Below are positions 1 to 64,000 of a DNA stretch of 64,000 bases, one piece after another. Below the pieces are notes generated by a model. The model was not told the origin of the DNA and searched no databases. It saw only the letters and a list, made by a program, of their open reading frames with translations. The stretch lies in NCBI GenBank assembly GCA_964423445.1, contig CAYREQ010000001.1:129732-193731 (forward strand), written 5' to 3'. A program made the position numbers and the translations under genes. Position 1 is the first letter of the stretch, and every line of letters begins with the position of its first letter. Source of the stretch: an uncultured Candidatus Saccharibacteria bacterium (GTDB lineage Bacteria > Patescibacteriota > Minisyncoccia > Phycocordibacterales > UBA9973).

Positions 1-962
1 ATCACAGCTCCACCTGGGGCTGAGTCTGGTTTTGGAATAGAGCGATTAAAACCGAGGTTGTAAAGCGTAGAAAGGACTCCAGGAGAGCTAGATATATCAT
101 AGCCAGCCTTACCCCACTGGGCTGTTACTTGCCTCATAAATAGACCTACATAGAGATAAGAATAGTAAGGATCTTTTATATCTGTAATTCTTTCAAACCT
201 AGTTTTTGCAATATCAGCATCAGTAGGATATGTGATAATATTTTCCATATTTCCACCTAAATAAAAAACTGATTCTTTGTTTTTTAAATTTTCATCTATT
301 CGTGCCACCGTCTCGGGCTTGAGTCCAGCTATACCAAAAGAAAACTTTGAAAGAGATGCCAAGATTTTGAGTGGTTCAAAGTATGATTTAAAAGATTCTC
401 TGCTATTACCAAAGAATCGGAGCTGTTCACCTATTACTCCACCGAGTAAAATTCTCGGAGAAATTCCAGCATCTTTAGCTGCTTTTTTTATGACATCTTG
501 GTCGCGAATAAATGCAGATTTTAATACTTCCCATTCAGCAGAATCAGCCCATTTATATGCTGTCTGAGCTACTGGAGATTCATTTTTTACAGTTTCAGTG
601 TCGCAATCATTAAATTTTGAAACCAAATTTGTTCCCTTAAAACGCAACAAAGCATTTTCAAACATTTTATCTATTAGTGTGAGGTTACCTGTTTTATCAT
701 AAGTAATCTCTATTTTTCTCGCAGTATCAGGTGCGACTTCTGCCAAGACATGAATTTTACATGATAGTAAAATTTCAATTTTTTCTGGGTCTGCATTTTT
801 AATTTTTGAGATGTCTTCTGTGAAATATTTATTTCTCTCTTTTATTGTCCCACGGACATTGGTGAGTCCAAGTTGCATAGCAAAATAAACAGCTAAAAAA
901 GCCAAGCCAATTACAGCAAGGGCAACAATAAAAATTTGTCCAATAAATTTAAATCTTTTCAC
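1..962 (-). CDS. hypothetical membrane-anchored protein (partial; extends past the window start)
   Basis: A continuous minus-strand reading frame runs from a GTG at 960-962 to position 1 with no stop. The N-terminus (VKRFKFIGQIFIVALAVIGLAFLAVYFA) is one hydrophobic helix followed by a soluble domain. It is missing from the ORF track because it has a non-ATG start and runs off the window. No recognisable family. Confidence 0.45.
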   Translation of the reverse strand, partial: MKRFKFIGQIFIVALAVIGLAFLAVYFAMQLGLTNVRGTIKERNKYFTEDISKIKNADPEKIEILLSCKIHVLAEVAPDTARKIEITYDKTGNLTLIDKMFENALLRFKGTNLVSKFNDCDTETVKNESPVAQTAYKWADSAEWEVLKSAFIRDQDVIKKAAKDAGISPRILLGGVIGEQLRFFGNSRESFKSYFEPLKILASLSKFSFGIAGLKPETVARIDENLKNKESVFYLGGNMENIITYPTDADIAKTRFERITDIKDPYYSYLYVGLFMRQVTAQWGKAGYDISSSPGVLSTLYNLGFNRSIPKPDSAPGGAV

Positions 963-964
963 AG

Positions 965-1035
965 CGGGCGATGAGAGAATCGAACTCCCGCCAACGGTTT
1001 TGGAGACCGTTGTTCTACCACTAAACTAATCGCCC
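965..1035 (-). tRNA. tRNA-Trp (anticodon CCA)
   Basis: The reverse complement reads GGGCGATTAGTTTAGTGGTAGAACAACGGTCTCCAAAACCGTTGGCGGGAGTTCGATTCTCTCATCGCCCG. It has a 7-bp acceptor stem, D-arm, anticodon loop CTCCAAA and a TTCGATTC T-loop. Confidence 0.85.
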
Positions 1036-1112
1036 AAATCTATATAAAGGAACTTTAATAACAAAAACGACCTTATTGGTCGTTTTAAGTATAGCAGAAA
1101 TGCACAGAAAAT

Positions 1113-1271
1113 CTATTTTTTGATTTCTTTGTGCTTCTGCGCTTTTTTACACCATCTGCAGTACTTTTTAAGCTCGATTTTTTTAGTAACGAGTTTCTTG
1201 TTTTTACTAGACCAGTAATTGATTCTTTTGCAGGTCTGGCAGGCAAGTTTTATAAGTCTATCTTGTGACAT
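1113..1271 (-). CDS. rpmG: 50S ribosomal protein L33
   Basis: A 52-aa product, MSQDRLIKLACQTCKRINYWSSKNKKLVTKKIELKKYCRWCKKAQKHKEIKK, with four Cys in the zinc-ribbon pattern typical of L33. It is missing from the ORF track (under 60 aa). Confidence 0.8.
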   Translation of the reverse strand: MSQDRLIKLACQTCKRINYWSSKNKKLVTKKIELKKYCRWCKKAQKHKEIKK

Positions 1272-1311
1272 AGTTATATATTAGTATAAATTGACAAAAA
1301 TTGCAATTGGC

Positions 1312-2280
1312 TTATTTAAATGAAGATTTTAGCTCTTTCTCCTTGCCTTGTCTCTCTATGGCTAGGTCTATCAGCCTATCCAAGAGCTTGGTTTGAGGCA
1401 GCCCACTTGCTTCCCAGAGTTTTGGATACATACTGATGTTTGTAAAACCTGGTATTGTGTTTATCTCATTTACTATTACCCCTCCATTCTTTTTTAGGAA
1501 GAAATCTACTCGCCCTAGTCCTTCACAAGAAAGTGTCTCAAATACTTTTATAGCTAATTCTTGAATTTTCTTTGTAGTCTTGGAATCTATTTTTGCTGGA
1601 ATTTGTATTTCATAACCATCGTCTATATATTTCGCATCATAAGAATAAAATTCTTGATTGGCTATAATTTCACCCAGAACAGAAGCCATAGGGTATTCAT
1701 TTCCTAAAACTGCACACTCTATTTCCCTACCATCTATGAATTCTTCAATGATAATTTTATGGTCATATTGAAATGCGAGAGCTATGGCTCGATGGAATTC
1801 TTTTTCATTATTGGCCTTATTTACCCCGACAGAAGAACCCATATTTGCAGGTTTTATAAATAATGGCAAACCTAATTCTTTTTTAATTTTACTAAAATTT
1901 ATCTCGTCAGTTTTTTTTAGTGTGATAAATTTACCGATAGGTAGACCAGCATTTTTCAAAAGTTTTTTCATTATATCTTTATCCATGCCGACAGCTGATC
2001 CAAGGACTCCGGCACCCACAAATGGAACACCAGATAATTTTAAAAGTCCTTGCATGCTTCCATCTTCACCAAAAGGACCATGCAAGACAGGGAAAACTAC
2101 ATCGACTTTTTTTATAAGAGAAAAATTAAAAATGCCAATCTTTGGAATCTTGATAGGAATTATTTGATACTTACTTTTATCAAGTGCAGCAATGACATTT
2201 TTTGCAGATGCCAGTGATACCTCATGCTCTGCTGATTTACCTCCAAAAAGTACGCCAATTTTTAATTTCTTTTTTGTCAT
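1312..2280 (-). CDS. ddl: D-alanine--D-alanine ligase
   Basis: 322 aa. The N-terminus IGVLFGGKSAEHEVSLASA and the ATP-grasp motifs (GEDGSMQGLLKL, EINTIPGFT) are typical of Ddl. Confidence 0.9.
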   Translation of the reverse strand: MTKKKLKIGVLFGGKSAEHEVSLASAKNVIAALDKSKYQIIPIKIPKIGIFNFSLIKKVDVVFPVLHGPFGEDGSMQGLLKLSGVPFVGAGVLGSAVGMDKDIMKKLLKNAGLPIGKFITLKKTDEINFSKIKKELGLPLFIKPANMGSSVGVNKANNEKEFHRAIALAFQYDHKIIIEEFIDGREIECAVLGNEYPMASVLGEIIANQEFYSYDAKYIDDGYEIQIPAKIDSKTTKKIQELAIKVFETLSCEGLGRVDFFLKKNGGVIVNEINTIPGFTNISMYPKLWEASGLPQTKLLDRLIDLAIERQGKEKELKSSFK

Positions 2281-2302
2281 TAGAACAGTATACTCTCAAG
2301 CA

Positions 2303-3031
2303 TTATTTTTTCAAAATCATACTTTTTAGATCACGAGGTAAACTCGTGATGTGTTTGTAGGCTTCTTTTGTGATGAGCACCATATCTTCTATGCGTACAC
2401 CACCGAATCCTTTGAGGTAGATACCCGGTTCTACTGTCATCACACAGCCTGCTGGTACTATGTCTGTGCTCTTTGGGCTGAAGAAAGGCCACTCATGGAT
2501 GACTGTGCCTACTCCGTGACCTAGGCCATGTTTAAAATTGTCAGGATATTTTTTTGCAATAAATTTACGAGCTACAGAATCTATCACCCCACATCTCTTT
2601 TCTCCAGATTTTATTTTTAATAGGGCTAGGTTCTGAGCTTTTAAAACATATTCATATATTTTCTTTTGTCGTGCATTTGGCTCGCCCCAGAAATAAGTCC
2701 TAGTCATGTCGGAGCAATAATGATTTATGGTAGTGCCGATATCAAACATCACTGTGTCCCCTTTCTTCAATTTTGTTTTATTTGGTATGTGATGAATATT
2801 GGCAATATTTTTACCAAAAGCCACGATTGGTGAAAAAGATAAAATAGGCGCACCATGTTTTATGAAAGATTTTTTTATAAAAGCCTCTACTTGTAGCTCT
2901 GTCACCCCATCTTTTAAAAAAGAAATTGCATCAAGTAAAACTCTCTCGGAAATTCTTTGAGCTTTAATCAAATTGGCTAATTCTTTTTTATTTTTTACTG
3001 CACGTACTTCGTGAACCAACTCATTTTTCAT
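2303..3031 (-). CDS. M24 family metallopeptidase (pita-bread fold; Xaa-Pro aminopeptidase or methionine-aminopeptidase-like catalytic domain only)
   Basis: The metal-ligand motifs are present: KKGDTVMFDIG, HGLGHGVGTVIHEWP, MTVEPGIY, GGVRIEDMVLIT. Confidence 0.75.
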   Translation of the reverse strand: MKNELVHEVRAVKNKKELANLIKAQRISERVLLDAISFLKDGVTELQVEAFIKKSFIKHGAPILSFSPIVAFGKNIANIHHIPNKTKLKKGDTVMFDIGTTINHYCSDMTRTYFWGEPNARQKKIYEYVLKAQNLALLKIKSGEKRCGVIDSVARKFIAKKYPDNFKHGLGHGVGTVIHEWPFFSPKSTDIVPAGCVMTVEPGIYLKGFGGVRIEDMVLITKEAYKHITSLPRDLKSMILKK

Positions 3032-3032
3032 A

Positions 3033-4139
3033 CTAGAATAGTTTTATTACATCATGATATGTAACTATAAGCATAAGTAATATCAAGACTATAAAACCTA
3101 CCATGTTTGCAGTATTAGACACTTTTGGATTTAGTGGTGAACCTTTTATTTTTTCAATGAGAAGAAAGAATAGTCTTCCACCATCTAGGGCTGGGAAAGG
3201 TATCAAGTTTATGATAGCTAGATTTATAGATATAAGAGCTGCAAAAGACAATAGATATACAAAGCCGAATTGGTATGCATCACCTACTATGCCTACCATA
3301 CCTACTGGCCCAGTAACTGAATTAAAGCTACCTTTGCCCATAATACCATCAGAAATAAGCGTATAAAGGCCTACAGCGGTGCTCTTTGAGAGATGTAGGG
3401 TAAGCTTCATTCCCTCATAAAGAGCTTGGTGTGGGGGCAATTGTACTGTACCAATTTGGTCCATGGATATACCAATTACAGGCTTTTCATCGCCATTTGT
3501 TACAGGTGTAATTTTTACATAACTTACATTTTCGCTAGTAAAATCTTTTCCATTTGAGACATAGCCGATTTCAATTTCCTTACCTTTACTTTCTGCCACT
3601 AAATCAACTACAGTCTCAGGGCTATTACTAGAAGGAGAGAAATCTTTATTGCTTATAGAAAATATTTTATCACCACTCTTTAGACCTGCATTAAAAGCAG
3701 GAGATTCTGGACTGACAGATATAATCACTGTGTGGGCATCTTTTATCTCATAGTCTTGATCTTCACCCACAGACGAAGGAAGTCCTGACATGAAACCAAT
3801 AGATAGTAATAACCATGCGAGTAAGAAGTTTGAGAAAATTCCAGCGAATAATACCAAGGCTTGTTGCCAGTGTGGCTTGCTCACAAAGCTCCTATTTGCA
3901 TCTGGACCATGTGTGTTTTCTTCATTTGGATCTTCACCGAAAATTTTTACGAAACCACCAATAGGTAGGAGATTGAAAGTATATTCTGTCTCCCCTTTTT
4001 TAATACCAAAAAGTTTGGGTGGAAAACCAAAGCCAAATTCATCTACTCGAATACCAAATCTTTTTGCAGTAAAAAAATGGCCAAATTCATGAGCTAGGAC
4101 TAATACTAATAAAATTACTATAAAAATAAATATACTCAT
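3033..4139 (-). CDS. rseP: RIP metalloprotease RseP (site-2 protease)
   Basis: HEFGHF zinc motif in the first transmembrane helix, a central PDZ-like region, a C-terminal LDGG motif, and multiple transmembrane helices. Confidence 0.85.
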   Translation of the reverse strand: MSIFIFIVILLVLVLAHEFGHFFTAKRFGIRVDEFGFGFPPKLFGIKKGETEYTFNLLPIGGFVKIFGEDPNEENTHGPDANRSFVSKPHWQQALVLFAGIFSNFLLAWLLLSIGFMSGLPSSVGEDQDYEIKDAHTVIISVSPESPAFNAGLKSGDKIFSISNKDFSPSSNSPETVVDLVAESKGKEIEIGYVSNGKDFTSENVSYVKITPVTNGDEKPVIGISMDQIGTVQLPPHQALYEGMKLTLHLSKSTAVGLYTLISDGIMGKGSFNSVTGPVGMVGIVGDAYQFGFVYLLSFAALISINLAIINLIPFPALDGGRLFFLLIEKIKGSPLNPKVSNTANMVGFIVLILLMLIVTYHDVIKLF

Positions 4140-4143
4140 AAAT

Positions 4144-4683
4144 TTACCCCATTACTTCTGTCTGCTTCTTTTCAAAAGTAGCTTCCAGACTCGCGTTTAT
4201 ATCATTGATAATTTTTTGTAATTCTTCTTTTGCGCTAAATTTTTCATCTTCAGTCATGTTTGCATTTTCCATATCTTTCAATACATTTTCTCTTTCTCTG
4301 CGTACAGTGATTCTTGATTCTTCCAATTTTTCTTTTAGAATTTTTACCAAGTTTTGTCTTGAGTCAGTGGTAAGCTGAGGGAAAATCACTCTCATACCAG
4401 CATCGTCTACGGCTACTGATAAGCCTAGATTTGCTCCAGCTATAGCTTTTTCAATGCCTTTAATTTGAGTTTTATCCCAAGCTGTAATACGCAATGTCTT
4501 TGGGTCTTCAATAGATACAGAAGCTACATTTTTCAAAGGTACAAAAGAGCCATAAGATTCCACAGAGACACTATCTAATACCATAGGCGAAGCACGGCCT
4601 ACGTTTAATTCACGGTATTCTTTACTTAAGAATTCTTCAATCTTCTTTAATTCTGTCTTAAAATTTGAAAAGTTGTATTGCAT
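4144..4683 (-). CDS. frr: ribosome recycling factor
   Basis: 179 aa. The RRF signature region NVGRASPMVLDSVSVESYGS and a charged helical C-terminus. Confidence 0.9.
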   Translation of the reverse strand: MQYNFSNFKTELKKIEEFLSKEYRELNVGRASPMVLDSVSVESYGSFVPLKNVASVSIEDPKTLRITAWDKTQIKGIEKAIAGANLGLSVAVDDAGMRVIFPQLTTDSRQNLVKILKEKLEESRITVRRERENVLKDMENANMTEDEKFSAKEELQKIINDINASLEATFEKKQTEVMG

Positions 4684-4706
4684 ATTTGTATTATATCATG
4701 AAAAGT

Positions 4707-5417
4707 TTAGTTTAAAACAGGTATTACCAAAGCTACTGATTCGATGAGAGTCTTTGGTGAGCTTCCTGGCATACGCAAGATTTCTCTTGTTTTGAAAATG
4801 TGTCTAAAAACTTCCCCATCAACTATATTTTTCTTTATGTTTTTATGCAGACTATATTCGAGAGAATTTAAAAATTTGAGTGTCTTTGCTCTATTAGAAT
4901 CTAAAACAACTACCTCCTCATCTTCCGTATCTTTTTCTGAGAGCATTTCTTTTATAAAATCCAATCTATTTTTCAAAGGCATTTTTATAAACTTTTCTGC
5001 ATCTTTTACCTCTGGCAGACTATCAAACTTTGCGGATATAAAATAAAATCTAGACAATAATGTCTTTAATATATTACTAGTGTCTGGTGTGATGACAAAA
5101 AAGTATGTATTCTCTATCGGCTCTTCAAATAATTTAAGCAAACTATTTTGTGCTTCTAAGAGAAAGTTGTTTGCAAAGATAATAAATATTTTTTTAGTAG
5201 ATGAATACCCTTTTTGATTTCCATAAATTTTTAAATTACGAGCGTCTTCTATTTTAAATGAATCAGTATAAATTTGAACCAAGTCTGGATTGTTTTCTAT
5301 TTTGATTTTTAAACTTTTTATAAAATCAAAAATTACTGGCAATGCTTCATCTTTACCACTTTCAATAAGATACGCATGATGTAAATTGTCCTTATCTAAA
5401 TGCTCTTTTATGCTCAT
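4707..5417 (-). CDS. holB: DNA polymerase III delta-prime-like clamp-loader subunit (degenerate AAA+)
   Basis: It has HAYLIESG in the Walker A position with no GKT, an NSLLKLFEEP sensor region and an LLSRF SRC-like motif. These are typical of the non-catalytic delta' subunit. Confidence 0.5.
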   Translation of the reverse strand: MSIKEHLDKDNLHHAYLIESGKDEALPVIFDFIKSLKIKIENNPDLVQIYTDSFKIEDARNLKIYGNQKGYSSTKKIFIIFANNFLLEAQNSLLKLFEEPIENTYFFVITPDTSNILKTLLSRFYFISAKFDSLPEVKDAEKFIKMPLKNRLDFIKEMLSEKDTEDEEVVVLDSNRAKTLKFLNSLEYSLHKNIKKNIVDGEVFRHIFKTREILRMPGSSPKTLIESVALVIPVLN

Positions 5418-6431
5418 TTATTTTTTACTTAGAACTGCTTTTTTATATACATCTAGGTGCTCCAAAGCTATGCCTGTACCTTTTACCACACAAAAAAGAG
5501 GGTCTTCGGCGAGTGATGCTTTTACTCCAGTCTTTAAATAGATAAGGTCTGTAAAATTTCTAAGGAGAGAAGAGCCACCAGTCATAATAATTCCATGATC
5601 AATGATATCTGACGCGAGCTCAGGTGGAGTCTCTTGCAATACGTCTTTTATAGCTTTTACTATTTGTTTCAATTCACCATCTATAGCTTTTACTATTTCA
5701 TTTGTTGAGACTTGGGCACTTCTAGGCAAGCCTTGGATATAATCTCTACCTTTTATGGTGACCTGGAGCTCTTCTTCGAGAGGCACAGCTGCTCCGATTT
5801 TTATTTTTACTTCTTCTGCGGTCTTATCTCCAATGGCGAGATTGAATGTCTTCTTTATATAATCAGCTATTGCGACATCTATTTTATTTCCAGCACATTT
5901 TACTGAAGTAGATGCCACAATTCCTCCGAGAGAAATCACAGCTACGTCTGTAGTACCACCACCGATATCTACTATCATGTAACCTCTAGATTCATAAATT
6001 GGAATTCCTGCACCAATTGCTGCAAGGATAGGTTCTTTTACTACGTAAGCATTTCTCGCTCCAGCTCTTATCGCAGCTTCTACCACGGCTCGTCTTTCAG
6101 TAGAAGTTACTCCAGCTGGTACTGATACCATGACGTCTGGTTTGAAAAAGCTCCATCGCCCCATAGCTTTATTTATAAAATAGTGGAGCATGGCCTCAGT
6201 GACTCTGTAATCGGCGATGACTCCATCCTTCATTGGTCTATAAGTGATTATAGATTCAGGAGTCTTACCTATCATATCTTTTGCACCAAAACCAATTGCG
6301 AGAATTTTATTGTCTTGCTCTGATACAGCTACGACAGAAGGTTCATTTAATACTATTCCTTTTCCAGGTAAAAATACCAATGTATTTGCAGTCCCTAAAT
6401 CTATTCCTAGTTTCTTTGAAAAAAAGTCCAT
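5418..6431 (-). CDS. mreB: rod shape-determining protein MreB
   Basis: LGIDLGTANTLVF phosphate-1 motif, VDIGGGTTDVAVIS, and actin-fold motifs throughout. Confidence 0.9.
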   Translation of the reverse strand: MDFFSKKLGIDLGTANTLVFLPGKGIVLNEPSVVAVSEQDNKILAIGFGAKDMIGKTPESIITYRPMKDGVIADYRVTEAMLHYFINKAMGRWSFFKPDVMVSVPAGVTSTERRAVVEAAIRAGARNAYVVKEPILAAIGAGIPIYESRGYMIVDIGGGTTDVAVISLGGIVASTSVKCAGNKIDVAIADYIKKTFNLAIGDKTAEEVKIKIGAAVPLEEELQVTIKGRDYIQGLPRSAQVSTNEIVKAIDGELKQIVKAIKDVLQETPPELASDIIDHGIIMTGGSSLLRNFTDLIYLKTGVKASLAEDPLFCVVKGTGIALEHLDVYKKAVLSKK

Positions 6432-6467
6432 AAAAGAAATATAGCATAAATATGCTAGAATAAAAAC

Positions 6468-8405
6468 ATGAAAATCGTGAACGTAATACCACTAAAAAAG
6501 ACCCCTCTAAAAACGGATCTTACGTATTTCACCACTAAAAATATTGAAAATGGGAGCACGGTAATGGTAAATCTTCGCAATAAAAAGACACTAGGATTAG
6601 TGGTCTCAGTAGAAGATGTCTCTGATACAAAAATCAATATCAAAGGTATGGATTTCAATCTAAAAAAAATCCTAGAGGTAAAAGACAAATCAGTATTCTT
6701 GAAAGAATACATAGAATCTGCAGTATTGACTAGTAAATATTTTGCTTCAAATAAAAGTACTGCAATTACATCTCTAATACCAGCTCTATTCATAGAACAA
6801 TATGATAAAATTTCTAAAATTGAAAAGAATAACTTTAAGACTATCTTAAATAAACTAAGTATAAAGACTGAAAAATTACTTTTACAAGAATCACTGGAGA
6901 ATCGTATTTCTATATATAAAACTCTAATCCGTGAAAATTTTGCTTCAAAAAAATCTATTTTTATAGTATTGCCGACCGAAAATGATATTGAAGATTTTAA
7001 AAATGATTTATGTAAAGGTATAGAACAATTCACTTACACTATACATGGAGGAGTATCTACAAAGAAAATTATTGAAAAATTTAATGATATTTTGAATACA
7101 GACCACCCGATATTGATACTGGGCACTGCACCCTTTTTATCTATACCACGCAGAGATATAGGCCTAATAATATTAGAGCACGAGAGCTCCCCTAGCTATA
7201 AAATGGTAGCTAGACCACATTTTGACTTACGTGTTTTTGTAGAAATTTTTGCATCAAAAATCAATGCCAGATTTATCTTGAGTGATAATCTTCTTCGTTT
7301 TGACACAATTGCTAGAAAAGAAATTGATAGACTGATACCTATGTATCCGCTTTCTTTTAGGTTGAACTTCAATAAAGATATCATTATAGAAAATCCAAGA
7401 CCAAAGAAAAATCAAAACGAAGAACAAAGTACAAAAAAAACTTTCAAAATTCTTTCTGAAAATTCAACTAGAGAGATCGTAAGTGCTTTAAATAATGATG
7501 AGAATGTATTTGTGTTTACCTTAAGAAAAGGACTGGCTACACAGACTATATGTGTAGATTGCGGAGAGATGGTGAGTTGTAATAAATGCTCTGCTCCCTT
7601 GGTCTTGTACAATTACAAGAAAGGTAAAGAAAGAGTATTTGTGTGTAATAAATGTGGCGACGAAAAAGAAGGCTTATCTGTCTGCACACATTGCAAGAGC
7701 TGGAATTTAAAACCCTTAGGCATAGGTACAGATACAGTATGTGATGAACTGAAAAAGATATTTCCAAAAAATAAAATTATAAAATTTGATAAAGATTCTA
7801 TAAAAAATAAAAAGGAGGCGAGCAAGGTAATCGAAGAATTTGAAAACTCTACTGGTTCTATATTGGTAGGTACTGAAATGGCTCTATTTTATCTAAAAAA
7901 CAAAGTATCTTTATCAGTCGTATCCTCGCTCGACTCTTTTTGGAGCATACCTAATTTCAGAATGAGTGAAAAAATTTGCCAATTGATAATATCTATAATA
8001 TCTAAAACAAAAGATAAGTTTATAATCCAAACTAAAAATGAAAAAGATGAAGCTTTGACTGCAATTTATTCTAGAAATTTAATCCATTTCATTAGAAAAG
8101 AGCTAGAAGATAGAAAAGAACTCTCTTATCCTCCTTATAAACGTTTCATAAAAATTAAATATATTGGAAATAAAGTTGATACATTAAAGATAAAAGAAGA
8201 AGTGGCAGAAATTCTCAAGGATTATAACCCACTTATTTTTAGTGGATTTTCATCACAAATAAAGAGTAAGTATGTGACAAATATACTTGTAAAAGTCGAT
8301 ATAAAAGACTGGTCGATAGAAAATGTAGACCAAAATTTACTTTCAAAACTTCTATCTCTTCCCCTTTCTTTTGATATATATGTAGACCCAGAAGATCTAT
8401 TATAA
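6468..8405 (+). CDS. primosomal protein N' (PriA)-like, helicase motifs degenerate
   Basis: It has a PriA-type N-terminal 3' DNA-binding-like region and the Cys4-Cys4 zinc-binding insertion (CVDCGEMVSCNKCSAPLV...VCNKCGDEKEGLSVCTHC). Positional homologues of PriA helicase motifs are present (IFIVLPTEND; ILILGTAPFL; IILEHESSPSYK), but there is no GxGKT Walker A and DEEH is replaced by LEHE. Confidence 0.6.
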   Translation: MKIVNVIPLKKTPLKTDLTYFTTKNIENGSTVMVNLRNKKTLGLVVSVEDVSDTKINIKGMDFNLKKILEVKDKSVFLKEYIESAVLTSKYFASNKSTAITSLIPALFIEQYDKISKIEKNNFKTILNKLSIKTEKLLLQESLENRISIYKTLIRENFASKKSIFIVLPTENDIEDFKNDLCKGIEQFTYTIHGGVSTKKIIEKFNDILNTDHPILILGTAPFLSIPRRDIGLIILEHESSPSYKMVARPHFDLRVFVEIFASKINARFILSDNLLRFDTIARKEIDRLIPMYPLSFRLNFNKDIIIENPRPKKNQNEEQSTKKTFKILSENSTREIVSALNNDENVFVFTLRKGLATQTICVDCGEMVSCNKCSAPLVLYNYKKGKERVFVCNKCGDEKEGLSVCTHCKSWNLKPLGIGTDTVCDELKKIFPKNKIIKFDKDSIKNKKEASKVIEEFENSTGSILVGTEMALFYLKNKVSLSVVSSLDSFWSIPNFRMSEKICQLIISIISKTKDKFIIQTKNEKDEALTAIYSRNLIHFIRKELEDRKELSYPPYKRFIKIKYIGNKVDTLKIKEEVAEILKDYNPLIFSGFSSQIKSKYVTNILVKVDIKDWSIENVDQNLLSKLLSLPLSFDIYVDPEDLL

Positions 8406-8409
8406 AGAT

Positions 8410-9084
8410 TTATGAGACGAGTACAGTAAATTCCCCTTTCTGTTTTACAGGATTTTTCTCTAAGTATTCCAAAATTTCTTCTGCTGTACCTGTCTTTATT
8501 TCTTCGTAAATCTTAGTAAGTTCACGAGCCACGCAGACTTTTTTTGTCGGTGCAAACTTATTTAAAGATTCTAAAGTTTTTAAAATCCTGTGAGGGGATT
8601 CATAAAAGGCAAAAGTCCTCTTAGCTTCCGCTATTTCTTTAAAAAGAGTTTCTCTCCCCTTTTTGTGTGGTAAAAATCCAAGGAAAGTGAATTCGTGTGT
8701 AGGTAGACCAGAGGCTGAAAGGGCTGTAATTACAGCTGAAGCTCCAGGTATTGGTATTACTTGCACAGTATCAGTGAGTTCTTCTTTTATTTTTGATACG
8801 AGCATAGCCCCAGGGTCAGAAATCCCTGGTGTCCCTGCGTCTGACACCAGAGCTAAGTCTTTACCCTCTTTTAATAAATCAAAAATCTTGTCAGTTTTTG
8901 AAAGTTTACTTTGAGCATGATAGCTCATTGTAGGTTTTTTTATATCGTATTTATTTAAAAGATTTTTTGTGACTCGTGTATCTTCGCACAAAATCATATC
9001 GACATTTCTCAATGTCTCAATAGCTCGGAGTGTGATATCTCCAAGATTTCCAATAGGCGTAGCGACTACATAAAATTTAGACAT
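8410..9084 (-). CDS. rsmI: 16S rRNA (cytidine1402-2'-O)-methyltransferase RsmI
   Basis: YVVATPIGNLGDITLRAIETL and LCEDTRVTKNLL are tetrapyrrole-methylase-fold RsmI motifs. Confidence 0.85.
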   Translation of the reverse strand: MSKFYVVATPIGNLGDITLRAIETLRNVDMILCEDTRVTKNLLNKYDIKKPTMSYHAQSKLSKTDKIFDLLKEGKDLALVSDAGTPGISDPGAMLVSKIKEELTDTVQVIPIPGASAVITALSASGLPTHEFTFLGFLPHKKGRETLFKEIAEAKRTFAFYESPHRILKTLESLNKFAPTKKVCVARELTKIYEEIKTGTAEEILEYLEKNPVKQKGEFTVLVS

Positions 9085-9086
9085 TT

Positions 9087-9533
9087 TTATATTCTATATT
9101 TTCTATTTCTCCATTTGTCAGCGATTTTTACCCGAGTTAGAGAACGTTCAAGTTCAGCTTCAAAGTGTTCAAAGTCCACGTGCTCTTTATTTTCCATTTC
9201 TTTTCGCATCTGCTCTGCTCTTTCTTTGGCTTGTGCTACTTTATCATCTGTTATTTCTGCAACATGTTCCGCGAAATCAGCCAAGACAGCTACTTCAGTA
9301 ATACCATCTTTGCTCTCTTTAATTTCCACAAAGCCACCGACGACAGCTATAGGTATGCATTCTGTATTTACACAACCGACGACATCGCCTGAAGCAAGTC
9401 CAGATATAAGTGGTATATGAGAAGGTAAGACAGTAATCTCTCCTTCTGTGGTAGGAATACTGACTTGGTCTACCATTTCTTCAAAGACCAACTTTTCAGG
9501 TGTTATTATTTTTAAGTTTAATTGTTTTGCCAT
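9087..9533 (-). CDS. atpC: F0F1 ATP synthase subunit epsilon
   Basis: 148 aa. N-terminal beta-sandwich motifs (ITPEKLVFE, EGEITVLPSHIPLI). It lies directly downstream of atpD. Confidence 0.85.
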   Translation of the reverse strand: MAKQLNLKIITPEKLVFEEMVDQVSIPTTEGEITVLPSHIPLISGLASGDVVGCVNTECIPIAVVGGFVEIKESKDGITEVAVLADFAEHVAEITDDKVAQAKERAEQMRKEMENKEHVDFEHFEAELERSLTRVKIADKWRNRKYRI

Positions 9534-9536
9534 ATT

Positions 9537-10922
<1,386 letters not shown>

Positions 10923-10934
10923 TTAATTTATAAT

Positions 10935-11825
10935 TTAACTGACACTGGCCATACCCGCACTAATCTCTGAAATTTCTCTAGTGATATTTGCTTGTCTGGC
11001 TTTGTTAAAGGCTAAGATCAGGTCGTCTATCATCTCACTTGAAGCATCAGAGGCATTTTTCATGGCTAGCATCCTAGATGATTGCTCTGAAGCACTCGAC
11101 TCAAGAAACATTTGATATATCTGCATTCTTGTAATCTTGTTTGCAAGTGATTCTAATAAAATATCAAAATCTCCCTCAAATAAATAATCAACACGTGGCC
11201 CATTGTTTATTTGAGGAGAACTTTCAATTAAATCTTTTACTTCTTTCTTTGAAATTGGTAAGAGTTGTTTTACTTCGGGATTTTGTACTAAAGCAGAAGT
11301 AAAATAAGTATAAGATATGAAAACTTTTTTATATGTTTTCTCTTTAAAACCTTCTCCTGCAAAATTTGAAATTGGGATGATGTCTGACAGATGTAAATTT
11401 ACATCTGGAATGTCCAAAAATACACCGGTGATATTTTGATTGATACGTCGCATAGCTACGTCACCTTTTTTCCCTACCGTGACTATATCTATCTTACTAT
11501 CATCTCCCAACTCTTTTATCTTTTGAATTGTTTTTTTGATAACTTGAGAATTGTATCCACCACATAAACCTCTATTTGATGTTATCAGTATGAGTAATAT
11601 GTCACCCTCTTCTTGTTCGTTAAAAAATGGGTGAGTAGATTCATCTAAATTTTCAGAGATAGACTTTAAGAGTTCATGAGAATAATCAGCATAAAGGCGA
11701 GAAGCCAAAGTAGCAGAGACTGCACGCTTCATCTTTGAAGCAGCCACTAGCTCCATGGCCTTGGTAATCTTTTTTGTGTTTTTCACACTGATTATTCTTC
11801 TTTTGATTTCTTTTGTCCCTGCCAT
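10935..11825 (-). CDS. atpG: F0F1 ATP synthase subunit gamma
   Basis: 296 aa. N-terminal KEIKRRIISVKNTKKITKAMELVAASK and a C-terminal helix. Operon context. Confidence 0.85.
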   Translation of the reverse strand: MAGTKEIKRRIISVKNTKKITKAMELVAASKMKRAVSATLASRLYADYSHELLKSISENLDESTHPFFNEQEEGDILLILITSNRGLCGGYNSQVIKKTIQKIKELGDDSKIDIVTVGKKGDVAMRRINQNITGVFLDIPDVNLHLSDIIPISNFAGEGFKEKTYKKVFISYTYFTSALVQNPEVKQLLPISKKEVKDLIESSPQINNGPRVDYLFEGDFDILLESLANKITRMQIYQMFLESSASEQSSRMLAMKNASDASSEMIDDLILAFNKARQANITREISEISAGMASVS

Positions 11826-11835
11826 AAATTAAATT

Positions 11836-13338
11836 CTAATTTACAAAACCAGCTTTGTAGTCTTCTATAGCTTTCTTTAATTCAGCTTCTCCCTTTTCTG
11901 TCCACATTTTTGTATCTTTTACTTCTTTAAAGAAAGTTTTTGCATTATTTTCTGCATAGTCAATTAGGCCAGCTTCAAAAGCTTTGATTTTTTCTAAAGC
12001 TATATCATCTAGATAACCTTTTGATAATGCATACATAATAATTATTTGATTCTCTACTTTCATTGGAGAATATTGGGATTGTTTCAATACTTCCACTGCT
12101 CTTTTTCCTCTCTCGAGCTGGTTCAATGTAGCTTCATCGAGGTCAGAACCGAATTGAGCGAAAGCTTCAAGCTCACGGAATTGCGCAAGGTCTAGCTTTA
12201 GAGTACCTGCGACTTTTTTCATAGCTTTTATTTGAGCAGCAGAACCAACGCGAGACACAGAAAATCCGACGTTGACTGCAGGGCGAATGCCTTTATAGAA
12301 TAAATCTGTTTCAAGGAAAATTTGTCCGTCAGTAATAGAGATAACGTTTGTAGGAATATATGCAGAGATATCTCCTGCCTGGGTTTCAATAATTGGGAAA
12401 GCAGTGATACTCCCACCACCGTACTTTTCGTTTCTTCGGCAAGCACGCTCAAGTAAGCGAGAGTGAAGGTAGAAAACATCTCCAGGGTAAGCTTCACGTC
12501 CTGGTGGTCGGCGAAGTAGGAGAGAAATCTCACGATATGCTACTGCGTGTTTTGAAAGATCATCATAAATTATCAAAACATCTTTACCTTGATCCATAAA
12601 GTATTCTGCAATTGATACACCTGTATATGGTGCAATATATGAAAGTGAAGCTGATTCTGAGGCACCAGCAGACACGATTACTGTATAATCCATAGCACCG
12701 CCTTCTTCTAGGCGAGCTTGAATTTTTCTAAGTTTAGAATCTTTTTGACCAATAGATACATAAACACATATCATGTTTTGACCTTTTTGATTTAAAATTG
12801 CATCGATAGCAATCGCAGTCTTACCTGTCTGACGGTCACCGATGATAAGTTCACGTTGTCCACGACCTACAGGAATAATAGAATCAATGACTTTTATTCC
12901 AGTAGCGACTGGCTCAGAGACAGAAAGACGAGTCACGACTCCAGGGGCGACTTTTTCTATAGGATAAGTTTTATCACTTTTAAATGCCCCTTTACCATCC
13001 ATAGGTACACCGATAGCATTTACTACTCTACCTAAAATACTATCTCCTACTGGAATTTCCAAAATTCTTCCTGTGGCTTTTACTTCATCTCCTTCTTTAA
13101 TTTTAGAAAAATCACCAAGGATAATGACACCGACTGCGTCTTCTTCAAGATTGAGCGCCACACCGACTTCTCCATTTGGAAAAGTAACCATTTCGGATGA
13201 TTTTACAAGTGAAAGTCCTGAGACTTTTGCAATGCCATCAAAAACTTCGATAACATGACCGACTTTTTCAACCTTTGCTTCAACCAAAAAATCTTCTATC
13301 TCTTTTCTTAAATTTTCTACGATGTGATTATTGCTCAT
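11836..13338 (-). CDS. atpA: F0F1 ATP synthase subunit alpha
   Basis: Walker [12 protein letters not shown] and high conservation. Confidence 0.95.
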
Positions 13339-13741
13339 ACCTTATTAAATGTTGTTGTAATTTTTTAATCTTATTTTTAATCGTCAAATCTATAACTTCA
13401 TCATCAACCTCTAACTTTACTCCTCCTATCAAACTCTCATCAATAATTTCGTTTAAAACAATATCTCTCGAGCTGTAGCGTTTAGTAAGCATTTTAATTA
13501 AATTTTGTTTTGTTTCATGACTCAATTTTTCTGCTGTTTTTACTAAAACCTCTTTTATACCTTCGTGCTGATTTTTTATTTTATTTAGTTTGAGTAAGAT
13601 ATCTTCCTTTTTGGACAATAACCTGCGTCTATCTAAAAATTTCACTACATTTTTTAGATAAAGTTTTGAATCATTATCTTTCTTATTTAGATAAGTTAGA
13701 TAAATGGCTTTTGCTATGTCATTGTTTGATATAGTTGCCAT
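13328..13741 (-). CDS. atpH: F0F1 ATP synthase subunit delta (short form)
   Basis: 137 aa between atpF and atpA. Helical, OSCP-like. Its stop overlaps the atpA start by 11 nt. Confidence 0.65.
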
Positions 13742-13747
13742 TGTATA

Positions 13748-14239
13748 TTATAGATTGTTCAATTCTTTGACGACCTTTTCATTGTACGCATTATCTACTT
13801 TACTACCTATGATTTTTTCTGTAGCAGAAATAACTAATTCTGCTACTTCACGTTTTGCTTCACTGACCATCTTAGCTTTTTCAGACTCAAGAGTTTTCTT
13901 TCCATTTTCTATCATTACATTGACTTCATTGCGTGCGTCTGAAATCATGCTTTCTTTTTTTGCCAAAGCTTCTTTTTTACCTTCCTCAAATATTTTTTGA
14001 GCTTCGGTGCGAGCTTGAGCCAATGTAGCCTCGTACTCTTTTTGTGTTTGACTTAAAACAATGGCATTTGATTTTGCATCATCTATACCTTTTGAAATTT
14101 TTTCTGACCTCTCAGCCATTAATTTTGACAAAGGTTTTAAGGCATAAAAATATAAAACTAAAAATACTATGCCAAAGTTTACAACTTGGGCAATGATTAT
14201 TTTCCAGTCTATATGAAATGTTGCAATTATTGATTCCAT
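13748..14239 (-). CDS. atpF: F0F1 ATP synthase subunit b
   Basis: One N-terminal transmembrane helix followed by a long charged coiled coil. Operon position. Confidence 0.8.
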   Translation of the reverse strand: MESIIATFHIDWKIIIAQVVNFGIVFLVLYFYALKPLSKLMAERSEKISKGIDDAKSNAIVLSQTQKEYEATLAQARTEAQKIFEEGKKEALAKKESMISDARNEVNVMIENGKKTLESEKAKMVSEAKREVAELVISATEKIIGSKVDNAYNEKVVKELNNL

Positions 14240-14257
14240 TGAGTTAAAAAATTAGTA

Positions 14258-14506
<249 letters not shown>

Positions 14507-14543
14507 TTATAATAATTAATAATGTCGACTAAAAACTTATAAT

Positions 14544-15389
14544 TTATGCATGAGCCACCCCTCCTTCTTTGTGCTCGGATTCATGTTCATCGTGATCTGT
14601 CGCAGAAATCGTGAAATAAACGACAAGTAAAATTGAAAAGATCAGAGCTTGAATTACTCCTACTAAAATCTCTAAGAAGAGAAATGGTATAGGAACTATA
14701 TATGCGACGAGAGCTGCCATCGATGCTAATAAAACTTCTCCAGCAAATACATTACCGAAAAGTCGGAAAGACAAGGAAGCTACTTTCGCAAATTCACTGA
14801 TAATTTCAATTATCCCAACAAAGAACGTGATAGGTGCTACTATTATTACTGTTGGTTCTTTACGGATTTTTGTAAAAATACCGCCCAACACCTTGATGTT
14901 AACATATTTGTTAAAAGTTTTCCATAAACCGATAGAAAAGATACCGAAGACATTTGCACTAATTACAGCCATCACAGCGAGTGCTATCGTGGTATTTATA
15001 TCGGCAGTACCTCCTCTAAAAATAGGCACGAAAGCCAAGCCATGCTCACCTCTTTCCAATAAACCAAAGCCACCCAAAGGAAGCAATCCGAGCCAGTTGT
15101 TTATGAGAATAAATAGAAATACTGAAGACGCTATCGGAAAGACTTTTTCTGACAGAGCTCTGTTGTTTGTGACTTGGTCGCACAAATCTAGTCCACCCTC
15201 CACAATGATTTCAAAGATAGTCTGCAATTTTCCTGGAACTTCGCGCAAAACATAGCGAAGGAGAAAAGAAAGTATGATGATAATAAAAACTACAACCCAA
15301 GACGTGAGTAGAGAATTTGTAATAGTAAAATTTTCAAAATGAAATATTGGCTCTGCAAATAATGTAATTTCGTGTGATATTTTTTCCAT
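14544..15389 (-). CDS. atpB: F0F1 ATP synthase subunit a
   Basis: Polytopic membrane protein with the conserved Arg in SLSFRLFGN. Confidence 0.9.
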   Translation of the reverse strand: MEKISHEITLFAEPIFHFENFTITNSLLTSWVVVFIIIILSFLLRYVLREVPGKLQTIFEIIVEGGLDLCDQVTNNRALSEKVFPIASSVFLFILINNWLGLLPLGGFGLLERGEHGLAFVPIFRGGTADINTTIALAVMAVISANVFGIFSIGLWKTFNKYVNIKVLGGIFTKIRKEPTVIIVAPITFFVGIIEIISEFAKVASLSFRLFGNVFAGEVLLASMAALVAYIVPIPFLFLEILVGVIQALIFSILLVVYFTISATDHDEHESEHKEGGVAHA

Positions 15390-15392
15390 AAA

Positions 15393-15659
15393 TTATTTTT
15401 TAGTCTTGTCTTCGATTTCTTTAATCTTTTTTATATATTTTTGCACAACACGCACCATACCAATACATGTAAACAAAAAAGCTATACCTGTAGATATTAA
15501 AAATAGTGTAGGCTTTGTATGATAATGACTGTCCAAGCTCTTGCCTACTATGAGAGCAATTATAATAGGAGCCACTATCCACATAGAAACTTCACTAAAG
15601 AGCCCCATTGCTGGCTTCCACCAAGGCTCACCATTTAAAGGTTTTTTGTCATTAATCAT
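15393..15659 (-). CDS. AtpZ/AtpI-family small membrane protein (ATP synthase protein I-like)
   Basis: 88 aa with two transmembrane helices and the EPWWKPAMGL motif typical of AtpZ. It sits immediately upstream of atpB in the operon. Confidence 0.6.
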   Translation of the reverse strand: MINDKKPLNGEPWWKPAMGLFSEVSMWIVAPIIIALIVGKSLDSHYHTKPTLFLISTGIAFLFTCIGMVRVVQKYIKKIKEIEDKTKK

Positions 15660-15729
15660 AAAAAGAAAAGGCGAAATGCCTTTCCCCTATAATAATATAA
15701 AGATGCGCTTGATGCAAATATAGGAAAAT

Positions 15730-16359
15730 CTATTTTTTAGTTAACACCAAGAGTCTATTGCCCTCAAAATCACCATAATCAGGAGCAACCTTATCTGACC
15801 TCTCTTTTAAAATTTTTTCAGCAATCGCTATATTACCGTTGATATTACCTAGGGGGTATAGGGGGTATATGTAAGCTTTCCCTCCAGGTTTTAAAGTCCT
15901 AATTATTTCATCTATCACTCTTTCAAACTCTTCATAAAAAAACTTTTCAGAATTTTCGCTGCTTTCTCCTATTTCTTCATATCTAGGAAGGTAATAAGGG
16001 ACAGAATATAACGCGAATTCAGAATCAAAAGAATTATCAGCAAAAGGCATTTCTTGTGCTCTTGCACCTACATCACCTTCAGCGTGGATTATCTTTTCAG
16101 CAGATTTTGCTTCTTTACCTCTCTTAAATTCTGGGTTTAGAGAAAAAACTTTTACACCAAGAGCTGAAACTCTATCATGAAAGTTTCCTCTCCCTGAACC
16201 TATGTCTAAGATTGTCTTTCCTTTCATTTCTGAAAATTTCACATCAAATAATGACTCGTATTCCTCCACAGAACGCTCTGTAATTACAGGCTTATCTTCA
16301 CGAAGTTTCCTTCTTAGTTTTTTTAAATCCTCGTTGTTTATATTTTCAAAATTTTCCAT
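15730..16359 (-). CDS. class I SAM-dependent methyltransferase
   Basis: ILDIGSGRGNF glycine-rich SAM-binding motif. The track start at 16398 would overlap tRNA-Ile by 24 nt, so the internal Met (MENFENIN, 16359) was chosen as the likely start. Confidence 0.65.
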   Translation of the reverse strand: MENFENINNEDLKKLRRKLREDKPVITERSVEEYESLFDVKFSEMKGKTILDIGSGRGNFHDRVSALGVKVFSLNPEFKRGKEAKSAEKIIHAEGDVGARAQEMPFADNSFDSEFALYSVPYYLPRYEEIGESSENSEKFFYEEFERVIDEIIRTLKPGGKAYIYPLYPLGNINGNIAIAEKILKERSDKVAPDYGDFEGNRLLVLTKK

Positions 16360-16374
16360 AAATAGTTTTACTAG

Positions 16375-16446
16375 TGAGCGTGGATGGAATCGGACCATCG
16401 ACCTCTGTCTTATCAGGACAGCGTTCTACCACTGAACTACACGCTC
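16375..16446 (-). tRNA. tRNA-Ile (anticodon GAT)
   Basis: The reverse complement reads GAGCGTGTAGTTCAGTGGTAGAACGCTGTCCTGATAAGACAGAGGTCGATGGTCCGATTCCATCCACGCTCA. It forms a cloverleaf with anticodon loop CTGATAA. Confidence 0.8.
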
Positions 16447-16481
16447 ATTAAACAAAACTATACCAAAAATTTAGTAGAAAC

Positions 16482-16512
16482 GCAAAAAGCACCCGAAGGT
16501 GCCTTTTGTTTC
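16482..16512. terminator. bidirectional Rho-independent terminator hairpin
   Basis: GCACCCGAAGGTGC stem-loop with T-runs on both sides. It lies 3' of the RRM gene on the minus strand. Confidence 0.6.
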
Positions 16513-16526
16513 AAAAACTAATTTTA

Positions 16527-16841
16527 TTAGTATTCTCTGCGTCCTCCGCCGTTACCGTATCCGCCATTGCCACCTGTTCGTGGTGGGCGAGCTTCCATAG
16601 GTCGAGCTTCGTTGACAGTAAGCTTGCGTCCTTCGAAATCTTTATCGTTAAACATCTCGATAGCTTTTGTAGCTTCATCTTGAGATGACATTTCAACGAA
16701 CCCGAAACCTTTTGAACGACCAGACATCTTGTCCATGATAATCACAGCAGAAACAACGTTTCCAGCTTGTGCGAAGTACTCTTTTAGAGCAGCTTCTTGT
16801 GTGCTGTAAGGTAATCCCCCTACATATAGCTTTGTAGCCAT
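16527..16841 (-). CDS. RNA-binding protein (RRM domain, glycine-rich C-terminal tail)
   Basis: RNP2 (KLYVGGLPY) and RNP1 (KGFGFVEM) motifs. The C-terminus is RPPRTGGNGGYGNGGGRREY. Confidence 0.85.
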   Translation of the reverse strand: MATKLYVGGLPYSTQEAALKEYFAQAGNVVSAVIIMDKMSGRSKGFGFVEMSSQDEATKAIEMFNDKDFEGRKLTVNEARPMEARPPRTGGNGGYGNGGGRREY

Positions 16842-16981
16842 TTGTTTACTTCGCCGGTTTTTAAAAACTCCGGCAAAAACTAATTATAATGTCTGCCTGC
16901 GAGGCCAGACGTAGAAATTCTTGTACTTAAACGAGAAAAAACTACCTTTAAATTCTACCATATGTCTAAATAAAAGCAATT

Positions 16982-17953
16982 TTAGTCCTCGTCTTCGTCA
17001 CCTGTTTCTCCAGAATCTATAGCATCTATTATGTCACCGATTTCCCCTTCTAAGATTTTTGGCAGATTGTGCCATGATTTTTTTATTCTATGGTCGGTGA
17101 CTCTATCTTGAGCATAGTTATATGTACGAATTTTTTCACTTCTATCCCCTGTACCAATTTGGTTTTTTCTCTCGGCTCCGTATTTTGCAGCGTCTTTTTC
17201 TTCTTCTAACTGCTGTAGTTTTGCAGTCAAAATCATCATAGCTTTTTCTCTATTTGCGAGCTGGCTTCTCTCATTTGTAGAACGCACATCGAGCCCTGTA
17301 GGTTTGTGTATTATTCTCACAGCAGTCTCTACTTTGTTTACGTTTTGTCCACCCTTACCACCGGAGCGAGAATATTCTAGCTCAAATTCAGCTGGATTTA
17401 CATGAAAAGTTATTTTCTTTTTTATAGGAAGTACTGCCACAGAAGCAGTAGACGTGTGTACTCGGCCATTTTTTTCTGTAGCTGGGACTCTCTGCACTCT
17501 ATGAACTCCTGTCTCAAAGCGCATTTTTTTATATACATCTTTACCTTTTATTTCAAAACTTGCTTCTTTATAGCCGTTCAAATCGCTCTTGGATTCATAG
17601 TTTACATACCATTGCCAGCCCTGTGACTCAGCAAACTTTTCATACATATGGGCTAGCTCCCACGCAAAAAGACTGGCTTCGTCTCCACCAGCTCCTGCTC
17701 GCACTTCTAATACTATTTCATTTGGAAATTCTTCTTTTTCTTTCTCTTTGTCTAAAATATCTTGGATTTGTTTTTCTATTCTTTCTTTCTCTTCTTGGAT
17801 AGTCTGCAGTTCTTTTCCTGCGAGCTCATGCAAGCTCTCGTCGCTGTCTAGCATCTCACGAACTTGTATCTCTTCACGCAGAATTTTCTCTAACTGAGTA
17901 GCTAGATAATTTGTGTTGTGATCTTTTTTTAGTTCTTCTATGTCTAGTGCCAT
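16982..17953 (-). CDS. prfA: peptide chain release factor 1
   Basis: GGQ motif ([18 protein letters not shown]) and PxT-type tripeptide region ([16 protein letters not shown]), which indicates RF1 rather than RF2. Confidence 0.85.
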
Positions 17954-17962
17954 AGAAAAGTT

Positions 17963-18187
17963 TTATTTTTTAGCTTTTACTTTAGAAGATGCCTCTGCAC
18001 GCTTTTTGAAACGTTCTACACGTCCAGCTGTGTCCATTATCTTTTCATTTCCAGTGTAAAAAGGGTGACATTGACTACAGATTTCTACTTTTATTTCAGG
18101 CATAGTTGAGCCAACTTCAAAAACCGCTCCGCAAGCGCAAGAAGCTTTTGTTTTTAAATCATATTTTGGGTGTATATCTTTTTTCAT
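17963..18187 (-). CDS. rpmE: 50S ribosomal protein L31
   Basis: MKKDIHPKY start and CxxC...CxxC zinc ribbon (CACG...[10 protein letters not shown]). Confidence 0.85.
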
Positions 18188-18234
18188 GTTGTAAAGAATA
18201 ATAGCATAAATTCACTTTCAAGGCAAATTCTCTA

Positions 18235-19599
18235 TTAGAGTAGGTCTATATTAGCTTGAATTTTCGCTTTTAAGTTCATGACACTCTTACCATATGAGCA
18301 TGTGGTACCACCTGAGCCATAATACTTACAAGCTGCTTTTATTTGCCCACTTGCACTGGTACCGATTGCTCCCAGGTCTGTCAGATACATACTAGAAGCC
18401 ATAAATGCGTCTTCTGGTGCCCAAGGATTTGGATAATGACCAAGTGCAGTTTGCAAACGACTGATAAACATTTTCCAAGTAGAAGGAATAAACTGCGCAG
18501 GGCCCATAGCTCCACCATAGCCAGCTACTCCAGCGATAGGACAAGACACAGCTGTCTGATATGGATCTACGCCAAGCTTTCCAGTAATTTCAAGAAATGG
18601 AGCGACGTCTCGTGTAGGCTTCATGACATTTGCAAATGGTGTGCCTGTATTTTTCCCTTTTCCAGCGCCTGTCTCTGTGTTTGTAAGATAACATTGACCG
18701 ACATTTGAACCCAAGTTACTTTCTTGGGTAAGAATAGCAAGTAGAAATGCTGGCTCTATACCTGTCTTACCCTCAGCTTCTCTTGCATATGCTAGTGCTG
18801 TACCGAAATCAATCTTTGTAGAAGTGTTTGCTAAAGGAAATAATGCTGCACGAATTTTATCAGCACGAGCTTTCTTTTCCGCTGCGAGCTTTTGATATTC
18901 AGATTCTTTTTGTTTAGAAATTGCCAAGAGTTGTTTTTTCTCTGCTTCAGACTGAGCTACCTTTTGCTGAGCACTTTCCAGCTCTGCTTTGGCATCTGTC
19001 TCTGCGTCTTGCTTTTGCTCCAACTCAATTTTTGCTAGTTCAGTTTGTTTTTTTGTGACTCTGACAATACCTAAAGAGTCTTCTATTCCTTCCTTGATTG
19101 CAGTATATGCTTCGATATCTCCGTAAAAATCAGAAATACTCTCATCTGATAAAATCAGATGCATGATATTTCCATTATCAAACTCATTTTCATTTCGGAG
19201 TAGTTTTGCCAATGAAGCGTGCTCACGGTTAATTTTTGTAGACAGAGAGTTTATGGTGTTTGTCTTCTCGGTAATATGTACTTTTATTTGAGCTATTACT
19301 AGAGCCCGAGCTTTAATCTTTGCTTTTAGTGCATTTATTTGGCTGGTTAGGTAATCCACATCACCTTTGATATTTCCTGTAGTTTTTTGCTGTTGTTTTT
19401 GTTTCTGTAAGAGCTCTGCTAGCTGTGCTTCTATCTGAGCAAGTTCGTTTTTACAATAATCTTTATTTGCCTGGCTAGAGTCAGAATCTAGTTTTAAACA
19501 ATCAAAAGCTGCATTCGTAGGTTTTGTAAAAAATCCTAACATCATAAATGCAGACACGATAAATATAAACAAAAAAGCTATGACTGTTTTCTTGGTCAT
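18235..19599 (-). CDS. secreted/membrane-anchored coiled-coil protein with C-terminal lytic transglycosylase (SLT/lysozyme-like) domain
   Basis: N-terminal transmembrane or signal segment, about 230 aa of heptad-rich coiled coil, then LAILTQESNLG (catalytic Glu motif) and GAMGPAQFIPSTW, typical of SLT domains. Confidence 0.6.
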   Translation of the reverse strand: MTKKTVIAFLFIFIVSAFMMLGFFTKPTNAAFDCLKLDSDSSQANKDYCKNELAQIEAQLAELLQKQKQQQKTTGNIKGDVDYLTSQINALKAKIKARALVIAQIKVHITEKTNTINSLSTKINREHASLAKLLRNENEFDNGNIMHLILSDESISDFYGDIEAYTAIKEGIEDSLGIVRVTKKQTELAKIELEQKQDAETDAKAELESAQQKVAQSEAEKKQLLAISKQKESEYQKLAAEKKARADKIRAALFPLANTSTKIDFGTALAYAREAEGKTGIEPAFLLAILTQESNLGSNVGQCYLTNTETGAGKGKNTGTPFANVMKPTRDVAPFLEITGKLGVDPYQTAVSCPIAGVAGYGGAMGPAQFIPSTWKMFISRLQTALGHYPNPWAPEDAFMASSMYLTDLGAIGTSASGQIKAACKYYGSGGTTCSYGKSVMNLKAKIQANIDLL

Positions 19600-19623
19600 A
19601 GCTCTATTGTATCATATTTTATA

Positions 19624-20271
19624 TTATTTTGAATCCCCAGATGCTTCGGCTTCAGGATCTTCTTTCTTACCTTTCTTTTCTACTTCAATTGAAGAAAGGT
19701 CTACAGGTGTAGATTCTTCTTTTTCTTCTACTTGAAGAACGATAGATGCTACTACTTCTTCTTTATCAGTCAAAATAGTGACGCCACTCGGTACAGATAT
19801 GTCAGATACAAAGATTTGGTCTTCTGTAGTAGCTAATTTTGATAGATCTACAGTGATTTTTTGAGGTAATTCTGAAGGCAGACCCTCTACTTCTACTTCG
19901 TGTAAGACTTTTACTAGATTACCAAGTCCACTTTTTACTGCTCCTGAGATACCTGAAAATTCTAGAGGAATATTTACTGTGACTTTCTTCTTCATATCAA
20001 TCGCTAGGAAATCAGCATGTATAGGCTCACTAGTGACTGGATCTACTTGGACTTCGTGGATTAGAACGTCTATATCTCCACTATCTAGTGATATTTTTAC
20101 AGGAGATGATTCTCCAGCTTCACGCCAAGCTTTCTTGAATAAAACGACAGGAATAGAAATAGAAGTAGTGTCTTTGCCCATGCCATAAAAAACAGCTGGG
20201 ATTTCCCCTCCACTCCTTAAATTATCTAATTTGACACTTGTGTCTCGCTTTTTAGCTTTAATTACAAACAT
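19624..20271 (-). CDS. rplY: 50S ribosomal protein L25 / general stress protein Ctc
   Basis: VKLDNLRSGGEIPAVFYG L25 N-domain and an acidic C-terminal tail. The track start (20307) adds an implausible hydrophobic extension, so the internal Met was chosen. Confidence 0.75.
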   Translation of the reverse strand: MFVIKAKKRDTSVKLDNLRSGGEIPAVFYGMGKDTTSISIPVVLFKKAWREAGESSPVKISLDSGDIDVLIHEVQVDPVTSEPIHADFLAIDMKKKVTVNIPLEFSGISGAVKSGLGNLVKVLHEVEVEGLPSELPQKITVDLSKLATTEDQIFVSDISVPSGVTILTDKEEVVASIVLQVEEKEESTPVDLSSIEVEKKGKKEDPEAEASGDSK

Positions 20272-20314
20272 AAGAAACAGTATACCCGAACACACTGGAA
20301 AAGTCAAAAAGCTG

Positions 20315-22012
20315 TTAGACCTTATGGCTAGATTGATGCTCTTTTACAATATGACCTCTTATATATTCTCTAGTGCCTGCTCCATTTGTGCTATTTTTTT
20401 CAGCAATTTTTTTACCTGGATTAAATATGTTTTGTGGGTCAAAAATATCTTTAATCTCCCTAAATATCTTAATTATTTTCTCCCCATACATTTTTTCTAA
20501 ATATGGTGTACGAATAAGACCATCATTGTGCTCTGCAGTGATTGATCCTTGGTATTTTAAAACCAAATCATATACTTTTTCTCCTAACTCAAGAATAATT
20601 TTTGCAGTATCAGGGCGCTTGAAATCCATAAGTGGAATAATGTGAAAATTTCCATCTCCAGCGTGTCCAGCTATGGTATATGTCAATTTATACTGACTTA
20701 AAATGACATTTAATTCTGGAATAAATTTTGGCAAAAATTCTGAACGGACTATGATGTCATCTATAAATGGTGCTGTGTGCATTTTTTTGACATGCTTTCT
20801 AAGCAATGCAAAGCTTTCTCTCCTGATATCCCAATACTTGTTTGCTTCAGCTTCATTTTCTGTAATATGAATTTTTAATTTAAAGTCTTTTATTTTTTCT
20901 TCTAGTTTTTTGCATTTATCATTTACTTCTTTTTCATCTTGTCCTGAAAATTCTACTAAAAGAATTAATTTTGGGAAACCACCAGATAGCATCATGAAAA
21001 ATTCTGGCATAAAGCTCCAGCCTAACTTCAACATTTCGATAAACCCTTTATTTTTAAGGAAATCTGGGAAGAATTTTACAGCTAATTTCATAGTCTTGTC
21101 ATCATAGGCCTCTAAGGTCTCTGGATTGAGCTCTAAAATTTCATCTACAAGACGACCGAGAGGTAAAAGGTCATTCATAAATACAGCGACGAGCTTGGAA
21201 TATTTTATGTTTGGAATAATTTTAAAAGTTATTTCCGTGACTATGCCGAGTGTACCTTGTGAACCCACGAGAAGTTTATTAAGATCGAAAACTTTTTCTC
21301 CTTTTACATTCCAAATATAATAACCAGCAGAATTTTTGTGGACTTTTGGCTTGGCATGTTTTATATCTTCTTCATTTCCTGTAATCAATTTATTTATTCT
21401 GCGATAGATTTCTCCTTCAGCTCCACCAAGTGTCATCTTTTGGTTTAGCTCACTTTGATTTAAGGGCTTAATGATGTATTCATTTCCATCATGGAATATT
21501 ATTTTTGCTGACAAAATATAATCTTCAGTTTTTCCATATTTGAGTGTTCGCTCTCCTGCAGAATTATTGCCATACATACCACCCATAGCATTCAAACTCT
21601 TTGATGCGGTATAACAAGGCAATATCAATCCTTTTGCTAAAGTAATTTTTTCAAAATCTCTATAAAACATCCCTGGCTCTACGGTGATTTCCCACTCGTC
21701 TTTATTTTGCATTGGTAGTGGGCCACCGATTAATTTATTCATATGTCGAGTAAAATCCATGATTATAGACTCTCCTATTGCTCCACCAGACATACAGGTG
21801 CCAGCACAGCGTGCTGTGATAGAAAGCTCAGGATGATTTGGCTTGTTTACCATCATCCACTTTACTAAATTCCTGACATCTTCAGCATCGAGCGGGTAAA
21901 CTATTAGCTTTGGCATAACCTCCAGCAAGCTCGCATCATGCGAGTACTTTAAAAGTGTATCTTCACTATCATCCACTTCCCCTTTAAAAAATTTTAATAT
22001 TTGTTCTTTCAA
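20315..22012 (-). CDS. FAD-binding oxidoreductase (GlcD / D-lactate dehydrogenase-like, FAD-linked oxidase)
   Basis: 565 aa. PCMH-type FAD-binding domain features near the N-terminus and a C-terminal FAD-oxidase domain (GSITAEHNDGLIRTPYL). Confidence 0.7.
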   Translation of the reverse strand: MKEQILKFFKGEVDDSEDTLLKYSHDASLLEVMPKLIVYPLDAEDVRNLVKWMMVNKPNHPELSITARCAGTCMSGGAIGESIIMDFTRHMNKLIGGPLPMQNKDEWEITVEPGMFYRDFEKITLAKGLILPCYTASKSLNAMGGMYGNNSAGERTLKYGKTEDYILSAKIIFHDGNEYIIKPLNQSELNQKMTLGGAEGEIYRRINKLITGNEEDIKHAKPKVHKNSAGYYIWNVKGEKVFDLNKLLVGSQGTLGIVTEITFKIIPNIKYSKLVAVFMNDLLPLGRLVDEILELNPETLEAYDDKTMKLAVKFFPDFLKNKGFIEMLKLGWSFMPEFFMMLSGGFPKLILLVEFSGQDEKEVNDKCKKLEEKIKDFKLKIHITENEAEANKYWDIRRESFALLRKHVKKMHTAPFIDDIIVRSEFLPKFIPELNVILSQYKLTYTIAGHAGDGNFHIIPLMDFKRPDTAKIILELGEKVYDLVLKYQGSITAEHNDGLIRTPYLEKMYGEKIIKIFREIKDIFDPQNIFNPGKKIAEKNSTNGAGTREYIRGHIVKEHQSSHKV

Positions 22013-22015
22013 GTT

Positions 22016-22870
22016 TTATTTAAGATTATTGAAAAGTTTTAATCGTGCTTCTACTATTTTTTCTATGGCATCCACTGCTGGTTGTAATATTTTTGAAGGA
22101 TTTATTTCATTTGGATGTTCATCTATGGCATTTTTTACTGCATCTCTATCTGCGAGTCTTATTTCTGAGTTTATATGTACAATTGAAATACCTGCCTTGA
22201 TAGCATTTGTAAAATCTTCGTCACGTAAACCTGAGCCTCCATGGAGTACTAGTGGCACACCGACAGCATCTTTGATTTCTTTTACCAACTCCGCATTTAT
22301 ATGTGGCTTGCCAGATTTTATAAGTCCATGAATACTACCGACAGAAGGAGCAAATAAATCTATACCTGTCTCCAATACAAATCTCTTTGCATCTTCTACT
22401 TTAGTCAAAACTCCTGCACCTTCAGGGATGCTTTCTTTTATATCTGAGCCAGAGCCGATATAGCCGAGCTCTGCTTCTACGAGCACATCTCTACCGACAC
22501 TACGTGCATAGTCCACGCACTGTTTTGTAAGTTTTACATTATCTTCAAAATTTAATTTTGTACCATCAATTATCACCATATCAAAACCAGCATCAATACA
22601 AGCTTTGACTGATTCAAAACTGCTGTGATGATCGGCATTTAAATATATAGGATAGTCATCTCGTTCTCGTAGAGTTTTTACAAGGGCTACACCTTCTTCT
22701 CTTCCTACAAATTTTTCTTCACCCTCAGAAAGGCCAATAATTACAGGCAAATTAAGCTTTTTGGCAGCTTGATATATCGCATGTAATGCTTCTAAATTAG
22801 AGATATTAAAATGTCCTATTGCTACTCCTTTTTCACTCGCCTCTTTTATAGATTCTCGAAGTGTCTTCAT
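22016..22870 (-). CDS. fba: class II fructose-bisphosphate aldolase
   Basis: GHFNISNLE N-terminus, metal-binding His motifs (LNADHHSS, VLHGGSG), 284 aa. Confidence 0.85.
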   Translation of the reverse strand: MKTLRESIKEASEKGVAIGHFNISNLEALHAIYQAAKKLNLPVIIGLSEGEEKFVGREEGVALVKTLRERDDYPIYLNADHHSSFESVKACIDAGFDMVIIDGTKLNFEDNVKLTKQCVDYARSVGRDVLVEAELGYIGSGSDIKESIPEGAGVLTKVEDAKRFVLETGIDLFAPSVGSIHGLIKSGKPHINAELVKEIKDAVGVPLVLHGGSGLRDEDFTNAIKAGISIVHINSEIRLADRDAVKNAIDEHPNEINPSKILQPAVDAIEKIVEARLKLFNNLK

Positions 22871-22874
22871 CCTT

Positions 22875-24314
22875 CTATTTTAGCATTTCTTTGAGAAGTT
22901 TGATAACTATTTGTGGATTTGCAGAGCCTTTCGACTCTTTAATGACTTTACCCACGAGCGACATGATAGCGTTTTCCTTTCCACTCTTAAATGAGGCGAC
23001 AGGTTCAGGATTTTCATTTATGATTTTTTGCACTATTTCTTTTAATGCACCTTCATCATTGCTCTGGATTAAGTTACCTTCTGTAGCAATTTTTAGTGGA
23101 GATTCATCGTTTACTACGATCTTTGCCAAAATATCTTTTGCTGAGCGAGAAGAAAGTTTATTTTCTGCGAGCAAGTTTACCAATTCAGCAAAATTGTTTG
23201 CACTTGGAATTTTTATTTCAGAATTTGCTTTTTTTAGTCCAATATAGTCAGAAGTGATGTAGTTTGATGCAATTTTTACTTTTTCTACATCATTTAGTAT
23301 TTTTGCCACTTCTTCAAACCAAGTACCGAGTTCTTTATCATTTATATATACTTCTATATCTTCATCTTTGATTCCAAAATCATTTTTATATCGTAAACGC
23401 TTTTGTGTAGGTAATTCTGGTAATTCATTTTTTATTTTTTCTATATCAAAAGCCTCGTGGAGTTTTGCTTTGGGTAGGTCAGGGTCAGGAAAATATCTAT
23501 AATCATCTGCATTTTCTTTAGTACGCTGAGAAAAAGTCTGCTGTTTGCTCTCATCAAAACCTCTAGTCTCTTTTACTATTTGATTTTCTTTTCCATCATT
23601 CCAGAGTTTGGTCATTCTATCTATCTCATATTTTATAGCTCGCTCTACACTACGGAAAGAGTTTAGATTTTTTACTTCTACATAAGTTGTAGATTTTTTA
23701 TCTTTGTCCGGAGATATGGAGACATTTGCCTCTACTCGCATTTCTCCTTTTTCCATATTTGCTTCGGATGCACCCAAGTACCATAAAATAAGCTGATATT
23801 CTTTTGCAAAATTACTCGCAGTCTTTGCTGCCTCTTCGGCTGACTCAAAGGTGTGAGCCTCGGTCACCAGCTCCATCAGTGGCACACCAGCACGATTGTA
23901 ATCGATTAGCGACACTTCACCTCGGTGTTTATTGTTTGCAGTATCTTCTTCTAGGTGTACACGAGTGATGTCCATATTTGCCAAACGTCCACCAGAGACT
24001 ATTGGATATTTGTATTGTGAAATCTGATAACCTTTTGGGATGTCTGGGTAAAAATAATTTTTTCTATCAAATTCTGTAAAGTCTGCAATGTTTGCACCGA
24101 GAGCGAGGCCCACTTTTATCACCTGCTCTACAGCTTTTTTATTTATTACAGGCAATGCTCCAGGGTGTGCCATGCACACAGGACAAATGTTTACATTTGG
24201 TTTTGTTTCATCTGGGTCGTTCTTACAGCCACAAAACATCTTTGTGTTTGTCTTTAATTCAGCATGTATTTCAAGACCTATAGTATAGTAATACTTTTTA
24301 TCTGTTTCACTCAT
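22875..24314 (-). CDS. gatB: Asp-tRNA(Asn)/Glu-tRNA(Gln) amidotransferase subunit B
   Basis: TIGLEIHAELKTNTKMFCGC N-terminus and a C-terminal YqeY-like domain. 479 aa. Confidence 0.9.
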   Translation of the reverse strand: MSETDKKYYYTIGLEIHAELKTNTKMFCGCKNDPDETKPNVNICPVCMAHPGALPVINKKAVEQVIKVGLALGANIADFTEFDRKNYFYPDIPKGYQISQYKYPIVSGGRLANMDITRVHLEEDTANNKHRGEVSLIDYNRAGVPLMELVTEAHTFESAEEAAKTASNFAKEYQLILWYLGASEANMEKGEMRVEANVSISPDKDKKSTTYVEVKNLNSFRSVERAIKYEIDRMTKLWNDGKENQIVKETRGFDESKQQTFSQRTKENADDYRYFPDPDLPKAKLHEAFDIEKIKNELPELPTQKRLRYKNDFGIKDEDIEVYINDKELGTWFEEVAKILNDVEKVKIASNYITSDYIGLKKANSEIKIPSANNFAELVNLLAENKLSSRSAKDILAKIVVNDESPLKIATEGNLIQSNDEGALKEIVQKIINENPEPVASFKSGKENAIMSLVGKVIKESKGSANPQIVIKLLKEMLK

Positions 24315-24356
24315 AAGTACTGAAAGTATATCAATTTAAGGCTAAAATGTCTAAAA

Positions 24357-25037
24357 TTATTTCTTTGGTTTAAATTCGCGGACGATCTTGCCGTCTTCTA
24401 GATATACTATTCTGTCACAAAATTTTGTGTACTCTTCTTCGTGAGTCACCATCACAATAGTCTGGCCTTCTTTGTGTAAGTCCTTAAAGAGCTCCATGAT
24501 AGAGTATCCTGATGCTGTATCTAGATTTGCTGTAGGTTCGTCAGCAAATAAAATTTTTGGATTGTGTGCTGTCGCGCGAGCTATAGATACTCTCTGTTGC
24601 TCTCCACCAGACAATTGACTCGGCTTATTATCTATTCGGCTCAGTAGCCCGATTCTCTCTAGCATATTTTTTGCTACTTCTCTCGCTTCAACTTTTGATA
24701 AACCTTTCATAAGAAGAGGTATCATCACATTTTCTGCTGCTGTCAATTCTGGAATAAGTGCGTAGTCTTGAAAGACGTAGCCGAGTTCGGATAGTCTCAT
24801 CTGAGTTCGCTCTTCGGTAGACATTTGCTCTGTATTTGTATCGTTTAAAACAATTTCTCCGCTAGTAGGGTGATCGAGTAGTCCGATTTGATACATAAGT
24901 GTAGACTTTCCTGCTCCAGATTTTCCCATGATAGCTAAAAATTCTCCTTCTTTTACATCTAAATCAATTCCTCTCAATACAGGGGTTTCGATATCTTTGG
25001 TCGTATATGTTTTTGTTAAATTTTTTATTTTTATCAT
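24357..25037 (-). CDS. ABC transporter ATP-binding protein (MacB/LolD/FtsE-like)
   Basis: Walker A GKSGAGKST, signature LSGGEQQRVSIARA, Walker B ILFADEPT. Confidence 0.9.
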   Translation of the reverse strand: MIKIKNLTKTYTTKDIETPVLRGIDLDVKEGEFLAIMGKSGAGKSTLMYQIGLLDHPTSGEIVLNDTNTEQMSTEERTQMRLSELGYVFQDYALIPELTAAENVMIPLLMKGLSKVEAREVAKNMLERIGLLSRIDNKPSQLSGGEQQRVSIARATAHNPKILFADEPTANLDTASGYSIMELFKDLHKEGQTIVMVTHEEEYTKFCDRIVYLEDGKIVREFKPKK

Positions 25038-25042
25038 AAATT

Positions 25043-26332
25043 TTATCTTCCTAAAATACTATCTAGAGTATTTTTCTTTACAATATTTCTAGCAGGAATA
25101 TACCCAGCCACCAATGTGACCAACATGAGTAAAAAGAATTTAAACATTGTTTCGCCGACAGGTGCCACCAATATTCCGTCTGAGAATGGGAAGTTTAGTG
25201 GGTAAGCATCAAAGAAAGGTACAAATACAAAGTAAACAAATATAAGACCGATAGTACCTCCAATTAATGCATAAAATATAGATTGAATAATATAAGATAT
25301 TTCAATAGCTTTTTCAGAAATTCCAATACCTTTCATAATACCAATATATTTTCTACGAGTGACAGCATTGATGAATATAACGATAAATATAGTAATAGAA
25401 GCAACGACTATTCCAATGAGTCCGATGATGTTTCCGAGTAGAGAAAAGGCTAATCTTATTTGATTTAAAAATTCTGGTTGTGCTTCTTCATCTGTTTGTA
25501 TTTTCCCATCAGGATTAAAACCAGCATTAATCAAATTCAATTTGATATCTTTAGCATTTAATTTTGATGATGGACTAATCTTTAAAGCTATTTCATTTGC
25601 ATTTAAATCAGCTTTATCTACTAAACGCAAGAAATCTTGCTTTGTCACAAAAGCACGCAGTGATGTCTCGTTTACTTTGGAACTAATTATCCCTTTTACA
25701 ATAAAAGTTTTAGTATTTTTACCGACAGTAACCTTTACTTCATCTCCAGGATAAGTACCTTCAATAGAAGCAAAAACATCACCAAAGGCTTCAGAGTATC
25801 TGTGAAGCAAATTTTTTCCTAAAACTATGTAACCACTTTCATTATCATTTATAAAAGTTCCTTCAGTCACATATTTCTTAATACTAGATAAATTGTCTTC
25901 ATCCTCTACTGAGATACCAGTGATTTGAGTCCCAGCTACATCTTTAGGCTCACTAAAGTCTCTACGAGTTTTATAATTTGCTTCAATTTGTCCTCCTTCT
26001 ATATATCTAGAACTAATACTAGCGATGCCGTTCATTTTACGTAGTGTGCTCTCAATTTCATTTGTATGACTTATATTATTATTCCCAGACAACGTAGTGA
26101 TAAGCACGTCTCCACTGTATTGATTTTTGTTAGCAATACTTCCACCTTCTATCAAACCCACGAGAATTCCTGAAACTACGACAAGGTTTAAAAAGGTCAG
26201 CATCATTATAAATATAATGAGTAAAGTAGTAGATTTGTTTGAACCTTTTATTTGTCTTATAGCCAAAAACCAGCCAACTCCAATAATCTGGGACCATTTT
26301 TGACTCATATTTTTTGGTTTTTCCTCTTTCAT
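25043..26332 (-). CDS. ABC transporter permease (FtsX/MacB-type)
   Basis: An N-terminal transmembrane helix, a large extracytoplasmic domain and a C-terminal FtsX-like 3-TM bundle. Adjacent to the ATPase. Confidence 0.8.
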   Translation of the reverse strand: MKEEKPKNMSQKWSQIIGVGWFLAIRQIKGSNKSTTLLIIFIMMLTFLNLVVVSGILVGLIEGGSIANKNQYSGDVLITTLSGNNNISHTNEIESTLRKMNGIASISSRYIEGGQIEANYKTRRDFSEPKDVAGTQITGISVEDEDNLSSIKKYVTEGTFINDNESGYIVLGKNLLHRYSEAFGDVFASIEGTYPGDEVKVTVGKNTKTFIVKGIISSKVNETSLRAFVTKQDFLRLVDKADLNANEIALKISPSSKLNAKDIKLNLINAGFNPDGKIQTDEEAQPEFLNQIRLAFSLLGNIIGLIGIVVASITIFIVIFINAVTRRKYIGIMKGIGISEKAIEISYIIQSIFYALIGGTIGLIFVYFVFVPFFDAYPLNFPFSDGILVAPVGETMFKFFLLMLVTLVAGYIPARNIVKKNTLDSILGR

Positions 26333-26333
26333 T

Positions 26334-27797
26334 CTATTTTTTTAGACCAACTATTTTTTCTCCTTCATTTAATCCAGAAACTATTTCCACCATACTATCT
26401 GTGCCGAGAATACCTAGTGTCACTTCTCTGTCTGTAGTCTTTCCTTTTGCGTCAATTACTTGGACGATATCTTTACCTGCGACTTTTTGTACAAAATAAT
26501 TTGGAATAGCTAAGACATTTTCTTTAGATTCTAGGTTTACAGTTCCGATAGCACTCATACCTGTCTTTATTCTCTCGTCTAATGGAATTTCAACAAAAGC
26601 TTCGTATACAGGAACACCGTCTATCTGAGTATCTCGTGAATTTATAGTTTGTAATGTTCCAGAAAATTCTTCACCTGGTAGAGCATCAAATTTTAGAGAG
26701 ACTGCAGCCCCCGGGGAAAGCCTTGATACATCTAGCTCAGAAACCTGTAAGACAATTTCTAATTTACTTTCTCCTAAAATTGAGATTACTCTTTCACCCA
26801 CAGAAGCATTTTCTCCAACTTCTTTTTCAATATTAGTGACCTTTCCATTGAAAGGAGCGTAGATTGTATTCTTTCTTATTTCTGCATTAATTTTTTGTAC
26901 TTCTGCTAATGCTACCGCAGAAGCCCCGTCACTACCTTCAGTGATTAGTTTTTTGTATTTAAATTCTGCACTTTGTACATTTAAATCACGATTCTTTTTA
27001 GCTTCGTTGTATGCATTGTAGTTTGCTAAGTAAGATGCGCCAGCTTTATTTGGAATATTCAAATACCACATAGTGTCTCTGTAGGGATCGGCATCATTAC
27101 CGGGGAATGTAATATACAGACCTCTCTCACCGAGACGAGTAGAAGTCTCTTTACTAATTACCCGATCACTTTTCTCTAGTCCAAATGTCAAAACTCTAGA
27201 ATCAGGCAAGGTAATATTTTGTTTTTCAATTGAAACTTTGTATTGACCTTCTACTCCATCGTAAATTCCACTAATTGTAGGAGCGTCTACGTTGTAGCTA
27301 TTATTGTCTGGAGTCAATTCTAAATCAGCAGAAAGCAATTTTCGGTATGCACTTTCTACTTTTGTATCTTCTTGTTTTTTAACTCTTTCCAATTCTTCTT
27401 TTGCAGCTTCGATGTCTACGTTTGCTGATTTTAAATTTGCTTGTTTTATTTTTAAATCTGCAAGAAGCTCCCCTATTTCTAGTTGAGCAAGTACCGCTCC
27501 TTTTTGAACAAGCTGATTGTTTTTGACAGAAACACTTGCCAATCTTCCAGAAGAAGCAAAGCCTAGGTCTGCATTGTCAGAAGTCTGTACTTTTCCAGAA
27601 AGAACCACAGATTGTGATACTTGTGTTCTTGCTACTACAAAAGTCTCTGTATTACTATTTTTCCCGCTGAAAACCATGTAGATAACAGCTAAAACTACTA
27701 TCACCCCTAAAACTATAGCTATTTTTTTGTATTTCTTAATGAAATTTATTATTTTTGTCATATTTATATATAATAGCACAAAAAACCCTTTTTCCAA
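26334..27797 (-). CDS. efflux transporter periplasmic adaptor (HlyD/MacA-like membrane fusion protein)
   Basis: N-terminal anchor, coiled-coil hairpin region and beta-barrel/lipoyl-like motifs. First gene of a three-gene MacAB-like operon. Confidence 0.75.
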   Translation of the reverse strand: MEKGFFVLLYINMTKIINFIKKYKKIAIVLGVIVVLAVIYMVFSGKNSNTETFVVARTQVSQSVVLSGKVQTSDNADLGFASSGRLASVSVKNNQLVQKGAVLAQLEIGELLADLKIKQANLKSANVDIEAAKEELERVKKQEDTKVESAYRKLLSADLELTPDNNSYNVDAPTISGIYDGVEGQYKVSIEKQNITLPDSRVLTFGLEKSDRVISKETSTRLGERGLYITFPGNDADPYRDTMWYLNIPNKAGASYLANYNAYNEAKKNRDLNVQSAEFKYKKLITEGSDGASAVALAEVQKINAEIRKNTIYAPFNGKVTNIEKEVGENASVGERVISILGESKLEIVLQVSELDVSRLSPGAAVSLKFDALPGEEFSGTLQTINSRDTQIDGVPVYEAFVEIPLDERIKTGMSAIGTVNLESKENVLAIPNYFVQKVAGKDIVQVIDAKGKTTDREVTLGILGTDSMVEIVSGLNEGEKIVGLKK

Positions 27798-27822
27798 AGG
27801 AAAATTTAGGTAAATTGAGATA

Positions 27823-28836
27823 TTAAGCTAGTTTCTTTAGTATCTTTATAAGGTCATCACTAAAATCTTTGACCATTTTATCATCAAAAAGAGATAATAC
27901 GAAAACCTTTTTACTAACTTTTTGAAATTCTTTTACTTGTTTAGCAATCATTTTTGGGTCTTCTACCACATCACTCTTTGTAAGAATTATTATTTCATCT
28001 TTTTCCGAAAGGCCATCTTCTCCGAGACCTAAATCTTTATCGTATTTTTTCAATTCTTTTCTTATCTCTTTATACACTTTCATCATACCGGTCGTACCAT
28101 TTGATAAATTTTCAAAAGACACCAAATGGGCTAACATTTTTGTACGCTTTATGTGACGCAAAAATTTTACCCCGAGACCTTTACCTTCGGACGCTCCTTC
28201 TATGATTCCAGGAATATCAGCAATGATAAATTTATAAAAATCTCCCAAGTTTGGATCTAGTGTAGTAAAAGCATAATCACCTACTCGAGCCTGAGCATTT
28301 GTAAGGGAATTTAATAGAGAAGATTTACCAGCATTTGGTAAACCAATAAGACCGATATCAGCAAAGAGCTCTAGCTCTATTTTAAAATTTCCCTTTTCTC
28401 CATCTTCACCGTGCTTGGATTCTTGGGGTGTGGTATTTGTAGAGCTTTTAAAATGTTCATTTCCAAAGCCACCATAGCCACCTTTTAGTATTTTTATTTT
28501 CTCTCCTTCTTTTGTGAGTTGCCAAGTTTCATCTGTATCTAAATTTGTGATGATAGAGCCTATTGGTAATTCTAAAAAATAATCTTCACCGTTTGCTCCG
28601 TGTAGACTTTTATTTTTTCCATCTTCACCACGTCCAGCGATAAAACTTTTCTTTGATTTATATTTTGAAAGTATGTGAATGTCTCGGACACCCATTACGA
28701 AAAAATCTCCGCCACGTCCCGCGTCTCCTCCAGCAGGTCCGCCTTTTGGAATAAACTTTTCCTGACGCCAGCGCACTACGCCGTCTCCGCCACGTCCTGC
28801 TTCTGCGTATATAGTTAATTCATCAATAAATGCCAT
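27823..28836 (-). CDS. obg: GTPase Obg
   Basis: Obg-fold glycine-rich N-domain (GGDGVVRWRQEKF..GGPAGGDAGRGGD) plus G1 motif GLPNAGKSS. Confidence 0.9.
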   Translation of the reverse strand: MAFIDELTIYAEAGRGGDGVVRWRQEKFIPKGGPAGGDAGRGGDFFVMGVRDIHILSKYKSKKSFIAGRGEDGKNKSLHGANGEDYFLELPIGSIITNLDTDETWQLTKEGEKIKILKGGYGGFGNEHFKSSTNTTPQESKHGEDGEKGNFKIELELFADIGLIGLPNAGKSSLLNSLTNAQARVGDYAFTTLDPNLGDFYKFIIADIPGIIEGASEGKGLGVKFLRHIKRTKMLAHLVSFENLSNGTTGMMKVYKEIRKELKKYDKDLGLGEDGLSEKDEIIILTKSDVVEDPKMIAKQVKEFQKVSKKVFVLSLFDDKMVKDFSDDLIKILKKLA

Positions 28837-28839
28837 ATA

Positions 28840-29781
28840 TTAAGACTGTAGCGCAATTTGCGCTAATTTGATAGCCCCAGCTTGAGATTTGGCGACTGCT
28901 AGGAATAATGCTCGATGGCAAAAGACAGCATCATCTACGCCAGTAATTTTCTTTAATTCTTCTTCGTCACGCAAACCTCCCCATGCTTTTGGCAAATCTT
29001 TTCTATTTTCAAAGCTTTTTGGATTTTTGCGAACTGTTCTAATACCCCAAGTATTATTTGGTCTTGGGTAAATAATAAACATCGGTTCAGGAATTTTGTA
29101 TAAAATATAATCAAATGGATAATGAGAATCTAAAATTAAAATTCTCTTGTCTTCAGTGTTTTTATAAATCTCCATCACTTTTTCTTCTGCATCAAAAAGA
29201 CCATTGGCAATGACTACTTCTCTTAGAAGAATTGTCTTTGCAAACTTTACACAATCTAGAAAAACTTCGTCTATCTTTGAGTCGTCTTCGTTCCACGCTG
29301 GTTGCACAGAGAAAAAATAACTTTGTATTGTAAAAGGAGATATACCTTCAAAATTTGTAGAATATATATCTTGACCATTGTCAGGGCCATCAATAGGTGC
29401 GACTAATTTATTTCTTACTGAATTAGCTATTTTTTCATTTCCACAAATATCTGTTCCGAATTTTTTCCACACTAAACCAAAAGAAGAATATTCTATACCG
29501 TTTTCATCCTTCCCTGCGCCTCCTATCTGGTGGTGGTCAAATCTATTTGTAGCCTCATCATATATACCTCCTACATCATATACATAATCAGCACTTTTTA
29601 TAATTTCAGGGTCACGGGTACGAATCACTTCAAATTTTTGACCTTCTTTTTCCAAGACTATAGACAATGTGGCTGTGGCAAAAATATCATCAGAGTGAAA
29701 TGATCCATTGTGGGTGACTAATTTTTTTATTGTGTCGTTATTGTTTGTGTTCATGGTTGTGAAAAATATTTTGAAATACAT
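28840..29781 (-). CDS. MYG1-family (UPF0160) metal-dependent hydrolase
   Basis: THNGSFHSDD N-terminal motif characteristic of the MYG1 family. Confidence 0.7.
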   Translation of the reverse strand: MYFKIFFTTMNTNNNDTIKKLVTHNGSFHSDDIFATATLSIVLEKEGQKFEVIRTRDPEIIKSADYVYDVGGIYDEATNRFDHHQIGGAGKDENGIEYSSFGLVWKKFGTDICGNEKIANSVRNKLVAPIDGPDNGQDIYSTNFEGISPFTIQSYFFSVQPAWNEDDSKIDEVFLDCVKFAKTILLREVVIANGLFDAEEKVMEIYKNTEDKRILILDSHYPFDYILYKIPEPMFIIYPRPNNTWGIRTVRKNPKSFENRKDLPKAWGGLRDEEELKKITGVDDAVFCHRALFLAVAKSQAGAIKLAQIALQS

Positions 29782-30349
29782 CGAATAATAATGAGACCAC
29801 CTTCTCTATCAAGAAGAAACCGATGATAAAGAGCAATATTATTAGGAAGAATTCAGTCACACCTTTGTTTATCTGAAGTGCAGTATAACTGAAAAAATAT
29901 CCGAGTGAGACCAATGATAGTGCCCAAAGTGGAGTAGACATCATCTCGGCTTTCAAATATTTCTTGAAATTAATTTTTTTATATCCTGCAAAAATTATAA
30001 CTACATGGTTTACCATCAAAAACTTTGAGAAAAATATAGACCAAAATGGCTTTTCTTCAAAATGTGGCATGACAGTGAGAACCTTTTTTTCTATATATTG
30101 AAAAAATTTGTTGTGATTCAATTTTTGATTTAAAAACTTTCCAATAAAATAGCCGAGAAAAGTCTTTATCGTAGAGCCGAGTATAATAGCTAGGAGTGCA
30201 ATCCAAAAATTGAGCGCGCCGAGCAGAATCAAAATACCAGCAGAAATAGCTACGATTTCCCCTTCAAATATTGTAATTGAAAAAATTAATAAATAAGCCA
30301 AGTACTGACTATTTTCTACTACATGGCTAAGAGCTTGTACTGTATCCAT
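29738..30349 (-). CDS. DedA/TVP38-family membrane protein
   Basis: FEGEIVAISAGILILLGAL motif and polytopic topology. The 3' end overlaps the MYG1 gene start by 44 nt. Confidence 0.55.
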   Translation of the reverse strand: MDTVQALSHVVENSQYLAYLLIFSITIFEGEIVAISAGILILLGALNFWIALLAIILGSTIKTFLGYFIGKFLNQKLNHNKFFQYIEKKVLTVMPHFEEKPFWSIFFSKFLMVNHVVIIFAGYKKINFKKYLKAEMMSTPLWALSLVSLGYFFSYTALQINKGVTEFFLIILLFIIGFFLIEKVVSLLFDVFQNIFHNHEHKQ

Positions 30350-30355
30350 AAATTT

Positions 30356-30805
30356 TTAAAAAAGAGAGTCTACGACTTCTTTTACCAAGGTGCCGTCAGC
30401 TTTACCTTTTAAGTCTTTCATGAGAGCAGACATGAGCATGCCTTTTTTTGTAGCATCAGTAATAGATAGCTCAGCTTGTTTAGCTTGAGCTATTTTCAAC
30501 ACTTCGTCTCTTTCCATAAGTTTTGGAAGGTAAGTATCCAATATAGCGAGTTGGGATTCCTCTACTTTTACCAAGTCTTCCCTGTTTCCTTTTTTAAATT
30601 GCTCTATTGAGTCTTTGCGTTGCTTGGCTAAGCGAGTAATGACAGCTAGTGCCTCCTCGTCATTTAAAAATTCATTTGGTTTTCTATTTTTTGAAACCAA
30701 ATCATTTGTAAAAGCAGACACCATAGCTCGCAATGTCTCTAGACGAACAGAATCTTTCGCCATCATTGCTTCTTTTATTCCATTTTTTATTTGTTCATGT
30801 AACAT
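30356..30805 (-). CDS. GatB/YqeY domain-containing protein
   Basis: 149 aa with the YqeY-like helical domain pattern. Confidence 0.75.
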   Translation of the reverse strand: MLHEQIKNGIKEAMMAKDSVRLETLRAMVSAFTNDLVSKNRKPNEFLNDEEALAVITRLAKQRKDSIEQFKKGNREDLVKVEESQLAILDTYLPKLMERDEVLKIAQAKQAELSITDATKKGMLMSALMKDLKGKADGTLVKEVVDSLF

Positions 30806-30883
30806 AAGAAATGTAAATATAGATTATTTTATAAAAATACATATTTACATTTCTATTCTACCAAAATATGGTAAAATAAGCTA

Positions 30884-31600
30884 ATGAAAAAACTTATATT
30901 TTTTGATACAGAGACCACAGGTAATACTGAAAATGATTTTTTAGTACAGCTCGCTTATAAAATTGAAGATAAAAAATTCAACGAGCTCTATAAGCCAGAA
31001 ATCAAAATCCCACCTGAGGCTTCAGCTGTGCACCACATCACAAATAAAATGGTGGCAGATAAAGAATCTTTTAAAGATAGTGGTGATTATGCTCAGGTAA
31101 AAGAACTTTTTGAAGATGAAAATTCTGTCGTCGTCGCTCACAATGCACCTTTTGATTTAAATGTGATGAAAAAAGAAGGCATAGAGCCAAAAAAGTTTAT
31201 CTGTACACTACGCCTCGCTCGACACCTGGACAAAGAAGAGAAAATAGATAGGTACAATTTACAATACTTACGATACTATCTAGACCTAGATGTAGAAGCT
31301 ACAGCTCATGACGCCCTCGGTGATGTATTGGTGCTCGAAAAACTTTTTGAAAGACTAAAGGCAAAGATAATAAAAGACGAAAATATAAATGAAGAAGAAG
31401 CCATAGAAAAAATGATAGAGATTTCTTCACACCCATCTCTGTTTAATAGACTAAACTTTGGAAAATATAAAGGTAAGACGATAGAAGAAGCACTGCAGAT
31501 AGACAGAGGCTGGCTCGAGTGGCTACTACGTGAAAAAGAAAAAGGTGACGTCTTGGACGAAGATTGGATATATACACTCAGGCATTATCTACAAAAATAA
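30884..31600 (+). CDS. DEDDh 3'-5' exonuclease (DnaQ-like) with small C-terminal domain
   Basis: Exo I FFDTETTG, Exo II HNAPFDLNVM, Exo III HDALGDVLV. The C-terminus carries an FGKYKGKTIEEA...WLEWLL motif. Confidence 0.8.
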   Translation: MKKLIFFDTETTGNTENDFLVQLAYKIEDKKFNELYKPEIKIPPEASAVHHITNKMVADKESFKDSGDYAQVKELFEDENSVVVAHNAPFDLNVMKKEGIEPKKFICTLRLARHLDKEEKIDRYNLQYLRYYLDLDVEATAHDALGDVLVLEKLFERLKAKIIKDENINEEEAIEKMIEISSHPSLFNRLNFGKYKGKTIEEALQIDRGWLEWLLREKEKGDVLDEDWIYTLRHYLQK

Positions 31601-31601
31601 A

Positions 31602-32441
31602 TTAGTCTATTTTTCTCTTGCCTTTTAGGTCTTTTAGGTATGCTATCAATAGAAAACTAATGATTACCAGTAGTGACCAAGAGCTAACTTTGTGAAAAGA
31701 TACAGCCGACCAAGCTGTGATTTGATTTGGGTATTGCCATGCTTTGGTAAATGTACCTATATTTTCGGCAATCCATATAAAAAATGCTATCAATACAAAA
31801 CCCAATACTAGGGGAATTTTTCTCGCTATATTTGTGACTGTAAAAATTATCTTTGTTCGCCAATATAAAATTAATATTATTAAAAACAGAAACCATCTAA
31901 AATCATAGATAAAATGATTTGTGAAAAAATTTACATAAATTAATATTGCTACAAAAATAGAATGTGTGTACGATGGCATACTTTCCAATTTTAGTTTTAA
32001 AATTCTCCAAGCTTGAGCTATGTAGCTACCGATAGATGCATACATAAAGCCACTATAAAGAGGCACATTTGCAATATGGAAAAATCCGACTTCAGGATAA
32101 GTCCAAGAGCCTATGCTGGGGTGTGTCTTGTAAAGCTCAAGCACAAGACCAATAATATGAAACAATACTATCGTCTTTGCTTCGTCTACTGTCTCTACCT
32201 TTGTCGCAATTAATATAATTTGTATCAATACAGCTAAAACAAAAAGCAGGTCTGCCCTACCGATAAATGAAAAATGAATATAGTTTGTAACTATCAGTAG
32301 AAACAAAAAAGACCCAGCAAAGATAGAGGCTCGGGCTTCTTTTAAGGTAAAGAAAAATAATTCTTTTATATAAAACTTAAACTTATCCATATTCGCTATT
32401 ACTATATCACATGGTGAAGTAAGTATACTTATCTCACACAA
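31602..32441 (-). CDS. hypothetical polytopic membrane protein
   Basis: 279 aa with about 8 hydrophobic helices. No motif recognised. Confidence 0.5.
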   Translation of the reverse strand: MCEISILTSPCDIVIANMDKFKFYIKELFFFTLKEARASIFAGSFLFLLIVTNYIHFSFIGRADLLFVLAVLIQIILIATKVETVDEAKTIVLFHIIGLVLELYKTHPSIGSWTYPEVGFFHIANVPLYSGFMYASIGSYIAQAWRILKLKLESMPSYTHSIFVAILIYVNFFTNHFIYDFRWFLFLIILILYWRTKIIFTVTNIARKIPLVLGFVLIAFFIWIAENIGTFTKAWQYPNQITAWSAVSFHKVSSWSLLVIISFLLIAYLKDLKGKRKID

Positions 32442-32522
32442 AATTTTTTATTATAGAATTTTGTGTTATTGTAAAAAAGAACTTAGTTCTAAAATTCTCT
32501 AATAAGGAGCAGATAGCAACAT

Positions 32523-32795
32523 ATGTTAATGTTGAAAGAAAAAGGTGGTGGTGTATGTAATATATACGACCAGGAAAGTGGCATTATGCTTTTATGCGAG
32601 ACAGTCGAAGAAGACTTTGACTTAAACAGCCGGATCTTAAAGGTCCAGCAAGTCTTGCAAAATAGGATAGCCCCATACAAAACCGCGGACATGCGAAAAC
32701 CTGAGGCAGTCATCATATCTGACACTTCAGTATTCTCGATCACTCACGTAGACGACAACTTTTGGGAAATTTTACCCGACACAGTCTTAACATAG
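32523..32795 (+). CDS. hypothetical small protein
   Basis: AAGGAG Shine-Dalgarno at 32504-32509 and an intrinsic terminator immediately after the stop. Preferred over the overlapping antisense ORF 32489..32743. Confidence 0.4.
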   Translation: MLMLKEKGGGVCNIYDQESGIMLLCETVEEDFDLNSRILKVQQVLQNRIAPYKTADMRKPEAVIISDTSVFSITHVDDNFWEILPDTVLT

Positions 32796-32805
32796 GTATC
32801 ATCTA

Positions 32806-32850
32806 TGCCACCAGAAGAGCCACGCTCTCTGGTGGCTTCTTCGTTTAGAT
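32806..32850 (+). terminator. Rho-independent terminator
   Basis: GCCACCAGA...TCTGGTGGC stem followed by TTCTTCGTTT. Confidence 0.55.
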
Positions 32851-32871
32851 ATAAAATGTTAAAATAATTAC

Positions 32872-33915
32872 ATGAATAATATTGTATGGATAATTTTAGG
32901 AATAATAGCTGGAGTAGCTGTGGCTTACTTTATTTTTGGACGCAAGAAAGAAGATAAAAATACAGACGTGGGACTAAATCTAATACTGACACAGATAAAT
33001 GAATTATCTCGAACTGTAGACAACAAAATAGGTGAAAGCCACAAGCAAGTACGCGAGAGTTTGCAATTTCATTCTAGTGAATCAAATAAAATTATTCGTG
33101 ATGTCACTGAGAGACTCACCCGCTTGGATGAGACAAATAAACAAGTCATATCTTTTGCTGACCAGCTACAAAGCTTGGAAAATGTTTTAAAAAATCCAAA
33201 GCAACGTGGAATCCTCGGTGAGTATTATCTGGAGACAGTTTTAAAAAATGTTCTCCCTCCTGGAAGCTATCAAATGCAGTACCCTTTTCCTGATGGCAGT
33301 ATCGTGGACGCTGTAGTTTTTGTAAAAGATAAAATCATACCAATAGATTCAAAATTCTCACTTGAAAATTATAACAAGATGGCAGAGGAGCGAGACCCTA
33401 CAGAAAAGAAACGCCTAGAGACTACTTTTGTAAATGATTTAAAAAATAGAATTACTGAGACTGCAAAATATATACAGCCATCCAAAGGCACTACAGATTT
33501 TGCCTTTATGTTTATACCGCACGAAGCTATCTATTATGATTTGCTGACAAATAAAGTAGGTGCTGGCGATGAAAATGAGAGCTTGATTCAGCGGGCTGCA
33601 GGAAAATACAAAGTCATCATCACGAGCCCTACTTCATTTTTGGCTTATTTACAGACTGTGTTACAAGGATTAAAAGCCCTACAAATAGAAGAATCTGCAA
33701 AAGAAATAATTAAAAAAGTGGAAGACCTAGGCAAACATTTAAAATCTTATGATGAATACCACAACAAGCTCGGCAATTCCTTGAGTACTGTGGTGAACCA
33801 TTACAATGCTTCAAATAAAGAATTGAAAAAAATTGATAAAGATGTGCTTCGCATATCTGGCTCTTCACCAGAGCTAGCCCTACTCGAAGTTGATAAACCA
33901 AAACAAGAAGAATAG
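32872..33915 (+). CDS. rmuC: DNA recombination protein RmuC
   Basis: N-terminal transmembrane helix, long coiled coil and a C-terminal RmuC nuclease-like domain (FAFMFIPHEAIYYDLL). Confidence 0.8.
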   Translation: MNNIVWIILGIIAGVAVAYFIFGRKKEDKNTDVGLNLILTQINELSRTVDNKIGESHKQVRESLQFHSSESNKIIRDVTERLTRLDETNKQVISFADQLQSLENVLKNPKQRGILGEYYLETVLKNVLPPGSYQMQYPFPDGSIVDAVVFVKDKIIPIDSKFSLENYNKMAEERDPTEKKRLETTFVNDLKNRITETAKYIQPSKGTTDFAFMFIPHEAIYYDLLTNKVGAGDENESLIQRAAGKYKVIITSPTSFLAYLQTVLQGLKALQIEESAKEIIKKVEDLGKHLKSYDEYHNKLGNSLSTVVNHYNASNKELKKIDKDVLRISGSSPELALLEVDKPKQEE

Positions 33916-33923
33916 GAATTAGA

Positions 33924-33961
33924 AAAGGCCGTCGACAATGTTTGTCTCCGGCCTTTTTTTG
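33924..33961 (+). terminator. Rho-independent terminator after rmuC
   Basis: AAGGCCG...CGGCCTT stem followed by a T8 run. Confidence 0.6.
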
Positions 33962-33984
33962 ATCCTCGGTTCCGCCGAGTCGGT

Positions 33985-34167
33985 TTAGTATGTTGAAGGA
34001 TCGTTCCACCTTGATGGATCGACCCGTAATGAAGCCACTGATTTGCTGGCTTCACCATCTTCTTTTTTTTCTTCGACTTCCTCTTCGGCAGTCGAAGGTT
34101 TAGGTTCGTGCTCGGGCACTTGTGCGACCGAGAGAAGAATTGAGTTTGATGTTTCTTTGATAGCCAT
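33985..34167 (-). CDS. hypothetical small acidic protein
   Basis: 60 aa with a strong AAGGAG Shine-Dalgarno 8 nt upstream. GC-rich codon usage like the gene upstream of it. Probably co-transcribed with 34183..34665. Confidence 0.4.
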   Translation of the reverse strand: MAIKETSNSILLSVAQVPEHEPKPSTAEEEVEEKKEDGEASKSVASLRVDPSRWNDPSTY

Positions 34168-34182
34168 TTCCGTATCTCCTTA

Positions 34183-34665
34183 TTAGTGAAAATTACTGTC
34201 GTGGTCAAAAATTACGGTGCCTTCTTTTTTACCGAAAGAAGCAAACCTTTTTTCTTTGTACTCCCGAACCTTCATTCGAGAACTTTTGCTTTTCTTTCGG
34301 TTTTTGATGATGTAAATCACCGAAACTAAAAGTAGCCCAAAGAAAATTGCGATTGAGGCTAGGACTCCAGAAGTCCCACTCAAAAGATAGCTTTTGTAAC
34401 CTCCTTCTTTTACTTGATAACCGGTCGCTAAGGCTGGCGACGGTGTCCTGATCGGCGTCGTTGCTGGCGCCGAAGTGTTTGGTATTTTTACATCCGCCGA
34501 CCTAGTCATCGTCGACGAAGGGGGTCTGTTGTCCAGAGCTAACCCTGGATACAGTTTTGTTTTTGGCGGCAAGACTGTATTTGAATTAGCGGACTTTTTA
34601 GTCTGTGAAAAAACTGGCGAGATTGCCAAAACTACAAAAACTAAAATAAGAAATATTTTCTTCAT
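34183..34665 (-). CDS. hypothetical type-I membrane protein (signal peptide, Pro/Ser/Thr-rich stalk, C-terminal TM anchor)
   Basis: MKKIFLILVFVVLAISPVFSQ signal peptide, low-complexity PST linker, transmembrane helix ...ASIAIFFGLLLVSVIYII and a basic tail. GGAG Shine-Dalgarno 8 nt upstream. Confidence 0.6.
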   Translation of the reverse strand: MKKIFLILVFVVLAISPVFSQTKKSANSNTVLPPKTKLYPGLALDNRPPSSTMTRSADVKIPNTSAPATTPIRTPSPALATGYQVKEGGYKSYLLSGTSGVLASIAIFFGLLLVSVIYIIKNRKKSKSSRMKVREYKEKRFASFGKKEGTVIFDHDSNFH

Positions 34666-34738
34666 TTCAATACTCCTAAACCTATGAAAAAATCAACGAA
34701 CTAGGCAGACATCACAAAAATGTGACACCATAGTTCTT

Positions 34739-34798
34739 TCTACCTAAAAGTATAGCATATTCTTACCTATTTGTCAAGGTAAATAAGCTTATTTTATA
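34739..34798 (-). promoter_or_regulatory. consensus sigma70 promoter, copy A of a 60-nt repeat
   Basis: On the minus strand it reads TTGACA, a 17-nt spacer, then TATACT. The -35 is at 34772-34777 and the -10 at 34749-34754 (plus-strand coordinates). It is flanked by an AT-rich UP-like segment and is 56/60 identical to 36153-36212. Confidence 0.65.
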
Positions 34799-34825
34799 AG
34801 GTTTTTTTGTATAAAAATAGAAAAT

Positions 34826-34852
34826 GGCCGGAACTCATAGAGCCCGGCCAGA
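34826..34852 (-). terminator. Rho-independent terminator of the 388-aa gene
   Basis: GGCCGG...CCGGCC stem, then a T-rich tract on the minus strand. A second GCTCGAG...CTCGAGC hairpin lies at 34880-34900. Confidence 0.55.
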
Positions 34853-34909
34853 TTGATAATTTATTGAGTTTATCTCTCATGCTCGAGTAACGCTCGAGCG
34901 TCGTTTGTT

Positions 34910-36076
34910 TTAGAATCCTTCAGATAATCTTCGGGAATCTTTTTGATACCTAGCAGCCCGATGTCCGCCAGATTGTGCGTAGTGGTCGTAATCTTCGTGA
35001 TCAGAAACCGTTTCGGTTGGTTTCGTGACCACAGAACTTACTACCTCTACTGTCGGCGGCGCGATGCTGACTGGAATCGTATCTTTAGAAGAAAATTTAT
35101 CCTCCGTTAGATTGAGGATGTGTTTTCCTCGGCATTCCTCGTCGGAAACGACCGGTTTGTCTTCGATGAAAACAAACCCTTTGTATGTGTCCCCCGAGTG
35201 AACCGGATTCATGCAGGCCTGAAGGGTCTGCAAGACTTCTTCTGTCCCATCCGGAAATCGATATCGGGCTTGATAAGCTCGAATACCGGGCTCCGGAATA
35301 CGACGAGGCTTCATGGTGGTACCCAAGTAGCCGACCAACCCTTCACCAGAGATAGTCCCGACTTGGATCGGTCCGATACGCCGGATGTCAAAGGTGAACC
35401 CTTCGAGATTAGGATTTCTTTCTCTGTAGAGAGAGCTCGCCCTCTGGTCGAAAAATTTTTCCAGTCTTCTGGTCTCGACCGGTTCGATGCCGCCAGCAAC
35501 ATAAGGCTTGCCTGATGTTATCGGATCAAGTCTGAGCTCGCGATCTTCCCAGCTCTCTTCTTCGTCTTCGTCACTAAAGTCGGGATGCCAATTTCTCGGA
35601 TGCGAGAAAGAAAGCAAAGCTCTCCAGATAAGAAAAACGAGGAATAGTGCGATGACGATGTACGGCGCCAACCAGCCGTAGTCCTTCCACAACATTGCTG
35701 TCGTGTAATTTTCCGGACCGGCTGGAAGTGTCGTAACCAATGGTGGTTTACCCTTCAACGCCGGCTCCGTGGATTCGGTGGAAGCTGTGGGTTCTGTCGT
35801 GGGTGTATTGTATGCCTTCGCATACTCACGCCCCCAGATACCGCGAGTGTCCCCGACTTCGAGTCGGTCGATCGTACCGTCCGGAAGACGGTAACTATCG
35901 CCGGCTTTCATTCGCTTGAAATCGACGTTCGGGTTTAACTTCACGACCTTCGCCATGAAGTTTCCAAAGTCTCTGTGCGACATGATTCCGAAATACAAAT
36001 TTGCCGATACCGGTGTGGTAGCTGTTAACGTTAACAGCATCACCAGTACAAAAATACTAACGAATGTTTTTTTCAT
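34910..36076 (-). CDS. hypothetical single-pass membrane protein (signal peptide, Pro/Thr-rich extracellular stalk, TM, ~230-aa cytoplasmic domain)
   Basis: 388 aa. MKKTFVSIFVLVMLLTLTATTPVSA signal peptide, TPTTEPTASTESTEP linker and a central transmembrane helix WLAPYIVIALFLVFLIW. The coding sequence is visibly GC-rich relative to the rest of the window. Confidence 0.65.
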   Translation of the reverse strand: MKKTFVSIFVLVMLLTLTATTPVSANLYFGIMSHRDFGNFMAKVVKLNPNVDFKRMKAGDSYRLPDGTIDRLEVGDTRGIWGREYAKAYNTPTTEPTASTESTEPALKGKPPLVTTLPAGPENYTTAMLWKDYGWLAPYIVIALFLVFLIWRALLSFSHPRNWHPDFSDEDEEESWEDRELRLDPITSGKPYVAGGIEPVETRRLEKFFDQRASSLYRERNPNLEGFTFDIRRIGPIQVGTISGEGLVGYLGTTMKPRRIPEPGIRAYQARYRFPDGTEEVLQTLQACMNPVHSGDTYKGFVFIEDKPVVSDEECRGKHILNLTEDKFSSKDTIPVSIAPPTVEVVSSVVTKPTETVSDHEDYDHYAQSGGHRAARYQKDSRRLSEGF

Positions 36077-36152
36077 TTCTTTCCTTTCCTATTCTTTTTT
36101 CGAAAAACTTCAGAAATTTAAATGAGCGAAAAAACACGCCTTCATTAAATCA

Positions 36153-36212
36153 TCTACCTAATAGTATAGCATATTATTACCCATTTGTCAAGGTAAATAA
36201 CCTTATTTTATA
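36153..36212 (-). promoter_or_regulatory. consensus sigma70 promoter, copy B of a 60-nt repeat
   Basis: TTGACA, 17 nt, TATACT on the minus strand. The -35 is at 36186-36191 and the -10 at 36163-36168. It drives the 388-aa gene. Confidence 0.65.
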
Positions 36213-36267
36213 TAGCTATATTCGTTTTATTGGAATTTTTTATTAAAAATGTTATATTGCCTCGATA

Positions 36268-36334
36268 GGCCCTATCGTCCCTCGGCCATAGCCAGTAGGC
36301 TCTGTCCTACGGGCGAGGCTAACGGTTAGGACAT
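36268..36334 (+). repeat. 27-nt copy of the tRNA-Glu 5' end, split by a 40-nt insert with CCTCG/CGAGG inverted termini
   Basis: Positions 36268-36279 plus 36320-36334 reproduce tRNA-Glu nt 1-27 exactly. The insert 36280-36319 is cctcggccatagccagtaggctctgtcctacgggcgaggc. Confidence 0.7.
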
Positions 36335-36337
36335 TTT

Positions 36338-36592
36338 ATGCATACAGTTTATGTATTAAAAAGTTTAGTAGATAATAATTTATACATAGGGTGTACTTCT
36401 GATTTAAAAAGTAGGCTGAAGTATCACAACGAAGGTAAAGTAAAATCTACAAAGCATCGTAGGCCTTTAGAATTATTATATAAAGAAAATTATGATAACA
36501 TCTATGAGGCTTTCAAAGTAGAAAGATATTATAAAAGTGCAAAAGGAAAACGTGATTTAAAAAATAAAATGGCCCTATCGTCTAACGGTTAG
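36338..36592 (+). CDS. GIY-YIG nuclease family protein (stand-alone, YhbQ-like)
   Basis: YVLKS...NLYIGCTSDLKSRLKYHNEG GIY-YIG motif, followed by conserved R/E/N positions. 84 aa. The last 22 nt overlap the 5' end of tRNA-Glu. Confidence 0.75.
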   Translation: MHTVYVLKSLVDNNLYIGCTSDLKSRLKYHNEGKVKSTKHRRPLELLYKENYDNIYEAFKVERYYKSAKGKRDLKNKMALSSNG

Positions 36593-36642
36593 GACATCGC
36601 CTTCTCAAGGCGGTAATCAGGGTTCGATTCCCTGTAGGGTCA
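36571..36642 (+). tRNA. tRNA-Glu (anticodon CTC)
   Basis: GGCCCTATCGTCTAACGGTTAGGACATCGCCTTCTCAAGGCGGTAATCAGGGTTCGATTCCCTGTAGGGTCA. Glu-type D-loop, anticodon loop TTCTCAA, TTCGATTCC T-loop. Confidence 0.8.
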
Positions 36643-36656
36643 CAAAGCACTAATAA

Positions 36657-36687
36657 AAAAAGAGCCCACTACTGGGCTCTTTTTTGT
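36657..36687. terminator. bidirectional Rho-independent terminator (nested palindrome)
   Basis: AAAAAGAGCCCACTACTGGGCTCTTTTTT, enclosed by CACAAAGCAC...GTGCTTTGTG. It serves tRNA-Glu on the plus strand and the minus-strand small-protein operon. Confidence 0.7.
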
Positions 36688-36812
36688 GCTTTGTGAAGAC
36701 GGAAGCATAATTTCACAGTAGTGAAATAGCTGAGTCCGGGTCTGGAAAATTTTCTTTTGACGAAAAGAAAATTATTGTGGACCACGTAAATTTTTGTACG
36801 CAAAGCGTTCAA

Positions 36813-37001
36813 TTATTTCTCCAGTTCCTCTTGAGTTTCTTTCTTAGCTTCCATCTTATAAGTTTCAAGAAGCGTAATAAGTCCACAGATTATTAGAAAA
36901 ACAACCAGATAAGTAATCCAAGAACTTATACCTTTAAATGTACGTCCAGCCAACACTCCAACCCCGAGACTGAACATAATGTAACCTAAATATTTTTGCA
37001 T
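36813..37001 (-). CDS. hypothetical small membrane protein (2 TM)
   Basis: 62 aa, two hydrophobic helices. Last gene of the six-gene minus-strand operon. Confidence 0.45.
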   Translation of the reverse strand: MQKYLGYIMFSLGVGVLAGRTFKGISSWITYLVVFLIICGLITLLETYKMEAKKETQEELEK

Positions 37002-37002
37002 A

Positions 37003-37704
37003 TTATTTTTCTTTATTTAAATCAGAGTATTCTTCTATTATGTTATTAGCATCTGTTAACTTTTCAAAAAAGTTAGTGCATTGCATGGGAACATTTTGGA
37101 TGGAAGTAATTTTTGCTTTCCTATCTAAGGTTTCTTGAGAACAATCTATGCTTTCGTAATCATAATCATATAAACATGACGCTCTTGGACTCACTGGAGT
37201 ATATGTCAAACAATTATCATAATCCGCTTTTACTTTTCCTTTTAATAAATTACAGCTTCTAAGTTCATCTTTGTAGTTTTTATCAATCGTTGGTTGGATA
37301 CACGTTTTAAATTTGGCTTTTAAATCATCTAGGCTTGAAATAGCTTGGTCGTATTTTTGTTTTAATTGTTCCTTTTGTAAATTTTCTTGTTTCGTTTGTA
37401 TTAAATAATAAATACCAGTTACTAAAGCAATAACTATAGCTAGAGTTAATAATGCTTTAATAACTTTTTTTCTAGGAGGTATGATATTTGAAATTTTGTG
37501 CTTATTTATACTATCTTCAAATTTTATATTGTTATTATGCCGCCATCCTATTGTGTAAAATATTAGTACCGCGGGAATTAAAATAGAGAGAAATGTAGCA
37601 AAACTTGAGTAATCTGACTGGTCCAAAGAAGCAAAAAATCCAATTATTCCAAAAATCCATATAGATATCAATTGACCTCTTGTAATTTTATAAATGTTTT
37701 TCAT
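37003..37704 (-). CDS. hypothetical membrane protein with Cys-rich C-terminal domain
   Basis: 233 aa. Three N-terminal transmembrane helices, a coiled-coil segment, then 8 Cys in about 90 aa (CIQPT...CNLL...CLTY...CLYDYDYESIDC...CTNF). Confidence 0.5.
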   Translation of the reverse strand: MKNIYKITRGQLISIWIFGIIGFFASLDQSDYSSFATFLSILIPAVLIFYTIGWRHNNNIKFEDSINKHKISNIIPPRKKVIKALLTLAIVIALVTGIYYLIQTKQENLQKEQLKQKYDQAISSLDDLKAKFKTCIQPTIDKNYKDELRSCNLLKGKVKADYDNCLTYTPVSPRASCLYDYDYESIDCSQETLDRKAKITSIQNVPMQCTNFFEKLTDANNIIEEYSDLNKEK

Positions 37705-37707
37705 AAA

Positions 37708-38121
37708 TTATTGATTATTTTTAATTCTAAATTCTAACCAACTATCAGAACACTCTTTCAAGGATTTAAGTACTGTTTCTTTGAGTTCTTGATTTTCTAA
37801 CTTCATATCTAAGCTTTTTTTCATTCTCTGTAAAGCCTCTTCATCTGAAATTTTATCACACGATTCAACCTTGCCATTTGATATTTTTGTAAAATAACCT
37901 ATTAAATATGCCCCCATGGTTTCCCTTATATTTTCAGCCATTATTTTATCGCCAGAATCAAAGAAGTATTTTGTAATTATATTTAATGCTTCTTCTAGCT
38001 TATTAACTGGATGTGGTAAAAAAGATTCTGGAACTATTACAAAGACACGACTCATTTTATCTGCAATTTCTTGATAATTCTGCCAATCTTTAAAAATTTT
38101 CTCAGCTTCTTTAAATTCCAT
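37708..38121 (-). CDS. hypothetical cytoplasmic protein
   Basis: 137 aa, no transmembrane helix. The reading frame is tightly packed within the operon. Confidence 0.45.
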   Translation of the reverse strand: MEFKEAEKIFKDWQNYQEIADKMSRVFVIVPESFLPHPVNKLEEALNIITKYFFDSGDKIMAENIRETMGAYLIGYFTKISNGKVESCDKISDEEALQRMKKSLDMKLENQELKETVLKSLKECSDSWLEFRIKNNQ

Positions 38122-38126
38122 ATATT

Positions 38127-38339
38127 TTATTTATTTAAACCTTTTGCCCTAATGCATAGATTATAAAATACTTCTATACCGTCACGCTCTAAATTAGGAT
38201 TTTCCTTTATAATATTACTAATTTTCCGACTACATGACGAATAAATTTTAGATACCCTAATTTCATACCAATAAAAAACAAAACCTAAAATCACCAAGGC
38301 AATTAAAATTATATATTTATATTCTTTAAGTTTTTGCAT
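38127..38339 (-). CDS. hypothetical small membrane protein (1 TM)
   Basis: 70 aa with an N-terminal transmembrane helix. The 6-nt gap to the upstream gene suggests translational coupling. Confidence 0.4.
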   Translation of the reverse strand: MQKLKEYKYIILIALVILGFVFYWYEIRVSKIYSSCSRKISNIIKENPNLERDGIEVFYNLCIRAKGLNK

Positions 38340-38345
38340 AAAAAA

Positions 38346-38765
38346 TTAACGTGTATTGTAATGTGCATCTGTTACTGAAACAAGGTAGAAAATCCTTTTA
38401 AGTGTATAAAAGAAAATTCTTCCCTTATCTGTATCGATGAATAATTCCCTGACTTCTACGTCATCATGCAATCCTTTATACAGCTTTAAGTAATCACCCT
38501 TAGGAATAATTGAAGAAGATTTAAAATTTCCCAAATCTGTATCCTCAAAAATTCCACAGCCAACTTTTTTAATTAATCTTAATGCTTTTAATGCTCTTTT
38601 TTTCTCTAGGTTGTCTATTCCACATTCTTTTTCATTGTATTTTGCAAATGAAATTAAAAAAGGTGATGACTCAGGGTCATCCTCTTGTTGAGAAAGTTGA
38701 GCAATTTGTTCAGGAATTACTGAATCATTTAATGGCAACTCACTTGCTCCTTCTGGAATAGACAT
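38346..38765 (-). CDS. hypothetical protein, candidate toxin partner of the Panacea-domain protein
   Basis: 139 aa. The C-terminal beta-rich segment GRIFFYTLKRIFYLVSVTDAHY is loosely RelE/ParE-like. It lies 10 nt downstream of the Panacea gene. Confidence 0.4.
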   Translation of the reverse strand: MSIPEGASELPLNDSVIPEQIAQLSQQEDDPESSPFLISFAKYNEKECGIDNLEKKRALKALRLIKKVGCGIFEDTDLGNFKSSSIIPKGDYLKLYKGLHDDVEVRELFIDTDKGRIFFYTLKRIFYLVSVTDAHYNTR

Positions 38766-38775
38766 AGATTCAGAC

Positions 38776-39267
38776 CTAGGCTTTTAATTCCTTAAGCTTA
38801 GAGGAATAAAATTCTTTCATGGATTCCAAAGTTATCTCATTTTCAGAAATTTCATCAACTGAAAGTCCTTCTCTTGCGTCTTGCCAAGGAGATTCTGAAT
38901 GGGTAAGTGCTTCAAGATAAGAAGAATCGTATTTACCATAAACATCCCACACTTGGTCTAAAATTTTTCTGTCTTCCTCAGTTATTAAATTAATAAGGGC
39001 TGAGTCAGGCTCTTTTTTTATTGCATTGAAACTAAATTCTTTATATCTATCGTATAAGCTTTTTATTGCAGGTCCATGAACCCATGCTTCAATTTTTTCA
39101 TCAAAAATCGGACGTTTATTTATGACCAAAGACCATGCTTGAGCATAGTAAACAAGTTTTTGAATTTTCTTATTTGTAATAACCTTTCTGGGAGATGATA
39201 GGTTAGACTTTTGAATGAAGAACTCTGCTATTGAGCTAGCAGGGGTCTTTACTGCTAATTTATTCAT
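38776..39267 (-). CDS. Panacea-domain (DUF4065, SocA-like) protein, putative antitoxin
   Basis: KIQKLVYYAQAWSLVINKRPIFDEKIEAWVHGPAIKSLYDRY matches the Panacea consensus (KLxYYAQ..W....G.P.F.E.IEAW..GPV...LY). Confidence 0.6.
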   Translation of the reverse strand: MNKLAVKTPASSIAEFFIQKSNLSSPRKVITNKKIQKLVYYAQAWSLVINKRPIFDEKIEAWVHGPAIKSLYDRYKEFSFNAIKKEPDSALINLITEEDRKILDQVWDVYGKYDSSYLEALTHSESPWQDAREGLSVDEISENEITLESMKEFYSSKLKELKA

Positions 39268-39391
39268 ATGATAACTATATCATGTTTTCTATAAAGTTGT
39301 CTACAAACTTCCAATTCCAATGGGTAGTGTGATTTAGGACATATATTTAGGCTTTTTAAGCATATTCTTTTGATGCTATAATACGCTCACA

Positions 39392-40081
39392 ATGAAATTA
39401 ATTATTTTATCTGCTGGAAAAGGTCTACGTTTTTTACCAATCACAAACACCATACCAAAAGGCATGGTATCTATTTTAAATGAGCCATTATTAAAGCATG
39501 TAGTAGAGCCATATCTAAAAAATGTGACTGATATTATTTTTGTAGTAAACGATGGACTCGGGATAAAAATAAAAGATTATTTTGGAGAAAAATACAAAGG
39601 GCATAAAGTGTTTTATAAAATACAAAAAGAACAAAAAGGTACGATGGATGCCCTACTCACTTGCAGAGATTTGATAAAAGAAGACGAATTATTTTGTGTA
39701 TCAAATGCGGACGACTTATTAAAAGAAATTGATATAAAAAATGCTATCTTGCAAAATTCTATCGGCGCAGGTATTTCTAAAAAAATAATGCCGAAAAATT
39801 ATCTAGGGGTAGAGGTGGAAAATGATTTGGTAAAAAGTTTTATAAGACACGAAGATAATATAGAAAAGATTAAAGACAATTATTGTAATGGATTTTTTAT
39901 ACTTGATAAGAGGGTTTTTGATTTTGAGCCTGTAGCTACCCTAGATGGAGAGCTCGGCCTGCCACACACACTCTTTGCAAATTTAAGTATATATCCCCTA
40001 AAAATGTTTACTTTTGATTCTTGGGAGACAGTAAATAGACCAGAAGACATAGCAAATGCCGAGAATTTTCTCAAAAATTGA
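39392..40081 (+). CDS. sugar-phosphate nucleotidyltransferase (NTP_transferase family)
   Basis: LSAGKGLRFLPITNTIPKGMVSILNEPLL N-terminal pyrophosphorylase motif. Confidence 0.7.
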   Translation: MKLIILSAGKGLRFLPITNTIPKGMVSILNEPLLKHVVEPYLKNVTDIIFVVNDGLGIKIKDYFGEKYKGHKVFYKIQKEQKGTMDALLTCRDLIKEDELFCVSNADDLLKEIDIKNAILQNSIGAGISKKIMPKNYLGVEVENDLVKSFIRHEDNIEKIKDNYCNGFFILDKRVFDFEPVATLDGELGLPHTLFANLSIYPLKMFTFDSWETVNRPEDIANAENFLKN

Positions 40082-40112
40082 AAAAGCACAGACTAAATGT
40101 TAATCTTGATAG

Positions 40113-40862
40113 ATGGACGATGTTCAAATCATTATTTTAGCTGCTGGAAAAAGTAAACGCATGGGTGGAGATAACCCAAAAGCATTGGCCATGTTTCATG
40201 GTCGTCCATTTTTGCGTCATATACTAGACACTATCAGTAGTCTAAATTTAAATATAAAACCTGTAATTGTAGTCGGTCATAAAAAGGAACAGATAATAGA
40301 AGCTCTCGGTAACGAATATAAATATGCAGAACAAAATGAACAATTGGGCACAGGGCATGCAGTAAAATGTGCTAAAGATTTTATGGATAAAGAACATAAA
40401 ATTATTTTAGTTATCTCTACTGACCAGCCTACCCTATCAAAAGAAACCATCCAAAATCTCATTTCTAAACATAAAGAAAAATCTGCCACCATTTCCCTCG
40501 CCACTGTCACCGTACCTGATTTTGAAGAATGGAGATCTGGCATGAGGCACTTTGGTAGAATAATAAGAAATGAGAATGAAAAGATTACAGACATCATAGA
40601 ATTTAAAGACGCGAATGAAAAAGAAAAATTGGTAAAAGAATTAAACCCAGCTATATATGCTTTTAATGCGGATTGGCTCTGGGAAAATATAGACAAACTA
40701 AGAAATGAAAATGCTCAAAATGAGTACTATTTGACTGACCTTATAAAGATAGCTTTTGAAGAAAACGAAGACATAGAATCTGTACCTGTATTTAATCTAA
40801 TAGAGGGCTTACAGCCAAACACAAAAGATGAAGTTTCTATGTTAGAAAAAATTGCAGTATAA
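40113..40862 (+). CDS. nucleotidyltransferase (GlmU N-terminal uridylyltransferase-like domain, no acetyltransferase domain)
   Basis: ILAAGKSKRMGGDNPKALAMFHGRPFLRHIL motif. 249 aa. Confidence 0.65.
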   Translation: MDDVQIIILAAGKSKRMGGDNPKALAMFHGRPFLRHILDTISSLNLNIKPVIVVGHKKEQIIEALGNEYKYAEQNEQLGTGHAVKCAKDFMDKEHKIILVISTDQPTLSKETIQNLISKHKEKSATISLATVTVPDFEEWRSGMRHFGRIIRNENEKITDIIEFKDANEKEKLVKELNPAIYAFNADWLWENIDKLRNENAQNEYYLTDLIKIAFEENEDIESVPVFNLIEGLQPNTKDEVSMLEKIAV

Positions 40863-40869
40863 TTGATTT

Positions 40870-42087
40870 ATGCAAAACCCATATCAAAATGCAATGTCTC
40901 AACTAGACAAAGTGACTAAAGTGAAAAACTTTAGTGCTGAATTTATTTCTAAACTAAGACAACCAAATAGAGATATTAGAATTTCTATTCCTGTAAAGAT
41001 GGACGATGGAACACAGAAAATATTTGAAGGATATCGGGTGGAATACAACAATGCTCTCGGCCCATATAAAGGAGGAATACGATATCATCCTGATACTGAA
41101 ATAAATGAAGTGAAAGCCCTCGCCTTTTGGATGGCTATAAAGTGTGCCGTCGCAAATATACCTATGGGTGGAGGAAAGGGTGGCATCACCGTAGACCCCA
41201 AAAAATTATCCAAGGGTGAGCTCGAAAGACTTTCACGCGGATGGGTAGGTAAACTCTCTGATATATTAGGACCACACAAAGACGTGCCTGCCCCAGACGT
41301 AAACACTACGCCAGAAATCATGGCTTGGATGAGTGATGAATTTGAAAAAATAACTGGAGATAAAACCAAAGCGACATTTACTGGTAAACCGATAGAAGCT
41401 GGTGGCTCAGAAGGACGTGGCCCAGCTACGGGCCTCGGTGGATTTTATGTCTTTGACGCTTTGCGTAGTGAATTGGGTTTACCAGAAAAGTGCAATGTGG
41501 TAGTGCAAGGTTTTGGAAATGTCGGCAGTAATGCGGCAGAAATTTTTACCGAACACGGGCACACAGTCGTAGCTATTTCAGACTCCAAGGGTGGAATTTA
41601 TAAAAAAGATGGCATTGATATAAAAAAACTAGGAGAATACAAAAAAAATACAGGTGCTATTTCTGGTTTTGAAGGTAGCACCACTATCACAAATGACGAA
41701 CTACTAGAATTAGAATGTGACGTATTAATACCTGCAGCATTTGAAAACGTAATAACAGATGCTAATGCAGATAAAGTACGCGCTAGGGCTATTTTAGAGC
41801 TTGCCAATGGCCCTATAACTCCCGAAGCAGATGAAATTTTGTTTAAAAAAGGTATTCCTGTAATACCAGATGTTTTAGCAAATTCTGGAGGAGTGACAGT
41901 GTCATATTTTGAATGGGATCAAAATCTCAAAGGAGAACATTGGAGTGAAAAAGAAGTTTTTGATAAATTGCGCCCAATGATGGAAGACGCTGCTAGAAAA
42001 ATTTTAGGAAAAGCAAAAGAAAATAATACCCATCTTCGCATCGGGGCTTTTATCTTGGCTCTTGAAAGAATTCAAGAAAAACTATAA
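40870..42087 (+). CDS. gdhA: Glu/Leu/Phe/Val-family glutamate dehydrogenase
   Basis: KGGIRYHP catalytic Lys motif, GGGKGG and GFGNVG Rossmann motif. Confidence 0.85.
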   Translation: MQNPYQNAMSQLDKVTKVKNFSAEFISKLRQPNRDIRISIPVKMDDGTQKIFEGYRVEYNNALGPYKGGIRYHPDTEINEVKALAFWMAIKCAVANIPMGGGKGGITVDPKKLSKGELERLSRGWVGKLSDILGPHKDVPAPDVNTTPEIMAWMSDEFEKITGDKTKATFTGKPIEAGGSEGRGPATGLGGFYVFDALRSELGLPEKCNVVVQGFGNVGSNAAEIFTEHGHTVVAISDSKGGIYKKDGIDIKKLGEYKKNTGAISGFEGSTTITNDELLELECDVLIPAAFENVITDANADKVRARAILELANGPITPEADEILFKKGIPVIPDVLANSGGVTVSYFEWDQNLKGEHWSEKEVFDKLRPMMEDAARKILGKAKENNTHLRIGAFILALERIQEKL

Positions 42088-42106
42088 GATTACTGAATCG
42101 CGCATT

Positions 42107-42143
42107 TAGCTCAGTGTAGCGACGCCTGTAATACGCTTTTTAA
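42107..42143 (+). other. tRNA-like 5' fragment (pseudo-tRNA remnant) preceding tRNA-Val
   Basis: GCGCATTTAGCTCAGTGTAGCGACGCC resembles the acceptor 5' strand plus D-arm of the adjacent tRNA-Val (GCGCGATTAGCTCAGTGGTAGAGCGACCCC). It lacks the anticodon and T arms. Confidence 0.35.
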
Positions 42144-42156
42144 AAAATAAATATAT

Positions 42157-42229
42157 GCGCGATTAGCTCAGTGGTAGAGCGACCCCTTGACGTGGGGTAG
42201 GCCGGGGGTTCAATCCCCTCATCGCGCAC
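42157..42229 (+). tRNA. tRNA-Val (anticodon GAC)
   Basis: GCGCGATTAGCTCAGTGGTAGAGCGACCCCTTGACGTGGGGTAGGCCGGGGGTTCAATCCCCTCATCGCGCA. Anticodon loop TTGACGT. Confidence 0.8.
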
Positions 42230-42236
42230 AGAATTT

Positions 42237-44537
42237 TTAATCTACACTAGCTTCATATTTTCTCATGGCCTCTTCGGCATGCATATGAAAGAGTAAAGTA
42301 ATCAGGTAAGCACGAGCATCATTGTAATCTTGCCCCATTTTTTCCTCACCATTTATCCAGTGTTTTAAAATTTCTTCATCGAGTTTTATCTCTTTAAATT
42401 TTCCGTCTTTTTCTGGTACACGTATTTTACTGACTTTAAATTTATCAATAAGGATTGTGGCAATTTCAGTATTGGTCAAAAAGTTTACCATAGCAGCAGA
42501 GCCTCCTCCCTTGGAACAAAAAGCTTCATACATCTCAATTCCCGCTCCGCCTACATTTCCTTTCTCTGCCCATTTTTTTCTTATGCCATCTATCACCTTT
42601 GCCCACATTTCTCTATGTGAAGAAAACATGCTCCTGACATTTTTTATCTCCTCTATACCTTTTCTAGCATCTGTAAATAATTCTACCCAATGAGAAGGCA
42701 GTGGCAATTTACTATTTTTTTTATTTTCATGAAATTCTTCTACAGTTTTCTTTTCCACCAAGTCTATCAATTCTTCCAATTGTTTTATTTTATTTAAATC
42801 CAATTCTCCCCTCGTTGCTTTCATTAGATTTTCGTGTACACCCTGACTATCGTGTGTCTTGTAGACCTGAGAAACTGTAGTGTCCTTTAATATGTTATTT
42901 TTTTCAAGCCATTTTATAAAATCAAATTTTTCTGTCTCTTTTTTTTCTGTAGCACCTATCATAGCTGCACGAGTGATGACTGCGCGCAATGCTACAGCGT
43001 ACGTATTCCCACCAAACACTTCAGGGGTTAGGTCTGGTCCTGTAAATTCTAATCTAGCACCCGTGGTAAGCTTTGGAGATTCTCCTTCTTTTGATTTTTC
43101 TAAAAATTTTAAAAATTTTGCAAAGGACACACTGTCTCTAGATCGTACTTCTGAATGCATAGGTGCATATGTACGAGTAATACCAGAAGGTGTTTCTATT
43201 TCTATTTTTCCTGTTGTTCTGTCAAAACTGTTTGCTAAACCTTTCAATAATAATTCTTCTTTTAAGAGCTTGAAATCAGTCTCTGGTGGAATCAACCCTG
43301 GAGCACGACTAGTAGGAATTATATTTCTAAGCACAGAACGTCCAGATAAAATATCTACTACCTCACCTTTACTATTTGGTAAGTGCGTCTTTGCTCCGTG
43401 AATCATGTTTCCTGAGTAATTCAATACATTTACAATCTCAGACCAATATATACCTCCATTTACTGCTCCTTTCATTGCAGATTGGGGTATCATTCCGTCT
43501 TTATGCTGAGGAACACCGACAGATATATGCAAAGCTCTAGCCATCCAAGCATCAAAAAGATATGTTCTAACAAAAATTTCTCCTGGTGAACGAGCTGGGT
43601 ATTTAGGGTCACTAGTGATTCCATGCGTATGAGCAATCTGATTCAAAACTTTTAAAACATCTTGATCTTTACTCAAAATAAAAGATAAGTTTTGCAACAT
43701 CTTTGCTGTATAAGCATTTGTAGCTGCATCGAGATAGCCCAAGCTCTGCTGAGCCTTTGGAGGTAATAATTCGAAGTGTTCAGCTTTTAATGCTGTATAT
43801 GGCTCTTCTTTTAAAGGAACTTTCTGTGCCATCGTATTTGTAAATTCCAATATATAGGCTTCATCTTTGGCTTCTTTAAAAATTTCTTTTTGAATTCTTA
43901 CTAATGAATTTTTGAAATCTTTAAAATTTTCTGCTGGGAGCTCTTCGCTGAGTTCGCGCATATTTAAAAATGCTTCTACGAGTCCTTCTTTGCATAAAGA
44001 AAAAGCTCTTCGTGCAGCTCTTTCTTTTCCTTCTTTTGTATCTATATCATATTCTTGTATACCAAATTCTATTTCTTGGCCCATGAGCATGCCGTGCTCG
44101 GCTGTGTCTTTTAGCCAGTCTTTTATAAAAGCTTGGTCGCGAGGAGAATTATCAAGCAATACGACTTGTATCTCATTTGTCATTGCAGAAGAATCATCTG
44201 GAGAAAGTGGCACCATAGGATACATAGGACTTCCATCAATCTTTACACCGATTGGATCTTTTGTAGTATCTTCTCTTCTTCTAAAAGCGCCTTCGGGAAC
44301 TATGAGAGTATACTCAACATCACCAATACCTAAAGATGGGTAAGGTTTGAATGTCATTGCCCAAGAATTACTGCCATAAGGAGAGACCGTAGCACTTGCC
44401 TCTACTTCACCATACTCTCTTAGCATGTGCTCTAATTCTTCTGGGTTTATGCGTTCACCCTCACCTTTTAAATCCAATTTTGGTTTATGAATTTCTTTTT
44501 CAGTATTTTGAAAGTTTTCCATATTTCCTGGATTCAT
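42237..44537 (-). CDS. large hypothetical protein (766 aa), unassigned
   Basis: A long uninterrupted ORF with host-like composition. No P-loop, HExxH or other catalytic motif recognisable by eye. Confidence 0.55.
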   Translation of the reverse strand: MNPGNMENFQNTEKEIHKPKLDLKGEGERINPEELEHMLREYGEVEASATVSPYGSNSWAMTFKPYPSLGIGDVEYTLIVPEGAFRRREDTTKDPIGVKIDGSPMYPMVPLSPDDSSAMTNEIQVVLLDNSPRDQAFIKDWLKDTAEHGMLMGQEIEFGIQEYDIDTKEGKERAARRAFSLCKEGLVEAFLNMRELSEELPAENFKDFKNSLVRIQKEIFKEAKDEAYILEFTNTMAQKVPLKEEPYTALKAEHFELLPPKAQQSLGYLDAATNAYTAKMLQNLSFILSKDQDVLKVLNQIAHTHGITSDPKYPARSPGEIFVRTYLFDAWMARALHISVGVPQHKDGMIPQSAMKGAVNGGIYWSEIVNVLNYSGNMIHGAKTHLPNSKGEVVDILSGRSVLRNIIPTSRAPGLIPPETDFKLLKEELLLKGLANSFDRTTGKIEIETPSGITRTYAPMHSEVRSRDSVSFAKFLKFLEKSKEGESPKLTTGARLEFTGPDLTPEVFGGNTYAVALRAVITRAAMIGATEKKETEKFDFIKWLEKNNILKDTTVSQVYKTHDSQGVHENLMKATRGELDLNKIKQLEELIDLVEKKTVEEFHENKKNSKLPLPSHWVELFTDARKGIEEIKNVRSMFSSHREMWAKVIDGIRKKWAEKGNVGGAGIEMYEAFCSKGGGSAAMVNFLTNTEIATILIDKFKVSKIRVPEKDGKFKEIKLDEEILKHWINGEEKMGQDYNDARAYLITLLFHMHAEEAMRKYEASVD

Positions 44538-44549
44538 AAAAAAAAATAT

Positions 44550-45035
44550 TTATTGTGTATCTGCTGTAGGTCCGTAAATAGAAGGAACTTTTGCTCCCAT
44601 TGCTCGCAAGTATGTAGATAGCTGGCCTCGGTGATGAATAGCATCAAAGAGAAAGCCCCAAGCCATTCCATATTTTTTATCTTCCCATTTTCCATTTGGA
44701 CCCATGTCTAATACTCCCATGCCATTTTCCCAATCTTCAAGAGAAATATTTTCTACGTTTTTCAAAAGCTCTGTGTATCCTGTATCAAAATTCGAAAGCA
44801 TTTCTGCTCTACTTTTTGCCTCCATAGAATGAGCATTGAAAGCTGGGACTCCGGTCAAAAGTATACCTGATATTGCCTCCCATTGAGCTGAGAGCTGAGC
44901 TGCCAAGTTTCCTGCTTCTCGAGCCTTGTCGTGGACTTTGTGAGAAAATTGATCTTCTGGTAAAGCTTCGATCGCGTCCCGAAATTTCTTTTGCTCTTCT
45001 TTTAATGTTTTAGTGAAAAATTCTTTTGTATTCAT
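44550..45035 (-). CDS. DinB/YfiT-like superfamily protein
   Basis: 161 aa four-helix-bundle pattern with the HHRGQLSTYLR motif. Confidence 0.6.
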   Translation of the reverse strand: MNTKEFFTKTLKEEQKKFRDAIEALPEDQFSHKVHDKAREAGNLAAQLSAQWEAISGILLTGVPAFNAHSMEAKSRAEMLSNFDTGYTELLKNVENISLEDWENGMGVLDMGPNGKWEDKKYGMAWGFLFDAIHHRGQLSTYLRAMGAKVPSIYGPTADTQ

Positions 45036-45132
45036 AAATTTTTATTTTTATTAATTAATATGTTCACATTATAGCCTACTCGAAAAATTGTCACAAATAG
45101 TATATAATCCACAAAACAAATAAGAAAATAAG

Positions 45133-46227
45133 ATGAAAATATTAAGCATAGAATCATCCTGTGACGATACAGGAATTACAATAATGGAAATGACAGGTGG
45201 CTACGGCAAAGCTTCTTTTAAAATACTTGCCGATGCTTCAAATTCACAAATACCAAAACATATACCTTTTGGTGGTGTCTACCCTGCTTTAGCAAAAAAA
45301 GAACACGCAAAAAACTTACCAATTTTATTTAAAGAAGTAATGCTCGAATCAAAACTAGCTAAAAAAGAAAAGCCAGTAGATGCCGTGGCTGTGACTTATG
45401 GACCGGGCTTGGAAATGTGTCTCTGGGAAGGAATTACTTTTGCAAAAGATTTGGCAAAGAAATGGAATGTACCTCTAATACCTACAAATCATATGGAGGG
45501 TCACATATTTTCTGTTTTTGGTAAAAAAAATATCAAAACTAATAAAGGTAAATTTAGTGTAGAAAAAGTAAAGACACCAATGCTATCAATCCTGGTATCT
45601 GGTGGGCACACTCAGCTCATAGTCAGTCGCAAGTGGATGGAGTATGAAATCATCGGTGAGACACTAGATGATGCTGTAGGTGAAGCATATGACAAAGTAG
45701 CCCGAATGCTCGGATTAAATTACCCTGGAGGTCCACAAATTTCTAGACTAGCCGAAGAAATGCGAGCAAAAGAAATAAAACCAAATCTTCCAAAAGAACT
45801 TCCTCGCCCAATGATGCATAGCAAAGATTTTAAATTTTCTTATTCAGGACTCAAGACTGCAGTGCTATATCTGATTCGGGACCTTGGAGGTTTAGAAAAA
45901 TTAAATAAAAAAATGATAAGCCAGATAGCTTTAGAATTTGAAAATGCTGCTATCGAGCCGATAATTTATAAGACAGCGAAAGCTATAGAAAAATACAATA
46001 TCAAAACTATCGCTGTGGGTGGTGGAGTCGCCTGTAATATTCATCTACAAAGAGAATTGAAAAAATTAGCAAAAATATACAAAGTAAAATTGCTCCTTCC
46101 TCAAAAAGAACTGACTGGAGACAATTCGCTCATGATTGGTATTGCTGGCTATCTACAATATATAAAAAATAAAAAGAAAGTACCAAAAATAGATACAGTC
46201 AGGGCGACTGGCACGCTAAAACTTTAA
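45133..46227 (+). CDS. tsaD: tRNA N6-adenosine threonylcarbamoyltransferase TsaD
   Basis: ILSIESSCDDTGI N-terminus, HMEGHIF metal-binding motif and Kae1/TsaD-family motifs throughout. Confidence 0.85.
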   Translation: MKILSIESSCDDTGITIMEMTGGYGKASFKILADASNSQIPKHIPFGGVYPALAKKEHAKNLPILFKEVMLESKLAKKEKPVDAVAVTYGPGLEMCLWEGITFAKDLAKKWNVPLIPTNHMEGHIFSVFGKKNIKTNKGKFSVEKVKTPMLSILVSGGHTQLIVSRKWMEYEIIGETLDDAVGEAYDKVARMLGLNYPGGPQISRLAEEMRAKEIKPNLPKELPRPMMHSKDFKFSYSGLKTAVLYLIRDLGGLEKLNKKMISQIALEFENAAIEPIIYKTAKAIEKYNIKTIAVGGGVACNIHLQRELKKLAKIYKVKLLLPQKELTGDNSLMIGIAGYLQYIKNKKKVPKIDTVRATGTLKL

Positions 46228-46266
46228 ATCTCGCCATTTCACTACAAAATGTGATATTATAAGGGT

Positions 46267-48402
46267 ATGGAAGAAAAGTTGCCAGAAAAACTGCTGAAGC
46301 CTTACAGCCCGAAAAATACCGAAGATAGAATTTATAAGCTCTGGGAAGAGAGTGGTTTTTTTAATCCAGATGTTTGTGTAGAAAAAGGCGTCGCTAATAC
46401 AGATGCACCTTATTTTTCTATTGTCCTTCCCCCACCAAATGCTACAGGAGTGCTACACCTCGGCCACACCCTCGAAGACTCTATGCAAGACACGATGATA
46501 CGATACAACAGAATGCAAGGTAAAAAAACTCTTTGGCTACCAGGCACAGATCACGCAGCTATCGCTACTGATGCCAAGGTTGCAAAACTTTTAGAAAAAG
46601 AAGGTATTAAAAAGCGTGACATTGGTAGAGAAAAATTTCTAGAACACGTAGATGTCTTTGTGGCAGATAGTAGAAAGACAATAGTGTCTCAGCTTCGCAA
46701 GATGGGTGCTTCTCTCGACTGGTCTCGTGAAGCATTTACATATGACGAAGCTAGAAATCTGGCTGTAAGAACAGCATTTAAACAAATGTATGATGATGGC
46801 CTTATTTATCGTGGTTCAAAAATCGTAAATTGGGATCCAAAAGGTCAGACTGTGATATCTGATGATGAAATTGTTTACGAAGAGAGAAAAGCGAAACTTT
46901 ACACTTTTAAATATTCAAAAGATTTCCCTATTTCTATATCTACCACTCGCCCAGAAACAAAGGTGGGCGATGTCGCAGTAGCTGTGCACCCTGAAGATGA
47001 TAGATACAAAGAATACGTGGGTAAAGAATATACAGTAGAAAATTTCTGTGGAGTAAAACTAAACATAAAAATAATAGCAGATGAAGCCGTAGAAAAAGAT
47101 TTTGGCACAGGAGCACTAGGGGTGACTCCAGCACACTCTATAATCGACTGGGAAATGGCTGAACGACACAAACTTCCCCATCCACAAGTAATAAACGAAT
47201 ATGCAAAGATGATTGTAGGTGGAGAAAACATACTAGGCAAAAAAACCACTGAGGCTCGTGAAGTAATCGTAGAATGGCTAAAGAGTGAAGGACTTTTAGA
47301 AAAAGAAGAAGAGGTAAATCAAAATATCTCTACAGCAGAACGCACAGGTGGAATCATAGAGCCATTACCAAAATTACAATGGTTTGTAGATGTAAACAAA
47401 AAAATTCCTACTCGTGGTGATAAATCTCTAAAAGAATTGATGCTGGAACCAGTGCGAAATGGAAAAATAAAAATAATGCCAGACCATTTTGAAAAAGTTT
47501 ATTTCAATTGGATAGAAAATCTTCGTGATTGGTGTATAAGTCGCCAAATCTGGTACGGCCACAGAATACCTGTGTGGTATAAAGACAGTGAAATTTTTTG
47601 TGATATAGAAGCACCGAGCGAAAATGGCTGGATTCAAGACGAAGATACACTAGACACATGGTTTTCTTCTGGTCTTTGGACGTTTTCTACACTAGGCTGG
47701 CCTGATATAAATGCAAAAGATCTAAAAAGCTTTCATCCTACAAGTGTGATAAACCCAGGATATGAAATACTTTTCTTTTGGGTAGCTAGAATGATACTAA
47801 TGTCTCAATATTTAATTGGTGAAGTGCCATTTAAAACAGTCTATCTACACGGCATGCTTCGCGACGCAAAAGGTCAAAAATTTAGTAAGTCCCAAGGAAA
47901 TGGTATAGACCCAATAGAAATAATAAATGAATATGGTGCCGATGCACTACGTATGTCTATGATTGTAGGCATAGGTCCAGGAGCTGATGGAAAATTTGAT
48001 TTACAAAAAGTAAAAGCTTATGGAAAATTTAGTAATAAAATATGGAATATCACTCGCTATGTACTCGGCACAGAAAACAAAGGAGGGTTAAAAAAAGAAC
48101 TGATAGATGAGTTTGAAACTCTAGGAAAAGACATCACGGCTGATATGGATAACTTTAGATTTTATTTAGCAGCAGAAAAACTGTATGCTTATATATGGCA
48201 CCGTTTTGCTGATGAAATAATAGAAGAATCAAAAGGTAAAATAGAATACGGGGCTACTCTGTATTATATCTTAGAAAATTCTATGAAATTACTACACCCG
48301 TTTATGCCTTTTGTGACTGAAGAAATTTGGAGCACACTTCCAGGCAAGGAAAATAAATTATTAATGATAGAGCCTTGGCCAATAAATACAGAAAATAAAT
48401 AA
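46267..48402 (+). CDS. valS: valine--tRNA ligase (short form without C-terminal coiled coil)
   Basis: PPPNATGVLHLGH (HIGH), LPGTDHAAIAT, intact CP1 editing motif TTRPETKVGD, KFSKSQGN (KMSKS). Confidence 0.85.
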   Translation: MEEKLPEKLLKPYSPKNTEDRIYKLWEESGFFNPDVCVEKGVANTDAPYFSIVLPPPNATGVLHLGHTLEDSMQDTMIRYNRMQGKKTLWLPGTDHAAIATDAKVAKLLEKEGIKKRDIGREKFLEHVDVFVADSRKTIVSQLRKMGASLDWSREAFTYDEARNLAVRTAFKQMYDDGLIYRGSKIVNWDPKGQTVISDDEIVYEERKAKLYTFKYSKDFPISISTTRPETKVGDVAVAVHPEDDRYKEYVGKEYTVENFCGVKLNIKIIADEAVEKDFGTGALGVTPAHSIIDWEMAERHKLPHPQVINEYAKMIVGGENILGKKTTEAREVIVEWLKSEGLLEKEEEVNQNISTAERTGGIIEPLPKLQWFVDVNKKIPTRGDKSLKELMLEPVRNGKIKIMPDHFEKVYFNWIENLRDWCISRQIWYGHRIPVWYKDSEIFCDIEAPSENGWIQDEDTLDTWFSSGLWTFSTLGWPDINAKDLKSFHPTSVINPGYEILFFWVARMILMSQYLIGEVPFKTVYLHGMLRDAKGQKFSKSQGNGIDPIEIINEYGADALRMSMIVGIGPGADGKFDLQKVKAYGKFSNKIWNITRYVLGTENKGGLKKELIDEFETLGKDITADMDNFRFYLAAEKLYAYIWHRFADEIIEESKGKIEYGATLYYILENSMKLLHPFMPFVTEEIWSTLPGKENKLLMIEPWPINTENK

Positions 48403-48404
48403 AA

Positions 48405-49088
48405 ATGTTTAGCGACCCAAAAATTTTAGGTTTAGCATTTATCGGAGGTATCGTCCCTTCACTTTTATGGCTTTGGTTTTGGGTGAAAGAAGAAGAAAAT
48501 GAACCAGAGCCGAAATTGTTACTGACAATTGTATTTATCATGGGTATGCTCGCAGTCATATGTGTATTACCTTTACAAAAATTAATACAGACATATGTAA
48601 GTACCCACGAATTTAAAATAATTGGCTGGGCCAGCATAGAAGAAATAATGAAATTTCTAGCTGTGATGCTAATACTATACAAAACAAATGAAGTGGATGA
48701 GCCAATAGATTGGCCTATATATATGATTACTGGAGCTTTGGGCTTTGCTGCACTTGAAAACACATTATTTTTATTAAAACCTTTATCTTTGGGTGAGACT
48801 ACTGTCAGTCTACTGACAGGACAGCTCCGATTTTTAGGATCTACACTGCTTCACACTGTTTCAAGTGGAGTTTTGGGTATTGCTCTCGGAGTTTCTTTTC
48901 ATTTAAGCAGTTTTAAAAAATATTGGCACGTTTTAATCGGACTAATTTTCGCAATTTCCTTGCATAGTGTCTTTAATTTTTTTATAATAAGAAATAGTGG
49001 TAGTGATTTTTTGAAAGTGTTTGGATTTTTATGGGTAGTCACTATCGTCGTGTTACTACTTTTTGAAAAAGTAAGAAGAATGACATAA
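48405..49088 (+). CDS. PrsW-family intramembrane metalloprotease-like membrane protein
   Basis: Polytopic. EExxK-like motif (WVKEEENEPEP), AALENTLF and HSVFNFF motifs. Confidence 0.5.
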   Translation: MFSDPKILGLAFIGGIVPSLLWLWFWVKEEENEPEPKLLLTIVFIMGMLAVICVLPLQKLIQTYVSTHEFKIIGWASIEEIMKFLAVMLILYKTNEVDEPIDWPIYMITGALGFAALENTLFLLKPLSLGETTVSLLTGQLRFLGSTLLHTVSSGVLGIALGVSFHLSSFKKYWHVLIGLIFAISLHSVFNFFIIRNSGSDFLKVFGFLWVVTIVVLLLFEKVRRMT

Positions 49089-49115
49089 AATTATTAATTA
49101 AATTATTTAAAATTT

Positions 49116-49592
49116 ATGGAAAATAAAAAAAGAAGTTTTTTTGAGAGATTAACAGGAAGCATAAGCATGAAAGAAGAGCAGGATGAAAGAGAAGAATACT
49201 CAAAAGAGACAACTAAAAATGATAAAAAATCTGTCAGCAACTGGGTAGAAGAAGAACCAGAAGAAGCAGAGTTGGCTGTAGACTTATACCAAACAAATGC
49301 AGACATCGTAGTGCAGACCATGGTGGCTGGAGTAAGACCAGAAGACTTAGAATTGGTAATCGGTAGAGATGTGGTCACTATACGTGGTAAGCGTGAAGAA
49401 AATAAATCCATAGATGAAGATAATTATTTCACAAAAGAATTATACTGGGGCAAGTTTTCTCGTACTATCACACTCCCTGCTGAAGTAGAACCAGAAGAAG
49501 CAGAAGCTACAGAAAAACACGGTCTACTAACTATAAAAATACAGAAAGTAGATAAGGAAAAAAAGAACAGCGTAAAAGTAAAATCTATATAA
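49116..49592 (+). CDS. Hsp20/alpha-crystallin family small heat-shock protein
   Basis: Alpha-crystallin domain: VDLYQTNADIVVQTMVAGVRPEDLELVI...GKFSRTITLP...HGLLTIKI. Confidence 0.8.
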   Translation: MENKKRSFFERLTGSISMKEEQDEREEYSKETTKNDKKSVSNWVEEEPEEAELAVDLYQTNADIVVQTMVAGVRPEDLELVIGRDVVTIRGKREENKSIDEDNYFTKELYWGKFSRTITLPAEVEPEEAEATEKHGLLTIKIQKVDKEKKNSVKVKSI

Positions 49593-49594
49593 TG

Positions 49595-50809
49595 TTAGGA
49601 ACTGACAAACTCTTGTCTTTTCCATTTATGTAAAATAAGAAAACCAATTATGGTAAATACTACCATAGCTCCTATTGCTATACGATAAGACAAAGCTCCT
49701 GTACCCATAGTCCAAATTATAACTCCCCATGTCAGTGGTCCAAACAAAGTAGCAAAACGCTCTGTGATTGTGTAAAAAGAAAATCCATAACCCATATTTT
49801 CTTTTGTCAGAATAGTCGTCAAATACGCACGAGAAGTTGTCCAAGCAGATCCAATTAGTAAGCCCATAAATGGGCTAAGTATAGCTGCTGTATAAAAATT
49901 CGGTGCTAATGCCAATAAAGGAATTGCAATAATCCAGCCAAATAAAATGAATTTTAAAGTTTTCAAAGCACCTATTTTATCACCTAACCATCCAGCAATA
50001 ATACTACCTATCGCTGACATCCCTAAAATAGCCATGAGTAGGATAGATTTTGTAGTATCTGGAGCATGAAAAACTCTTTCTAAATAAATAGAATAATTAT
50101 TACTTATAGTTAACAATGCGTCGTTATAAAAAAAGAAAGCCACTAACATCGGTGTAGCTGCAGAAGCTACAAAAAATGCAGTCATCTTTTGAATGAATGC
50201 TTTTATATCGTCTTTAGTGTGAGGAATACTTACTGAGTCTATTTGTTTCTCTGGTTCTTTAAAGAATACCATCATCGGAAGTGCCAAAATAAAGAAGACT
50301 GGTACAGATATAAATAAAGGAGTAATACGAGAACTTGCAAATGGTAGTGTAATTAAAATACCAACTACAAAACCTATAGAGTTCGCAAAATTTCCAAAAC
50401 CTGAAACCCTAGACTTATGGGCTTCGTCTGCTATGTCGTTCAACATTGGATTATAAAAAACAAAAGAAAGTTGGTAAAAATATTGACCAACTAAAAAGAA
50501 TAGAGCAACCAATAAAATATTACTATGAGTTACTGCTAAAATAGCTACTAACCCGTAAGAAACAAAAGTACCTATAGTAGAAATATTTAGCCAGTATTTT
50601 CTACCACCATACAAATCAGTACGAGCTGCAAGTATTGGAGCTGTAAATAAAAGAAAAATTGTAGTTATTGCGAAAATTGCATTGTACCAAAAATCTGACA
50701 GTCCTGCGTCAACAACAATCCATACCGCAAAGTATAAAACAAAATTTATATAAATTATAGAATTAGCAAAATCATACAAAGTCCAAAGAAAAATATTTCT
50801 TTTATTCAT
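49595..50809 (-). CDS. MFS transporter
   Basis: 12 predicted transmembrane helices and a DLYGGRKYW MFS loop motif. The ATG overlaps the CCA end of tRNA-Phe by 1 nt. Confidence 0.75.
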   Translation of the reverse strand: MNKRNIFLWTLYDFANSIIYINFVLYFAVWIVVDAGLSDFWYNAIFAITTIFLLFTAPILAARTDLYGGRKYWLNISTIGTFVSYGLVAILAVTHSNILLVALFFLVGQYFYQLSFVFYNPMLNDIADEAHKSRVSGFGNFANSIGFVVGILITLPFASSRITPLFISVPVFFILALPMMVFFKEPEKQIDSVSIPHTKDDIKAFIQKMTAFFVASAATPMLVAFFFYNDALLTISNNYSIYLERVFHAPDTTKSILLMAILGMSAIGSIIAGWLGDKIGALKTLKFILFGWIIAIPLLALAPNFYTAAILSPFMGLLIGSAWTTSRAYLTTILTKENMGYGFSFYTITERFATLFGPLTWGVIIWTMGTGALSYRIAIGAMVVFTIIGFLILHKWKRQEFVSS

Positions 50810-50884
50810 GGTGCTTGGAGGCAGATTTGCACTGCCGACCCTTCCCTCTTCAGGGGAATGCTCTACTAACTGAGCTATCCAAGC
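50809..50884 (-). tRNA. tRNA-Phe (anticodon GAA), CCA encoded
   Basis: The reverse complement reads GCTTGGATAGCTCAGTTAGTAGAGCATTCCCCTGAAGAGGGAAGGGTCGGCAGTGCAAATCTGCCTCCAAGCACCA. Confidence 0.8.
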
Positions 50885-50961
50885 ATGTATTTTATTATAA
50901 AAAAATAAACTAAAATTTAACTTACTAACACTGTATTTCTACTAAAACAGCTAACCAAACA

Positions 50962-51195
50962 TTACTTAAAATTATCTAATATACTTCCTGCTCCGCTGTA
51001 CACATCCATTAATTGAGTCAAATATGGCTGTATAACGTAGTAAGCTCCCACAGCAGAACCTATTATGAAAACCCAATACAAGATGCTCATAATGCGTTGT
51101 ATACGCATAGAACGTAGCATGGAGCGTAGCATCTTATTGTTATCTTCTTCTAGTTCAAGAGTTTGATCTAAAAGCTTTTTTGATTCTGGGTCCAT
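50962..51195 (-). CDS. hypothetical small membrane protein
   Basis: 77 aa with one transmembrane helix (IMSILYWVFIIGSAVGAYYVI). Confidence 0.4.
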   Translation of the reverse strand: MDPESKKLLDQTLELEEDNNKMLRSMLRSMRIQRIMSILYWVFIIGSAVGAYYVIQPYLTQLMDVYSGAGSILDNFK

Positions 51196-51248
51196 AGATA
51201 GATATTAACAAAAACAACTAGAAAAATCAAAGTCTTTCAAGTAAACCT

Positions 51249-51974
51249 TTATGATGTTTTTGATAGTTCTTTATTTTGATACATTTTAAAATCTGCACCT
51301 TTTATGATATCTTCAACACTTTTTTCTTCTCCTTGCATCAATGTCTCATAACCCATAGCCACAGAAAAAGGGACATCTCTACCGTCCACATCTACAGACA
51401 AATTTTCATTTACCTGCTTTTTTATTCTTTCAAATACACTTTCTAAAGTTCTCGGATTGTTATCATCTATAGACATTAATACCATAAACTCATCGCCTGC
51501 TCTAAAACGAAATATCAAATCATTCTTTTTGGTGGCTTCTTTTAGCCGATTAGACACATTGATTATAGCTTGAGTACCGACAGAGTGACTATTATTTAAA
51601 TCATTCAAGCTTTTCATGCCATTTATATCTAGAAATATCACCATGACAGATGACATCTTGTTTTTATTTTCTGGACTTGGATTATTTAATTTTTCTATCA
51701 AACCATCAATTTTAGATTTAAAAAAAGAATGATCTAGCACACCAGTAAGTGGGTCAATACCATCTCTCTTTTCCAGTTCTTCAGCGAGAAATGCTGAGAG
51801 TTTTGCAAATTGCTCCAGGTCTATTTTCTCATTTTTATAAAGTAAACGCAGATCTTCTACTCTACATCCACCAGCTTTTATTAAATCTTGGTAATCTTTA
51901 TATACAGCCCTACTCTCAGGTGAAGCCAGTCTAATTTCTGGTCCAGACTTAGGTCTAAAATCATTTTGTTCCAT
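51249..51974 (-). CDS. GGDEF-domain protein (AGDEF variant of the active-site motif)
   Basis: VIFLDINGMKSLND ... RFRAGDEFMVL is the typical GGDEF domain arrangement with the first Gly replaced by Ala. Confidence 0.6.
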   Translation of the reverse strand: MEQNDFRPKSGPEIRLASPESRAVYKDYQDLIKAGGCRVEDLRLLYKNEKIDLEQFAKLSAFLAEELEKRDGIDPLTGVLDHSFFKSKIDGLIEKLNNPSPENKNKMSSVMVIFLDINGMKSLNDLNNSHSVGTQAIINVSNRLKEATKKNDLIFRFRAGDEFMVLMSIDDNNPRTLESVFERIKKQVNENLSVDVDGRDVPFSVAMGYETLMQGEEKSVEDIIKGADFKMYQNKELSKTS

Positions 51975-52013
51975 ATCAAAATATTAACATGGATAATCCA
52001 AAAAACAATGTAG

Positions 52014-52085
52014 TGCCCCCGGCACGAATCGAACGTACATCTATCCCTTAGGACGGGACTGTTCTATCCATTGAACTACGAGGGC
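52014..52085 (-). tRNA. tRNA-Arg (anticodon CCT)
   Basis: The reverse complement reads GCCCTCGTAGTTCAATGGATAGAACAGTCCCGTCCTAAGGGATAGATGTACGTTCGATTCGTGCCGGGGGCA. Confidence 0.75.
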
Positions 52086-52094
52086 ATGGTCTAT

Positions 52095-52328
52095 CTAAAG
52101 ACCAAGCAATTGGGCTATTTTAGGTTGATTAAAGCCAACAGTGAGCTCATCTCCAATGACGATAACAGGGACGCCCATCTGTCCACTCTTTTCTATCATT
52201 TCTTTCCTTTTTTCCAAATCACTTGCAACATTGTGTTCTGTATATGCTATATTCTTTTCTTTAAAAAACTCTTTGGCCATATGACAAAAATGGCATGTAG
52301 GTGTCGAATAAATTGTTACTTGTTGCAT
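52095..52328 (-). CDS. glutaredoxin-like protein (NrdH/Grx family)
   Basis: 77 aa with a CHFC active site in YSTPTCHFCHMAKEFF and a thioredoxin fold. Confidence 0.75.
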   Translation of the reverse strand: MQQVTIYSTPTCHFCHMAKEFFKEKNIAYTEHNVASDLEKRKEMIEKSGQMGVPVIVIGDELTVGFNQPKIAQLLGL

Positions 52329-52390
52329 ATTTTTATATTTTTTATCTTTTAATATCTTAATTATATCACACTTGTGAACTTCTCAAAATG

Positions 52391-52461
52391 TGCGGGATAC
52401 GAGAATCGAACTCATGTCTAATCCTTGGGAAGGACTCATTTTACCACTAAACTAATCCCGC
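52391..52461 (-). tRNA. tRNA-Gly (anticodon CCC)
   Basis: The reverse complement reads GCGGGATTAGTTTAGTGGTAAAATGAGTCCTTCCCAAGGATTAGACATGAGTTCGATTCTCGTATCCCGC. Confidence 0.75.
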
Positions 52462-52826
52462 CAAAAAAATAAAAAAGAGAAAAACCCTTTTTCTTCTTCT
52501 TTGGTTTCAGTATTTTTATCTTTATCGTCTACTACTATGATTAGACCTTCCCCTTCTTTTACAACTGGAAATTTTTCTCTAATACTTTCTTCTATGCCAT
52601 TTGGGCTAGCCAATTTTTTGACATCATATTCGAATATTTCTTTTTTCTTTTGTAATTCGTTTAACCTATTCTCGGCTATTTTTCTATTCTCTCTAGTTGT
52701 CTGCATCCTGACCAAGACTCCGATTACACCCCAAGCAAAAAATAACAATATTATACCGAGCAGTATAAGCACTGGCCAAGATTCAAGTACATTTCTCCAT
52801 CTTTTTTTTTGTTGAAAATCTCTCAT
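52452..52826 (-). CDS. septum formation initiator (FtsB/DivIC)-like protein
   Basis: N-terminal transmembrane helix followed by a coiled coil (NRLNELQKKKEIFEYDVKKL). The 3' end overlaps tRNA-Gly by about 10 nt. Confidence 0.5.
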   Translation of the reverse strand: MRDFQQKKRWRNVLESWPVLILLGIILLFFAWGVIGVLVRMQTTRENRKIAENRLNELQKKKEIFEYDVKKLASPNGIEESIREKFPVVKEGEGLIIVVDDKDKNTETKEEEKGFFSFLFFWRD

Positions 52827-52963
52827 AAAATGCTATAATATGATTATATGCTTTTCAATAAAAAACATCAAAAGAAAATACAATACGCATGGGCAGTAGT
52901 CAGTATACTTATCATTTTTAGTATGATACTGCTCTACTCTCCATTTTTTAGATAATTTAAAAA

Positions 52964-54766
52964 TTATTTATCTCCACTACGCATCATCTTCAAGAACACA
53001 TCTTGGGATATGTTTACTTTTCCTTTTTCTTTCATCTTCTTCTTACCTTTCTTCTGCTTCTCACGAAGTTTCATCTTTCGAGTAATATCTCCACCATACA
53101 TATGCTGAGTCACATCTTTTTTCATACCAGATTTTGAGCGAGATGAAATAATGCGCCCCAGAGCTTTTCCTTGAATTTTCATAGAGAACATTTGTCTAGG
53201 TAAAAGCTTGTCCAATTTTTCTACTGTATTTTCTGCCTCTTCTTCTACTCTTCTCTTTGATATGACTCTAGAAAAAGCTGGCACTATCTCATCTGCTACC
53301 AAAATATCTAATCTGGTCACATTTGCCTCTCGCATTTCACCTATCTCATAAGATATAGAGCCGTAGCCAGAAGATGTGCTTTTTAATTCATCAAAAAAGT
53401 TACGCATCAATTCTCGGAGTGGTATCTTTACAGCAATAGAAGATCTAGTATCTCCAAAATTTTCTGTCTCACCTATCTCTGCTTCGTGATCAAAGAGCAA
53501 CTGCATTATATTCCCGATATATTCCACTGGGGTAATAATTTTTAAATTTACCCAAGGCTCAAAAACTTTATCGATAACACTGTCGTCTGGGAAAAAATGC
53601 GGAGAATATATTTTTTCTTTTTTACCATTTTTTAATAAAACCTCATATGTAATAGATGGAGTAGTGATAACTAAATCCAGATTAAATTCACGTTTTAATC
53701 TTTCAGTAATAATTTCCAAGTGTAGCATACCTAGAAAACCACAGCGGAAACCTTTACCAAGAGACCCTGAAGCTTCTTCTTCATAAGAAAAAGCTGAATC
53801 AGAAAGTTTTAATTTACCCAAAGCCAATTTTAATTCAGCAAAATCATCAGCATCCTCGGGAAAGACAGACGCCCAGACTACTGGCATTGGTTGCATATAT
53901 CCTGGGAATGCTGGCAATGGATTTTTATGCATAGTAATAGTATCTCCCACAGAAGCTATGCCTGGCTTTTTGATACCTGTGACTATGTATCCTGTGTCTC
54001 CTGCAGAAAGAAAATCGCGCGGAGTTTCTTCTGGAGAGAAAGTCCCTACTTCAAGTGAAGTAAATTTTTCTTTTGATACTCCAAAAAGTAAGCTCTCATT
54101 TTTTGAAACTTTTCCATCCAAGACACGAACAAAGACTATCACCCCTCTGTGGTTGGAATATTTAAAATCAAAGACTAGGGCACGTAAAATATTTTCTCCC
54201 TTGTGTTCTTCTTTTGGTTCTGGAATTTGTTTGATAACCTCTCGGAGAAGACTCTCCACCCCTTCTCCTGTCTTACCAGAAACCAATAATATTTCGTCTC
54301 TATCGCATTCTAAGAGTTCTGAAACTTCATCTTTTACTTCATCTACTCTGGCAAGCGGGGAATCAATTTTTGATAAAACAGGTATTATTTTAAGACCACT
54401 ATTTCGAGCTAGGGTAAGAGTGGTCAATGTCTGAGCTTGTACGCCTTGAGTCGAATCTACGAGCAATATAGAGCCTTCTACGGCCTTTAGAGCTCGAGAA
54501 ACTTCATATGAGAAGTCTATGTGCCCTGGTGTATCTATAAGGTTTAAAACATATTTTTGGCCATCCAAAGTGTGTTCCATGCGCACTGGTTGCATCTTTA
54601 TAGTGATACCTCTTTCACGCTCTAATTCCATAGTATCTAGCATTTGGTCACGCATTTTTCGCTCTGGTATGGTATGTGTAATTTCAAGCATTCTATCAGC
54701 CAAGGTACTCTTACCGTGGTCGATGTGGGCTATTATTGAAAAATTTCTTATGTGTTTTAAATCCAT
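52964..54766 (-). CDS. lepA: translation elongation factor 4 (LepA)
   Basis: NFSIIAHIDHGKSTLADR G1 motif, DTPGH, and the LepA-specific C-terminal domain. 600 aa. Confidence 0.95.
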   Translation of the reverse strand: MDLKHIRNFSIIAHIDHGKSTLADRMLEITHTIPERKMRDQMLDTMELERERGITIKMQPVRMEHTLDGQKYVLNLIDTPGHIDFSYEVSRALKAVEGSILLVDSTQGVQAQTLTTLTLARNSGLKIIPVLSKIDSPLARVDEVKDEVSELLECDRDEILLVSGKTGEGVESLLREVIKQIPEPKEEHKGENILRALVFDFKYSNHRGVIVFVRVLDGKVSKNESLLFGVSKEKFTSLEVGTFSPEETPRDFLSAGDTGYIVTGIKKPGIASVGDTITMHKNPLPAFPGYMQPMPVVWASVFPEDADDFAELKLALGKLKLSDSAFSYEEEASGSLGKGFRCGFLGMLHLEIITERLKREFNLDLVITTPSITYEVLLKNGKKEKIYSPHFFPDDSVIDKVFEPWVNLKIITPVEYIGNIMQLLFDHEAEIGETENFGDTRSSIAVKIPLRELMRNFFDELKSTSSGYGSISYEIGEMREANVTRLDILVADEIVPAFSRVISKRRVEEEAENTVEKLDKLLPRQMFSMKIQGKALGRIISSRSKSGMKKDVTQHMYGGDITRKMKLREKQKKGKKKMKEKGKVNISQDVFLKMMRSGDK

Positions 54767-54814
54767 TTATTCTATATTAGCAGAAAATCTATAAAATTTC
54801 AGCATAAATTAGTT

Positions 54815-54841
54815 ATGCCCGCCGAAACTGTGTTTCGGCGG
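54815..54841 (-). terminator. GC-rich perfect 12-bp palindrome, probable terminator of the GlsB-family gene
   Basis: GCCCGCCGAAAC tgt GTTTCGGCGGGC, located immediately 3' of the minus-strand 69-aa gene. Confidence 0.5.
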
Positions 54842-54857
54842 GCACTCTCCGTAAATA

Positions 54858-55067
54858 TCACGAAGTCTTATTTTTGGGTTTATTATCGACGTGTCGAAGT
54901 AGCCCAATGAGCGCACCCGCGATGGTAATTATAACGACACCGACTGCATCCACCCATAATGAGGGCTTTATTACCTCAGGTTGATTATCTCTCAACCAGT
55001 CGACAAAAAATATCCCCGCAATCAAACCGACAATTCCTCCAATTACGACATTTAAAATCACAGTCAC
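54858..55067 (-). CDS. GlsB/YeaQ/YmgE-family small membrane protein
   Basis: 69 aa with two glycine-rich transmembrane helices (VIGGIVGLIAGIFF...VVIITIAGALIGLL). Confidence 0.65.
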   Translation of the reverse strand: MTVILNVVIGGIVGLIAGIFFVDWLRDNQPEVIKPSLWVDAVGVVIITIAGALIGLLRHVDNKPKNKTS

Positions 55068-55244
55068 CTCCTTTCTTAATTGTGATTAATATAATTCTCT
55101 GTATCAGTCATTGTAATGACCAAATAAAGAATGTAAACAGACCAAAATGGATTTAGCATCAAATCTTTTAAAGATTTCAACATGGAAAAGCCTCCAAAGA
55201 GCAAAATTCTACAAATACACAGTACAACTTTTTTTAAACTTTGT

Positions 55245-57002
55245 CTATTCCAAGAATCCACCAGTCTGGTGATTCCAAAGTTCGGCATACATACCACCTT
55301 TTTTTAATAATTCTTTATGATTACCCTCTTCTACTATATTTCCTTTATCCAAGACAATAATTCTATCCATTTTTTGAATTGTTGAGAGTCTGTGTGCTAT
55401 GACTATTGTAGTCTTACCTTTCATAAGCTCACTAAAAGCATCTTGTATATATTGTTCACTAATACTATCTAGTGAGCTAGTAGCTTCATCTAAAATTAAA
55501 ATTGGTGAATCTACAAGCATCACTCTAGCTATGGCTATACGCTGACGCTCACCACCTGAGAGTTTTACTCCTCTTTCTCCTACCATTGTGTCATAACCAT
55601 ACTTTAGATTTGATATAAATTCATGCGCATGAGCTCTTTTTGCGGCAGAAATAATTTCTGCCTCTGTGGCATCAGGTTTACCATAAGCTATATTTTCTCT
55701 AATAGTTCGATGAAAAAGCATCGGCTCTTGAGGTACGTACGATATTACATTTCGTAAATCATCTTGGGCCACATGGCGAATATCTTGATCATCAATTTTT
55801 ATACTACCAGAATTTACATCCAAAAATCTCAAGAGTAATTTAGTGATGGTGGACTTACCAGCACCAGAATGTCCTACTATACCTATCTTTTCTCCAGAAT
55901 TGATTTTTAAATTAAAATTATCAAAAACCTTTTTCTCAGCATCATAAAAGAAATCTACATTTTCAAAATTTATATTGCCAAGCTTCATTTTTGAAATTTC
56001 AGGTTCTTTTGGATCTAATATATCCGCCTTGGTTTCAAAAATATCTATAACCTCGTTCATGTCAGCAAAAGATTCCATAAATTTTGTAGTGGCTTTACCC
56101 AAATCCCAAAGACGGTCAAAAATTACAACCATATAAGTCTGTACTAATACCACAGTACCTGTGCTCAAAGTACCAGCAATCCATAATTTTATAACAAAAT
56201 AGAGAACTACTGCCTGTACTGTCACCATCATCCCACCCTGAAGAGCATCTTGTTTATTTTGAAAATACCATGATCTGTCTCTATATTTTTGTTCACTTGA
56301 AGTAACTTCTTTAAATAATTTTATTTCTCTTTTACCGGCTGAAAAAACTTTTAAGGCAAAAACGTTTGCAAAAACATCTGCGAGCCTACCTCCGACGCGT
56401 GAATCAGCTTCGGCTTTTGCAATGTCATAAGCCATTCTTTTTCTAATTACAAAAGAAACTATAACTAAATAAAATATTACCCAACCAAAAAATAACATAG
56501 CTATAGTAGGAACTTCTCTAAATAAGACGAAGAATACACCGATTAAAATAATCAAAGTGCTCCAAAAATTAAAGACGAGGGTGTCGTGCATGACCTCAAA
56601 AGCTCTTACAAATCTTCTAGACTTTGTAACCAGGCTTCCCACAAAACGATTTGAGAAAAATGAATAAGAATTATTTGTAATATTTACAAATGAATAATTT
56701 GCTAATTCTCGTATTAAATTTGTTTGAAAATATACAATAGAATAAGCCCCTGCCCTAGAAAGTAAATAATTTCCAAAAATTATGAGTATATTTATAAACA
56801 CAAGACCCATTAGTTCGCTTGTCATGGCTGACCTAGAAATATATGGATTTGAAATAAGGTCAATTATCTTTTTGAAGTAAACTGCGAGAAGTACAGAACT
56901 TAGAAAAAACCTAAGACCGTAAAAGAAAAAGGCCATAAAAAAAGACCATTTGTATTTCAATATTTGTGGCCAAATATGGCGAAGAATCTTTCTTACAAAC
57001 AT
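55245..57002 (-). CDS. ABC transporter ATP-binding/permease fusion (MsbA-like exporter)
   Basis: N-terminal 6-TM domain plus NBD with GHSGAGKST, LSGGERQRIAIARV and ILILDEATS. Confidence 0.85.
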   Translation of the reverse strand: MFVRKILRHIWPQILKYKWSFFMAFFFYGLRFFLSSVLLAVYFKKIIDLISNPYISRSAMTSELMGLVFINILIIFGNYLLSRAGAYSIVYFQTNLIRELANYSFVNITNNSYSFFSNRFVGSLVTKSRRFVRAFEVMHDTLVFNFWSTLIILIGVFFVLFREVPTIAMLFFGWVIFYLVIVSFVIRKRMAYDIAKAEADSRVGGRLADVFANVFALKVFSAGKREIKLFKEVTSSEQKYRDRSWYFQNKQDALQGGMMVTVQAVVLYFVIKLWIAGTLSTGTVVLVQTYMVVIFDRLWDLGKATTKFMESFADMNEVIDIFETKADILDPKEPEISKMKLGNINFENVDFFYDAEKKVFDNFNLKINSGEKIGIVGHSGAGKSTITKLLLRFLDVNSGSIKIDDQDIRHVAQDDLRNVISYVPQEPMLFHRTIRENIAYGKPDATEAEIISAAKRAHAHEFISNLKYGYDTMVGERGVKLSGGERQRIAIARVMLVDSPILILDEATSSLDSISEQYIQDAFSELMKGKTTIVIAHRLSTIQKMDRIIVLDKGNIVEEGNHKELLKKGGMYAELWNHQTGGFLE

Positions 57003-57042
57003 TTTTCTATTCTAGCAGAAAAAAGGTGAAAAAACCAAAGAT

Positions 57043-58731
57043 TTAAAGCTCTTCCTGAGAAGGAGCTAAAACTTTTGCCTTCCAGAACTTGGTATGTAAA
57101 GTATTTAAAACGTCTTTCAACTCTTCATTTTTTAACAAGTGTAGTACTAAAACAGCAGAAAATATTCCTAGAATTCCCGAGATAAAGCCTTGTAAAAATA
57201 CGCCCAAAAAAGTATTTGTGCCAAAAATTGGAGAAAGAATATTTAAACTCGTATACGCCACTAAGCCAAGGAAAAATGACGCGCCAAGGCTCTGGAAAAA
57301 TGTATTTGTTATAAAAGATTCCCCTTTCATAAAATCTCTGCGAACAAAAAACCAATACAATATTGCATTTAAAATAGTGCCAGTAGAGTATGCGAGAGGA
57401 AGCATCAATACTGTAGTGCCTTCTATGTCATTTACTTTCAAAAGTGACTCTATAAAATCACGGAAGAAAATCCAGTTCTCAAAAAGATGTATAAAAACAA
57501 AAGATAAAACTATAATCATACTTGAGCAAATAAAATTTATCACGAGTGGCCTGGTAGTATTCCCATTTGCATAATAAGCCCTAGAAAGTAGTGCTATCAT
57601 GCCTTGTGCTAATACTGATACAGAAAATATTGCGAGACACGCGGCGACCAATCTAGTATTTTCCCAAGAAAAAGAACCTGAGCCGAGTATCACACGGACT
57701 ATTTGCGCACGTACGACAATAAAAAGAAAAATAACTGGCAGTGACCAAAATACTATAGCTCGTGCTGCGGACTTTAAATGTTTTCTAAATTCTTCAATTT
57801 TCCCAGCAGAAATTGACTTGGTCAGAGTAGGAAAAGCTGCTACAGCATATGATACACCGATTATATTCAAAGGAACTGATTGCAGGTTTAATGAAAGATT
57901 AAAAATAGAAATAGATCCACCCTTCAAAAAAGAAGCGAGCGATATAATCGCTATTAAAGCTATGTTGTTAAAAGAAAGTCCCAATGTGCGAGGAAGAGAT
58001 GTCATGGCCACTCGTTTAATTTCTTTAAAGTTTATAGCAAAAATAGAAGAAGAAAACCTTGGAGCAAAACCACAACTATAAGAAGCTATAGCTTGTACAC
58101 TAAAATGCATAAGAGCTCCTAAGACCACCCCTAGAGCTAAGCCGTAAATACCAAAAATTGGATAGAAAAATATTACACCTGTGATTATACCAGTGTTGTA
58201 AAGAATTGGGCTAAGTGAATAAATAAAGAATTTACGAAAAAGCTGTGTGACTGTACCGAAAAGATTTGAAAGCCCCATCAGTATAGGAGAAAGTAGCATT
58301 ATTCTTGAAAGTATTATCAATTTATCTTGCATCTCTCCTGTAAAACCAGGAGCTATGATAGACACGAGTATGGGCATAAGGAAAAATATTATAGTAGAAA
58401 TCACTATAATTGAAAGAAAAAAAACTGTAAAAATATCATTTAGAAATTTTTGAGCTTTCAGAGTCACCTTGCCATCATCCATTTTTTCAACAATAAAAGG
58501 TATAAGTACTGTGATTGATGCTAGAGATGCGACAGAAATAAAAATTAAATCAGGTATACGAAAAGCCGCATAATAAGCATCCAGATTTGAAGAAGGACCT
58601 ATAAAATAAGCTATTGACCTATCACGAAATAGTGCCAATACCTGAGAAAGAAAGGCAAAGAAACCAAGTAAAAGTGCAGCCTGATTTACACTCCCATATT
58701 CTTTACTTAGAATTCTGAGAATCTTATTCAT
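57043..58731 (-). CDS. murJ: lipid II flippase MurJ
   Basis: MviN/MurJ N-terminus (LLLGFFAFLSQVLALFRDRSIAYFIG...LDAYYAAFRIPDLIF), 14 transmembrane helices. Confidence 0.8.
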   Translation of the reverse strand: MNKILRILSKEYGSVNQAALLLGFFAFLSQVLALFRDRSIAYFIGPSSNLDAYYAAFRIPDLIFISVASLASITVLIPFIVEKMDDGKVTLKAQKFLNDIFTVFFLSIIVISTIIFFLMPILVSIIAPGFTGEMQDKLIILSRIMLLSPILMGLSNLFGTVTQLFRKFFIYSLSPILYNTGIITGVIFFYPIFGIYGLALGVVLGALMHFSVQAIASYSCGFAPRFSSSIFAINFKEIKRVAMTSLPRTLGLSFNNIALIAIISLASFLKGGSISIFNLSLNLQSVPLNIIGVSYAVAAFPTLTKSISAGKIEEFRKHLKSAARAIVFWSLPVIFLFIVVRAQIVRVILGSGSFSWENTRLVAACLAIFSVSVLAQGMIALLSRAYYANGNTTRPLVINFICSSMIIVLSFVFIHLFENWIFFRDFIESLLKVNDIEGTTVLMLPLAYSTGTILNAILYWFFVRRDFMKGESFITNTFFQSLGASFFLGLVAYTSLNILSPIFGTNTFLGVFLQGFISGILGIFSAVLVLHLLKNEELKDVLNTLHTKFWKAKVLAPSQEEL

Positions 58732-58736
58732 TTTTA

Positions 58737-60821
58737 CTAGTTGTTTTGAGGAGTAGTATTTATCTCTGGAGTTTCTGCTGTAGAATTTCCATTTTTAAGC
58801 TTCTCAACATAATTTATCAAATCTTTATTTCCAGGAGATAGGGCTAGGGCTTTTTGAGCGTAAGATACAGCTTCAGCAGTATTGCCCTCTGTTTTTAAGA
58901 TTTGAGACATAGCTACAAGTGCTTCTATGTAATCTGGCTTTAATGTAAGAGCTGTGTTTGCATACTCTTTTGCATCTTTCTTTTTCTCAAGAGCAATAGA
59001 TACATTCATAAGGATTAACTTTATTCTTGGGTTTGCTGGATTTAGCTCTGAAGCTTTTTGGAAAGTTTCTAGAGCTTTAGGATAACCATCTTTGACACCT
59101 ATTACTCCTGCTGTCTGGAACACGGAACCTAGAGCTTGGTAATTTAGATAATTTTTTGGATTATAATTTATAGCTACTTGTGCACCATTTATCGCTTGAT
59201 CTAAGCTATTTTGTAATTCAGCTTTATCTGCTTCTGATAAATCAGAAGAATTTTTAGAAATTATAGAATTTAATTTCAATAAATATACTTGAGAATATGC
59301 TCGGAAATACAAATCATTTGGATTCAATGCTAGGGCTTTCTTTATATTTAGCTCTGCATCTTCAATCTTTGAGGCAGACAATGTCTTTGTAAAGTAAGGT
59401 ATAGACAAGAAACGTTGGATATATTTGAATCCTAAAGCAGCAGTGACAATCATTACTATAATAAGAGCAAGCATGAAGATAAATGTCTTTCTATGGTCAT
59501 TCAAGAAAGAAATTGAAATTTCTCCATCCTTGCGACTAGAAGACACTAATCCTATAAATACTCCTGCGAAAATCATTGAAAGTAGGAATATAACTGAACC
59601 TGTGAAGTAAAAGAAAGATGAAACAAATAAATAAAGAGATAGGAAAAAGAAAGACATTGTCTCTAGATTTATATTATTTTTAATACTAAAGAATAGCCAT
59701 TTTACACCAGAGAATATAAATATTGCGAAAAAGGCAAGCCAAGCTAATAGACCTATTATTCCAGTAGTAGCAACAAATGTAGGTATTAATCCAAAACCAG
59801 AATTAAATGAGAAATCCCAAAACTGACTACCGTTTATTTGTGTAGGTTTGTAGAGCGCCCAAGCATCACCAAATCTGTTTGGACCAATACCAAAAATTGG
59901 ATTGTGTGCAATTACAGATTTTGTGACTGACATAGTAGATACTAGAGAAGGGCTGACTTCGTTGTTTAGTATCTTTAATTTTGTTGGCAAAATACCACCT
60001 ACAATGTCAGAAGACATAAAGAAGAATAAACATACTAAGACTATGCCAAATGAAAACATGGGGAAATGTATTTTTGCGCCCTCTTCTTTTTGCTTGCTAG
60101 AGTTTATAGAAATCTTATAGATAAATATGAGCATAGCGAAAACACCCAATATTTCCCATATAAATACAAAGTTTACTGCGGCAATCATCACTAGAGCTAG
60201 TACATTCAAAGCTCCAAGTATCAATTTCAATTGTTTAGGAGTTTTGAAAAATTCAATTACAAAAAGAGAAGCTACTACCATGAAACCTGCGAAAATTCCT
60301 AGAGCATTCCAAGAGCCCAAAACATTATCTATGTTGTTATTTAAAATTCCAAAAGATAAGACCTTTGGGAAAAATAGGTGTGCAAATTGAAATACTAATA
60401 AGACAGCAGAAGAAAGTATTGTTCCAAATAAAACAAGTCTAGCATTCTTTGGATCACGGAAAGAAATAGCGGCCATTAACATCAAAACAAAACCAGCTAG
60501 AATAAACCAAAAAGTGCCAACGTCTAGCAAAGTACCAAATAAAGACACACTTGATGCGCCTCCAAAAATAGATGACAAAAAAACTGCTACTACCACTACA
60601 CCCCCAGCTAATAGAGAAGCTGATTTAGGAATATTTATTTCTCCGTCAAAAAATCTTGCTACAATCCAGAAAATTACAGAAATGATGGCTCCAAGAACTA
60701 GAAATAAACCCTTACTTGCTTCCACTGGAATATTTGTGAAAGGTAAGAAAAAAATTGGCAATAGAACTACTACTAATAACGATGATAAAAGTGACAATTT
60801 ACCTACTATTTTTGAATTCAT
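58737..60821 (-). CDS. O-antigen ligase (Wzy_C)-like polytopic membrane protein with C-terminal TPR repeats
   Basis: Multiple transmembrane helices with a Wzy_C-like central loop, followed by a TPR-like C-terminus (ALALNPNDLYFRAYSQVYL...). Confidence 0.6.
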   Translation of the reverse strand: MNSKIVGKLSLLSSLLVVVLLPIFFLPFTNIPVEASKGLFLVLGAIISVIFWIVARFFDGEINIPKSASLLAGGVVVVAVFLSSIFGGASSVSLFGTLLDVGTFWFILAGFVLMLMAAISFRDPKNARLVLFGTILSSAVLLVFQFAHLFFPKVLSFGILNNNIDNVLGSWNALGIFAGFMVVASLFVIEFFKTPKQLKLILGALNVLALVMIAAVNFVFIWEILGVFAMLIFIYKISINSSKQKEEGAKIHFPMFSFGIVLVCLFFFMSSDIVGGILPTKLKILNNEVSPSLVSTMSVTKSVIAHNPIFGIGPNRFGDAWALYKPTQINGSQFWDFSFNSGFGLIPTFVATTGIIGLLAWLAFFAIFIFSGVKWLFFSIKNNINLETMSFFFLSLYLFVSSFFYFTGSVIFLLSMIFAGVFIGLVSSSRKDGEISISFLNDHRKTFIFMLALIIVMIVTAALGFKYIQRFLSIPYFTKTLSASKIEDAELNIKKALALNPNDLYFRAYSQVYLLKLNSIISKNSSDLSEADKAELQNSLDQAINGAQVAINYNPKNYLNYQALGSVFQTAGVIGVKDGYPKALETFQKASELNPANPRIKLILMNVSIALEKKKDAKEYANTALTLKPDYIEALVAMSQILKTEGNTAEAVSYAQKALALSPGNKDLINYVEKLKNGNSTAETPEINTTPQNN

Positions 60822-60841
60822 ACCTCATATTATACTACAAA

Positions 60842-63652
60842 CTAGACTACGATGTTAAGAATTTTCCTGGGGATAAAAATGTATCTCTTATTTTTGCCTT
60901 CTATCCACTTCTTTACCTCGGGTATTTCTTCTGCTATTTTTACAGCGTCGCTCTCTTTTATGTCTGCATTTGCTTTAAATTGTCCTCGCACCTTACCATT
61001 TACCTGTACTACTATATTTACTTCTTCTTGTTTTATTTTTGACTCGTTAAAAACTGGCCAAGGTTCATGGTGAATAGTTTTCTTGTGTCCAAGCATGTTC
61101 CATATTTCTTCTGTCATGTGTGGAGCAAAAGGAGAAAGTAATTTTAAGAATATTTCATATTCTTCTTTTGATATTTTTTCTAATTTTTCATTCTCATTTA
61201 TAAAAATCATAAGCGAAGAAATAGCCGTATTAAATTTCATTGCTTCAATATCTTCAGAAACTTTTTTTATTAATTTTTGAATTCCATTTTCATTATAATT
61301 TTTATTTTTTTCTACTTTAGATTGTAAATTCCACACTCTCTCTAAAAATCTTCTTGGGCCAATTATTGCATCATCACTCCAAGCTACTGCTTGGTCAAAT
61401 GGACCCATAAACATCTCATATACGCGCAATGTATCAGCACCATAGATTTTCACTATTTCGTTTGGATTTATTACATTACCTAGGGATTTAGACATCTTTA
61501 CTCCCCCTTCGCCAAGTATCATGCCGTGGCTTGTACGCTTCATATATGGCTCAGGTGTAGGCACGAGCTTTAAATCGTATAGGAATTTATGCCAAAAACG
61601 AGAGTATAAAAGGTGGAGCGTAGTGTGTTCATTGCCTCCATTATACCAATCTACTGGTGTCCAATATTTTAAGTTTTTCTTGTCTGCAAAAGCTTTTTTA
61701 TTTTTAGGATCTGTATATCGTAAATAATACCAAGAACTTCCAGCCCAATTTGGCATAGTGTCTGTCTCTCTTTTCGCAGGAGCTTTACACTTTGGACATT
61801 TTACATTTACCCATTTTGAAATATTTGCGAGCGGGGATTCACCACTATCTGTAGGTTGATAATTTTTTACTTTAGGTAATTCCACAGGTAAATCTTTTTC
61901 TGGTACAGGTACCATGCCACACTTGCCACAATGAATTACAGGAATAGGCTCACCCCAGTATCGTTGACGAGAAAAAACCCAGTCACGAAGCTTAAAGGTG
62001 GTCTTTCTTTTTGCAAAACCTTTTTTAACAAGCCAATCAGCTATATCATTTCTAACTTCACTCACCTCTCTGCCTTTAAACTCTGCAGGTTCATTTAGTA
62101 TTCCATTTTTTATAGGTTTACCATTCCCTCGTAAGTTCCTCCAATCATTGAGCATTGCATCTATCTTCATGGTTTTTTCTATTTCTTCAGGTGATAACCA
62201 TCTTATTTCATGATTTTCTTTTTCTTCTTCACTTAGTTCTTTATGTTCTCCATTTTCTAGTTCAAAATAAAAATTTGAAAAATGAACTGAGCGATTTTCT
62301 TTTTTAGGAACATGGTAAAAAATACTGTGAGAGCGAGAAAATTCTTTTTTAAATTTTAAATTAATATAACCAGTTTCTTCTTGAATTTCTCTAACTGCTG
62401 CTTCTTTTGGATCTTCTCCTTTTTCTACTCCCCCAGTTATAAATGTGACCCAATCAGCTTTTTTCCAAAATAAAACTAAATATTTATCTTCGCTCCAATG
62501 TTTGACTATGGCATGTATGGCATTTCTCTCTACTATTGGACCAGGTTGTAACTCACTATGGAATACTGGCTCTATTACTTCTTTTAATTTTATATTGAAT
62601 TTTTTAGCAAAAATAAAATCACGCTCATCGTGTGCAGAGCATTTTACAATTCCTGTTCCATAATCTTTTAATGCAAAACTTGCTACCCAGATAGGTAAAT
62701 CTCCATTACCAAGTGGATCTATCGCATATCTACCTGTAAAAATTCCATCTACATCTTTGTATTCTTCTCCTTGTTTTAATCTTTTTTGAATAATTTCACT
62801 AGCCTTCTTTAATACTGAATCTTTTTCTTTTACACCTTCGAGAAGTTTTGGTAAAAGTGGGTGATCTGGAGCAATAGCAAAAAAAGTGTCAGCATAACAT
62901 GCTTCAAAATGCGCAGAAAAAGTTTCTACAGTCATATCTAAATCCTTTACCTTAGCAGAAAATATTAATCCTTCGGATTTACCTATCCAATTTCTTTGTC
63001 CCAATTTTATCTGTGGTAAATAATTTACATCATCTAAATCTTTATGTAATCTCTCGGCATATTTTGTGATTGCTAGCATCCACTGCTCTTTGTCTCTCTT
63101 TTCTACTATCGTCCCGCATCTCTCACAACACCCATTTATCACCTCTTCATTGGCGAGACCTATCTTATCTTTTGGACACCAATTGATAGTCATCTTAGCT
63201 TTATAAGCTAAACCTTTTTTTAAGAATTGTAAGAAAATCCACTGTGTCCATTTATAATATTTTGGATCAGTAGTATTTATCTCTCTTGACCAATCAAAAG
63301 AAACACCAAGAGATTGTATTTGCTGTCTAAAGGTATCAGTATTTTTCTTTGTGACGACTCGTGGATCTTTTCCTGTTTTAATTGCAAAGTTTTCTGTAGG
63401 TAGACCAAAGGCATCCCAGCCTATAGGATAAAGGACATTGTAGCCTTCCATTCTTCTTTTTCGGGAAATTACATCCATGCCTATGTATGGTCTAGGATGT
63501 CCTACGTGTAGTCCTTCACCTGATGGGTAAGGGAATTCTATGAGAGTAAAATATTTTGGTTTTTTAGAAATTTTCTCTGCGTGGTAAGTCCCCTTTTTCT
63601 CCCAAGTGTTTTGCCATTTCTTTTCAAGTTTTTTATGGTCGTATTTCTTCAT
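60842..63652 (-). CDS. leuS: leucine--tRNA ligase with an inserted Nudix hydrolase domain
   Basis: EFPYPSGEGLHVGHP (HIGH), CCERCG Zn motif, CP1 remnant, KLRDWVFSRQRYWGEPIP, KMSKSLGN. Residues ~365-520 carry a perfect Nudix box, GGVEKGEDPKEAAVREIQEETGY. Confidence 0.9.
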   Translation of the reverse strand: MKKYDHKKLEKKWQNTWEKKGTYHAEKISKKPKYFTLIEFPYPSGEGLHVGHPRPYIGMDVISRKRRMEGYNVLYPIGWDAFGLPTENFAIKTGKDPRVVTKKNTDTFRQQIQSLGVSFDWSREINTTDPKYYKWTQWIFLQFLKKGLAYKAKMTINWCPKDKIGLANEEVINGCCERCGTIVEKRDKEQWMLAITKYAERLHKDLDDVNYLPQIKLGQRNWIGKSEGLIFSAKVKDLDMTVETFSAHFEACYADTFFAIAPDHPLLPKLLEGVKEKDSVLKKASEIIQKRLKQGEEYKDVDGIFTGRYAIDPLGNGDLPIWVASFALKDYGTGIVKCSAHDERDFIFAKKFNIKLKEVIEPVFHSELQPGPIVERNAIHAIVKHWSEDKYLVLFWKKADWVTFITGGVEKGEDPKEAAVREIQEETGYINLKFKKEFSRSHSIFYHVPKKENRSVHFSNFYFELENGEHKELSEEEKENHEIRWLSPEEIEKTMKIDAMLNDWRNLRGNGKPIKNGILNEPAEFKGREVSEVRNDIADWLVKKGFAKRKTTFKLRDWVFSRQRYWGEPIPVIHCGKCGMVPVPEKDLPVELPKVKNYQPTDSGESPLANISKWVNVKCPKCKAPAKRETDTMPNWAGSSWYYLRYTDPKNKKAFADKKNLKYWTPVDWYNGGNEHTTLHLLYSRFWHKFLYDLKLVPTPEPYMKRTSHGMILGEGGVKMSKSLGNVINPNEIVKIYGADTLRVYEMFMGPFDQAVAWSDDAIIGPRRFLERVWNLQSKVEKNKNYNENGIQKLIKKVSEDIEAMKFNTAISSLMIFINENEKLEKISKEEYEIFLKLLSPFAPHMTEEIWNMLGHKKTIHHEPWPVFNESKIKQEEVNIVVQVNGKVRGQFKANADIKESDAVKIAEEIPEVKKWIEGKNKRYIFIPRKILNIVV

Positions 63653-63701
63653 ATATTCTCATAATACTCAAAAAGTGACCTATTTGCAAAAGATAATTTT
63701 A

Positions 63702-64000
63702 TTATCTTATTGGTACAGGCTTTGAATATAGATCAGGATTTATTACATTTTTAAAACAGTAGTGTCCAGCAGGATGAGTCCATGTTTGATATCCTGGGTA
63801 CGGAATTGTATAAGTTTCAGGATTAGCTACTGGTAATTCTTTATTAAATTCTGCACAAAGATTATAATTTCTTTCATCTATTTTCTCATACTCATAAGGA
63901 AGATTACTTTGTGGGTCAGACAAAACAATGCCATATCCTTCAGCAGCAGCCTCTGTAATTGTCACAGGTAAAACTCCTTTTTGGCTGTAATAATTTTCAA
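63702..64000 (-). CDS. hypothetical protein (partial; frame continues beyond the window end)
   Basis: The track ORF starts at 63965, but the minus-strand frame stays open through 64000, so the true start is probably outside the window. Confidence 0.35.
   Translation of the reverse strand, partial: ENYYSQKGVLPVTITEAAAEGYGIVLSDPQSNLPYEYEKIDERNYNLCAEFNKELPVANPETYTIPYPGYQTWTHPAGHYCFKNVINPDLYSKPVPIR

Follow-up and report, generated by a model that had tools for sequence, protein, structure and literature searches.

A short gene for a GIY-YIG nuclease, lodged within a tRNA-Glu(CTC) gene of a Patescibacteria genome, likely represents a homing-like selfish cassette that uses the promoter of the tRNA gene it occupies. 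This reading rests on the anatomy of the locus, the empty, occupied and decayed states of the same site in relatives, the recurrence of the arrangement across Patescibacteria, and the purifying selection on the ORF and its younger age.

Anatomy of the tRNA-Glu locus

The window, i.e. the whole 64-kb stretch of DNA that was analysed, belongs to an ultra-small Patescibacteria bacterium. It contains an intact tRNA-Glu(CTC) gene, functional-looking as judged from its sequence, a nuclease ORF that runs into this gene and a displaced second copy of tRNA nt 1-27 further upstream (Table 1). An initial annotation had placed the tRNA-Glu, the GIY-YIG ORF, the split fragment and the insert, and all of these placements held, correct to the base. 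Its claims that the last 22 nt of the ORF are the first 22 nt of the tRNA, that the upstream copy of nt 1-27 is cut after nt 12 by a 40-nt insert, and that this insert ends in the inverted repeats CCTCG...CGAGG were likewise confirmed, the split point being ambiguous by one C. The ORF ATG begins 3 nt past the end of the fragment, and the stop codon TAG corresponds to tRNA nt 20-22. An AGGA motif of D-stem sequence within the fragment, 6 nt 5' of the ATG, is inferred to be the likely Shine-Dalgarno sequence of the ORF. No further copies of the displaced nt 1-12 and nt 13-27 were detected within the 64-kb window.

The fragment nt 1-12 lie in native promoter context. The plausible sigma70 promoter noted initially 5' of the fragment was located as a promoter-like site, and we regard it as the native tRNA promoter, now driving fragment, ORF and tRNA. 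The suggestion that it may transcribe all three together is supported as far as the shared promoter context is concerned; co-transcription itself is still an inference without expression data.

Table 1. Sequence features of the tRNA-Glu(CTC) locus in the 64-kb window
Feature	Position	Strand	Basis or remark
Promoter-like TTGGAA-17-TATATT	36230-36258	+	Consensus scan; extended -10 TG
Displaced tRNA-Glu nt 1-12 (original 5' end of gene)	36268-36279	+	Exact 12/12 match
PAL, 40-nt GC-rich imperfect palindrome	36280-36319	no strand	CCTCGGCCATAG...CTACGGGCGAGG plus one C
Displaced tRNA-Glu nt 13-27	36320-36334	+	Exact 15/15 match
AGGA, putative Shine-Dalgarno sequence	36328-36331		Inferred
Extra segment compared to empty site L151	36335-36597	+	TTT + ORF body + second nt 1-27
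84-aa stand-alone GIY-YIG nuclease gene	36338-36592	+	Pfam PF01541
Intact tRNA-Glu(CTC)	36571-36643	+	ARAGORN; Rfam tRNA 61.8 bits at 36571-36642
Intrinsic terminator	36656-36685	+	13-bp stem, then T run; closes unit

The same site in relatives and its recurrence

Locus L151, collinear with the window from 28.5 to 33.9 kb, carries a tRNA 100% identical to that of the window over 78 nt behind the same promoter, and has no fragment, palindrome or ORF. Compared to L151 the window holds an extra segment, whose boundaries are ambiguous in register inside the 27-nt repeat. The alignment to loci lacking the ORF, which the initial annotation had proposed as a check, identified the RmuC-linked site as empty in L151, L150, L144-146 and L124, with a plain tRNA directly behind an AAAAATG(T/C)TATAT promoter; L144-146, like L027, stem from Hainich groundwater. 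The AAAAATGTTATAT block, 9 nt 5' of tRNA +1, is also present at the empty sites L151, L150, L145 and L124, and the spacing of 9 nt between the -10 box and the tRNA at empty sites equals that between the -10 box and the fragment in the window. Since promoter and spacing are the same at empty sites, what is now the fragment was originally the 5' end of the gene, and the inserted part consists of the ORF plus the second copy of nt 1-27. This supports the reading as a mobile insertion put forward earlier.

The RmuC-linked site is occupied by the cassette in the window and in L003, holds a cassette remnant in L149 and a different 79-aa GIY-YIG cassette in L147/148, while the contig with the closest RmuC (L143, 95%) stops short of the locus. 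L068 retains ATGCATATAG plus the ORF end, and the second unit of L040 just the ATG plus the tail. Because such remnants of ORF start and end persist, we consider fragment-only loci to be decayed cassettes. According to the initial annotation, a fragment without ORF in relatives would have refuted the insertion; such loci were found (L068, L149, the second unit of L040, L029/L092), yet they are read as decayed cassettes. Missing GIY-YIG profile support, the other outcome named as refuting, did not apply in view of the strong PF01541 match.

Furthermore, nt 1-12 of the L003 fragment (GGCCTCATCGTC) match the tRNAs at two of the empty sites, L145 and L124, and differ from the tRNA of L003 itself, and from this sequence we infer that the fragment is a native remnant of the pre-insertion tRNA gene. 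Between the window and L003, dS was 0.7 for the ORF, a value depending on an 84-codon gene, and saturated for the adjacent RmuC gene. Synonymous divergence of the ORF is thus far below that of the flanking host gene, which indicates horizontal mobility. The window tRNA resembles TTC-type Glu tRNAs; movement of the whole tRNA with the cassette was rejected for this locus, the L151 tRNA being identical.

A split 5' fragment, a small GIY-YIG ORF and an intact tRNA were found together at about 60 Patescibacteria loci at tRNA-Gln, tRNA-Glu and tRNA-Ser genes, the cassette type occupying Glu-CTC, Glu-TTC, Gln-CTG, Gln-TTG and Ser genes in unrelated contexts. In a sample of 22 loci gathered by protein similarity and not by PAL, tRNA-Glu or tRNA-Gln lies directly 3' of the ORF or its remnant at 19 (18 intact ORFs), and at loci with an intact tRNA the fragment copies the tRNA of that same genome. 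PAL was found in all 20 true family members of this sample, in 19 of them within the split tRNA 5' copy upstream of the ORF and in L020 within a disrupted downstream tRNA copy. At 48 loci the PAL-stripped fragment aligns to the tRNA from nt 1 to about nt 24-30, mostly at 100% identity, and the ORF stop lies inside the tRNA at 30 of 48 non-redundant loci. The tRNA-Ser loci L100 and L137 share the layout, variants of which occur at tRNA-Asn with a different palindrome (L024) and at tRNA-Thr without a palindrome (L046); L040 and L029 carry tandem units of tRNA and nuclease gene. As the arrangement occurs with each genome's own tRNA sequence at dozens of independent loci, it is not due to chance. 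In the literature searched we found nothing relevant on GIY-YIG genes linked to tRNAs in CPR/Patescibacteria, and a tRNA-embedded cassette with 5' duplication may not have been described before.

A non-mobile alternative, in which a single ancestral duplication of the tRNA 5' part with an unrelated gene in between decayed and was inherited vertically, can be dismissed almost entirely. In its favour, ORF-less fragments precede tRNAs in L082, L085 and L092, and the tRNA-Val of the window itself has an ORF-less fragment at 42101-42124. However, close relatives differ at the syntenic site, which may be empty or hold the cassette, a decayed form of it or a different cassette. Moreover, dS of the ORF is far below that of the host gene, one cassette type resides at the various Glu, Gln and Ser genes in unrelated contexts, and ORF-less forms keep remnants of both ORF ends. 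The empty L151 site with its identical tRNA by itself largely refutes this explanation.

The GIY-YIG protein and known systems

The ORF product matched PF01541 over residues 1-71 of 84 (Pfam, E=7e-15, 55.5 bits versus a cut-off of 22.6) and has 70 close homologues in Patescibacteria. Y5, Y16, G18, R26 and E62 do not vary among 47 homologues, at least 90% of which also keep H30 and N31; we take the catalytic residues to correspond to Y6/Y17/R27/H31/E75 of I-TevI. Profile and conserved residues thus place the protein in the GIY-YIG superfamily, nuclease activity being inferred in the absence of protein data. The ORF showed dN/dS values of 0.04-0.30, implying that it is under purifying selection. 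Its last 7 residues are a read-through of the tRNA and change with the latter (ALSSNG or APSSNG); since their sequence follows the tRNA, they are not selected.

A DNA-binding domain was not found in the 84-aa protein, which comprises only the catalytic domain, and the NCBIfam group I intron endonuclease model gave only 21.9 bits versus a cut-off of 56. Among proteins of solved structure, the UPF0213 members 1ywl (E=4.6e-4) and 1zg2 (E=1.2e-3) come closest, compared to 0.12 for I-TevI and 0.16 for Slx1. Of 449 representative clusters at E<=1e-10, the best 150 are nearly all 80-140 aa in length. By size and relatives, the protein fits the UPF0213/prokaryotic Slx1 cluster, whose members are single-domain proteins of 80-107 aa (1ywl, 1zg2; PMC1564403), and sequence similarity classifies it as a bare stand-alone Slx1/UPF0213-type catalytic domain, a point that had been missed or left open initially. 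UPF0213 proteins differ in having no assigned function, no reported link to tRNA genes or palindromes, and low identity to the ORF.

Among characterised systems, T4 SegB is a GIY-YIG homing enzyme targeting a motif conserved among tRNA genes, together with which it spreads (PMC2330249); it also drives tandem amplification of tRNA+segB units (PMC13096335). T4/T6 SegB resembles the cassette in its GIY-YIG domain, its location among tRNA genes and its spread with adjacent tRNA genes (PMC2330249), and its tandem units of tRNA and nuclease gene resemble L040 and L029 (PMC13096335). It differs in its larger size and a 27-bp recognition site (PMC2330249). SegB has about 220 aa including a DNA-binding region. 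It is moreover phage-borne and situated between tRNA genes, not inside one, with neither target-fragment duplication nor palindrome. A phage origin of the cassette is not supported: PAL had 0 matches in viral contigs, the ORF had no PHROG match, and the phage search with the ORF returned only two weak Staphylococcus phage matches and no relatives of note.

Mobile ORFs of fungal mitochondria displace a duplicated gene terminus, as in Allomyces atp6 and Glomus atp6/atp9/cox2/nad3 (PMC3630166). In these 'gene hybrids', an endonuclease ORF likewise sits in a host gene with the terminal segment duplicated, so that the gene keeps working, and the native segment displaced as a piece without function, and the corresponding criterion (ORF inside a gene, duplicated terminal segment, displaced native copy) is met here. 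Their ORF is transcribed together with the gene and can be in phase with it, to which we liken the cassette. However, gene hybrids concern the 3' end of protein genes, whereas here the 5' end of a bacterial tRNA gene is affected; their functional copy is foreign and divergent (63% identity), giving immunity, while the copies here are usually identical; and the displaced copy bears a palindrome only in our case. Within the same radiation, CPR rRNA genes hold GIY-YIG-encoding non-intron insertion sequences (PMC11270868). These share a GIY-YIG ORF in a structural RNA gene without intron features, but they occupy rRNA genes, are presumably excised or tolerated, and no target duplication, tRNA link or palindrome has been reported for them.

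Islands and prophages integrating in tRNA genes restore an intact tRNA from a segment that they carry or duplicate, and a direct repeat results. They duplicate the 3' end, span kilobases and use a tyrosine integrase. The cassette in contrast duplicates the 5' end, its insert measures about 260 nt and its sole gene encodes a nuclease. No integrase domain was detected in the flanking ORFs 34183-39267, and the criteria for such an island or prophage are not met, given the 5' repeat and the lack of an integrase domain. tRNA introns interrupt the only tRNA copy and have a ribozyme core or splice motif, a criterion not fulfilled in the window with its intact tRNA. A group I or other intron was ruled out, as the search of Rfam at E<=10 brought up no intron family and the tRNA is intact.

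The PAL palindrome and the cassette model

PAL occurs as a single copy in the 64-kb window, adjoining the ORF. Folding of the 40-nt insert, as initially suggested, predicted a DNA hairpin of -10 kcal/mol (z=-2.1). The insert had not been recognised as a separate dispersed mobile palindrome instead of a local oddity: we identified 161 PAL copies in 150 loci, 160 of them flanked by C on both sides, in length classes of 25/26, 38-40 and 53 nt. PAL is found in either orientation, copies can be arrayed in tandem or nested within each other, and 25 of 73 solo copies are inserted in frame in protein genes. Its orientation relative to the ORF varies between loci, and it occupies at least 6 positions/orientations in the fragment; L138 (PAL reverse, after nt 4), for example, is sister to L014 (PAL forward, after nt 12) in the ORF tree. 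The scattering of the PAL classes over this tree implies repeated local insertion into the spare fragment. Tandem arrays adjoin the ORF with 4 copies in L031, 3 in L106 and 2 in L004, and in L040 PAL flanks the ORF on both sides. PAL and ORF as one unit at a fixed distance between PAL and start codon was rejected due to long spacers in L016, L090 and L128.

PAL thus constitutes a previously unnoticed dispersed GC-rich palindromic repeat in CPR that fits the type of dispersed short imperfect palindromes. With REP/RAYT (PMC3733652) it shares short GC-rich imperfect palindromes dispersed in an AT-rich genome. Rickettsia palindromic elements and the GC-rich palindromes or GC clusters flanking tRNA genes in fungal mitochondria are also PAL-like. 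What sets PAL apart from these families is the strict C|PAL|C context and the constant link to a GIY-YIG gene. Compared to REP/RAYT, GTAG in PAL falls inside the stem, an unpaired GTAG/CGTC end tag was not seen, no tyrosine transposase came up, short of a dedicated RAYT search, and the neighbouring gene is GIY-YIG.

One rival explanation, possible in our view, is a partnership in which the Slx1/UPF0213-like GIY-YIG protein mobilises PAL as RAYT does REP, the tRNA locus being the 'master copy' and the spare fragment the nearest harmless landing pad; it partly overlaps with the preferred explanation. In support, PAL adjoins the ORF in all 20 family members of the unbiased, protein-based sample, about 40% of the loci fetched by the PAL pattern alone lie at a GIY-YIG ORF and/or tRNA-Gln/Glu/Ser, and PAL is low in copy number, the one copy of the window lying beside the ORF. 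The repeated local insertion into the fragment and the arrays adjoining the ORF (L031, L106, L004, L040) point in the same direction, and other GIY-YIG subfamilies bear other palindromes (L024, L147). Slx1-type enzymes are structure-specific, and hairpin or cruciform extrusion is possible for a palindrome. The PAL termini CCTCG also fit the CNNNG cleavage motif of the I-TevI nuclease domain, which is a lead only. Against this, to our knowledge no GIY-YIG transposase is known in prokaryotes. For many PAL copies, several kb of surrounding sequence lack a GIY-YIG gene, although the enzyme could still act in trans. The tRNA-Ser cassettes, belonging to a different GIY-YIG subfamily, bear the same PAL, which weakens a strict enzyme-palindrome pairing. 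Survivorship could mimic the association as well, since an interrupted direct repeat resists deletion and so persists. We consider the bolder version unlikely, in which nuclease and PAL form a two-part mobile system: the structure-specific nuclease, encoded by a 'master' cassette that an essential tRNA gene shelters, would mobilise GC-rich palindromic mini-elements across Patescibacteria, in-frame insertions in proteins included.

A second rival, an RNA-level device, is very improbable. Here fragment and hairpin would act as a regulatory leader balancing tRNA maturation against nuclease translation, the fragment competing for the tRNA 3' acceptor strand or mimicking the tRNA; alternatively, the small GIY-YIG protein would act on tRNA or RNA. 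In the MFE structure predicted for the 429-nt unit, the upstream GGCCCUA forms a helix with the 3' acceptor strand of the tRNA (z=-5.6), and the diverged fragments of L002 and L003 still pair with the 3' strand via wobble pairs. Prokaryotic Slx1-like GIY-YIG domains fused to the tRNA Gm18 methyltransferase TrmH (PMC1564403) also speak for this rival. However, the fold outcome is trivial because both copies share identical sequence, and the diverged fragments of L013, L011, L147 and L046 break the pairing. With 2 diverged fragments compatible via wobble and 4 not, selected pairing of fragment nt 1-7 with the tRNA 3' acceptor was rejected. The varied orientations and positions of PAL imply that no fixed RNA sequence or geometry is conserved, in-frame PAL insertion in proteins is DNA-level behaviour, and no known RNA family for fragment plus palindrome was found in Rfam.

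The reading we favour thus remains the homing-like selfish cassette. According to this model, a gene of about 240 nt for a bare GIY-YIG domain would have inserted in the 5' part of tRNA-Glu(CTC), and the tRNA survives thanks to the two copies of nt 1-27. The first, original one would stay with the native promoter and become the 5' leader of the nuclease mRNA, the second would complete the intact tRNA right behind the ORF, and promoter, fragment, ORF, tRNA and terminator are predicted to form one transcription unit. Since the stop codon is borrowed from the tRNA D-loop, RNase P cleavage at +1 would leave a non-stop message, a putative brake on nuclease expression. The cassette would spread horizontally among Patescibacteria and decay in place by invasion, ORF deletion, remnant and loss, as in the homing-endonuclease cycle, whose hallmark, a single conserved site that is polymorphic for the element and also holds degenerate copies, is seen here. 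Most likely, as far as can be inferred, the nuclease would induce breakage or recombination where a tRNA-Gln/Glu gene lacks the cassette, with the two tRNA-derived repeats serving as portable homology arms. PAL would probably split the 27-nt direct repeat so that no part is long enough for precise excision or, alternatively, destroy a nuclease site; by either effect only interrupted cassettes would persist.

Several observations argue against this model. The protein is a bare catalytic domain, unlike every characterised GIY-YIG homing enzyme; the homing-type element suggested by the initial annotation is compatible with the presence/absence cycle, but it is not established as a case of classical homing. 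The tRNA restored at the occupied site is the same as that of the empty site, which had been missed or left open before, so that a nuclease with the tRNA gene as its only recognition target would cut the chromosome it resides on as well; the sequences offer no basis for self-immunity. If the cassette imported the 5' part, fragment/tRNA mismatches would be expected after cross-lineage transfer, yet at most loci fragment and tRNA are identical although acceptor stems differ between lineages. The lack of relatives in viral contigs, phage genomes and PHROGs also counts against it.

Selfish nuclease genes spare their host by hiding in introns, in inteins or between genes. If the cassette model is true, residence inside an essential tRNA gene kept whole by a short 5' duplication would be a fourth route in bacteria, by which the cassette also borrows the tRNA promoter, the stop codon and probably the ribosome-binding site. 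If the nuclease acts on the palindrome, it would be a new kind of transposition enzyme, and the bolder reading, if true, would provide a GIY-YIG counterpart of RAYT/REP and a function for a large family of orphan small GIY-YIG proteins. The pattern is widespread in Patescibacteria, where the tRNA pseudo-fragments can confuse annotation, and it exposes a GC-rich palindromic repeat inserting in frame in CPR proteins. Altogether, a large family of function-less GIY-YIG proteins of 80-100 aa is tied to a concrete genomic behaviour.

Occupied, empty and decayed states of a tRNA-Glu locus

The initial annotation had described a GIY-YIG ORF between direct repeats of the tRNA-Glu 5'-end and read it as a mobile, possibly homing-type, insertion. 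All elements of this description (tRNA, ORF, overlap, split fragment, insert ends, promoter and spacing) were confirmed; the feature is real, and the interpretation was supported. The ORF overlaps the tRNA by 22 nt and stops at a TAG formed by tRNA nt 20-22. A 40-nt stretch with CCTCG...CGAGG ends lies between the two pieces of the upstream tRNA fragment, and 3 nt separate the fragment from the ATG. No promoter comparable to that upstream of the fragment was found between ORF and tRNA. Compared with an identical empty tRNA gene, the locus has gained about 263 nt and, in addition, the 40-nt palindrome; the native promoter is located upstream of the fragment.

Features of the tRNA-Glu locus and of other regions of the window
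Feature	Positions	Strand	Evidence or remark
Minus-strand gene	34183-34665	-	no Pfam match
Repeat of promoter-like block	34745-34800		AGTATAGCATA...TTGTCAAGGTAAATAA
Minus-strand gene	34910-36076	-	no Pfam match
Repeat of promoter-like block	36163-36212		AGTATAGCATA...TTGTCAAGGTAAATAA
Promoter-like site	36230-36258		TTGGAA-17-TATATT, extended -10 TG
Exact copy of tRNA nt 1-12	36268-36279		no other in window
Palindromic insert (PAL)	36280-36319		40 nt
Exact copy of tRNA nt 13-27	36320-36334		no other in window
GIY-YIG ORF, 84 aa	36338-36592		Pfam GIY-YIG, E=7e-15, well over threshold
tRNA-Glu(CTC)	36571-36643		ARAGORN; Rfam score 61.8 bits
Strong terminator	36656-36685
Conserved non-coding element, ~125 nt	36686-36815		GTGAAGACGGAAGC...AGCTGAGTCCGGGxCTGG...ATTGTGGxxCAC; no Rfam match
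SocA/Panacea antitoxin domain ORF	38776-39267	-	E=1.5e-22
Region with degenerate copy of tRNA-Val 5' part	42101-42156		GCGCATTTAGCTCAGTGTAGCGAC
tRNA-Val, intact	42157-42229

Several relatives are collinear with the window over its left flank (Obg, MYG1, VTT, YqeY, RNase T-like, RmuC). Comparison with syntenic ORF-less relatives, proposed in the initial annotation, identified empty sites. In contig L151, collinear with the window from 28.5 to 33.9 kb, a tRNA-Glu(CTC) with 100% identity over 78 nt directly follows AAAAATGTTATAT, without fragment, palindrome or ORF; further empty sites were found in L150, L144-146 and L124. At empty sites the -10 box lies 9 nt from tRNA +1, exactly its distance from the fragment in the window, which implies that the fragment is the native 5'-end of the tRNA gene. 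This is further supported by L003, which carries the same cassette type and whose fragment is, over nt 1-12, identical to the tRNA of relatives with an empty site; the 5' strand of its functional tRNA differs from the fragment and is paired via wobble pairs.

Upstream fragments without an ORF, which would have spoken for a decayed tandem tRNA duplication, do exist, but these ORF-less derivatives retain the first and last ORF bases: L068 keeps ATGCATATAG...AAAGATAAATT; in L040, only the ATG plus tail remain in the second unit. They are therefore decayed cassettes and do not speak for plain tRNA duplication. In the L149 remnant, nt 1-12 are followed by about 40 nt of debris and the tRNA. Altogether, the cassette is polymorphic at this site and decaying.

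In L147 (6380-6920) and L148, another GIY-YIG cassette (79 aa) occupies the same RmuC-linked tRNA-Glu(CTC). It comprises fragment nt 1-11, AT-rich palindromes and, on each side of the ORF, a direct repeat of ~38 nt, suggesting that two cassette families independently invaded one tRNA gene. The window tRNA-Glu has a CTC anticodon, yet its body is nearest to TTC-type Glu tRNAs of L079, L068 and L134 (66-68/73 nt) rather than to the CTC-type tRNAs of L003 and L145; an anticodon switch is possible. The identical L151 tRNA is also CTC.

Several further features were observed. The ~125-nt element just 3' of the terminator recurs in L134 (666-792), L003 (3506-3628, with a second diverged copy at about 3340-3470) and L149 (4602-4697), i.e. 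at cassette-bearing or remnant loci, and was not seen at empty sites. The intact tRNA-Val is preceded, at a distance of 33 nt, by a degenerate version of its own 5' part, to which an A-rich tail resembling the cassette ORF 3'-end is attached; this is likely another cassette remnant in the window, decayed completely. Between RmuC and the tRNA locus, positions 34001-36000 are GC-richer (46% versus about 35% for the window) and include two minus-strand genes, both preceded by a duplicated promoter-like block. The SocA/Panacea ORF lies among small unannotated genes just 3' of the tRNA locus, possibly a small accessory island.

Recurrence of the architecture and the PAL palindrome

Seventy close ORF homologues, mostly of 79-85 aa, were found in Patescibacteria, the nearest ending in ALSSNG or APSSNG, i.e. 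reading through into tRNA-Glu. Judged by the source names of the homologues, the window belongs to Patescibacteria (Nomurabacteria/Paceibacterota). Scanning one genome per species by protein similarity, and hence without bias, yielded 22 loci. In 19 of these, a tRNA-Glu or tRNA-Gln follows on the same strand at -22 to +11 nt after the ORF (an ORF remnant in L022), and nearly all carry upstream a copy of the genome's own tRNA 5' part, which tracks lineage-specific acceptor stems (TGCGGGG, TGGGAGA, TGCCGGT, GGCTCTA) and is split by about 25-50 nt. In an alignment of 48 loci, the insert-free fragment comprises tRNA nt 1 to about 24-30, mostly with 100% identity. The stop codon is within the tRNA in 30 of 48 non-redundant loci, either TAA at tRNA-Gln nt 13-15 or TAG at tRNA-Glu nt 20-22. 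More distant GIY-YIG subfamilies have the same layout at tRNA-Ser (L100, L137), at tRNA-Thr without palindrome (L046), and at tRNA-Asn (L024), where a different GC-rich palindrome extends the D-stem. In L020 the order is mirrored, with the intact tRNA followed by the ORF and a palindrome-disrupted tRNA copy. The architecture thus recurs.

In the displaced tRNA-Asn fragment of L024 (reverse strand, about 3230-3270), the palindrome CTCCGCCATCCGCC AGTTGG CGGAGGCGGAG replaces and extends the D-arm; similar motifs, GGCGGAGGCGGAG, were found in four other loci. Immediately 3' of the cassette's tRNA-Gln, additional small GIY-YIG ORFs from other subfamilies were seen in L040 (7737-8027), L074, L078, L117, L118 (two), L123 and L106, some adjoining tRNA 3'-half fragments that insertions have interrupted (L118). 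This makes tRNA-Gln regions look like hotspots where such genes accumulate. The representative library includes P0191, a 1390-aa predicted protein that matches the ORF in 20 separate places, best over residues 2-26; a tandem array of cassette 5' units that is translated throughout is its probable origin. Cassette-bearing contigs titled Woesearchaeota archaeon (L008) and Gammaproteobacteria (L019, L020) may reflect either mis-binning or spread beyond Patescibacteria.

We read the 40-nt insert as a mobile palindrome, PAL. Its conserved form at the different loci is C|CCTCGGCCGTAG-(1 to 30 nt)-CTAYGGGCGAGG|C, with one fixed arm asymmetry giving a G.G mismatch in the hairpin. The pattern was detected at no fewer than 120 metagenomic loci and not in the scanned viral contigs. 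A C flanks both sides in 160/161 copies, and comparison with intact tRNAs showed that an insertion brings in PAL together with a single C. Three length classes stand out (25/26, 38-40 and 53 nt), the longest form being PAL nested in PAL. About 40% of sampled PAL loci are at a GIY-YIG ORF and/or tRNA-Gln/Glu/Ser; the remainder are 73 solo copies, 25 of which fall within long ORFs and keep the reading frame open (e.g. 26+1 = 27 nt, giving xLGRSPTGEA or ASPVGLRPR). Such insertions, seen in L026, L032, L039, L052, L056, L062, L064, L075, L089, L126 and other metagenome contigs, add 9, 13 or 18 codons. PAL resembles REP elements (PMC3733652) and, in its in-frame insertion in proteins, Rickettsia palindromic elements; mitochondrial GC clusters are likewise similar. 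No description of PAL was found in the literature searched.

Within cassettes, PAL is inserted forward after tRNA nt 12/13 (36 non-redundant loci) or in reverse after nt 4-6 (L008, L012, L016, L018, L049, L090, L117, L128, L138), nt 21 (L019) or tRNA-Ser nt 9-10 (tRNA-Ser cassettes). These position classes are interleaved on the ORF tree, implying repeated PAL entry into the spare fragment. Copy number is low, with one copy in the window, beside the ORF; tandem arrays of 2, 3 and 4 copies adjoin the ORF.

The GIY-YIG protein and evidence for horizontal movement

Lack of GIY-YIG profile support would have refuted the initial annotation; the Pfam support is strong. Y5, Y16, G18, R26 and E62 are invariant in the homologue alignment, and H30/N31 nearly so. 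Among proteins of solved structure, the stand-alone UPF0213 proteins EF2693 and BH0048 match best; I-TevI and Slx1 rank behind them. The sole NCBIfam match was a sub-threshold one to a group I intron endonuclease, and PHROGs gave none. At E<=1e-10 an exhaustive search returned 449 clusters, and of the 150 top-ranked ones nearly all are 80-140 aa long. Relatives, size and profile matches together indicate that the protein consists of the catalytic domain alone and belongs to the Slx1/UPF0213 cluster, its nuclease activity being inferred without biochemical data. On the basis of a fusion with the tRNA Gm18 methylase, this cluster had once been proposed to be connected with RNA metabolism (PMC1564403). 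Unlike classical GIY-YIG homing enzymes, the protein lacks a DNA-binding domain.

The ORF is under purifying selection, with dN/dS of 0.04-0.30 among Glu-type ORFs. Between window and L003, ORF dS is about 0.7, whereas synonymous sites of the adjacent RmuC are saturated; RmuC dS reaches 0.66 only against L143, a much closer relative. The nearest cassette is that of L134, with 84% nucleotide identity over 36268-36812; it has a different upstream gene and is followed by a tRNA with a TTC anticodon. Together with the empty, occupied and decayed states, these data indicate horizontal movement of a functional gene younger than its hosts' divergence, within the limits of only 84 codons and an inferred activity.

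Proposed mechanism of spread and persistence

The closest functional analogues are T4 SegB, a GIY-YIG homing enzyme specific for a tRNA motif, which spreads together with tRNA genes and amplifies them (PMC2330249, PMC13096335), and fungal mitochondrial mobile ORFs, which duplicate and displace a gene terminus (PMC3630166). Non-intron GIY-YIG insertions are known in CPR rRNA genes (PMC11270868); GIY-YIG cassettes in bacterial tRNA genes with 5' duplication were not described in the literature searched.

We propose, without expression data, a single transcript with its start near 36265 and its end at 36685. Located 6 nt 5' of the ATG, the AGGA at 36328-36331 in the D-stem fragment would act as Shine-Dalgarno sequence, and RNase P cleavage at 36571 would free the tRNA and leave the nuclease message without stop codon, which may limit nuclease expression. 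Spread may occur through nuclease-provoked recombination at cassette-free tRNA-Gln/Glu genes, with the two tRNA-derived repeats as putative homology arms; biochemical data are lacking. The D-arm TCGTCTAAYGGTWAGGAC is common to both isoacceptor families. The regenerated tRNA is identical to that of the empty site, which leaves self-immunity unexplained. Under import models, transfer between lineages should produce mismatches between fragment and tRNA, but the two are as a rule identical across loci (exceptions L003, L002, L011, L013, L147 and L046).

A 27-nt direct repeat 300 nt apart would invite precise excision, and PAL may stabilise the cassette by splitting this repeat into 12 + 15 nt or by destroying a nuclease site at nt 4-22. 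Alternatively, the Slx1-like nuclease could itself mobilise PAL, which would fit the repeated local PAL insertions, the PAL arrays and the different palindromes accompanying other GIY-YIG clades. Over this possibility we favour survivorship as the explanation for the constant presence of PAL.

Follow-up and report, generated by a model that had tools for sequence, protein, structure and literature searches.

A Panacea antitoxin gene paired with a predicted RelE/ParE-fold toxin gene, ahead of four unrelated small genes, in a Patescibacteria contig

Do six tightly packed small genes on one strand of a Patescibacteria contig constitute a single toxin–antitoxin or defence cassette with membrane components, as the original prediction proposed, or is only part of the block a functional unit? 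We analysed a stretch of 64,000 nucleotides (the window), in which six minus-strand ORFs lie within positions 36813–39267 and are separated by gaps of 10, 6, 5, 3 and 1 nt. Their predicted location between a tRNA-Glu gene and nucleotidyltransferase genes is borne out by the ORF and tRNA positions. The features, in the order of the forward-strand coordinates, are:

36571–36643, plus strand: tRNA-Glu(ctc)
36656–36685, bidirectional: intrinsic terminator with a 13-bp stem and A/T runs on both sides (inverted repeat I13)
36813–37001, minus strand: gene 6, a 62-aa ORF with 1–2 TM helices, an adjacent passenger
37003–37704, minus strand: gene 5, 233 aa, a membrane protein with 2–3 TM helices, a coiled stretch and a C-terminal 6-Cys domain, an adjacent passenger
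37708–38121, minus strand: gene 4, 137 aa, soluble, of a small orphan family with 5 homologues, an adjacent passenger
38127–38339, minus strand: gene 3, a 70-aa ORF with one TM helix, an adjacent passenger
38346–38765, minus strand: gene 2, PanT, 139 aa, with a predicted RelE/ParE-superfamily fold
38776–39267, minus strand: gene 1, PanA, 163 aa, a stand-alone Panacea (DUF4065) antitoxin (PF13274, phrog_1281)
39274–39303, minus strand: promoter-like site (TAGACA, 18 nt, TG-extended TATAGT)
from 39392: two nucleotidyltransferase-like genes

The block is AT-rich (29.8% GC, among the lowest 1% of segments of the same size), and the GC-rich island that had been noted next to it is real, with 51% GC at 35001–36000 against a window mean of 35%. 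Protein homologues elsewhere show that each of genes 1, 2, 4 and 5 is real. No homologues were seen for genes 3 and 6, for which the only indications are the length of the ORFs, how tightly they are spaced and the presence of a hydrophobic helix. The terminator is common to the cassette and tRNA-Glu. No strong terminator was found between the six genes, so their co-transcription is plausible, as their spacing also suggests. The promoter-like site has the best score in the region (10 of 12 matches). However, such sites are no more numerous in the region than in shuffled sequence, and it is therefore only the position of this one that makes it a candidate. Since 6 nt separate the end of its −10 element from the ATG of gene 1, the gene-1 mRNA may be leaderless. 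An Rfam scan of 36000–39600 found only the tRNA, with a Thr_leader match at the terminator falling below threshold. We also considered whether the cassette had inserted at tRNA-Glu and rejected this, as the block is not flanked by a direct repeat of the 3′ end of the tRNA and no integrase gene lies in this region of the window.

Gene 1 encodes a Panacea protein, as originally predicted. It matches PF13274 (SocA_Panacea) at positions 1–113 of 113 with E = 1.5e-22 and a score of 81 bits (cutoff 25.7), and also matches phrog_1281 in PHROGs (1e-43). The W-x-H-G-P motif occupies residues 62–66, and W62, H64, G65 and P66 are invariant in an alignment of nine partner PanAs. The partner PanAs form one lineage with 42–81% identity to gene 1. 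The motif reads HGPA in the window and HGPV in the relatives. The C-terminal tail (residues 130–163) is conserved in the same alignment. The GPV motif of Panacea is reported to be critical for neutralization (PMC8832971).

We found that the Panacea gene adjoins the gene-2 relative in all 10 family loci whose context was sampled, the window included, from about 262 gene-2 family clusters. Beside each sampled gene-2 relative (L001–L007 and L016–L022), the Panacea partner is 161–181 aa long and lies 1–12 nt upstream of the relative or overlaps it. This pairing holds from 66% down to 24% gene-2 identity, which spans all of the divergence in the family, and the PanA and PanT genes diverge jointly across the loci. 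Moreover, a 306-aa protein from an Anoxychlamydiales MAG (P0137) is a head-to-tail fusion of a complete PanA and a complete PanT, in which both Ile-Pro motifs of the latter (described below) are kept. The fusion comes from one organism and is present in two assemblies, possibly of one sample. The conserved pairing and the fusion uphold the earlier proposal that gene 2 is the candidate toxin partner of gene 1. The module is absent from the syntenic site in related Patescibacteria and occupies several different neighbourhoods in other genomes; it is therefore accessory, in agreement with what had been suggested. Two further candidates in these loci were discarded: another 139-aa ORF in L004 and L006 is not a second gene-2 paralogue, as tblastn gives one gene-2 match per locus, and a 374-aa ORF next to the pair in L007 has no relation to the GC-rich 388-aa ORF of the window.

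What kind of protein gene 2 encodes is less obvious from its sequence. No significant match was obtained in Pfam, NCBIfam, PADLOC or PHROGs. A Pfam search with 108 members of the family returned nothing save one faint Gp49 match (0.0066), and PDB searches by single sequence and by profile returned nothing. In hhalign comparisons of the family with YoeB and YafQ, the probabilities were below 1%. Structure prediction with 8 close homologues gave a pLDDT of 42 and succeeded only after a profile search had enlarged the family. The RelE/ParE fold consists of an N-terminal strand and two helices, followed by a three-stranded antiparallel sheet. All of these elements are present in the predicted structure of gene 2, and the C-terminus that had been described as beta-rich corresponds to the three-stranded sheet. 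Foldseek searches with the model gave modest E-values, none of them at or below 1e-3. As no sequence model of a member family matches, gene 2 constitutes a separate sequence family, for which membership of the RelE/ParE superfamily is predicted at the fold level. The family appears not to have been described before.

The family occurs mainly in metagenomic Patescibacteria, with one additional member in Chlamydiae. No relatives were found in viral contigs, or in annotated phages or plasmids with three different members as queries, and a viral structure library yielded no significant relative. Residues 1–35 of gene 2 form an N-terminal extension with two conserved Ile-Pro motifs, which is acidic in the window protein, probably disordered and not present in RelE toxins. 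Residues 36–139 form a basic core (mean charge +5 in the family) with S39, Y43, C48, G69, Y92, E107, R116, F118 and H135 as conserved residues. Among the 108 aligned sequences, which extend to about 25% identity, H135 is found in 108, R116 in 105 and E107 in 102, while Y92 is invariant and F118, S39 and Y43 show conservation of 90% or more. All of the strongly conserved polar residues are present in the window copy.

We consider it likely that genes 1 and 2 comprise a PanA-PanT type II module and that genes 3–6 are unrelated to it. The toxin would most likely be an endoribonuclease of the RelE/YoeB type, with ribosome-bound mRNA as its substrate. In YoeB, the catalytic residues of the RNase subclass include E46, R65, H83 and Y84, with the Arg on the central strand and the His and Tyr at the C-terminus. 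For gene 2, we propose as catalytic residues Arg116, where the second C-terminal strand begins, His135, which directly follows the last strand, and Glu107, in the preceding strand. The conservation of residues in the family and the basic core would be in keeping with an RNase. The three proposed residues lie at topologically matching places, and the sole local hhalign alignment, which is non-significant, puts R116 on R65 of YoeB. The antitoxin would be translated first, from the same transcript as the toxin, and PanA most likely neutralizes the toxin through direct binding. Growth arrest by the toxin and its neutralization in this way have indirect support in the natural fusion and in the joint divergence of the two genes. 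The likely contacts are the N-terminal extension of the toxin, with its two Ile-Pro motifs, and/or the C-terminal tail of PanA. The remaining four genes would have landed directly behind the module; they encode mostly membrane proteins, and transcription from its promoter probably continues into them.

The predicted structure does not prove RNase chemistry, since gyrase poisons of the ParE type have the same fold. A PanA-PanT module whose toxin poisons DNA gyrase instead of acting as an RNase is a conceivable reading, although we regard it as rather unlikely. Comparable in likelihood is a more novel idea, namely that the N-terminal extension of PanT, the stand-alone Panacea protein and the fusion might together amount to a separate mode of control for RelE-fold toxins, and that the pair would then serve as an abortive-infection defence module in Patescibacteria. 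These bacteria are presumed to have reduced genomes, and to our knowledge their defence systems are poorly known.

It is improbable that gene 2 encodes a RelE-fold protein devoid of catalytic activity, for instance a regulator or a toxin that has decayed, and that the pair no longer works as a toxin–antitoxin system. Eight of the assayed PanTs are non-toxic in E. coli (PMC8832971), and gene 2 has no sequence match to any characterized toxin. On the other hand, the strong conservation of its polar residues in 108 sequences (H135 and Y92 invariant, E107 and R116 above 94%) is not what an inert protein would suggest, and both genes are full length relative to their homologues.

A type VI mechanism like that of SocAB, in which PanA would be an adaptor handing the toxin to ClpXP and the N-terminal extension a degradation tag or adaptor site, also seems quite improbable. 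SocA is a Panacea protein, gene 1 has a partial match to NCBIfam SocA (52 bits), and a conserved, probably disordered extension that is missing in RelE toxins could suit such a role. The adaptor and direct modes are not necessarily exclusive, according to the authors of PMC8832971. However, the SocA match is far below the equivalog cutoff of 190 bits, and the PanAs assayed in that study require neither ClpXP nor Lon for neutralization and bring down their toxins in pull-downs, indicating direct binding. The covalent PanA-PanT fusion likewise suits contact inhibition better than delivery to a protease. Direct neutralization of a RelE/YoeB-type toxin by PanA is the reading that we prefer.

As for genes 3–6, none has a significant match in Pfam, NCBIfam, PADLOC or PHROGs, consistent with the original statement that no family could be identified downstream. 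The membrane segments were overstated in part: hydrophobic segments are present in genes 5 and 6, but at a strict hydropathy threshold only two of the three claimed for gene 5 and one of the two claimed for gene 6 are strong. Gene 5 contains six cysteines (135, 151, 165, 177, 188 and 209; five are invariant in its family) instead of the reported eight. By tblastn, no other locus with the pair contains relatives of genes 3–6. Homologues of gene 5 occur in 13 loci (L023–L035) without genes 1, 2, 3, 4 or 6, and a gene-4 homologue is found in one locus (L025), among integrase, Lsr2 and TIR genes, without a Panacea pair. A co-occurrence of the Cys-rich or small TM proteins with Panacea pairs was not seen in either the pair-bearing loci or the loci of gene-5 homologues. 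Elsewhere, the surroundings of genes 4 and 5 abound in mobile-element and defence genes. Genes 3–6 do not form a conserved sub-module of their own either, as they do not co-occur with each other. Since these genes never accompany the pair and genes 4 and 5 occur alone, the six-gene cassette is a local mosaic, and genes 3–6 are unrelated small neighbours, not parts of the module.

A single multi-component defence or toxin–antitoxin system of all six genes, with the membrane genes 3, 5 and 6 as effectors or sensors, would agree with the gaps of 1–10 nt, the one promoter-like site and one terminator, the unusual AT-richness of the block and the occurrence of small TM peptides among the known PanT toxins (PMC8832971), but it is largely refuted by the co-occurrence data, and we consider it very improbable. 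The unrelated genes or the directly convergent smpB gene that follow the pair elsewhere also speak against it, as does PADLOC, in which none of the six proteins matches below E = 0.005.

The two-gene reading assigns a predicted fold and a proposed mechanism to about 262 protein clusters that are unannotated in the four curated libraries searched, and provides an annotation for a toxin–antitoxin module in Patescibacteria. The Panacea network would gain a well-supported RelE-fold partner. Such pairs are so far known only from predictions, which makes the gene-2 family a candidate for a first experimental test, and the natural fusion P0137 offers a single-chain construct. Tight spacing on a shared strand is here not indicative of a six-gene system: a two-gene module is followed by unrelated small genes.

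Compared with known systems, the locus has no component match and no conserved gene set that would relate it to the multi-gene defence systems of PADLOC-DB. Like CapRel and other defence proteins in which toxin and antitoxin are fused into a single chain (PMC10440598), P0137 joins an antitoxin and a toxin in one polypeptide. In contrast to CapRel, the window encodes two separate proteins, the fusion is found in one organism only and no phage-defence role is shown here. SocA-SocB of Caulobacter (type VI) shares a Panacea-domain antitoxin with the pair, but gene 1 is below the SocA equivalog threshold (52 versus 190 bits), and gene 2 has a predicted RelE fold while SocB is a replication-inhibiting toxin (PMC8832971). 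The pair differs from YefM-YoeB and RelB-RelE, the classical mRNA interferase modules of the RelE superfamily, on the antitoxin side, where gene 1 is a globular Panacea domain, not of the Phd/YefM or RelB type, and has no recognizable DNA-binding domain for autoregulation. Gene 2 is about 50 residues longer than these toxins, owing to the N-terminal extension, an extra strand and a helix, and has no significant sequence similarity to them.

PanA-PanT (Kurata et al. 2022) is the described type to which the pair, with its predicted toxin fold, belongs. The combination of Panacea with RelE/YoeB/HigB/ParE-like toxins was predicted earlier in Dataset S1 of that study (PMC8832971), in pT15/T14 of Methanobrevibacter, pT31/T28 of Taylorella and pT70/T59 of Haloterrigena. 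Gene 2 differs from the described clusters in that its family has no Pfam, NCBIfam, PHROG or PADLOC model, its kinship with RelE being seen only by structure prediction, and in carrying a conserved N-terminal stretch of some 35 residues that contains two Ile-Pro motifs. Shared features are a Panacea match above threshold with a GPV-type motif, adjacency to the Panacea gene across relatives and no conserved operon of more than three genes. As in PanA-PanT, the gene for a Panacea antitoxin without an additional N-terminal domain precedes that for the toxin, with a few nt between them; the two-gene arrangement is kept across species, and the toxin is of predicted RelE/ParE-type fold.

The six minus-strand ORFs between 39267 and 36813 (genes 1 to 6) were found at the positions and with the lengths originally predicted (163, 139, 70, 137, 233 and 62 aa), and the successive gaps from gene 1 to gene 6 are 10, 6, 5, 3 and 1 nt. 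The block has the following surroundings.

From 39392: two nucleotidyltransferase-like genes
39303-39274: promoter-like site (TAGACA, 18 nt, TG-TATAGT), immediately 5' of gene 1, the top-scoring site of the region
36656-36685: strong hairpin terminator, bidirectional
36571-36643, plus strand: tRNA-Glu(ctc)

No convincing terminator was found between genes 1 and 6. Given the promoter-like site before gene 1, the terminator at the end and none inside, the layout makes transcription as a single unit plausible. The -10 element ends 6 nt ahead of the gene 1 ATG (39265-39279, minus strand), and none of the six genes is preceded by a visible Shine-Dalgarno sequence; the mRNA from which the gene 1 antitoxin is made may be leaderless. 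The GC content of the block is 29.8% (32.8% for genes 1 and 2, 28.2% for genes 3-6) against a window mean of 35.3%, which puts it among the bottom 1% of windows of its size. The predicted GC-rich island beside it was confirmed (51% GC at 35-36 kb). This 51% GC stretch (background 35%) contains a 388-aa ORF (34910-36076, minus strand) that starts with a signal-peptide-like N-terminus, belongs to no Pfam family and lacks relatives in the fetched loci; it may be foreign DNA. At 36269-36334, the first 28 nt of tRNA-Glu(ctc) are duplicated, the copy being interrupted by a GC-rich hairpin of 39 nt (CCTCGGCC...GGGCGAGG), and an 84-aa GIY-YIG nuclease ORF (36338-36592) terminates within the 5' part of the intact tRNA. 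The arrangement at 36269-36643 suggests that a GIY-YIG element has inserted at the tRNA-Glu gene and that the 5' half of the tRNA was regenerated.

Gene 1 is a Panacea (DUF4065) antitoxin (PanA), as predicted: it covers the whole PF13274 SocA_Panacea model with 81 bits (cutoff 25.7) and matches the phage family phrog_1281 at 1e-43, while its score with the SocA equivalog is just 52 bits (cutoff 190). Since no HTH, zinc-binding or PAD1 domain was found in it, gene 1 encodes a stand-alone Panacea protein whose N- and C-terminal flanks are short. Related Panacea proteins, at most about 42% identical, occur in 83 phage records. The best phage match is partnered by an unrelated 291-aa protein, consistent with the partner swapping described for the Panacea domain (PMC8832971, PMC10440598).

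With gene 2, the candidate partner toxin (PanT), a word-indexed search returned only 8 close homologues, all of about 139 aa and one named Candidatus Paceibacterota. A profile search of a representative library of 1.84 billion proteins gave 262 clusters at E ≤ 1e-3 (117 at E ≤ 1e-10), nearly all of 135-170 aa. Apart from single faint matches, the 108 aligned members match no Pfam family. For genomic context, relatives were chosen across the entire divergence range, and in every sampled context the toxin gene is either preceded, at a distance of 1-12 nt, or overlapped by a Panacea gene encoding 161-181 aa.

Toxin identity in loci from other genomes and metagenomes, with the upstream gene
L001 and L002: 64%, Panacea
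L003-L006: 66%, Panacea
L007: 59%, Panacea
L016 and L017: 35%, Panacea
L018: 33%, Panacea
L019: 24%, upstream ORF clipped by the contig end, still Panacea
L020 and L021: 28%, Panacea
L022: 28%, Panacea

The partner PanAs share 42-81% identity with gene 1, indicating that both genes diverged jointly as one lineage. The proposed toxin-antitoxin pair is supported and refined. One relative, P0137 (NGX32563.1, 306 aa; L014 4001-4921 and L015 2102-3022), from a Candidatus Anoxychlamydiales MAG, is a head-to-tail fusion of a complete PanA and a complete gene 2 protein. It is possibly a self-inhibited single-chain toxin-antitoxin protein. Alternatively, the fusion, known from one organism only, may stem from loss of a stop codon or from misassembly.

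The original prediction that all six genes form one defence cassette is not supported. Using tblastn, genes 3-6 have no match in any sampled pair-bearing locus, and other genes follow the pair there.

L001: zinc-ribbon membrane proteins and a large serine recombinase
L003-L007: convergent smpB
L016: 76-aa ORF, DUF6804, NfeD/S49 peptidase, integrase
L020: ORFs of unknown function and a serine recombinase

Searches gave 20 homologues for gene 5 and 5 for gene 4; in the contexts sampled (L023-L035), these homologues occur without the pair and without each other.

L023: methyltransferase, ResIII helicase
L024: serine recombinase, Prim-Pol, ParB, DUF4365
L025: integrase, Lsr2, TIR protein
L026-L035: ten metagenome loci

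Because genes 3-6 are missing from the sampled pair loci and the gene 4 and gene 5 homologues are solitary, the conserved functional unit is genes 1 and 2, and the six-gene order is peculiar to this genome.

Gene 5 (37003-37704, minus strand) has six cysteines rather than eight. Some of the transmembrane helices predicted in genes 5 and 6 are weak by hydropathy. Gene 5 and its relatives (alignment A3) make up a small family of membrane proteins with a highly conserved N-terminus (MKNIYKITKGQLI), the motif IPA..FYTIGW and five invariant cysteines in a C-terminal domain predicted to be extracellular. A longer subfamily (271-285 aa) differs at the C-terminal end, and one source mislabels a family member as a succinate dehydrogenase anchor subunit. 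Small DUF6804 proteins lie both near a Panacea pair (L016 4853-5209) and near a gene 5 homologue (L023 7655-7975), which hints that these genomes draw small accessory genes from a common pool.

The block is accessory, as anticipated: related Patescibacteria keep the genes to its right (39392-46227) but lack all of genes 1-6, and it is therefore not part of a conserved core gene order. With 59-67% identity in a flanking gene, these relatives are distant, and synteny ends at this site, so that the comparison gives no date for an insertion. Elsewhere, a large serine recombinase (L001 10926-12488; L020 3145-4600) or a tyrosine integrase (L016 6851-7840) is encoded within a few genes of the pair, which suggests that the pair is often carried on integrative elements. 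In L003-L007, the pair holds a fixed place beside smpB and ftsH in two species.

We also modelled gene 2. AlphaFold with an 8-sequence input gave an unusable model (pLDDT 42); the 108-sequence alignment gave a pLDDT of 88.4 (above 90 for residues 31-139) and a pTM of 0.75. The model runs through a strand, a long helix, a short helix, a short strand and helix, and three antiparallel strands. Its best structural matches are YoeB and RelE3 (7.4 each), archaeal RelE and HigB (7.3 each), YafQ (7.0), HP0894 (6.8) and several more RelE/HigB chains, with ParE proteins at 5.0-5.4, followed by RNase Sa (4.0) and barnase (3.2-3.4). Independently, Foldseek ranks archaeal RelE, HP0894, YafQ, HigB1 and the Cami1 RelE-like domain highest, although its E-values are modest (4.7e-3 at best). 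As two methods lead to the same superfamily and confidence in the model is high, a RelE/ParE-superfamily fold is well supported for the predicted structure. In hhalign, the family matches neither verified YoeB nor YafQ significantly; it is separate at the sequence level, and its RelE/ParE membership is one of fold.

All 108 sequences have H135 and Y92; R116 (105/108), E107 (102/108), F118, S39, Y43 and C48 are nearly invariant, and the core carries a mean net charge of +5. In the model, R116 starts the middle strand of the C-terminal sheet, E107 lies on the preceding strand and H135 follows the last strand. In RNase-type RelE-superfamily toxins, the equivalent strand begins with a catalytic Arg (YoeB R65, RelE R61) and the C-terminal end carries a His or Tyr (YoeB H83/Y84, HigB H92, RelE Y87); the Glu/Arg/His set of YoeB mirrors that of RNase Sa. 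The sole local profile alignment with YoeB places R116 on R65, at no statistical significance. If the pair is a toxin-antitoxin system, we lean towards gene 2 being a RelE/YoeB-type ribosome-dependent mRNA endonuclease. A ParE-type gyrase poison, which would share the fold, seems unlikely: ParE toxins are not known to carry such a Glu/Arg/His set, and the placement of R116, E107 and H135 together with the basic core favours the RNase.

The putative endonuclease would be neutralised by direct binding of PanA. The PanAs tested so far bind their own toxins with no need for ClpXP or Lon (PMC8832971), and a stand-alone Panacea can directly contact the disordered N-terminal region of its toxin (PMC10440598). 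Unlike canonical RelE toxins, the gene 2 family has an N-terminal extension of about 35 residues with conserved Ile-Pro motifs (I3-P4, I17-P18) and E32, which is kept in the P0137 fusion. From its conservation, this extension is a candidate PanA contact site; the conserved PanA C-terminal tail (S141, I145 and Y154 invariant in the partner-PanA alignment) is a candidate toxin contact site.

The combination of Panacea with a RelE/ParE-fold toxin is already known as a prediction, since Dataset S1 of PMC8832971 contains predicted PanT clusters (pT15, pT31 and pT70, marked not tested) with HHpred matches to HigB, YoeB, RelE, YafQ and ParE, and its main text lists ParE and mRNA interferases as Panacea partners. 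Set beside the descriptions of these clusters, what is new here is a specific toxin sequence family, sizeable and hitherto without annotation, together with the N-terminal extension conserved in it, a natural PanA-PanT fusion, and the presence of the family in Patescibacteria and in one Chlamydiae genome. For a first experiment on a Panacea:RelE-fold pair, it offers a clean candidate.
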